DNA from: Labilithrix sp.
GTDB taxonomy: Bacteria; Myxococcota_A; Polyangia; Polyangiales; Polyangiaceae
Direction of reading: 5' to 3'
NCBI GenBank assembly: GCA_046351255.1
Contig: JAXLYU010000011.1
Location: forward strand, 243,617-275,616
Length of the DNA: 32,000 nt
Notes under the pieces: generated by a model
The model's input: only the letters and a program-made list of their open reading frames with translations
Database searches by the model: none
Told to the model about the DNA's origin: nothing
In this document: positions 1-32,000 of the stretch, piece by piece
Layout of the letters: every line of letters starts with the position of its first letter
How positions within the stretch are numbered: the first letter of the stretch is position 1
Translations under genes and position numbers: made by a program

Positions 1-361
1 TGCCCTGCGGACACGAGACGACGCACGCGTTGTGGAGCTCGCTCCACCGGTTGCCGGGCGGACACGTATGCGGGAGCGGCACGCAGGTGCCCGGCGGCTG
101 CCCAGGCGCCTGCATCTTGCCCGGCGGACACGCCGCGGTGCACCCCTTGGTCGCCGGATCCCAGCGGAGCGCACCCGGACAGACGCATCCGTTCTGCGCT
201 TCGTTCCAGACGAGGTCGCCGGGGCACGCGCGGTACACCGGCGCAGAGCTCGAGGCGGCGGGAGCGGACGCAGACGGCGCGGTGCCCTGGGCAAGCGCGA
301 GCGGTCCGGCCGCGATCACGGCCACGACGGCGCCTCCAGCAAGACCCACGATTCGTCGCAT
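1..361 (-). CDS. Secreted cysteine-rich repeat protein, N-terminal part (the 3' end runs off the window)
   Basis: Absent from the ORF track because it leaves the window. The minus-strand ATG at 359-361 translates by hand to MRRIVGLAGGAVVAVIAAGPLALAQGTAPSASAPAASSSAPVYRACPGDLVWNEAQNGCVCPGALRWDPATKGCTAACPPGKMQAPGQPPGTCVPLPHTCPPGNRWSELHNACVVSCPQG. This is a signal-peptide-like N-terminus followed by repeated C-P-x-G...W...C units, with G/C-rich third codon positions. Confidence 0.5.
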   Translation of the reverse strand, partial: MRRIVGLAGGAVVAVIAAGPLALAQGTAPSASAPAASSSAPVYRACPGDLVWNEAQNGCVCPGALRWDPATKGCTAACPPGKMQAPGQPPGTCVPLPHTCPPGNRWSELHNACVVSCPQG

Positions 362-606
362 GCGACGGCGCCACTATAGCGGCGGAGCTCGCGACGCGCG
401 ACGCGTGCATGATGCAAGCAACGCCTCTTCCGATGCGCGCTCACTCGCTGGCGTTGCTCGCAATCGTCGCGCCGACCAAAATCGTGCCAAGCGGTTGACG
501 GGGCACTCTGGCAGCTTAGGTTCTGTCTCTGCCTCGTAAGCGAAGTCGATCGCCAGGTCATGAGGGCCTGGTTCGACAGCGACCTCGCTCGTCAGGAGAC
601 GCCTAG

Positions 607-3006
607 ATGACTCAGCTACGTGACGGCGTACCCACGCCGCCTTCGCCCATTGCTGTCCTCCCTCTCCGGTCCGGCGCGCTGTTTCCTGGCGCGACCCTGA
701 CCTTCGCCGTCGGCCGTGCGCGCTCCGTCGCGCTCGTTCGCACGCTGTATCCCGGCGACGTCGTCGTCACGCTCACGCAGAAGGATCCTCGTCCGCAGGA
801 CCTCGACCGTGAGGATGTCTACGCGTCTGGCACCTACGCTCGCGTCAAGACGATCACCCGCAAGGGCGACCGTGAGTACGAGCTCTCGCTCGAAGGTCTC
901 GGCCGCGCTCAGCTGGAGAGCTTCGTCACGAGCGACCCGTTCTTCAAGGCCGAGGTGAAGCACCTCGAGGACACGAACCGCGACACGGTCGAGGCCAAGG
1001 AGCTCGCTCGTGCCCTCGCGGTCGAGGTGGAGAGGATGGTGAGCGACGCCGGCGGCGCGCTCGGAGAGGCGGGCGACTTCGACGGCATCGACGCTGGCGC
1101 CTTCGCCGACCGCATCATCTCGTTGCTCGATCTCCCGCTCGAGCAAGAGGTCGAGCTCCTCGGCGTCGCCGACGTCCCGACCCGCATTCGCCTCCTCGTG
1201 AAGCGCATCGGCGAGGGCAAGGCCAAGGCCGAGGTCCGCGCCAAGATCGAGGGCGAGGTCAAGAAGGAGCTCGGCAAGAACCAGCGCGAGCACGTGCTTC
1301 GCGAGCACATGCGTGCCATCAAGAAGGAGCTCGGCGACGAGGGCGACAACGACCTCGACCTCCTGAGGAAGCGCCTCGACGACGCCAACCTCCCCGAGGA
1401 CGCTCGCAAGGTCGCGGACCGCGAGCTCCGCCGCCTCGAGTCGATGGGCGGCTCCGGCGCCGAGGTCCACGTCATCCGCAACTACCTCGAGCTCATCGCG
1501 GATCTGCCTTGGGACAAGCGCTCGGGCTCCGAGATCGACCTCGACAAGATCCAGGCGCAGCTCGAGTCCGACCACTACGGCCTCGCCGACATCAAGAAGC
1601 GGATCCTCGAGCACGTCGCGGTGCTCAAGCTCTCGGGCAACACCAAGGGCACCCTGCTCTGCTTCGTCGGACCGCCCGGCGTCGGCAAGACGTCGCTCGG
1701 TCAGTCGATCGCCGACGCCACCGGCCGCCCTTTCATCCGCGTCGCCCTCGGCGGCGTGCGCGACGAGGCGGAGATCCGCGGCCACCGCCGGACCTACGTC
1801 GGCGCGCTCGCGGGCCGCATCATCCACGCGCTTCGCAAGGCGAAGGTGAAGAACCCGGTCGTCCTCCTCGACGAGGTCGACAAGATGGGCAACTCCTGGG
1901 CGGGCTCGCCCGAGGCGGCCCTCCTCGAGGTGCTCGACCCCGAGCAGAACAAGACCTTCACGGACCACTACCTCGAGCTGCCGTTCGACCTGTCGGAGGT
2001 GATGTTCGTGTGCACCGCGAACACGCTCGAGACCCTCAGCGCGCCGCTCCGTGACCGCCTCGAGATCGTGGAGCTCTCGGGCTACACGACCGACGAGAAG
2101 GTGCACATCGCCAAGAGGCACCTCATCGAGAAGCGCACGAAGGAGCACGGCATCGGTGAAGGCAAGCTCACCGTCACCGACGACGCGCTCGCCGCCATCG
2201 TCCGCGACTACACGCGAGAGGCCGGCGTTCGCCAGCTCGATCGCGAGATCAAGAAGCTCTGTCGTGCCGCAGCGCTCGAGGTGGCGCGAGGCAAGTCGGG
2301 CGATGCCGTGACCATCACCGAGGACGAGCTCGCCAAGCATCTCGGCAAGCCCAAGTTCGACGGCGAGGTCGCGGAGCGCACCTCCATCGCCGGGGTCGCC
2401 ACCGGCATGGCGTGGACCCCCTTCGGCGGCTCGATCCTCTTCATCGAGACCTCGAAGATGCCGGGCAAGGGCCACGTCGAGATCACCGGCCAGCTCGGTG
2501 ACGTGATGAAGGAGTCGGCGCGAGCCGCCCTCACCTATGTCCGGAGCAACGCCGAGAAGCTCGGCATCAAGCCCGAGGCCGTGCAACACACCGACGTACA
2601 CATCCACGTGCCCGCCGGAGCCGTCCCGAAGGACGGTCCCTCCGCCGGCGTCACGATCTTCACCGCCCTCGTCAGTCTCTTCACTGGCCGGCGCGTTCGC
2701 TCCGACACGGCGATGACCGGCGAGGCCACCCTCCGAGGTCGCGTGCTGCCCGTCGGCGGCATCAAGGCCAAGGTGCTCGCCGCGCACCGCGCGGGTCTGA
2801 AGCACATCGTTCTTCCCTCCAAGAATGGACGTGATCTGGACGACGTGCCGGAGAACGTCCGTGCGGAGCTGACGATCGACCTGGTCGACGACATGAGTCA
2901 GGTCATCGAGGCGGCGCTGGAGAAAGAGCCGGCGCCGCTGGAGAGCACGGTCGTCCTCACGCCTGGCAAGAAGCCAGGCGGCGCGGACACGGCCGCCACG
3001 GCCTGA
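607..3006 (+). CDS. lon: ATP-dependent Lon protease (LonA type)
   Basis: 799-aa ORF with an AGGAGA Shine-Dalgarno at 594-599, 7 nt before the ATG at 607. It has an N-terminal Lon substrate-binding region, an AAA+ Walker A (GPPGVGKTS) and Walker B (VVLLDEVDK), and the C-terminal Lon proteolytic Ser-Lys dyad contexts [10 protein letters not shown] and [14 protein letters not shown]. Confidence 0.97.
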
Positions 3007-3029
3007 TCGCGACCGACAGACCGAGCTCC

Positions 3030-3076
3030 GAGCGCCGCGGCACCACCAAAACGGTGCCGCGGCGCTCGTGTTTCTG
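3030..3076. terminator. Bidirectional intrinsic terminator between the convergent lon and thiolase genes
   Basis: Perfect 15-bp inverted repeat GAGCGCCGCGGCACC (3030-3044) / GGTGCCGCGGCGCTC (3053-3067) with an 8-nt loop ACCAAAAC, followed on + by GTGTTTCTG. It lies in the 129-nt gap between two convergent stop codons. Confidence 0.6.
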
Positions 3077-3135
3077 CCCGTAGACTTCGCGCCGAGCCGC
3101 CGCTGCCGGTCGCGGTGGTCTCGTGGATCGAAGCG

Positions 3136-4347
3136 TCAGACGCGCTCGAGGATCGTGGCGATGGCCTGGCCGCCGCCGATGCACATCGTGACGAGCGCGG
3201 TCTCCTTGTTGGAGCGCTCGAGCTCGTCGAGGGCGGTGCCGAGGAGGATCGCGCCCGTCGCGCCGAGCGGGTGACCGAGGGCGATGGCGCCGCCGTTCAC
3301 GTTCACCTTCGCCTCCTCGATGCCGAGCTTCTGCACCGTCTGGATGACGACCGCGGCGAAGGCCTCGTTGATCTCCCAGAGGTCGATGTCGCTCGCCTTC
3401 ATGCCCGCCGCCTTGAGCGCCTTCTCGGCGGCCGGCGCGGGAGCGGTGAGCATGATGACGGGCTCGCTGCCGATGGTGGCGAGCGCGCGGATGCGGGCGC
3501 GCGGCTTCACCCCGTGCGTCTTCACGTAGTCCTCGGAGGCGATGACCGCCGCGCCGGCGCCGTCCGCGAGGCCGCTCGAGTTTCCGGCGGTGTGGAAGTG
3601 CTCGATGGCGGGCACGTTCGGGTAGGCGCGGAGCGCGATCGGGTCGAGCGCCTGGCCCATGCCCGCGAACGAGGGCGCGAGGCCGGCGAGCGTCTCCTGG
3701 CTCGTCCCGGGGCGCGGCGACTCGTCCCGCGCGAGGAGGACCTGGCCCGTCTTGCGGTCGACGACGGGGAGGATCGACCGATCGAAGCGGCCCTCCTCGA
3801 TCGCCTTCACCGCGTTCGCGTGAGACCGGACCGCGACGTCGTCGATGCGGGCGCGCGAGATCTTCTCCATCGTCGCGATGAGATCGGCGCTGATGCCCTG
3901 CGGGACCTGGAAGTACCGCTCGCGGAGGGCCTCGTGGTTGCCGTCGACGCCCCCGCCGTCCGAGCCCATCGGCACGCGGCTCATGCTCTCGACGCCGCCC
4001 GCGAGCGCGACCTGCATCGCGCCGGAGCCGACCGCCATGGCCGCGAAGTTGATGGCCTGGAGGCCCGAGCCGCAGAAGCGGTTGACGCTCGTACCGCTGA
4101 CCTCGATCGGGTAGCCGGCGGTGAGGATGGCGTTGCGCGCGACGTTGGCGCCCTGCTCGCCCGCCTGCGACACGCAGCCAACGATCACGTCATCCAGCTC
4201 CTCCGCGCGGAACGTGCCGCGCTTCTGCAAGCCGAGGAGCACCTGGGCGAAGAGCTCCTGCGGATGCACGCCCGAGAGCGCGCCCTTCCCGGCCTTGCCG
4301 CGACCACGAGGCGTACGAGCGGCGTCGATGACGAATGCCTTGTTCAT
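3136..4347 (-). CDS. Acetyl-CoA C-acetyltransferase (thiolase II family)
   Basis: 403-aa ORF with thiolase signatures: nucleophilic Cys context [24 protein letters not shown], and the C-terminal [20 protein letters not shown] lies 8 nt upstream of the ATG at 4347. Confidence 0.93.
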
Positions 4348-4380
4348 GAGCGTGTCTCCGGATGAAATATGACAATCATC

Positions 4381-4409
4381 ATATTATGGCCGAGGTGCCC
4401 CCGAGGCAA
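4381..4409 (-). promoter_or_regulatory. Candidate sigma70-type promoter for the thiolase gene
   Basis: Read on the minus strand: TTGCCT (complement of 4404-4409), a 17-nt spacer, then TAATAT (complement of 4381-4386). This sits in a conspicuously AT-rich patch. A 6-bp inverted repeat ATATGA (4367-4372) / TCATAT (4379-4384) overlaps the -10 and the predicted start region and could be an operator. Confidence 0.4.
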
Positions 4410-4424
4410 GGCGCGGGTCGCCGT

Positions 4425-4610
4425 TCAGTCCGAGAGTACCTGGTCGTGCTCGTAGCACCACGCCCAGTCCTCGCCGTTCTCGAGCGACGTGACGATGGGA
4501 TGATGCGTGCCACGGAAGTGCTTCGTCGCGTGCTTGTTCGGAGACGAGTCGCAGCACGCGATGTGACCGCACGTGAGGCACTCCCGAAGGTGGACCCACG
4601 TGCCGCCCAT
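4425..4610 (-). CDS. Small stand-alone UBP-type zinc-finger (zf-UBP) protein
   Basis: 61 aa: MGGTWVHLRECLTCGHIACCDSSPNKHATKHFRGTHHPIVTSLENGEDWAWCYEHD. The Cys/His spacing (C-x2-C-G-H, CC-D-S, H-x3-H, HH, W-C-Y-x-H) is characteristic of zf-UBP domains. Confidence 0.8.
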   Translation of the reverse strand: MGGTWVHLRECLTCGHIACCDSSPNKHATKHFRGTHHPIVTSLENGEDWAWCYEHDQVLSD

Positions 4611-4644
4611 GAGGAGGCAGTCCTCGCAACCCTTCCCGGGTCGG

Positions 4645-6486
4645 CTACGGCGAGAAGGCCTGATCGAACGAGAAGAAGACGCCGAACGGGCTCACCTTCG
4701 TCGGCAGGTCTGCGTCCTCGAACGGGCCACGCTGGATCGGAAACGCGACATCGACGCGGAACACGTTGCGGTTGATCTGCGGCAATAGCACGCGGACGCC
4801 CGTACCCACCGACTGCTTCGGCCGCAGGTTCTTCACGCCGTCCGCGGCGTCGCCAGAGTCGAAGAAGACGACGCCGCCGATCTGAGCCTTGAGGATCTCG
4901 ATCGCGCGCGATCGATATTCCATGTTCAGGAAGACGGTGTCCTTGCCCGAGAAGAACCCGGTCGGATAGCCGCGGAGGCGATCGTCGCCGCCGACCACCG
5001 CACGCGAGTTCAGGTAGTTCTTGTATCGATTCGACCACGACGTGTTCAGCACGAGACGGCCGACCTTGAAGCGTGGCGTGGCGACGCCGAAGGACGCGCT
5101 CACGGAGCCGTCCGTGATGTGGCCGTCCTGGTCCTCGGCGAACGTGGAGACCGATGCGCCCGCGAAGCCGTCCCCGAGGGGGACCGCGTAGCCCGCCTTC
5201 GCGGAGATGCCGAAGAGCGTGCGTGAGGAGCCGAGCTCCTCGAACACGGGATAGAACGAGGCCGAGACGTCGTGCCCCATGCGGAAGTCCTCTTGCAGTC
5301 CGAGGGTGTTCACGTCGAGGGTGCGGACGTAGTCGTTGCGGAACGTGCGCCAGCCGATCGCCGGATAGACGCGGTTCTCGCTCGTCGGGAGCACGATGCG
5401 CTTGAATGAAGCCTCCGCCCGCGGGTCCGTGCCGCGCGGGACCCCGAAGGGCGAGTAGTTCGCGGTCGCGGCGTTGGCGGAGAGCGTGAAGTTGTTCTTG
5501 AACGCCCAGCCGAACGACCGCGTCACCGACGCCGACGTCGAGAACGACTGCGACCGGTACTGCCAGGGGATGTTGTCGCGCTCGGGCGTGAGCCGCGAAT
5601 CGAACAGGAGCACCTGCGCGCTCGAGTACCGGCGTGCGACGCCCGACGAGTACCCGATGTCGGCGTCCCACGCCCACTCCGCGCGGGTCGAGTAGAGGGA
5701 CTTGCCGACGCTGAGCCCGATGCTCGCGCCCTCGGGCGAGCCGCTCCGGCGATTGAAGATGATGCCCGTGCTCGCGCCCGCGCCGACCCACGAGAATCCG
5801 AAGCGCGGCACCTTGTAGCCCATGCCGAACGCGAGCGTCTCCGGCTGGTACCGGAAGCTCGTCGATAGCGTGTGCTGGAGGCCGAGGAAGTTCGTCTCCT
5901 GCGGGGCGAGGATGAAGTCCTCGACGCCGTTCGCGGTGCCGACGACGTTGAACGAGAGGCGAAGGCTCCAGATGTCCTTCGTGAGCAGGAGGATGTCGAC
6001 CGTGTTCGGGTCCTCGGTCTGGACGGGCAGGATGACGACGAGCGAGACCTGAAAGGGCATGCGCGCGCGGATGTTGCGCGCCGTCTCGTCGATCCAGATC
6101 TGCTGATACGCGTCGCCCTCCTTGAGGAGCATCTCGCGACGGATGATGTATTCCCTCGTCGTGATGTGGAGCCAGTTGAGCATCGGCTTCGTCACGTACG
6201 TGCCGAGCGGCGACACGAGCGGGATCGGCTTGAGCAGCTCCGGTCCGGGGTCGCGCGGCTCGAGCACCTGGAGGCGAACGCTCGTGATCTTCCCGATCTT
6301 CTTGCCCTCCGGATGAGGGTCGATCTTCATCTCGAGCTGCTTCAGCGTGATCTCGGCCGCCTCCTTCTCGTAGGGCGAGTACTCGCTCGTGCGCGACGTC
6401 GGCCGCTCCGTGCCCTGCGCGTGTGCCGGCGCCGCCCAGGCCGTGGCGAGGACGAACGAAGAGACCGCCGCGAGGCCGAGACGCAT
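4645..6486 (-). CDS. Omp85/BamA-TamA family outer-membrane protein (surface antigen D15 type)
   Basis: The track ORF 4645-7392 is an over-extension. The internal ATG at 6486 yields MRLGLAAVSSFVLATAWAAPAHAQG, a cleavable signal peptide. This is followed by a POTRA-like region and a long alternating beta-strand domain rich in G/Y/F/N/S. The C-terminus (...VDVAFPIQRG...FGVFFSFDQAFSP) resembles bacterial surface-antigen barrels. About 613 aa. Confidence 0.78.
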   Translation of the reverse strand: MRLGLAAVSSFVLATAWAAPAHAQGTERPTSRTSEYSPYEKEAAEITLKQLEMKIDPHPEGKKIGKITSVRLQVLEPRDPGPELLKPIPLVSPLGTYVTKPMLNWLHITTREYIIRREMLLKEGDAYQQIWIDETARNIRARMPFQVSLVVILPVQTEDPNTVDILLLTKDIWSLRLSFNVVGTANGVEDFILAPQETNFLGLQHTLSTSFRYQPETLAFGMGYKVPRFGFSWVGAGASTGIIFNRRSGSPEGASIGLSVGKSLYSTRAEWAWDADIGYSSGVARRYSSAQVLLFDSRLTPERDNIPWQYRSQSFSTSASVTRSFGWAFKNNFTLSANAATANYSPFGVPRGTDPRAEASFKRIVLPTSENRVYPAIGWRTFRNDYVRTLDVNTLGLQEDFRMGHDVSASFYPVFEELGSSRTLFGISAKAGYAVPLGDGFAGASVSTFAEDQDGHITDGSVSASFGVATPRFKVGRLVLNTSWSNRYKNYLNSRAVVGGDDRLRGYPTGFFSGKDTVFLNMEYRSRAIEILKAQIGGVVFFDSGDAADGVKNLRPKQSVGTGVRVLLPQINRNVFRVDVAFPIQRGPFEDADLPTKVSPFGVFFSFDQAFSP

Positions 6487-6494
6487 GGGTCGCT

Positions 6495-7295
6495 TCAGCG
6501 GCCGGCCGTGATCGTGGCGATGACGCCGTAGTGGTCGCTCGGGAAGACGCCCTCGTGTGGCCGATTGAAGACGACCTGGCACTCGATCGGCTCGCCGCGC
6601 TGGGAGTCGTCGGGTCCGCGCACGAACACGTAGTCGATCCGGCGCTCGGGCTCGCGGAGCGGCTCCGCGAACGGGTTCGTCTTCGAGAACGTCGTCCCGG
6701 GTGTGCCGTCGCCCGCGAACTCGAACGAGTCGGCGTAGCACACGCACTCCCCGCCGAGGCCGGTGAGGCCACGCATGAAGCGGATCTCGTCCGCGTCGGG
6801 GCCCGCGTTGAAGTCGCCCACGACGACCGGCGGGAAGCCGGAGCCGAGCGGACAGAACGCCTCGATCGCGCCGGCGAGGGCGCGGACCTGGAGCTGCCGG
6901 ACGTGTCCGTGGTGGAGCTTCCAGTTGAGGTGCGTCGTGAAGAACGGCAGCGGCCCGAACGGGGCGTCGATGAGCGCGTAGAGGAGGATGCGCGACTCGT
7001 CCGTGCCGCCGTTCGGTAGCGCGACGCTCTCGGCCTTCACGATCGGCCATTTCGAGAGGATCGCGTTGCCGACCGGGTAGCCATGATTCGGCGACGACAT
7101 GGCCCACGCCACCTCGTAGCCGAGGCCGTCCGCGATCAGCCTGGCCTGATCGAAGCCCGGATAGCTCAGGACCTCCTGCAAGCCGATGACGTCGGGGTTC
7201 ACCGTCCTCATGCCCTCGCGAATCGCGACGAGGCGCTCCTCCCACGGGGCCGAGCGGTGCCAAATGTTGAGCGTTGCCGCCCGGAACGTCCGCAT
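6495..7295 (-). CDS. Endonuclease/exonuclease/phosphatase (EEP) family protein
   Basis: Starts at the ATG at 7295 (MRTFRAATLNIWH...). EEP motifs present: LNIW, VIGLQEV, GDFNAGPD, and the C-terminal PSDHYGV. The stop at 6495 lies only 8 nt upstream of the Omp85 start, so the two are probably co-transcribed. Confidence 0.85.
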   Translation of the reverse strand: MRTFRAATLNIWHRSAPWEERLVAIREGMRTVNPDVIGLQEVLSYPGFDQARLIADGLGYEVAWAMSSPNHGYPVGNAILSKWPIVKAESVALPNGGTDESRILLYALIDAPFGPLPFFTTHLNWKLHHGHVRQLQVRALAGAIEAFCPLGSGFPPVVVGDFNAGPDADEIRFMRGLTGLGGECVCYADSFEFAGDGTPGTTFSKTNPFAEPLREPERRIDYVFVRGPDDSQRGEPIECQVVFNRPHEGVFPSDHYGVIATITAGR

Positions 7296-7461
7296 CAGCC
7301 ACACAAGATACTGCGACGGCGGATCTCGGACACGCGAAGATTTCAGCGCTTTTCCACCTCCCACGAGATCGGCGCGGGCCGTGCTTTTTCAAGGCGAATC
7401 ATGGCCACGCGCGCGCCGCGCGTTCGCATTGAGCTCTTTTGCGGTCGCTCGAGCCGGCGAT

Positions 7462-7487
7462 CGTGATTGATCACGAATCGATCACGA
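7462..7487 (+). promoter_or_regulatory. Repeat cluster (candidate operator) upstream of the stand-alone globin
   Basis: GATCACGA occurs at 7469-7476 and again at 7480-7487, giving 11-bp phasing. CGTGAT (7462-7467) forms an inverted repeat with ATCACG (7470-7475). The site is about 43 nt upstream of the globin ATG, in the divergent EEP/globin intergenic region. Confidence 0.3.
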
Positions 7488-7529
7488 GCCGGTCCAGACT
7501 CGACGGGCGGATTACCGCATCTTCCTCGC

Positions 7530-7985
7530 ATGAGCCTCGACCCGACCCTCCTGCAAGAAAGTTTCGCCCTCGTCGCTGCCAAGGAGCTCGACCTCGCGTC
7601 GCGCTTCTACGAGATCCTCTTCGAGCGGTATCCGCAGACTCGCCCCATGTTCCGCCGCCGGCCCGAGGAGCAGGCGAAGATGCTCACGGCCGCGCTCGCC
7701 GCCGTCGTGGCGCACGTCGAGGACACGGCCTGGCTCGTGGCCACGCTGCCGCCGATGGGCGCCAAGCACGTCTCCTACGGCGTGACGAACGAGATGTACG
7801 ACTGGGTCGGCGAGTGCCTCATCGCCGCGCTCGAGGACGTGTGCGGGAAGGACTTCACGCCGGCCGTGAAGGCGACGTGGTTCGCCGCGTTCGGCGCGGT
7901 CGCTTCGCTCATGCAGAGCGGCGCCGCGAGCGTCACGCAGCCGAGCTCCGGCGCGGTCTCGCACCATCCAGCATCATCGACGTGA
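7530..7985 (+). CDS. Single-domain globin (3-on-3, flavohaemoglobin-like family)
   Basis: ATG at 7530 (MSLDPTLLQESFALV...). It aligns by eye with bacterial haemoglobin and flavohaemoglobin globin domains: Tyr-B10 context RFYEILFERYP, Gln-E7 context EEQAKML, and proximal His-F8 context MGAKHVSYGVTNEMYDWVGECLIAAL. Confidence 0.85.
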   Translation: MSLDPTLLQESFALVAAKELDLASRFYEILFERYPQTRPMFRRRPEEQAKMLTAALAAVVAHVEDTAWLVATLPPMGAKHVSYGVTNEMYDWVGECLIAALEDVCGKDFTPAVKATWFAAFGAVASLMQSGAASVTQPSSGAVSHHPASST

Positions 7986-10020
7986 TCGCGTCGAAGGCCC
8001 GCGACCACGCCTCCGCCACGGGCGGCGTCCAGACGTCGGGCCCCGCCGCCTCCGCGAGGGTCGCGAGGAGCGAGGCGCCCACGCGTGGATACATCTCGTC
8101 CGTGACGCCGTAGGCGACGTGCCGCGCCCCGAGCGCGGCGAGCGACGCGCGGAGCCAGGGAGCGTCCTCGAGGCGATCGATGATGGCGAGGAGCGTGTCG
8201 TTCATCATCTTGGCCTGCACGGGCGGGCTGTTCCGATGGAAGAGCGCGCGCAGATCCGGGTGCTCCGCGAAGAGCCGATCGTAGAAGCGCGTCGTGACCT
8301 CCGGGGCGCGCGTCACGATCTGCTCGAACGAGGAGCGCAGCGCGGCCACGTTCTCGACGAACGGAGCCGGCGCCTCCGCCACCACCGCCGCTTGCCGGAA
8401 GAGCGGCCCCGCCTCGCCGAGACGCCCGTCGCGTCCGAGCGCGGAGCCGAGACGGACCAGAATCCGCGCCTTGTCCGCCGCCGACGCGCTCCCCGCGAGC
8501 GGCAATGCATCGAGCGCCGCGCGATAGAGCGTGACCGCGTGCTCGAAGGCGGCGCGAGCCACCGCGTGGTCGCCCGCGAGCGTCGCGAAGCGAACCGCCT
8601 CGTCCGCGCGCTCCGCCGGCGCGCCGCGCAGGTAGTGATGCGCGAGCTCCTCCGCGTGCTCGTCCTTTGCTGCACCATACACGCTCTCGAGCGCGTCCCC
8701 GACCAGCGCATGACGCCGGGCGCGCTCGCCGAGCGAGAGGTGCGCATAGAGCGCGTCGCGGAGGACGCCGTGGACGAAGGCGAAGGTGTCGATGCGCTGG
8801 GCCACGCGTCGCACGATCCGGTGCTCGAGCGCCTCACCGACCGCGTCGAGCAGATCGGCGGCGTTCTTTCCCATCGCCTTCGCCACGACGACGAGCCGGA
8901 ACTCGGCGCCGACGACGGCCCCCATCGCGAGCACGGCCCGGGCCTCCTCTCCGAGGACGGCGAGCGTGTCGTCGACCGCGTCGCGGAGGGCGCGCGGGAG
9001 CCGCGCCGACTGGCTCCCCTGCCCCATCGCCTCCGTGAGGTGCACGAGATGCGAGAGGAAGAGCGGATTGCCGCCCGTCCACTCGCGGAGCGCAGCGACC
9101 GTCGCTGCGACCGGCGCCGCGCCCGTCTCGCGCTCGAAGAACGCGGCCACCTCCGCCGGCCCGAAGCCCTCGAGCGAGAGCGTCGTCGCGCCGGGAACGC
9201 TCGCGGCGCGCGCCGCCGCGACGATGACGAGCCGCTGTCCTCGGAGGCGCGGGACGAAGCCCTGGAGCAGCGCGAGGGACGCCTCGTCTGCGAGGTGGAG
9301 GTCGTCGATGAGGAGGACGAGCGGACGTGTGTGTGTGATCTCGGCGAGAAAGCGCATGCAGCCGTCGTGGAGGCGAAAGCGCGCATGCGCGTCGTCCCCG
9401 GCGGTGGCGGTGCCGATGAGCGGCGCCAGCTCGCTCGGCACGGCGCCCCCGACGGATCGCACGAGCTGCTCCCACGGCCAGAGCGCGGGGACGCCGTCGG
9501 CCTCGGAACAACGTGCATGATGCACCTCGAAGCCGCGCGCGGCGGCCACGCGTCCGAACCGCTCCAGCAGGAACGACTTGCCGATCCCGGCCTCGCCCGC
9601 GATGACGGCCGCCCGCCCGCCGTCGAGGAGCGACTCGAGCTGACGGAGCGGCGCCTCGCGGCCGATGAACTCGTCTTCCACGGGCGGCGCGGGCGGGGGC
9701 GCGAGCGAGTCGACCGGCACGAGCTCGCCCACGAAGCGAAAGCCGCGGCCGTGCATCGTCTTGATGAGGCGCTGCGCTTCGCCGTCGTCGCCCACCGCGC
9801 GCCGCACCTCCTTGACCGCGCGCGAGATGGCGGCGTCGCCCACGATCGTGCCTTCCCACACCGCGTCGAGGAGCTCCTGGCGCGTGACGAGACGGCCGCG
9901 GTGCTCGACGAGGAAGAGCAGCAGGTCGAAGACCTTCGGCTGCAGCGGCACGGCGACACCGGCGCGCGTCAGCTCGCGCTTCTTCGTGTCGAGGACGACC
10001 TGTTCGAATCGGTAGCGCAT
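7933..10020 (-). CDS. Transcriptional regulator: OmpR/PhoB-type winged helix, AAA/STAND ATPase, helical repeats and a C-terminal globin domain
   Basis: 695 aa. The N-terminus (MRYRFEQVVLDTKKRELTRAGVAVPLQPKVFDLLLFLVEHRGRLVTRQELLDAVW...HGRGFRF) is a Trans_reg_C-type wHTH. Next come Walker A (IAGEAGIGKSFL) and Walker B (LVLLIDDLHLAD). The last 140 aa or so are a globin: RFYDRLFAEHP, PVQAKMM, LGARHVAYGVTDEMYPRVGASLLATL. Its 3' end overlaps the convergent globin gene by 53 nt. Confidence 0.85.
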   Translation of the reverse strand: MRYRFEQVVLDTKKRELTRAGVAVPLQPKVFDLLLFLVEHRGRLVTRQELLDAVWEGTIVGDAAISRAVKEVRRAVGDDGEAQRLIKTMHGRGFRFVGELVPVDSLAPPPAPPVEDEFIGREAPLRQLESLLDGGRAAVIAGEAGIGKSFLLERFGRVAAARGFEVHHARCSEADGVPALWPWEQLVRSVGGAVPSELAPLIGTATAGDDAHARFRLHDGCMRFLAEITHTRPLVLLIDDLHLADEASLALLQGFVPRLRGQRLVIVAAARAASVPGATTLSLEGFGPAEVAAFFERETGAAPVAATVAALREWTGGNPLFLSHLVHLTEAMGQGSQSARLPRALRDAVDDTLAVLGEEARAVLAMGAVVGAEFRLVVVAKAMGKNAADLLDAVGEALEHRIVRRVAQRIDTFAFVHGVLRDALYAHLSLGERARRHALVGDALESVYGAAKDEHAEELAHHYLRGAPAERADEAVRFATLAGDHAVARAAFEHAVTLYRAALDALPLAGSASAADKARILVRLGSALGRDGRLGEAGPLFRQAAVVAEAPAPFVENVAALRSSFEQIVTRAPEVTTRFYDRLFAEHPDLRALFHRNSPPVQAKMMNDTLLAIIDRLEDAPWLRASLAALGARHVAYGVTDEMYPRVGASLLATLAEAAGPDVWTPPVAEAWSRAFDAITSMMLDGARPRRSSAA

Positions 10021-10038
10021 GCCCCCGGGCGACGGAGA

Positions 10039-10566
10039 CTAGCGGCGGCGGCGGCTGCGCGTCGGCTCGTTCCCGCAGCGCTCGTAGCAGCGCAGCGTCG
10101 ACGGTCCGGGGTAGGTCACGCTGGGTCGCTTCTGGCGGACGGACTGCACGCACGCGCCCTCGTTGCCGCGCTCCGCGTCGACGCCGAACTCCGTGAGCTG
10201 ACCGCCGCTGTCGAAGCGGATCGTGAGCGAGTTGCCCGCCCCGCACCCGCGGAGCGAGGTCAGCGCCTCCGAGAGGTCGCTCGCGAGCCGCTGCTCCTCC
10301 TGCGGCGTGACGCGCCCCTTCTGCGCGACGAAGCACTGGAGCGGACAGGCTTGCGGCGTCGCCGGAGCTGGTGCCGGCGCTGGCGCATCGCCCTCGGCGG
10401 GCTTCGCCGCCGTCGTCTTCGTGTCGGCCTTCGAGTCCGTGTCCCCCGACGCGCTGGCGGAGGCGGACGCGGACGACTCGTCGCTCGACGCCCGGACCTT
10501 CACCTCGCCGTCGGCGGCGCACGCAACGAGCACGACGGAAGCGACCAGAGCGGTGACGACCTTCAT
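10039..10566 (-). CDS. Hypothetical lipoprotein with a low-complexity linker and a Cys-containing C-terminal domain
   Basis: MKVVTALVASVVLVACAADG is a signal peptide with an LVAC lipobox. An acidic S/A/D/T-rich linker follows, then a roughly 100-aa region with 6 Cys. I recognise no family. Confidence 0.6.
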   Translation of the reverse strand: MKVVTALVASVVLVACAADGEVKVRASSDESSASASASASGDTDSKADTKTTAAKPAEGDAPAPAPAPATPQACPLQCFVAQKGRVTPQEEQRLASDLSEALTSLRGCGAGNSLTIRFDSGGQLTEFGVDAERGNEGACVQSVRQKRPSVTYPGPSTLRCYERCGNEPTRSRRRR

Positions 10567-10674
10567 GGGTTGATTGTACTACGCAACAGGTAGCTCGACC
10601 CTAGCAACGGCACGGCTTCGTCGTGAAAAACGGCGTGAACAGGCTCCACGCCCATGCTGGGCGCACCAAACGAA

Positions 10675-10705
10675 GAGGCCGGCGCCCTTTTCGAGCACCG
10701 GCCTC
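10675..10705 (-). terminator. Candidate terminator hairpin downstream of the pyrophosphatase gene
   Basis: 8-bp stem GAGGCCGG (10675-10682) / CCGGCCTC (10698-10705) with a 15-nt loop. On the minus strand it is followed by TTCGTTTGG. It lies 45-75 nt past the hppA stop. The U tract is weak. Confidence 0.35.
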
Positions 10706-10749
10706 CCGAGCACGCCGCGGCGCTTGGCCGGGCGCTGCGCGCTAGACGA

Positions 10750-13413
10750 TCAGGCTTCCGCCTTCTTCGCCGCGTTGCTCTCCGCGCTCTCGTTCGTGTT
10801 GATGCGCATGCCGTAGAAGCTGCGGTACACGAAGATCACCGAGGCGCCGAAGAAGACGGCCGCGAGGATCATGGGGAGCGTCTTGTCGCCGGCCTTCATC
10901 TGCTCCGCGAGCTCGACGGCGAGGAGGCCGAAGAGGGTCGTGAACTTGATGACCGGGTTGAGCGCGACGGACGACGTGTCCTTGAACGGGTCGCCGACGG
11001 TATCGCCGACGACGCTCGCGTCATGGAGCTCGGTGCCCTTCATCTTGAGCTCGACCTCGACGACCTTCTTCGCGTTGTCCCAGGCGCCGCCGGCGTTCGC
11101 CATGAAGAGCGCCTGGAAGAGACCGAAGAGAGCGATCGCGATGAGGTAGCCGATGAAGAAGAACGAGTCGTAGAAGGCAAACGCGAGGGTCGAGAAGAAG
11201 ATGACGAGGAAGATGTTGAACATCCCCTTCTGCGCGTAGATCGTGCAGATCTCGACGACCTTCTTCGAGTCCTCGGCAGACGCCTTCTCGACGCCCTCGA
11301 GCTTGATGTTGGCCTTGATGAACTCGACCGCGCGGTACGCGCCCGTCGTGACGGCCTGGGTGGACGCGCCCGTGAACCAGTAGATGACCGCGCCGCCGGC
11401 GATGAGGCCGAGCAAGAACGGGGGGTAGAGCAGCGAGATCTTGTCCGTGTTCTGCGAGAAGCCGTTCGTGAGCGTCACGATGATCGCGAAGATCATGGTG
11501 GTCGCGCCGACGACCGCGGTGCCGATGAGGACCGGCTTCGCCGTCGCCTTGAACGTGTTGCCCGCGCCGTCGTTCTCCTCGAGGGCGTGCTTCGCCTTCT
11601 CGAACTGAACGTCGAAGCCGAACTCCTTCTTGAGGACGTTCTTCACGTCCGGCACGTTCTCGATGAGCGAGAGCTCGTAGACCGACTGCGCGTTGTCCGT
11701 GACGGGACCGTACGAGTCGACCGCGATGGTGACCGGACCCATGCCGAGGAAGCCGAAGGCCACGAGGCCGAAGGCGAAGACGGCGGACGGGTCGAAGTTG
11801 CCGATCATCATGATCGAGCCGACGCCTTCCTTCGACACCATGTACGCGGTGCCCATGAGGAAGATGAGGACGATGCCCATCCAGTACGCGGAGTAGTTAC
11901 CCGCCGTGAGACCGGAGAGGATGTTGAGGGAGGCGCCGCCTTCGCGAGAAGACGTGACGACTTCCTTCACGTGGCCGGACTCGGTCGAGGTGAAGACCTT
12001 GATGAGCTCCGGGATGATGGCGCCGGCGGCCGTGCCGCAGGTGATGATGAGCGACAGCTTCCACCAGAGCGTCTGGTCGATGATGCCGATGCCGTGACCG
12101 ACGGTGAGGCCCGCCTGCTTCGCGGCGTCGAGCTCGGCCGGCGAGAGGCCGGGGATGAGCTGCTTGGAGACGATGAACGTGAGGGCGACCGAGACGACCG
12201 ACGTCAGGATGACGAGGATCGTGAGCGGCGACTCGAAGTTCATCTTGTCGGCGTTCTGGTGCTTCGACTTCGCCATGAAGTCGTTGATGAAGTACGAGAG
12301 CACCGACGCGATCACCATGACGATGCGCATCACGAAGATCCAGACGAGGAGCTGGACCTGGACCGTCTCGTTGTGGACGGCGAGGAGGATGAAGGAGATG
12401 AGCGCGACGCCCGTGACGCCGTAGGTCTCGAAGCCGTCGGCGGAGGGGCCGACCGAGTCGCCGGCGTTGTCGCCCGTGCAGTCGGCGATGACGCCGGGGT
12501 TACGCGCGTCGTCTTCCTTGATCTTGAAGGCGATCTTCATGAGGTCGGAGCCGATGTCCGCGATCTTCGTGAAGATGCCGCCCGCGATACGGAGGGCCGA
12601 GGCGCCGAGCGACTCGCCGATGGCGAAGCCGATGAAGCACGGACCCGCGTACTCGCCGGGGACGAAGAGAAGGATGCCGAGCATGAGGACGAGCTCGACG
12701 GAGATCAGGAGCATGCCGATCGACATGCCTGCCTTCAGCGGGATGGCGTAGCAGGGGAACGGCTTGCCACGGAGAGCGGCGAACGCGGTACGCGAGTTCG
12801 CGAACGTGTTCACGCGGATGCCGAACCAGGCGACCGCGCAGGAGCCGGCGATGCCGATGAGGCTGAAGACGAGGATGATGAGGACCTGCGGCGTCTTCCC
12901 TTCCGAGAAGTAGTGCTGCGCGACGCCGAAGTAGTAGACGATGATGGCGCCGATGAACGCCTCGAGGATCATGATGAACTTGATCTGCGTGACGAGGTAC
13001 GTCTTGCAGGTCTCGTAAATCAGCTCGCTGATCTCGAGCATCGACTTGTGAACCGGCAGGTTCTTGAGCTGGGAGTAGATGACCAGCGCGAACAACATGC
13101 CGGCGATCGCGACGCCGATGCCTCCCATGAGGAGGGTCGAGCCGGGCATGCCGCCCATGAACGTGGCGATGTGCGTGTCACCGAGCTTCGGGACGACGAG
13201 GCTCGCCTCTCCGCCGTGATGCACGACGGGGGGAGCTGCTCCGCCGCCGCCCGTCGCCTCGGAGCCGTGCTCCGCGACCTGGGCGAGACTGGGAATCGCA
13301 TAGACAAGAGTGATCAGCAGCGTACTGAGCTTCAGGAGCCAGTTCGCCGCGACCCGAGCGACGGGCAGGCGGCTTCGCCGCAGGTCGCTCGACACACCAG
13401 ATTGAGACAACAT
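10750..13413 (-). CDS. hppA: Membrane-integral H+/Na+-translocating pyrophosphatase
   Basis: 887-aa polytopic ORF with M-PPase signatures: DCTGDNAGDSVGPSADGFETYG, DSYGPVTDNA, ENDGAGNTFKATAKP, and GDTVGDPFKDTSSVALNPVIKF. GGAGAGGA lies about 10 nt upstream of the ATG at 13413. An N-terminal extension of about 85 aa, with an extra hydrophobic segment, precedes the canonical first helix. Confidence 0.92.
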   Translation of the reverse strand: MLSQSGVSSDLRRSRLPVARVAANWLLKLSTLLITLVYAIPSLAQVAEHGSEATGGGGAAPPVVHHGGEASLVVPKLGDTHIATFMGGMPGSTLLMGGIGVAIAGMLFALVIYSQLKNLPVHKSMLEISELIYETCKTYLVTQIKFIMILEAFIGAIIVYYFGVAQHYFSEGKTPQVLIILVFSLIGIAGSCAVAWFGIRVNTFANSRTAFAALRGKPFPCYAIPLKAGMSIGMLLISVELVLMLGILLFVPGEYAGPCFIGFAIGESLGASALRIAGGIFTKIADIGSDLMKIAFKIKEDDARNPGVIADCTGDNAGDSVGPSADGFETYGVTGVALISFILLAVHNETVQVQLLVWIFVMRIVMVIASVLSYFINDFMAKSKHQNADKMNFESPLTILVILTSVVSVALTFIVSKQLIPGLSPAELDAAKQAGLTVGHGIGIIDQTLWWKLSLIITCGTAAGAIIPELIKVFTSTESGHVKEVVTSSREGGASLNILSGLTAGNYSAYWMGIVLIFLMGTAYMVSKEGVGSIMMIGNFDPSAVFAFGLVAFGFLGMGPVTIAVDSYGPVTDNAQSVYELSLIENVPDVKNVLKKEFGFDVQFEKAKHALEENDGAGNTFKATAKPVLIGTAVVGATTMIFAIIVTLTNGFSQNTDKISLLYPPFLLGLIAGGAVIYWFTGASTQAVTTGAYRAVEFIKANIKLEGVEKASAEDSKKVVEICTIYAQKGMFNIFLVIFFSTLAFAFYDSFFFIGYLIAIALFGLFQALFMANAGGAWDNAKKVVEVELKMKGTELHDASVVGDTVGDPFKDTSSVALNPVIKFTTLFGLLAVELAEQMKAGDKTLPMILAAVFFGASVIFVYRSFYGMRINTNESAESNAAKKAEA

Positions 13414-13641
13414 TTCGACCGAGTCCTCTCCGAGTGGGGTGGGCTCTGGGAATTGATTGTCCCGTTCGAGCCCAACGACTCGAGGGGTTGGCCGCCGTCC
13501 ACGTTCACGTGGTGGCGCTTCAGCACGCCTCGCCTCGCAATTTCGGTCTTCTGTGGAAGGCCGCCGTTGCGAAGTGCGCGCCTCATACCATGGTGTTCGA
13601 TCGCGCTACAACGATAGAAGGTGACGTGTTGGTGCCGGAAA

Positions 13642-13669
13642 ATTATTTCGCGATCCTGAACACTTGGAA
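13642..13669 (-). promoter_or_regulatory. Candidate promoter for hppA, implying a leader of about 220 nt
   Basis: Read on the minus strand: TTCCAA (complement of 13664-13669), a 16-nt spacer, then AATAAT (complement of 13642-13647), inside an AT-rich patch. The -35 is weak. Confidence 0.3.
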
Positions 13670-13784
13670 CGCCAGCGCTCGCCGAGGTGGGGCGCATGAG
13701 GCGGGTTTCGCTCTGCGCTGGCCTCCTCGAGGTGGGTGGTTCGGCCCCGTGCGGCCGATGGAGGCGCTCCTCCGCCAGTCGACG

Positions 13785-14417
13785 CTAGAACGCGTAGCCG
13801 AGCGACACGAGGAAGCGCGGGCGGATACCGCCGCCGGCGACGATGGCGCTCGCGAGGTTGAAGTTGTCGGCCGAGATCTCCTCGCTCGTCTTCGTGTACT
13901 GGATTCCGAAGCCGCCGCTGAAGGTGAAGCCCGAGTCGAAGAGGACCTGACCGCCGATGTCGAGCGCGGCGCCGTACGCGAGGAACGACTGCTCCACGCC
14001 GCCCCACCCCTTCCCCCTGTTCGAGGAGAAGAGGAACGAGGGGCCGACGAAGAAGCCCTCCGGCCCGCGCTTGCCGGAGTAGAAGCGGCCACCGAGCTCG
14101 CCGCCGAAGCCCATGAGCGAGCCGATCTCGGTCTCGCTCTGGCCTGACCCGACCGTCACGGTGGAGTAGGTGAAGACGGGATTGATCGTCACCGCGAGGT
14201 GCGGGACGAGCATGATTTCGCCCTGGATCGAGTAGCGCCCGATGAGCAGGCCGAGCGGATTCACGGAGAGGTCGAACGTCCTCGTCTCCTCCTTCTTCTC
14301 GTGAAGGACGTGCCAGTAGTCCTTGCGCGGCTCGGCCGGCGCAGGCTCGGCCGCGGAGGCGTCGGCGGTGAGGGTGAGGAGACCGAGCACGGCGAGCGTC
14401 GCGAGCATTGGTTTCAT
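13785..14417 (-). CDS. Small outer-membrane beta-barrel protein (hypothetical)
   Basis: The internal ATG at 14417 gives MKPMLATLAVLGLLTLTADASAAEP, a signal peptide. The rest shows an alternating hydrophobic pattern rich in G/S/F/Y. The C-terminus (RFLVSLGYAF) ends in an aromatic residue, typical of OMP barrels. Confidence 0.65.
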   Translation of the reverse strand: MKPMLATLAVLGLLTLTADASAAEPAPAEPRKDYWHVLHEKKEETRTFDLSVNPLGLLIGRYSIQGEIMLVPHLAVTINPVFTYSTVTVGSGQSETEIGSLMGFGGELGGRFYSGKRGPEGFFVGPSFLFSSNRGKGWGGVEQSFLAYGAALDIGGQVLFDSGFTFSGGFGIQYTKTSEEISADNFNLASAIVAGGGIRPRFLVSLGYAF

Positions 14418-14545
14418 GCGCGCGGACAGACGTCGTCCTGAAATCGTTATTCGCGCAAAATCATTCGATTTTCTCGAGCAAATGTTGCGCAAATCGAGCG
14501 GCGCCTACACGCGCGCCGGATCGGACGCGTGTCACCTCGTGTCAC

Positions 14546-15790
14546 TCAGTGGCACTGCGGGTTCGTGACGGGGGCCTCGTTCGCGCCGAGGCGGTTCCAC
14601 TGGCCGTACATGCGCGTGGTGAGGTCGAGGCTCGCGCCGCCCGCGTACTTGGAGGTCCACGTGCCGCGCTGCATCTCGAGCGGGTAGTGACGGACACCGT
14701 TGATCGTCGTCTTGCCGTCCGCGCCCTTCGTGAGGCCCATGAAGAGGATGAGCGAGCTCGTCTTCGCGAGGCCCGACTGGCCCGAGACGAAGTTGCCGAG
14801 CGAGTAGATGACGAACGCCTCGCGACCGTCCTGCGTCCGGTACTTCTCCCACGGCTGCGTGACGTGCGGATGACCGCCGAACACCGCCGTCGCGCCCGCC
14901 TCGAGCATCTGGTGCGCGAGGTTCTTCTCCTGCTGCTGCGGCGCCGACTGATACTCGACGCCCCAGTGCGGCGTCACGATGACGGCGTCGATGTCCGCGC
15001 GCTTCTTGAGATCCGTGATCGTCTGGAGGACGGTGGCCTTGTCCTCGTAGCACGAGAGGACCTGGTTCTTCGCGTCGGGGATGCCGTTCGTGGAGAACGT
15101 GCAGGCGACCCAGCCCACGCGAATGCCCTTCGCCTCCGTGATCGCGTACCAGGGCGCGTTCATGTCCGCCGTGGAGCGCGTGCCGGTGAACGGGAGCCCT
15201 TCCGACTTCAGGTTCTCGATCGTGCGATCGGCGCCCTTGCTCCGGCGATCGAGCGCGTGGTTGTTCGCGGTGGAGACGACGTCGACGCCCGCGAGCTTCA
15301 GCGAGGGGATGAGCGACGGGTGATAGTTGAACTGCGGGTAGCTCGAGTACACCTTGTTGTCGAAGCGGCGACCCGGATCGTGCGCAGCGCCCGAGGTGGT
15401 GAGACCGTCGGCGCACGGACCTTCGAGGTTTGCATAGCTGAGGTCCGCCTTCGAGAAGACGGGCTGCACGTTCTTCCACAGCGACTCGAACCCGCCCGGG
15501 CCATACGCCTGGATCTGCAGCGGCGAGTGGAGCAGCACGTCGCCCATCGCCGAGATCGTGATCGACGTGCCCGCCTTGCAGGCGTCCGTGAACTCGAGCG
15601 GCCCGGTCGCAGGCGGAGCCGAGAGCGGGTCCTCGGTCGCGCCTTCCGCCTCGCCCTCGCCGTCGTCGGTCGGACCGCTCACCGACGCCGGATCCTCGGC
15701 GTCATCCGTCGCGGTGGTACAGGCCGCCACAGCGAGCGTCGTGAGCGTGAGGAGAGAGAGACCGAGGATGGAAGCGCGCGCGGTGCCCAT
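14546..15790 (-). CDS. CapA-family (poly-gamma-glutamate capsule synthesis-like) metallophosphatase-fold lipoprotein
   Basis: Start at the ATG at 15790 (MGTARASILGLSLLTLTTLAVAACTT, with a lipobox); the track start at 15829 is an alternative. CapA/PGA_cap-like motifs: AMGDVLLH, ANLEGP, STANNHALDR, TPHWGVEY, FGGHPH. Confidence 0.82.
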   Translation of the reverse strand: MGTARASILGLSLLTLTTLAVAACTTATDDAEDPASVSGPTDDGEGEAEGATEDPLSAPPATGPLEFTDACKAGTSITISAMGDVLLHSPLQIQAYGPGGFESLWKNVQPVFSKADLSYANLEGPCADGLTTSGAAHDPGRRFDNKVYSSYPQFNYHPSLIPSLKLAGVDVVSTANNHALDRRSKGADRTIENLKSEGLPFTGTRSTADMNAPWYAITEAKGIRVGWVACTFSTNGIPDAKNQVLSCYEDKATVLQTITDLKKRADIDAVIVTPHWGVEYQSAPQQQEKNLAHQMLEAGATAVFGGHPHVTQPWEKYRTQDGREAFVIYSLGNFVSGQSGLAKTSSLILFMGLTKGADGKTTINGVRHYPLEMQRGTWTSKYAGGASLDLTTRMYGQWNRLGANEAPVTNPQCH

Positions 15791-15949
15791 GCCGAGGCTC
15801 CAAGCACACATCGCACCACACCAGACCACGATGGAAAGGATTGAGTATTTTCTTGCTCAATCAGGTGAATCTGGATCTTCACCGCAATTCTGAAAGTTCC
15901 ACCTACGATCGGATGAAATGTGCGTCGGCCCGTCTAACCTGGCCTTCCC

Positions 15950-23595: not shown

Positions 23596-24393
23596 TCACT
23601 CGAGATCGCAGACGACGTTGTCGAACAGCGCACTCCATCCCTCGGCGCCGCCGCTGAGAGAGATGGTGAGAGTCGCCTCGCTGGCGGGCCCCTGAGCAGC
23701 GCGACCTCCGACGATACGGCGCGGCGGAGAGTCCCCGAACGAGAGGGCGAGTCGCGCGTCCGGATCGGTCGGGCTGACATCGAAGTGGACGTGCACCCAG
23801 CGCCCGAGCGGGAGCGTACTGGAGTCGAGGAACTCGACGTGGCTCGTGACATCGCCGGCCACGGGCGGATAGCTCTGCGTGTGCACCAGCACCCCGCTAC
23901 CGCTCTGATCGAGGACGGAGAACCCGAAGCCGCCGGCTCCCCCTTCGCTCAGCACGACATCGAGGAGCGACATCGTCGTGTTCTCGGGCGCCGCCTCGAT
24001 ACGGACGTCGAGATCGCACGTGAGCTTCGAGATGGTCGCCTCGAGCCGCGCGACGAGGCTCGGCGACTTTGCGGGCGTCGCGGAGCTCGTCATGCGGAGG
24101 GCACGCGGCGGGCTCACGTAGAGGTCGTCGGTGTACGAGCACCTCTCCGCGTTCCTCGGGTTGGCTCCAGGGGTCCAGGGCGGCGACTTTCCAAGATCGC
24201 CGTCGTTCATGTCGTCGCAGAGCGCGTGCCCTTTCGCCGCGCAGTTGAACGAGGTCCAGTCGGAGGCCGCCGGCACGCCACCATCGCCGCCGTCCGGCGC
24301 GCCACCGTCGCCGTGCGATGGCGAGGCCTCGAAGCTCGAACAGCTCGTCACGAGGACCCCGAAGCCGGCCGCGAAACCCCACCTCCACACCAC
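23596..24393 (-). CDS. Hypothetical lipoprotein (possible jelly-roll/LamG-like fold)
   Basis: The frame is open from 24531, but the only signal peptide is obtained from the GTG at 24393: (M)VWRWGFAAGFGVLVTSCSS, with a lipobox. The start is uncertain. The C-terminal part (GRWVHVHFDVS...ATLTISLSGG) is beta-rich. I recognise no firm family. Confidence 0.5.
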   Translation of the reverse strand: MVWRWGFAAGFGVLVTSCSSFEASPSHGDGGAPDGGDGGVPAASDWTSFNCAAKGHALCDDMNDGDLGKSPPWTPGANPRNAERCSYTDDLYVSPPRALRMTSSATPAKSPSLVARLEATISKLTCDLDVRIEAAPENTTMSLLDVVLSEGGAGGFGFSVLDQSGSGVLVHTQSYPPVAGDVTSHVEFLDSSTLPLGRWVHVHFDVSPTDPDARLALSFGDSPPRRIVGGRAAQGPASEATLTISLSGGAEGWSALFDNVVCDLE

Positions 24394-24555
24394 CCACGAC
24401 TGTACCTGGACGAGGACGATGAGGGACGGTTGATCCACGTCTCCGACGACGCGGCATCTGCGCAACCCCACAACTCCACGGAATTGCTGGATCCATGCCA
24501 GTGTGTGCCGAAGTAGGTAGCGGCACGACATTCGCTGAGAGGGTAGGTGTTAGCC

Positions 24556-26751
24556 ATGAAGCACCTTCGAGCGCTCGTCGCCGTCCTCGGCCTCTCGGTC
24601 GCTGCGTCCGTCGCCTCCGTCGCCTGCGCGCCGGCCGGCAGCGACGATGCGGAGTCCTCCGAGGCCGAGATCGCGACGAAGCCGAGCGCGGACAAGATCA
24701 CGAGCCTCGCGCAGTACGACGCGCTCTCGACGGAAGGCGGCGGCTTCGGTCAGGCCGGGCGCCTCATGAAGTTCTTCATCGACTCGCGCGACCGCGCCAA
24801 CAAGCGCGTCTACTTCATCAACGCCAACTACCAGGAGCACGGCGAGACTCCGGACTGGGTGAAGTACCACTACTACTTCGCGCAGCACACGCTCGACATC
24901 CCCGAGGACACCGCCGAGTTCAACGACCGCACGTACTTCACGGACGACAAGCGCTACTACGCCGGCACGATCCAGACCTACCAGATCGACGACGGTGCGC
25001 CGCTCGTCGCGATCCAGCTCTATCCGGACGACGTCATTCACGAGGGCGGGATCGTCGAGCTCGTCGACGCGATCAAGAAGCAGATGAACATCCCCGGCGC
25101 GCGCATGGCGTTCGTCGCCGGCGGTCCGCAGCAGACGTTCGCCACGGTGAAGGACCAGCTGAAGCAGCGCGGCTACGAAGCGCTCGACGTCGAGGAGATC
25201 CTCGGCAACGTGAAGTACCTGCCGCTCAACCCGGGCGAGGCCTACGGCTATCTCCGCGTGTTTCCCAGGGACAGCGGCAACCTCCGTCCGACGGACATCG
25301 TCGTCTTCGACGAGCTCCCCCTCGACCTCACCGTCGTCGCAGGCACGATGACGCGCGTTTACCAGGACGTCACCTCGCACGTGAACCTCAAGTCGAAGGA
25401 GCGCGGCACCCCTAACATGGTGCTCCGCGACGCCGCGACCAACGCCGACCTCCAGAAGTTCGCGGACAAGCCGATTCACCTCACCGTCGGCAAGACGGGC
25501 TACACGATCGAAGCGTCGACGGACGCGGTGGTCCAGGCGAAGTACAAGGAGCGCACCAACAAGCCCTGGCAGGACCTCCCGATCGTCGCGGAGAAGAACC
25601 TCGTTCGCTACGACGACATGTGCCCGACGCTGAACACGAGCTGCACGCAGAACGGCAATCGCTTCGGCGGCAAGGGCGCGATGCTCGGCTTCCTCGCGAA
25701 CAAGAGCGTCCTCGGCCGCAAGAGCCAGTCCGGCTCGCAGTCCGCGAAGCTCGGCTACGACCTCGTGCCCTTCGGCTTCTCGATCCCGGTGCAGTGGTAC
25801 CGCGACTTCGTGGGCGCGAACCCGGAGCTCGAGGCGAAGATCGACGACCTCGTGAAGAAGGAGAAGAGCGGCGCGCTCTCCCCCAACGAGCGCGCCGCTC
25901 TCTCGCTCGCGGTCCAGAACGCGTTCTACACGGCGAAGGTCCCCGCGGAGCAGCTCGCGAAGGTGAACGCGGAGATCGCGTTCCTCAAGACGCAGGTTCC
26001 CGCGATGGCGAAGATGAAGTTCCGCTCGAGCGCGAACGCGGAGGACATTCCGAACTTCGACGGCGCCGGTCTCCACGACAGCTTCAGCGTGAAGCTCTCG
26101 AGCGTCGACAACCCGGAGATGTCTTGTCACATCGAGGAAGAGCCCGACGGCGTCGCCACCAAGCGCGAGATCAAGCCGAAGACCCCGCAGTGCGGCATCA
26201 AGGGCGTCTTCGCGAGCCTCTGGAACACGCGCGCCATCGAGGAGCGCTCCTTCGCCCGCCTCGACCATGCCGCCGCGAGCATGGGCATCGCGGTCGTCCC
26301 CGAGTACGACGTGGAGAGCGAAGTGGCGGCGAACGGCGTGCTCATCACGCGCTCCGTGAACAGCGACTTCCTCGCGTACACGATAAGCCTCCAGCAGGCG
26401 AACAACCTCGTCACCAACCCGGACCCGGGCACCATCTCGCAGATGACGCTCGCGACCTTCAGCGACGGCGTCCGCCCCACCCGCTTCACCATCACGCGCT
26501 ACGCCACGCCCGTCGCCAGCTCGCCGAAGCTCACGAAGAGCGTCCTCCCCGAGGCTCAGCTCAATCAGGTCACGAACCTCGCCAAGGCGGTGGAAGAGGC
26601 CTACTGCCGGGTCAAGCCGGGTTACTACGACAACGACTGCCAGTACGTTTCCCTCGACGAAACCAAGCCCCGCTCGCTGGATATGGAGTTCAAGTACCTG
26701 GCCAACGGCCAATTCGTCATGAAGCAAGCGCGCGAGTTCCACGGCCACTGA
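24556..26751 (+). CDS. Exported PEP-utilising-enzyme-like protein: lipoprotein signal, unknown N-domain, His swivel (PEP-utilisers mobile) domain, then PPDK_N-type ATP-grasp domain
   Basis: ATG at 24556 (MKHLRALVAVLGLSVAASVASVACAPAG, with a lipobox). The swivel-domain match is TDIVVFDELPLDLTVVAGTMTRVYQDVTSHVNLKSKERGTPNM, with the TSH phospho-histidine context. The ATP-grasp matches are FGGKGAMLGFL, KFRSSANAEDIPNFDGAGLHDSF, IKGVFASLWNTRAIEERSF and MGIAVVPEY...NGVLITRS. Confidence 0.8.
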   Translation: MKHLRALVAVLGLSVAASVASVACAPAGSDDAESSEAEIATKPSADKITSLAQYDALSTEGGGFGQAGRLMKFFIDSRDRANKRVYFINANYQEHGETPDWVKYHYYFAQHTLDIPEDTAEFNDRTYFTDDKRYYAGTIQTYQIDDGAPLVAIQLYPDDVIHEGGIVELVDAIKKQMNIPGARMAFVAGGPQQTFATVKDQLKQRGYEALDVEEILGNVKYLPLNPGEAYGYLRVFPRDSGNLRPTDIVVFDELPLDLTVVAGTMTRVYQDVTSHVNLKSKERGTPNMVLRDAATNADLQKFADKPIHLTVGKTGYTIEASTDAVVQAKYKERTNKPWQDLPIVAEKNLVRYDDMCPTLNTSCTQNGNRFGGKGAMLGFLANKSVLGRKSQSGSQSAKLGYDLVPFGFSIPVQWYRDFVGANPELEAKIDDLVKKEKSGALSPNERAALSLAVQNAFYTAKVPAEQLAKVNAEIAFLKTQVPAMAKMKFRSSANAEDIPNFDGAGLHDSFSVKLSSVDNPEMSCHIEEEPDGVATKREIKPKTPQCGIKGVFASLWNTRAIEERSFARLDHAAASMGIAVVPEYDVESEVAANGVLITRSVNSDFLAYTISLQQANNLVTNPDPGTISQMTLATFSDGVRPTRFTITRYATPVASSPKLTKSVLPEAQLNQVTNLAKAVEEAYCRVKPGYYDNDCQYVSLDETKPRSLDMEFKYLANGQFVMKQAREFHGH

Positions 26752-26773
26752 GCGTGTGAGACAATCAGGGCTG

Positions 26774-27667
26774 ATGCGTCGGCTCGTCCTCGCGTCCGCT
26801 TTCGCGACCTTCACCTTCGCCGCGCTCGACGCGTCCGCGTTCTGCCGCTCGACGACCTGCCGCGACACGGCCACGAAGAAGTGCGCGGTGGACGAGAACC
26901 AGTGCCCGTCGTCGGGCGCCCCGCTCCGCTGGCCCACCACGTGCCTCGCCTACGCGATGAATCGCCTGGGCACGCAGTCGCTCGATCCCGCGGACACCCG
27001 GCCCGTCATCGCGAAGGCGTTCGCCGCCTGGACGGACGTGAAGTGCAAGGACGGTACGACGGCGAAGATGGCCTTCACCGAGCTCGAGCCGATCAAGTGC
27101 AAGAAGAGCGAGTACAACAAGGACGGCCCGAACGTGAACGTCGTCCTCTTCCAGGACAACGACTGGAAGTACCGCGGCATCGACGGCACACTCGCGAAGA
27201 CCAGCGTCACGTACAACGACGACACGGGTGAGATCTACGACGCGGACATCGAGGTCAACGCCGCGAACAACGAGGTCACGATCGACGACACGGACATCGA
27301 GTACGACCTCCAGGCGATCCTGACCCACGAGGTCGGCCACTTCATCGGTATCGCGCACTCGGCGCGGTCCGACGCGGTCATGTACGCGTCCTACTCGCCC
27401 GGCTCCGTCTCCCAGCGGGTCCTCACCGACGACGACATCGCGGCCCTCTGCGAGATTTACCCGTCGACCTACGATGCAGCATGCAATACCGAGCCGAAGA
27501 ACGGCTACAGCCCGACCTGCGACGACCCCGAGGACGACGGCGGAATTTGCGCCGCGACCCCGGGCGCACGGGCCGGGGGCGGGCTATCCTATGGAGTCGC
27601 GACGATCTTCTTGGGCTCGGGTCTATGGGCGGCGCGCAGGCGGCGTCGCCGGAGGTTGATTCCGTGA
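26774..27667 (+). CDS. Matrixin-type (M10 family) zinc metalloprotease with a MYXO-CTERM-like C-terminal sorting tail
   Basis: ATG at 26774 (MRRLVLASAFATFTFAALDASA, signal peptide). Zinc site HEVGHFIGIAHS with Met-turn AVMYASY. The C-terminus is ...GGICAATPGARAGGGLSYGVATIFLGSGLWAARRRRRRR: a Cys, a Gly-rich stretch, a TM helix and an Arg cluster. Confidence 0.85.
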   Translation: MRRLVLASAFATFTFAALDASAFCRSTTCRDTATKKCAVDENQCPSSGAPLRWPTTCLAYAMNRLGTQSLDPADTRPVIAKAFAAWTDVKCKDGTTAKMAFTELEPIKCKKSEYNKDGPNVNVVLFQDNDWKYRGIDGTLAKTSVTYNDDTGEIYDADIEVNAANNEVTIDDTDIEYDLQAILTHEVGHFIGIAHSARSDAVMYASYSPGSVSQRVLTDDDIAALCEIYPSTYDAACNTEPKNGYSPTCDDPEDDGGICAATPGARAGGGLSYGVATIFLGSGLWAARRRRRRRLIP

Positions 27668-28926
27668 TTCGGTACTTGCTTTCGGCCGCTGCGGTTCTGG
27701 GCACGGTCATCGTCATCGCCGGCTGTCCTTCGTCGACAGGCACGACGGACGACGAGATGATCTGCACGCCTGGCAACTTCGTGTTCTGCAAGTGCGCGGA
27801 CCTCGCCAAGGGGACGAAGCTCTGCAACCCCGACGGCAAGGGCTTCGGAGCCTGCGCGTCGAAGGCGGACGGCGAGTGCAAGGGCGGCGAGGTCCAGGAC
27901 CCCAACACGAACAAGAAGGTCGACGGCAACGGCGACGTCATCCCCGGCCAGACGGGCGACGACGACACGACGGACGACGACGACACGCAGCCTCAGTCGG
28001 ACGAGCGCGACATCTGCCCCGGAAAGCCGATCGCGGTCCCGCCGGGTGATCCGATCCTCCTCGAAGGCGACACGAGCCGCGCCGTGGGAGATCGTCGCGG
28101 CAAGCCAGGCGGCGCCTGCGCGACGTCCATCGGCGCGAAGGACTACATCTATCATCTCATCCCGTCCGGGACCGGCTCCCTCCAGGTGACCGTGCAGGGC
28201 CAGGGCGCGCTCGACCCCGTCGTCTACCTCCGCACCACGTGCGACGACGAGACGACGCAGGTCGCATGCGGTCCGCAGAGCGGCACGAAGACGGCGACCA
28301 CGAAGGTCGCGGTGTCGACGGGCAAGGACTACTTCCTCTTCGTGGATGGCGCGTCCGGCGGCAGCGGCGCGTACACCGCGACCGTGACCCTCACGGCTGG
28401 CACGTTCTGCGGCGACGGCACCGTGGATCAGGGCGAGGCGTGCGACGACACGAATCACGCCGCCGGTGACGGCTGCAACCCCGACTGCCGCGGCGTCGAC
28501 GGCGATCCCGCGGTCGGCGGCGCCTGCCCCGGGCAGTCCGTCGACGTGTGGAAGGGCTCGACCGTGAAGGGCAAGGGCTCGACGGCCGCGTTCGGCAACT
28601 CGCTCGCGACGCCCGACAAGACCACCTGCGCGAGCCTGCCGGCCTCGGGCACCAACCAGGGCAAAGACCACGTCTACAAGGTGATCCCGCACGCGGCCGG
28701 GACGCTGACGGTCACGCTCGCGGCGCAGGACAGCGGCACGCCCCTCTCGCCCGACCTCTTCCTCGCCGCCCACGACACGTGCTCCACGAACGCGCCGACG
28801 GTGTCGTGCACGACGGGCACCACGCCGATGGTCCTCACCGTCGATGCGAACAAGCCCGTCTACGTCGCGGTCGACGGCGCCACCGCCGCGAACGCGAAGT
28901 ACCTGGTCAGCTTCAACCTGAAATGA
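27664..28926 (+). CDS. Cys-rich lipoprotein with a Myxococcus cysteine-rich repeat and two PPC-like beta-sandwich domains
   Basis: A GTG at 27664 follows GGAGG (27651-27655) and overlaps the matrixin stop (GTGA). It gives (M)IRYLLSAAAVLGTVIVIAGCPSS, with a lipobox. FCGDGTVDQGEACDDTNHAAGDGCNPDC matches the Myxococcus Cys-rich repeat. There are two copies of a C-P-G...h-Y-h-h-x-P-x-x-G-x-L-x-V-T-h...V-D-G module resembling pre-peptidase C-terminal (PPC) domains. Confidence 0.75.
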   Translation: MIRYLLSAAAVLGTVIVIAGCPSSTGTTDDEMICTPGNFVFCKCADLAKGTKLCNPDGKGFGACASKADGECKGGEVQDPNTNKKVDGNGDVIPGQTGDDDTTDDDDTQPQSDERDICPGKPIAVPPGDPILLEGDTSRAVGDRRGKPGGACATSIGAKDYIYHLIPSGTGSLQVTVQGQGALDPVVYLRTTCDDETTQVACGPQSGTKTATTKVAVSTGKDYFLFVDGASGGSGAYTATVTLTAGTFCGDGTVDQGEACDDTNHAAGDGCNPDCRGVDGDPAVGGACPGQSVDVWKGSTVKGKGSTAAFGNSLATPDKTTCASLPASGTNQGKDHVYKVIPHAAGTLTVTLAAQDSGTPLSPDLFLAAHDTCSTNAPTVSCTTGTTPMVLTVDANKPVYVAVDGATAANAKYLVSFNLK

Positions 28927-29780
28927 GCGCGATCATGCGCCTTCGGTCGTCGCTCCTCCCGGCCGCGGTCCTCGGGCTCTTCCTCGCGTGCAGCTCCACG
29001 CCGGAGAAGAAGTCGACGCTCTGCACCCCGAACAAGCCGTCGTACTGCCGCTGCCAGGACCGCAACCAGGGCGAGAAGGTCTGCGCCGCGGACGGCAAGA
29101 GCTTCGGCAAATGCGAGCCGTGCGAGACCTTCGACAACCCGGAGGGCCCGCTCTTGCCGGGAGATCCGGGGTACGAGGGCGACGACGACAATCCCTTCCC
29201 CGAGATCGACAGCGGCTCCGAGCACCCCGACGACAGCGGCGCGACCGAGCCACCGAGCTGCGGCGACGGCAAGGTGCAGACCGGCGAAGACTGCGACGAC
29301 GAGAACGCGAACAACGACGACGGCTGCAACGACAAGTGCAAGCTCGCGGGGACCACGCCCGCGGCGACCGCGACCTGTCCGGGCCTCGACGTCGACGTGT
29401 GGGGCGGCGAGCACAAGCCGACGCTCTCGACCACGACCGCGGGCTCCGGCAAGCGCAAGACGAAGGACCTCTGCGCGGCCTCGGGCTCCACCGCGTCGGA
29501 CGGAAGCGACGCGGCAGACCGCGTGTTCCACGTCACGGCGCACAAGGCTGGCACGATGTACGTGTCGGTCACGGGCGCGACCTTCAATGTGTATCTCTAC
29601 GTGGCGAAGGACTGCGACCCGGCGACCGAGATCGCGACCAAGTGCGTGAACAAGGCGAACCAGGTCGGCGACGAGACGCTCACCTTCGGGGTCACCGCGA
29701 ACACGAGCTACACCGTGTTCGTCGACGGCGCCGAGAGCGGCGCCGAGGGCGACTTCAAGGTGACGTTCTCGATTCAATGA
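28923..29780 (+). CDS. Cys-rich lipoprotein, a shorter paralogue of the preceding gene (one PPC-like domain)
   Basis: The ATG at 28923 overlaps the upstream stop (ATGA). It gives MSAIMRLRSSLLPAAVLGLFLACSS, with a lipobox. It shares the N-terminal module C-T-P-x5-C-[KR]-C-x5-G-x-K-x-C-x2-D-G-K-x-F-G-x-C with the previous protein. It also has SCGDGKVQTGEDCDDENANNDDGCNDKC and one PPC-like module (RVFHVTAHKAGTMYVSVTG...YTVFVDGAESG). Confidence 0.75.
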   Translation: MSAIMRLRSSLLPAAVLGLFLACSSTPEKKSTLCTPNKPSYCRCQDRNQGEKVCAADGKSFGKCEPCETFDNPEGPLLPGDPGYEGDDDNPFPEIDSGSEHPDDSGATEPPSCGDGKVQTGEDCDDENANNDDGCNDKCKLAGTTPAATATCPGLDVDVWGGEHKPTLSTTTAGSGKRKTKDLCAASGSTASDGSDAADRVFHVTAHKAGTMYVSVTGATFNVYLYVAKDCDPATEIATKCVNKANQVGDETLTFGVTANTSYTVFVDGAESGAEGDFKVTFSIQ

Positions 29781-31962
29781 GCCGCAAGACGTCCGCCCGC
29801 TGATCGCGGCGGAGACGCGCCCGGAGCGACGCTCGCGTCAGCGAGCGCGGACCGCTATCGAATTCTACGTCACGAAGCGCACCTGCGAGCTCGGCGCGCA
29901 CCCAGGTGGCGCGCCCCTCGCGGGTCCGCGCGTGCGAGGCCGCCACCGCGTTTGCCGCCCAGCGTGCGATCGAGCCGTCGTCGTAGCGCGCGACGGAGAG
30001 ATCTGCGAACGCGCCGTGATAGATGACGTGGAGCTCCTCGCGCGCCGCGGGGTCGCGACCCGCGTAGGTGCCCATCACGAAGCGGGCGTCGTCGGCGCTG
30101 CCGCCGAGGAGCAGCGCGAGCGACGCATCGGCGCCTGCGCCGGGGTCGCCGACCTTCCTCCGGAGCTCCGCGGTGATGGCGGGCGGGAGGCTCATTGCCC
30201 CGAGCGCGCGAGAGACGCCGCGCCGGACGGGCATCGCGGTGGCCGCGTCGACGAGGTCGACGAGGGAGCTGGCGGAGCTCGGATGCCGCGCGAGCGCCTC
30301 GAGGTAGCAGCTCCGGATGATCTCCTCCCGCGCGGGCAGCGCGGCGGTCGTGGGCGCGCGCCGCATCTTCTGCGCGATCTCCTCCATCTGCGCGTCCGTC
30401 GCCGTGATGGCCAGCGCGAAGGCGGCTTCCATCCTCGCCTGCTCGTTGCCGAGCGGATCCTCGATGAACTTCACGAGCAGCGGGAACGCCCGCGGATCGC
30501 CCCACTCCGCGAAGCCCTGCGAAGCCCCGGTCCCTAGCGCGCGCACCGTCATCCCGAGGACGGCGTTTCCGCCGCCGAGGAGCCCGTCCATCGTGGCGTC
30601 GAGCGTGGCCGGACGTCGCTGGAGCTGCGTCTCGAGGATCGCCCAGCCATCCCTCGACGCGCCGAGATAGCGAAGCGCGCTCTGGGCGGTGGCCCATTCG
30701 ACAGGGAAATTCTGCTGGCCCGCGCGCGGCAACGGGACGGCCGGGTTGGCCCACTTGCGAAGCAGCGGTAGCCCCTCCTTCACCTCCGCCCGGGCGATGA
30801 AACGAAGGCTATTGGCGTGCGGCTGCGGGCGCGAGGTGAGCCACTGGCGAACCGAGGGCCACGCGACCTTGCGGAGCTCGCCGCGCTCGGCCGGATGGAG
30901 CGTCGCCAGCTCGCCGAGCATGCGGGCGCATGCGACCCGCTCGCTGTCGTCACGGCGAAGCTCGTCGTCGACGCCGGCCGAGTAGAGCTTCAGCGGGTCC
31001 TGCTCCATGCGCCACGCGAGCGTGGGCGCGGCGCGCACGTCGCCGATCTCGGCGAGGCGAAGGGCCGCCTCGGTGCGCCAGCGCGGCTCCGGCTTCGTCT
31101 CGAGGTAGCGCACGAGCGCGTCGGCGGCCCCGGGATCCGATCGCGCGCGCAGCCGATCGAAGATCGCCTTCGTCCGGAGCTTCACGTGGCTCGGGCTGGG
31201 CGCGCCCCTGGACGCGAGCGGGAGCGCGAGCACGAGGCCCTTGGCGCCCGCGCCGCCGCCGATCGCGTCGAGGATGCTCATCCACGTGTCGTGGTCCGCC
31301 TTCTCGAGCGCGGCGCCGAGCTCGGCGGGGGCGGTGTTCCCGGCGTCTCGCGCGAGCACGGCGAGACCGAGCCGGCGGATGCGCGGCTCGTCGCTGGCAG
31401 CGAGCGCGGCCGCCTTCGACGCCGGAAGGAGCGTGACGAGGCGCTCGAGGGAGAACGCGGGCTCGCCGTCGAGGTCGGTCTGCGTCTCGAGCGTCCCGCT
31501 CCGGTGCTCGGCGATCGCGTCGTCGGCGACGCCCGCATCGCCGAGGCGGACGAGGGACCAGACGACGACCGCGCGATCGGCGTTGGTGCTCTCGTTCAGC
31601 GCAGCGCGGAGCGCGGGCTTCGCGCGATCGTCGCCGAGCTCACCGAGCGCGCGAGCCGCGACGGCGCGCACCGCCGGATTCGAGAGCGCCTTCGCGATGG
31701 CCGGCACCGACTCGCGATCCTGCGCCCACGCGAGCTGCGTGATCGCCTCCGTGGCGTAGGCCGGATCGTCGTCCAAGATCCACCCGCGGTAGGTCAGAAA
31801 TGCCTCCACAAGCGAAAGCGACGCGACCTCGCGACGCCCGTACACGGGGCGCGCCGGCTCGGGTCTCTGCTCGACGACCGGGACGACGACGCTCTGCCTC
31901 GTGTCGCGCGGCGCGGACGCGCAGGCGACGAGGATGACCGAGACGAGCGCTCGTCGCTTCAC
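29755..31962 (-). CDS. HEAT/ARM-like repeat lipoprotein
   Basis: GTG start at 31962, giving (M)KRRALVSVILVACASAP, with a lipobox. The body is alpha-helical and A/L/R-rich, with repeats such as AVRAVAARALGELGDDRAKPALRAAL typical of HEAT_2/PBS-lyase-type repeats. Its 3' end overlaps the convergent gene by 26 nt. Confidence 0.72.
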   Translation of the reverse strand: MKRRALVSVILVACASAPRDTRQSVVVPVVEQRPEPARPVYGRREVASLSLVEAFLTYRGWILDDDPAYATEAITQLAWAQDRESVPAIAKALSNPAVRAVAARALGELGDDRAKPALRAALNESTNADRAVVVWSLVRLGDAGVADDAIAEHRSGTLETQTDLDGEPAFSLERLVTLLPASKAAALAASDEPRIRRLGLAVLARDAGNTAPAELGAALEKADHDTWMSILDAIGGGAGAKGLVLALPLASRGAPSPSHVKLRTKAIFDRLRARSDPGAADALVRYLETKPEPRWRTEAALRLAEIGDVRAAPTLAWRMEQDPLKLYSAGVDDELRRDDSERVACARMLGELATLHPAERGELRKVAWPSVRQWLTSRPQPHANSLRFIARAEVKEGLPLLRKWANPAVPLPRAGQQNFPVEWATAQSALRYLGASRDGWAILETQLQRRPATLDATMDGLLGGGNAVLGMTVRALGTGASQGFAEWGDPRAFPLLVKFIEDPLGNEQARMEAAFALAITATDAQMEEIAQKMRRAPTTAALPAREEIIRSCYLEALARHPSSASSLVDLVDAATAMPVRRGVSRALGAMSLPPAITAELRRKVGDPGAGADASLALLLGGSADDARFVMGTYAGRDPAAREELHVIYHGAFADLSVARYDDGSIARWAANAVAASHARTREGRATWVRAELAGALRDVEFDSGPRSLTRASLRARLRRDQRADVLRLIESRTSP

Positions 31963-32000
31963 TCGGGCAGCTTCCCGCTGCGGTCTCGCTCCGTCTCGGC
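31959..32000 (-). CDS. 3' end of an upstream minus-strand gene (fragment only)
   Basis: The stop TGA (complement of 31959-31961) overlaps the GTG start of the HEAT lipoprotein (GTGA). Hand translation of the last 13 codons gives ...AETERDRSGKLPE, with G/C in the third position in 12 of 13 codons. The fragment is too short to identify. Confidence 0.25.
   Translation of the reverse strand, partial: AETERDRSGKLPE

What the first reader, a model, noticed from the sequence alone, without database searches (positions are those of the whole stretch)
7933..10020. Globin domain fused to the C-terminus of a winged-helix/STAND-ATPase regulator
The 695-aa protein combines three parts: an N-terminal OmpR/PhoB-type wHTH, a Walker A/B STAND-like NTPase with helical repeats, and a complete C-terminal globin. 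The globin keeps Tyr-B10 (RFYDRLF), Gln-E7 (VQAKMM) and proximal His-F8 (GARHVAYGV), so haem binding is plausible.

The classical globin-coupled sensors I know carry an N-terminal sensor-type globin linked to MCP, GGDEF or kinase outputs. Here a flavohaemoglobin-like globin sits at the C-terminus of a signal-transduction ATPase with a DNA-binding output. This suggests an O2/NO/CO- or redox-gated transcriptional switch of an architecture I do not recognise as characterised.
Basis: partly seen in the sequence, partly recalled or inferred. Interest (0 to 1): 0.65.

Follow-up and report, generated by a model that had tools for sequence, protein, structure and literature searches.

The report
Globin-sensing regulator paired with a globin gene
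A soil-myxobacterium-type genome encodes a DNA-binding ATPase switch whose sensor end is a haemoglobin-like domain, and it almost always sits beside a small haemoglobin gene whose promoter carries a conserved repeat it probably binds: an undescribed, directly testable gas or haem-sensing circuit.

Summary
ORF 7933-10020 (-) encodes a 695-aa protein with an OmpR/PhoB-type winged helix, an AAA_16/STAND ATPase core, a short helical arm and a complete C-terminal globin of the flavohaemoglobin/VHb lineage. Tyr-B10, Phe-CD1, Gln-E7, His-F8 and Tyr-G5 are invariant across the family.

The family is real but rare. It has about 15 clusters at 50% identity among 1.8 billion representatives. Only 3 of 185,579 species genomes carry it, all Polyangiales/Polyangiaceae.

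First, a stand-alone paralogous globin gene (7530-7985, +) converges on the regulator. A partner globin is adjacent in 13 of 15 informative loci, in three different arrangements. Second, all 10 distinct partner-globin promoters examined carry three tandem 11-bp GATCA(CGA) repeats (window 7469-7501). These are absent from 34 free-globin promoters and from about 710 kb of control DNA. A matrix built on seven sites picked them out in three blind loci.

Best reading: a STAND transcription factor whose TPR sensor was replaced by a haem-globin, controlling the partner globin gene. Haem binding, the sensed signal and the sign of regulation are inferred, not shown. No description was found in the literature. 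It is a new variant of known kinds.

The parts
7933..10020 (-). Gene for the 695-aa wHTH / STAND-ATPase / globin regulator
   Evidence: ORF; Pfam and NCBIfam; family alignment A1; AF2 model and Foldseek
9712..10020 (-). OmpR/PhoB-type winged-helix DNA-binding domain (aa 1-103). There is no receiver domain and no BTAD.
   Evidence: Trans_reg_C 1.5e-16; PDB sequence hits to CadC 5ju7 and PhoB; Foldseek YycF DNA-binding domain. It is the most conserved domain (mean pairwise identity 0.65), and the recognition helix GDAAISRAVKEVRRAVGDDG is nearly invariant.
9121..9672 (-). Nucleotide-binding domain (aa 117-300): Walker A G142-EAGIGK148-S and Walker B LLIDD240
   Evidence: AAA_16 2.6e-20; invariant G142, G145, I146, G147, K148, D240 and nearly invariant D239
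8731..9120 (-). Helical and winged-helix subdomains of the STAND core (aa 301-430), with invariant TGGNPLF 315-321 and F415-x-H417
   Evidence: Invariant columns; Foldseek hits to 6mfv, MalT 8bob and Apaf-1
8380..8730 (-). Helical TPR-like arm (aa 431-547), shared with non-globin relatives
   Evidence: Weak TPR_12 hit; helices 430-547 in the model; BLASTP homology to the 1041-aa and 640-aa TPR relatives ends at residues 543-549
7951..8352 (-). C-terminal 3-on-3 globin domain (aa 557-690), joined by a low-confidence linker at 548-556. Residues: Y580 B10, F594 CD1, Q602 E7, H634 F8, Y644 G5, and an invariant EDAPWL 618-623.
   Evidence: Globin 2.7e-15; PDB 3wfw 4.7e-14 and 1vhb 2e-13; neuroglobin target TM-score 0.77-0.88; 44 of 132 columns invariant
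7530..7985 (+). Partner gene: a stand-alone 151-aa single-domain globin, paralogous to the fused domain (43% identity). It is convergent with the regulator gene and the 3' ends overlap by 53 nt.
   Evidence: ORF; Globin 1.1e-14; BLASTP 6e-31 against the fused domain; haem-pocket residues invariant among partners; adjacency conserved
7469..7501 (+). Candidate operator: three tandem 11-bp repeats, GATCACGAATC | GATCACGAGCC | GGTCCAGACTC, starting 61 nt before the partner globin's ATG. An inverted half-site GATCGTGATT lies at 7459-7468.
   Evidence: Sequence; 1 site in the window against 0.06 expected; conserved in all partner-globin promoters; absent from controls; found blind in L087, L088 and L089
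10039..10566 (-). 175-aa predicted lipoprotein gene that ends 18 nt before the regulator's start codon and is probably co-transcribed with it. It is conserved only in close relatives.
   Evidence: ORF; no Pfam hit; 69% identical gene in the same position in L084

Best explanation
This is a two-gene module. The 695-aa protein is a STAND-type (MalT/AfsR-like) signal-transduction ATPase with an N-terminal OmpR/PhoB-type winged-helix output. The distal TPR sensor of its relatives has been replaced by a haem-binding globin of the flavohaemoglobin/VHb lineage. The proposed mechanism has four steps. (1) The ligand or oxidation state of the globin haem sets the conformation of the C-terminal sensor. 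With a Tyr-B10/Gln-E7 pocket, the likeliest signals are O2 or NO, or the ferrous-oxy to ferric conversion that NO causes. (2) This relieves or imposes autoinhibition of the nucleotide-binding core, allowing nucleotide exchange and oligomerisation. (3) The oligomer places several winged helices in tandem on three 11-bp GATCA(CGA) repeats that overlap the -35 region of the partner globin promoter. (4) Transcription of the stand-alone globin, a probable NO-detoxifying or O2-handling haemoprotein, is switched, most likely activated. What is shown: the architecture; conservation of the catalytic and haem-pocket residues; the gene pairing; and the operator-like repeats and their exclusive association with the regulator. 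What is inferred: haem binding, the identity of the signal, binding of this protein to the repeats, and the sign of regulation.
For: Architecture and fold. The input and output domains are the most conserved parts (globin 0.62 and wHTH 0.65 mean pairwise identity, against 0.44-0.47 for the ATPase core). Walker A/B, the GxP-like TGGNPLF motif, His417 and the haem-pocket residues are invariant across 41-98% identity. Homology to the non-globin relatives (wHTH-AAA_16-TPR proteins of about 640 or 1040 aa) stops at residues 543-549, so the globin occupies the sensor position. Pairing: a 141-157-aa globin gene is adjacent in 13 of 15 informative loci, arranged convergent, downstream on the same strand, or upstream on the same strand, while the other neighbours differ. 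In the P0007 genome the orthologous globin lies 6 kb away. Partner globins of the main clade branch in the same order as their regulators. Operator: three 11-bp-period repeats occur in 7 of 7 promoters first examined, including the distal globin of L001. There are no ATCACGA matches in 34 free-globin promoters from genomes without the fusion. No PWM hit above 16 bits occurs in about 710 kb of non-family DNA. In the blind loci the top PWM hit always falls 76-104 nt upstream of the partner ATG on the correct strand: L087 23.1 against 2.5 for the next best, L088 36.8 against 9.0, L089 37.9 against 1.4. An 11-bp direct-repeat period is the known binding mode of PhoB/OmpR-family winged helices (established knowledge). 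Where the ATG lies at +61 to +63 there is no Shine-Dalgarno sequence; where it lies at +74 to +103 there is one. This fits a transcription start at a fixed distance from the array, with the third repeat over the -35 region.
Against: No experiment stands behind any functional step. Haem binding is inferred from residue conservation only. Glu-H23 of the flavohaemoglobin proximal triad is not conserved (reading). pTM is 0.39, so the model says nothing about how the globin contacts the ATPase core. The repeats could be the site of a different, unlinked transcription factor. Their first repeat is often part of a palindrome (cGTGATCACGa), which also suits dimeric regulators. The training promoters are related by descent: the window, L084 and L086 arrays are nearly identical, and L088 and L090 are the same sequence, so there are about 8 independent lineages. 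The controls come from MAGs, where absence of the regulator is not proven. No sigma-70 consensus promoter was found, so the position relative to the transcription start is an inference. L085 has a regulator with arrays but no adjacent globin. No motif was found upstream of the regulator's own transcription unit.
Confidence: 0.55

Rival explanations
1. Partner-docking model. The fused globin does not sense a gas itself. It is a docking surface that heterodimerises with the free partner globin, so the regulator reads the amount or state (apo/holo, oxy/ferric) of its own gene product as a feedback loop.
For: The two globins are paralogues (43% identity) kept side by side in nearly all loci, and they appear to co-diversify. 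Many single-domain bacterial globins such as VHb are dimers (established knowledge). This globin lineage readily forms multi-globin proteins (P0241 has 14 globin domains).
Against: The haem-pocket residues of the fused domain are invariant, which a pure docking module would not need. Co-diversification is equally explained by vertical inheritance of a regulator and its target. No interface prediction could be run. The NJ tree has no support values.
Confidence: 0.15
2. Haem-availability model. The fused globin is an apo/holo haem sensor, so the apoglobin gene is transcribed only when free haem is available, or the converse, matching apoprotein to cofactor supply.
For: A sensor derived from a paralogue of the regulated haemoprotein would have a matched haem affinity (inference). 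In L001 the orthologous globin lies beside a Haem_oxygenas_2-family gene and a B12/radical-SAM gene.
Against: The distal residues Tyr-B10 and Gln-E7, which tune ligand chemistry rather than haem affinity, are invariant in the fused domain. The haem-related neighbours occur in one locus only. No haem-biosynthesis or uptake genes occur in the window.
Confidence: 0.12
3. The regulator and the GATCA repeats are unrelated. The repeats bind another transcription factor, and the regulator controls distant genes. The adjacency reflects only the duplication history of the globin.
For: No direct binding data exist. The first repeat is often palindromic. L085 has a regulator without an adjacent globin.
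Against: The arrays occur only in loci that carry the fusion regulator. They follow the globin when it moved 6 kb away (L001). In L085 they stay next to the regulator even though the globin is absent. The adjacency survives three gene arrangements. The recognition helix is nearly invariant, like the repeats.
Confidence: 0.1
4. The architecture is an artefact (assembly chimera, or a read-through of two genes), or an Avs-like anti-phage STAND protein rather than a regulator.
For: Foldseek lists Avs3 and Avs5 among the STAND hits. High-GC genomes produce long spurious ORFs (seen in L024).
Against: The same uninterrupted architecture occurs in about 15 clusters from independent samples and sources (NCBI, JGI, Logan). 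Conservation runs through the junction. There is no PADLOC match at E<=0.01. The N-terminal domain is a DNA-binding wHTH, not a nuclease or other effector.
Confidence: 0.01

Closest known systems
MalT (E. coli) and other STAND transcription activators (GutR, LAL regulators)
   Same: Same logic and core. There is a P-loop STAND nucleotide-binding/oligomerisation module with a helical arm (Foldseek 8bob 3e-9, 6mfv 2e-11), one DNA-binding domain per protomer, a C-terminal sensor, and target promoters with several repeated boxes.
   Different: MalT's DNA-binding domain is a C-terminal LuxR-type HTH and its sensor is a helical-repeat domain that binds maltotriose. Here the DNA-binding domain is an N-terminal OmpR-type wHTH and the sensor is a globin.
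AfsR and large SARPs (Streptomyces)
   Same: Same order of parts: an N-terminal OmpR-type wHTH, then a STAND ATPase, then a C-terminal sensor. They bind direct repeats overlapping the -35 region (established knowledge). SARP proteins appear as distant hits (P0053, P0055).
   Different: SARPs are defined by a BTAD domain after the wHTH and carry a TPR sensor. Here there is only a linker of about 15 residues, no BTAD (no PF03704 hit), and a globin in place of most of the TPR.
Globin-coupled sensors (HemAT, EcDosC, AfGcHK)
   Same: A globin domain is used as the input of a signalling protein. The expected signals are O2, NO, CO or redox state.
   Different: In globin-coupled sensors the globin is N-terminal and of the sensor/protoglobin lineage, and the outputs are MCP, GGDEF, kinase and similar domains (reviewed in PMC7475203). 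Here the globin is C-terminal and of the flavohaemoglobin lineage (PF00042 57 bits; Protoglobin 13.7 bits, below cut-off). It feeds a STAND ATPase with a direct DNA-binding output.
NsrR-hmp and NssR-cgb regulator/globin gene pairs
   Same: A dedicated regulator is encoded next to, and controls, a NO-detoxifying globin gene, with an operator about 50 nt upstream of the ATG (A. baumannii NsrR example, PMC11836069).
   Different: Those sensors use an Fe-S cluster (NsrR, Rrf2 family) or are Crp/Fnr-type proteins. Here the presumed sensor is itself a globin paralogous to the regulated product.
HGbRL globin domain (PDB 3wfw; 'hemoglobin-like flavoprotein fused to Roadblock/LC7 domain')
   Same: It is the closest solved sequence relative of the fused globin (4.7e-14), and another flavohaemoglobin-lineage globin fused to a signalling-type domain.
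   Different: There the globin is N-terminal and the partner is a small Roadblock/LC7 domain. It has no ATPase and no DNA-binding domain.

Membership tests
STAND NTPase transcription regulators (MalT/AfsR/GutR type) | P-loop nucleotide-binding domain with Walker A and hhhhDD Walker B | tested here: met
   AAA_16 74 bits; GEAGIGKS 142-149 and LLIDD 236-240, with Walker A and D240 invariant and D239 nearly invariant
STAND NTPase transcription regulators (MalT/AfsR/GutR type) | Helical domain plus winged-helix domain following the NBD, with an overall STAND fold | tested here: met
   Foldseek best hits are 6mfv (annotated as a STAND protein with TPR), MalT, Avs3 and Apaf-1, E 2e-11 to 1e-8; invariant TGGNPLF and FxH417
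STAND NTPase transcription regulators (MalT/AfsR/GutR type) | C-terminal repeat-type (TPR/SUPR/WD40) sensor domain | tested here: not met
   Only a short arm (aa 431-547, sub-threshold TPR_12) remains. Residues 557-690 are a globin. It is therefore a variant of the family, not a standard member.
STAND NTPase transcription regulators (MalT/AfsR/GutR type) | Signal-dependent nucleotide exchange and oligomerisation | not testable with these tools
   Needs biochemistry (ATPase assays, SEC-MALS or cryo-EM with defined haem states)
SARP (Streptomyces antibiotic regulatory protein) family | Bacterial transcriptional activation domain (BTAD, PF03704) after the wHTH | tested here: not met
   No PF03704 hit at E<=0.1. 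Only about 15 low-confidence residues lie between the wHTH and the NBD.
Globin-coupled sensors (S-family) | N-terminal globin of the sensor/protoglobin lineage with a C-terminal transmitter | tested here: not met
   The globin is C-terminal. PF00042 scores 57.3 bits against Protoglobin PF11563 at 13.7 bits (cut-off 25). The best PDB relatives are VHb, Hmp and HGbRL.
Flavohaemoglobin (Hmp) | Globin fused to a C-terminal FAD/NAD(P)H reductase | tested here: not met
   Only profile positions 8-134 of the 399-position NF009805 model match. The score of 65.5 bits is far below the cut-off of 432. There is no reductase domain.
M/F-family 3-on-3 haem globins (domain level) | Globin fold with proximal His-F8, Phe-CD1 and a distal Tyr-B10/Gln-E7 | tested here: met
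   Pfam Globin above cut-off; residue assignment through the 1vhb alignment; invariance in 11 fused and 9 partner sequences; target TM-score 0.77-0.88 to neuroglobin
M/F-family 3-on-3 haem globins (domain level) | Binds haem b | not testable with these tools
   Needs UV-visible spectroscopy of the purified protein
OmpR/PhoB response regulators | N-terminal receiver domain with a phospho-acceptor Asp | tested here: not met
   The protein starts with the wHTH at residue 1. Only the C-terminal halves of the response-regulator models match.

The most novel reading that the evidence does not exclude
This would be the first STAND ATPase gated by a haem cofactor, forming a self-contained 'globin senses for globin' circuit. 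A duplicated copy of the regulated haemoprotein was captured as the sensor domain of its own transcription factor, so sensor and effector share ligand chemistry. The oligomerising ATPase turns haem ligation or redox state into cooperative occupation of a three-repeat operator.
Probability: 0.5. Interest if true: 0.72.

Novelty: new variant of a known kind. Interest (0 to 1): 0.62.

Why it matters
Bacterial haem-based gas sensors and STAND switches are both well studied, but they have not been seen joined. If the model holds, it adds a new input type to STAND regulators. It also adds a new output and a new topology to globin sensors: a C-terminal, flavohaemoglobin-lineage globin acting directly on DNA. 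It would be a clear example of a regulator recruiting a paralogue of its target gene's product as its sensor. The whole circuit (sensor, operator, target) is predicted from sequence and is small enough to reconstitute. That makes it a convenient system for asking how a haem signal is transmitted to an oligomerising ATPase, and possibly a compact O2/NO-responsive expression switch.

Tried and rejected
(1) An apparent TTCACG-N6-TTCACG repeat upstream of the 175-aa gene looked like an autoregulatory site. It is part of a terminator-like hairpin plus T-run (10652-10632, minus strand) just downstream of the H+-pyrophosphatase gene, so I dropped it.

(2) Long open frames around globins in L024, L029, L033 and L034 suggested more fusions. 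Inspection shows high-GC artefacts with ordinary stand-alone globins starting at M-[SP]-L-D.

(3) A sigma-70 consensus scan over 7300-10800 found nothing. The promoter geometry therefore rests on the spacing and Shine-Dalgarno argument only.

(4) PADLOC gave no defence-family match.

(5) Five literature searches and two reviews gave no prior description. The library lacks most subscription-journal papers, including the 2013 bacterial globin census, so a brief earlier mention cannot be excluded.

(6) The P0310 look-up gave no downstream genes, so it was uninformative.

(7) Several JGI loci returned gene tables but no DNA, so their promoters could not be scored.

(8) A heterodimer prediction for the fused and partner globins was not attempted, because the structure tool takes one chain only.

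(9) The NJ globin tree has no bootstrap values. I use it only as an indication.
Full report
**Observation**

The ORF at 7933-10020 (minus strand, 695 aa) exists as described. Pfam places three domains above their curated cut-offs: Trans_reg_C (residues 23-96, 60.6 bits), AAA_16 (117-267, 74 bits) and Globin (578-683, 57.3 bits). There is also a sub-threshold TPR_12 hit at 517-549.

NCBIfam's best model for the C-terminus is the globin part of NO-inducible flavohaemoprotein (4e-18), with no reductase part matched. The N-terminus matches only the DNA-binding halves of the CadC, HilA and PhoB models.

Against solved structures, the globin is closest to the HGbRL globin 3wfw (4.7e-14), Vitreoscilla haemoglobin 1vhb (2e-13), E. 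coli Hmp and neuroglobins. The printed alignment to 1vhb gives Y580=B10, F594=CD1, Q602=E7, H634=F8 and Y644=G5. The Protoglobin model, which represents the sensor lineage, scores only 13.7 bits against a cut-off of 25.

An AlphaFold2 model built on the family alignment has mean pLDDT 79.3 but pTM 0.39. The domains are therefore credible, but their mutual arrangement is not. Foldseek against the PDB returns:
- STAND proteins first: 6mfv 2e-11, MalT 8bob 3e-9, then Avs3 and Apaf-1.
- Neuroglobin for the C-terminal domain (target-normalised TM-score 0.77-0.88).
- The YycF DNA-binding domain for the N-terminus.

**A real but rare family**

In the 5.8-billion-protein collection, eleven clusters (P0001-P0011, 41-98% identity, 695-767 aa) have the same three Pfam domains. 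The next relatives are wHTH-AAA_16-TPR proteins of about 640 or 1040 aa.

An exhaustive HMMER search of 1.84 billion representatives with the arm-plus-globin segment adds P0248, P0252, P0265, P0275, P0310, P0332 and some truncated entries, all with the same domain order. This gives roughly 15 clusters at 50% identity.

Only three of 185,579 species-representative genomes carry the fusion. All three are Polyangiales/Polyangiaceae MAGs.

In the family alignment the following are invariant (D239 nearly so): Walker A (G142...GIGK148), D239/D240 of Walker B, TGGNPLF 315-321, F415-x-H417, all five haem-pocket residues, and an EDAPWL motif between the E and F helices. The wHTH and the globin are the two most conserved domains (mean pairwise identity 0.65 and 0.62, with 30% and 33% invariant columns). 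The ATPase core is less conserved (0.44-0.47).

BLASTP homology to the non-globin relatives P0012 and P0016 runs from residue 1 to residues 543-549 and then stops. The globin therefore sits where those proteins continue with their C-terminal sensor region.

**The partner globin**

It is a stand-alone gene on the plus strand (ORF 7467-7985; the start matching its homologues is the ATG at 7530, giving 151 aa). It converges on the regulator gene, and their 3' ends overlap by 53 nt. It is 43% identical to the fused domain and keeps the same pocket residues.

A stand-alone globin of 141-157 aa is adjacent to the fusion gene in these loci:
- P0005/L003: downstream, same strand.
- P0011, P0003, P0010, P0008, P0009/L004, P0002/L084, P0006/L086, L088 and L089: convergent.
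- L007 and P0275/L087: upstream, same strand.

Counting the window, that is 13 of 15 informative loci in three arrangements, and hardly any other neighbour is shared.

The two exceptions are P0007/L001 and P0004/L085. In L001 the orthologous globin (68% identical to the window's partner) lies 6 kb away. In L085 no globin is seen in the 0.9 kb that remain on the contig.

Stand-alone globins of the same lineage, with the same LEDAPW motif, are common in Myxococcota, including Minicystis, Sorangium, Sandaracinus and Kofleriaceae.

In a neighbour-joining tree the fused domains lie outside the cluster of free globins. The partners of the main clade form one clade whose branching order mirrors that of their regulators. 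This fits a single fusion event and joint inheritance of the pair. The tree has no support values.

**A conserved candidate operator**

Sixty-one nucleotides before the partner's ATG the window reads GATCACGAATC GATCACGAGCC GGTCCAGACTC (7469-7501). These are three GATCA-type repeats with an 11-bp period, preceded by an inverted half-site.

The same array is found upstream of the partner globin in L084, L086, L003, L004 and L007. It is also found upstream of the displaced globin in L001.

Controls:
- GATCACGANNNGATCA with up to one mismatch occurs once in the window, against 0.06 expected.
- None of 34 upstream regions of free globins from genomes without the fusion contains ATCACGA.
- A matrix built from the seven arrays gives no hit above 16 bits in about 710 kb of non-family loci. 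Its only other strong hits lie next to fusion genes (L084, 34.8 bits; L085, 31.0 and 23.4 bits).

Blind tests on loci fetched afterwards all succeeded:
- L087: the best hit scores 23.1 bits, against 2.5 for the runner-up, and lies 76 nt upstream of the partner ATG on the correct strand.
- L088: 36.8 against 9.0, about 104 nt upstream.
- L089: 37.9 against 1.4, about 95 nt upstream.
- L101: a short contig with a partner-type globin has a 31.1-bit site 107 nt upstream.

Three free globins on other contigs (L100, L110, L113) have none.

The wHTH recognition helix is almost invariant across the family, in line with a conserved site. Direct repeats at a 10-11 bp period are the usual target of PhoB/OmpR-type winged helices (established knowledge). 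Three repeats suit an oligomerising STAND protein.

Where the ATG lies at +61 to +63 from the first repeat (window, L084, L086) there is no Shine-Dalgarno sequence. Where it lies at +74 to +103 there is one. This fits a transcription start at a fixed distance from the array, with the third repeat over the -35 region, which is the position of activators such as PhoB and the SARPs. That last step is inference. A consensus sigma-70 scan found nothing.

**Mechanism**

The best-supported reading is a STAND transcription factor whose sensor is a haem-globin and whose main target is the paralogous single-domain globin gene.

What is shown:
- The architecture.
- Conservation of the nucleotide-binding and haem-pocket residues.
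- The gene pairing.
- The exclusive association of the repeats with the regulator.

What is inferred:
- The domain binds haem.
- The haem's ligand or oxidation state (O2 or NO, given the Tyr-B10/Gln-E7 pocket) gates the ATPase.
- This protein binds the repeats.
- It activates transcription.

Three rivals remain open: the fused globin docks the partner globin (feedback on the gene product); it senses haem availability; or the repeats belong to another factor. An artefact or an anti-phage role is excluded in practice.

**Comparison with known systems**

It works like MalT and AfsR (a STAND switch, repeated boxes, activation) and like a globin-coupled sensor (a globin as input), but it is a standard member of neither.
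- It lacks the repeat-type sensor of the STAND regulators.
- It lacks the BTAD of SARPs.
- It lacks the N-terminal sensor-lineage globin of globin-coupled sensors.
- It lacks the reductase of flavohaemoglobins.
- It lacks the receiver domain of response regulators.

Known regulators of bacterial globin genes sense NO through Fe-S clusters or other non-globin domains, for example NsrR next to the A. baumannii haemoglobin gene (PMC11836069). Reviews list flavohaemoglobin as the chimeric form of this globin lineage, and they list N-terminal sensor globins for signalling proteins (PMC7475203). No paper in the held library describes the present architecture. Public databases carry only automatic names such as 'DNA-binding wHTH protein/hemoglobin-like flavoprotein'.

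**Verdict**

The finding is a new variant of known kinds. It is of moderate to high interest, because a complete sensor-operator-target circuit is predicted and can be tested directly.

Noticed in passing
P0241 (2461 aa), P0242, P0243, P0246, P0247, P0249, P0253: These giant proteins are made of many tandem globin domains of the same lineage. P0241 has 14 Pfam Globin stretches and P0247 has 7, at up to 42% identity to the fused domain. Their source organisms and roles are unknown.
   Followed up: partly
P0353, P0361, P0375, P0378, P0384: Pfam-Globin-type (not protoglobin-type) globins sit at the N-terminus of signalling proteins: Globin-PAS-GAF, Globin-PAS-GAF-PAS-MCP, Globin-PAS, Globin-dCache and Globin-pentapeptide repeats. 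The flavohaemoglobin lineage has therefore been recruited as a sensor more than once.
   Followed up: partly
L085 3957-4140 (locus of P0004): This regulator has no adjacent globin, but two operator-like arrays lie directly after its stop codon. One, on the minus strand, points at the regulator's 3' end, as if a convergent globin had been lost. The other, on the plus strand, lies 108 nt before a lipoprotein-like ORF that has a Shine-Dalgarno sequence. The target may have changed here.
   Followed up: partly
window 7933-7985: The regulator and partner globin genes overlap tail to tail by 53 nt with no room for a terminator. Similar overlaps (4-68 nt) recur in P0003, P0008, L004, L084 and L086. 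Convergent transcription could add antisense interference between the two genes.
   Followed up: no
window 10039-10566 (-): A 175-aa predicted lipoprotein gene with no Pfam hit ends 18 nt before the regulator's start codon. It is 69% identical to the gene in the same position in L084. Genes of similar size (187 aa, and 235 aa in L085) precede the regulator in the P0003 and P0004/L085 loci, but their sequences were not compared. It is probably co-transcribed with the regulator.
   Followed up: partly
L001 10219-16684: In the one genome where the partner globin is displaced, the 6 kb in between encode an ECF sigma factor with a putative anti-sigma, a Ser/Thr kinase, a B12-binding radical-SAM enzyme, a Haem_oxygenas_2-family protein and a metallo-beta-lactamase-fold protein. 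This may be an insertion of a haem- or redox-related cassette.
   Followed up: no
L033 465-1583: A Polyangiaceae MAG contig carries two stand-alone globins head to head (divergent). A Ser/Thr-kinase-like ORF with a C-terminal cyclic-nucleotide-binding-like region lies next to them. No GATCA array is present there.
   Followed up: no
window 10632-10652 (-): A terminator-like hairpin with a T-run lies just downstream of the H+-translocating pyrophosphatase gene (10750-13413, minus strand). It marks the upstream limit of the lipoprotein-regulator transcription unit.
   Followed up: partly
window 607-3006, 6495-7364, 15950-18088, 18109-19224: The other neighbours are Lon protease, an endonuclease/exonuclease/phosphatase-family protein (also present in the P0003 locus), an RCC1-repeat protein and a LigB-type dioxygenase. 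None has an evident link to O2 or NO metabolism.
   Followed up: partly
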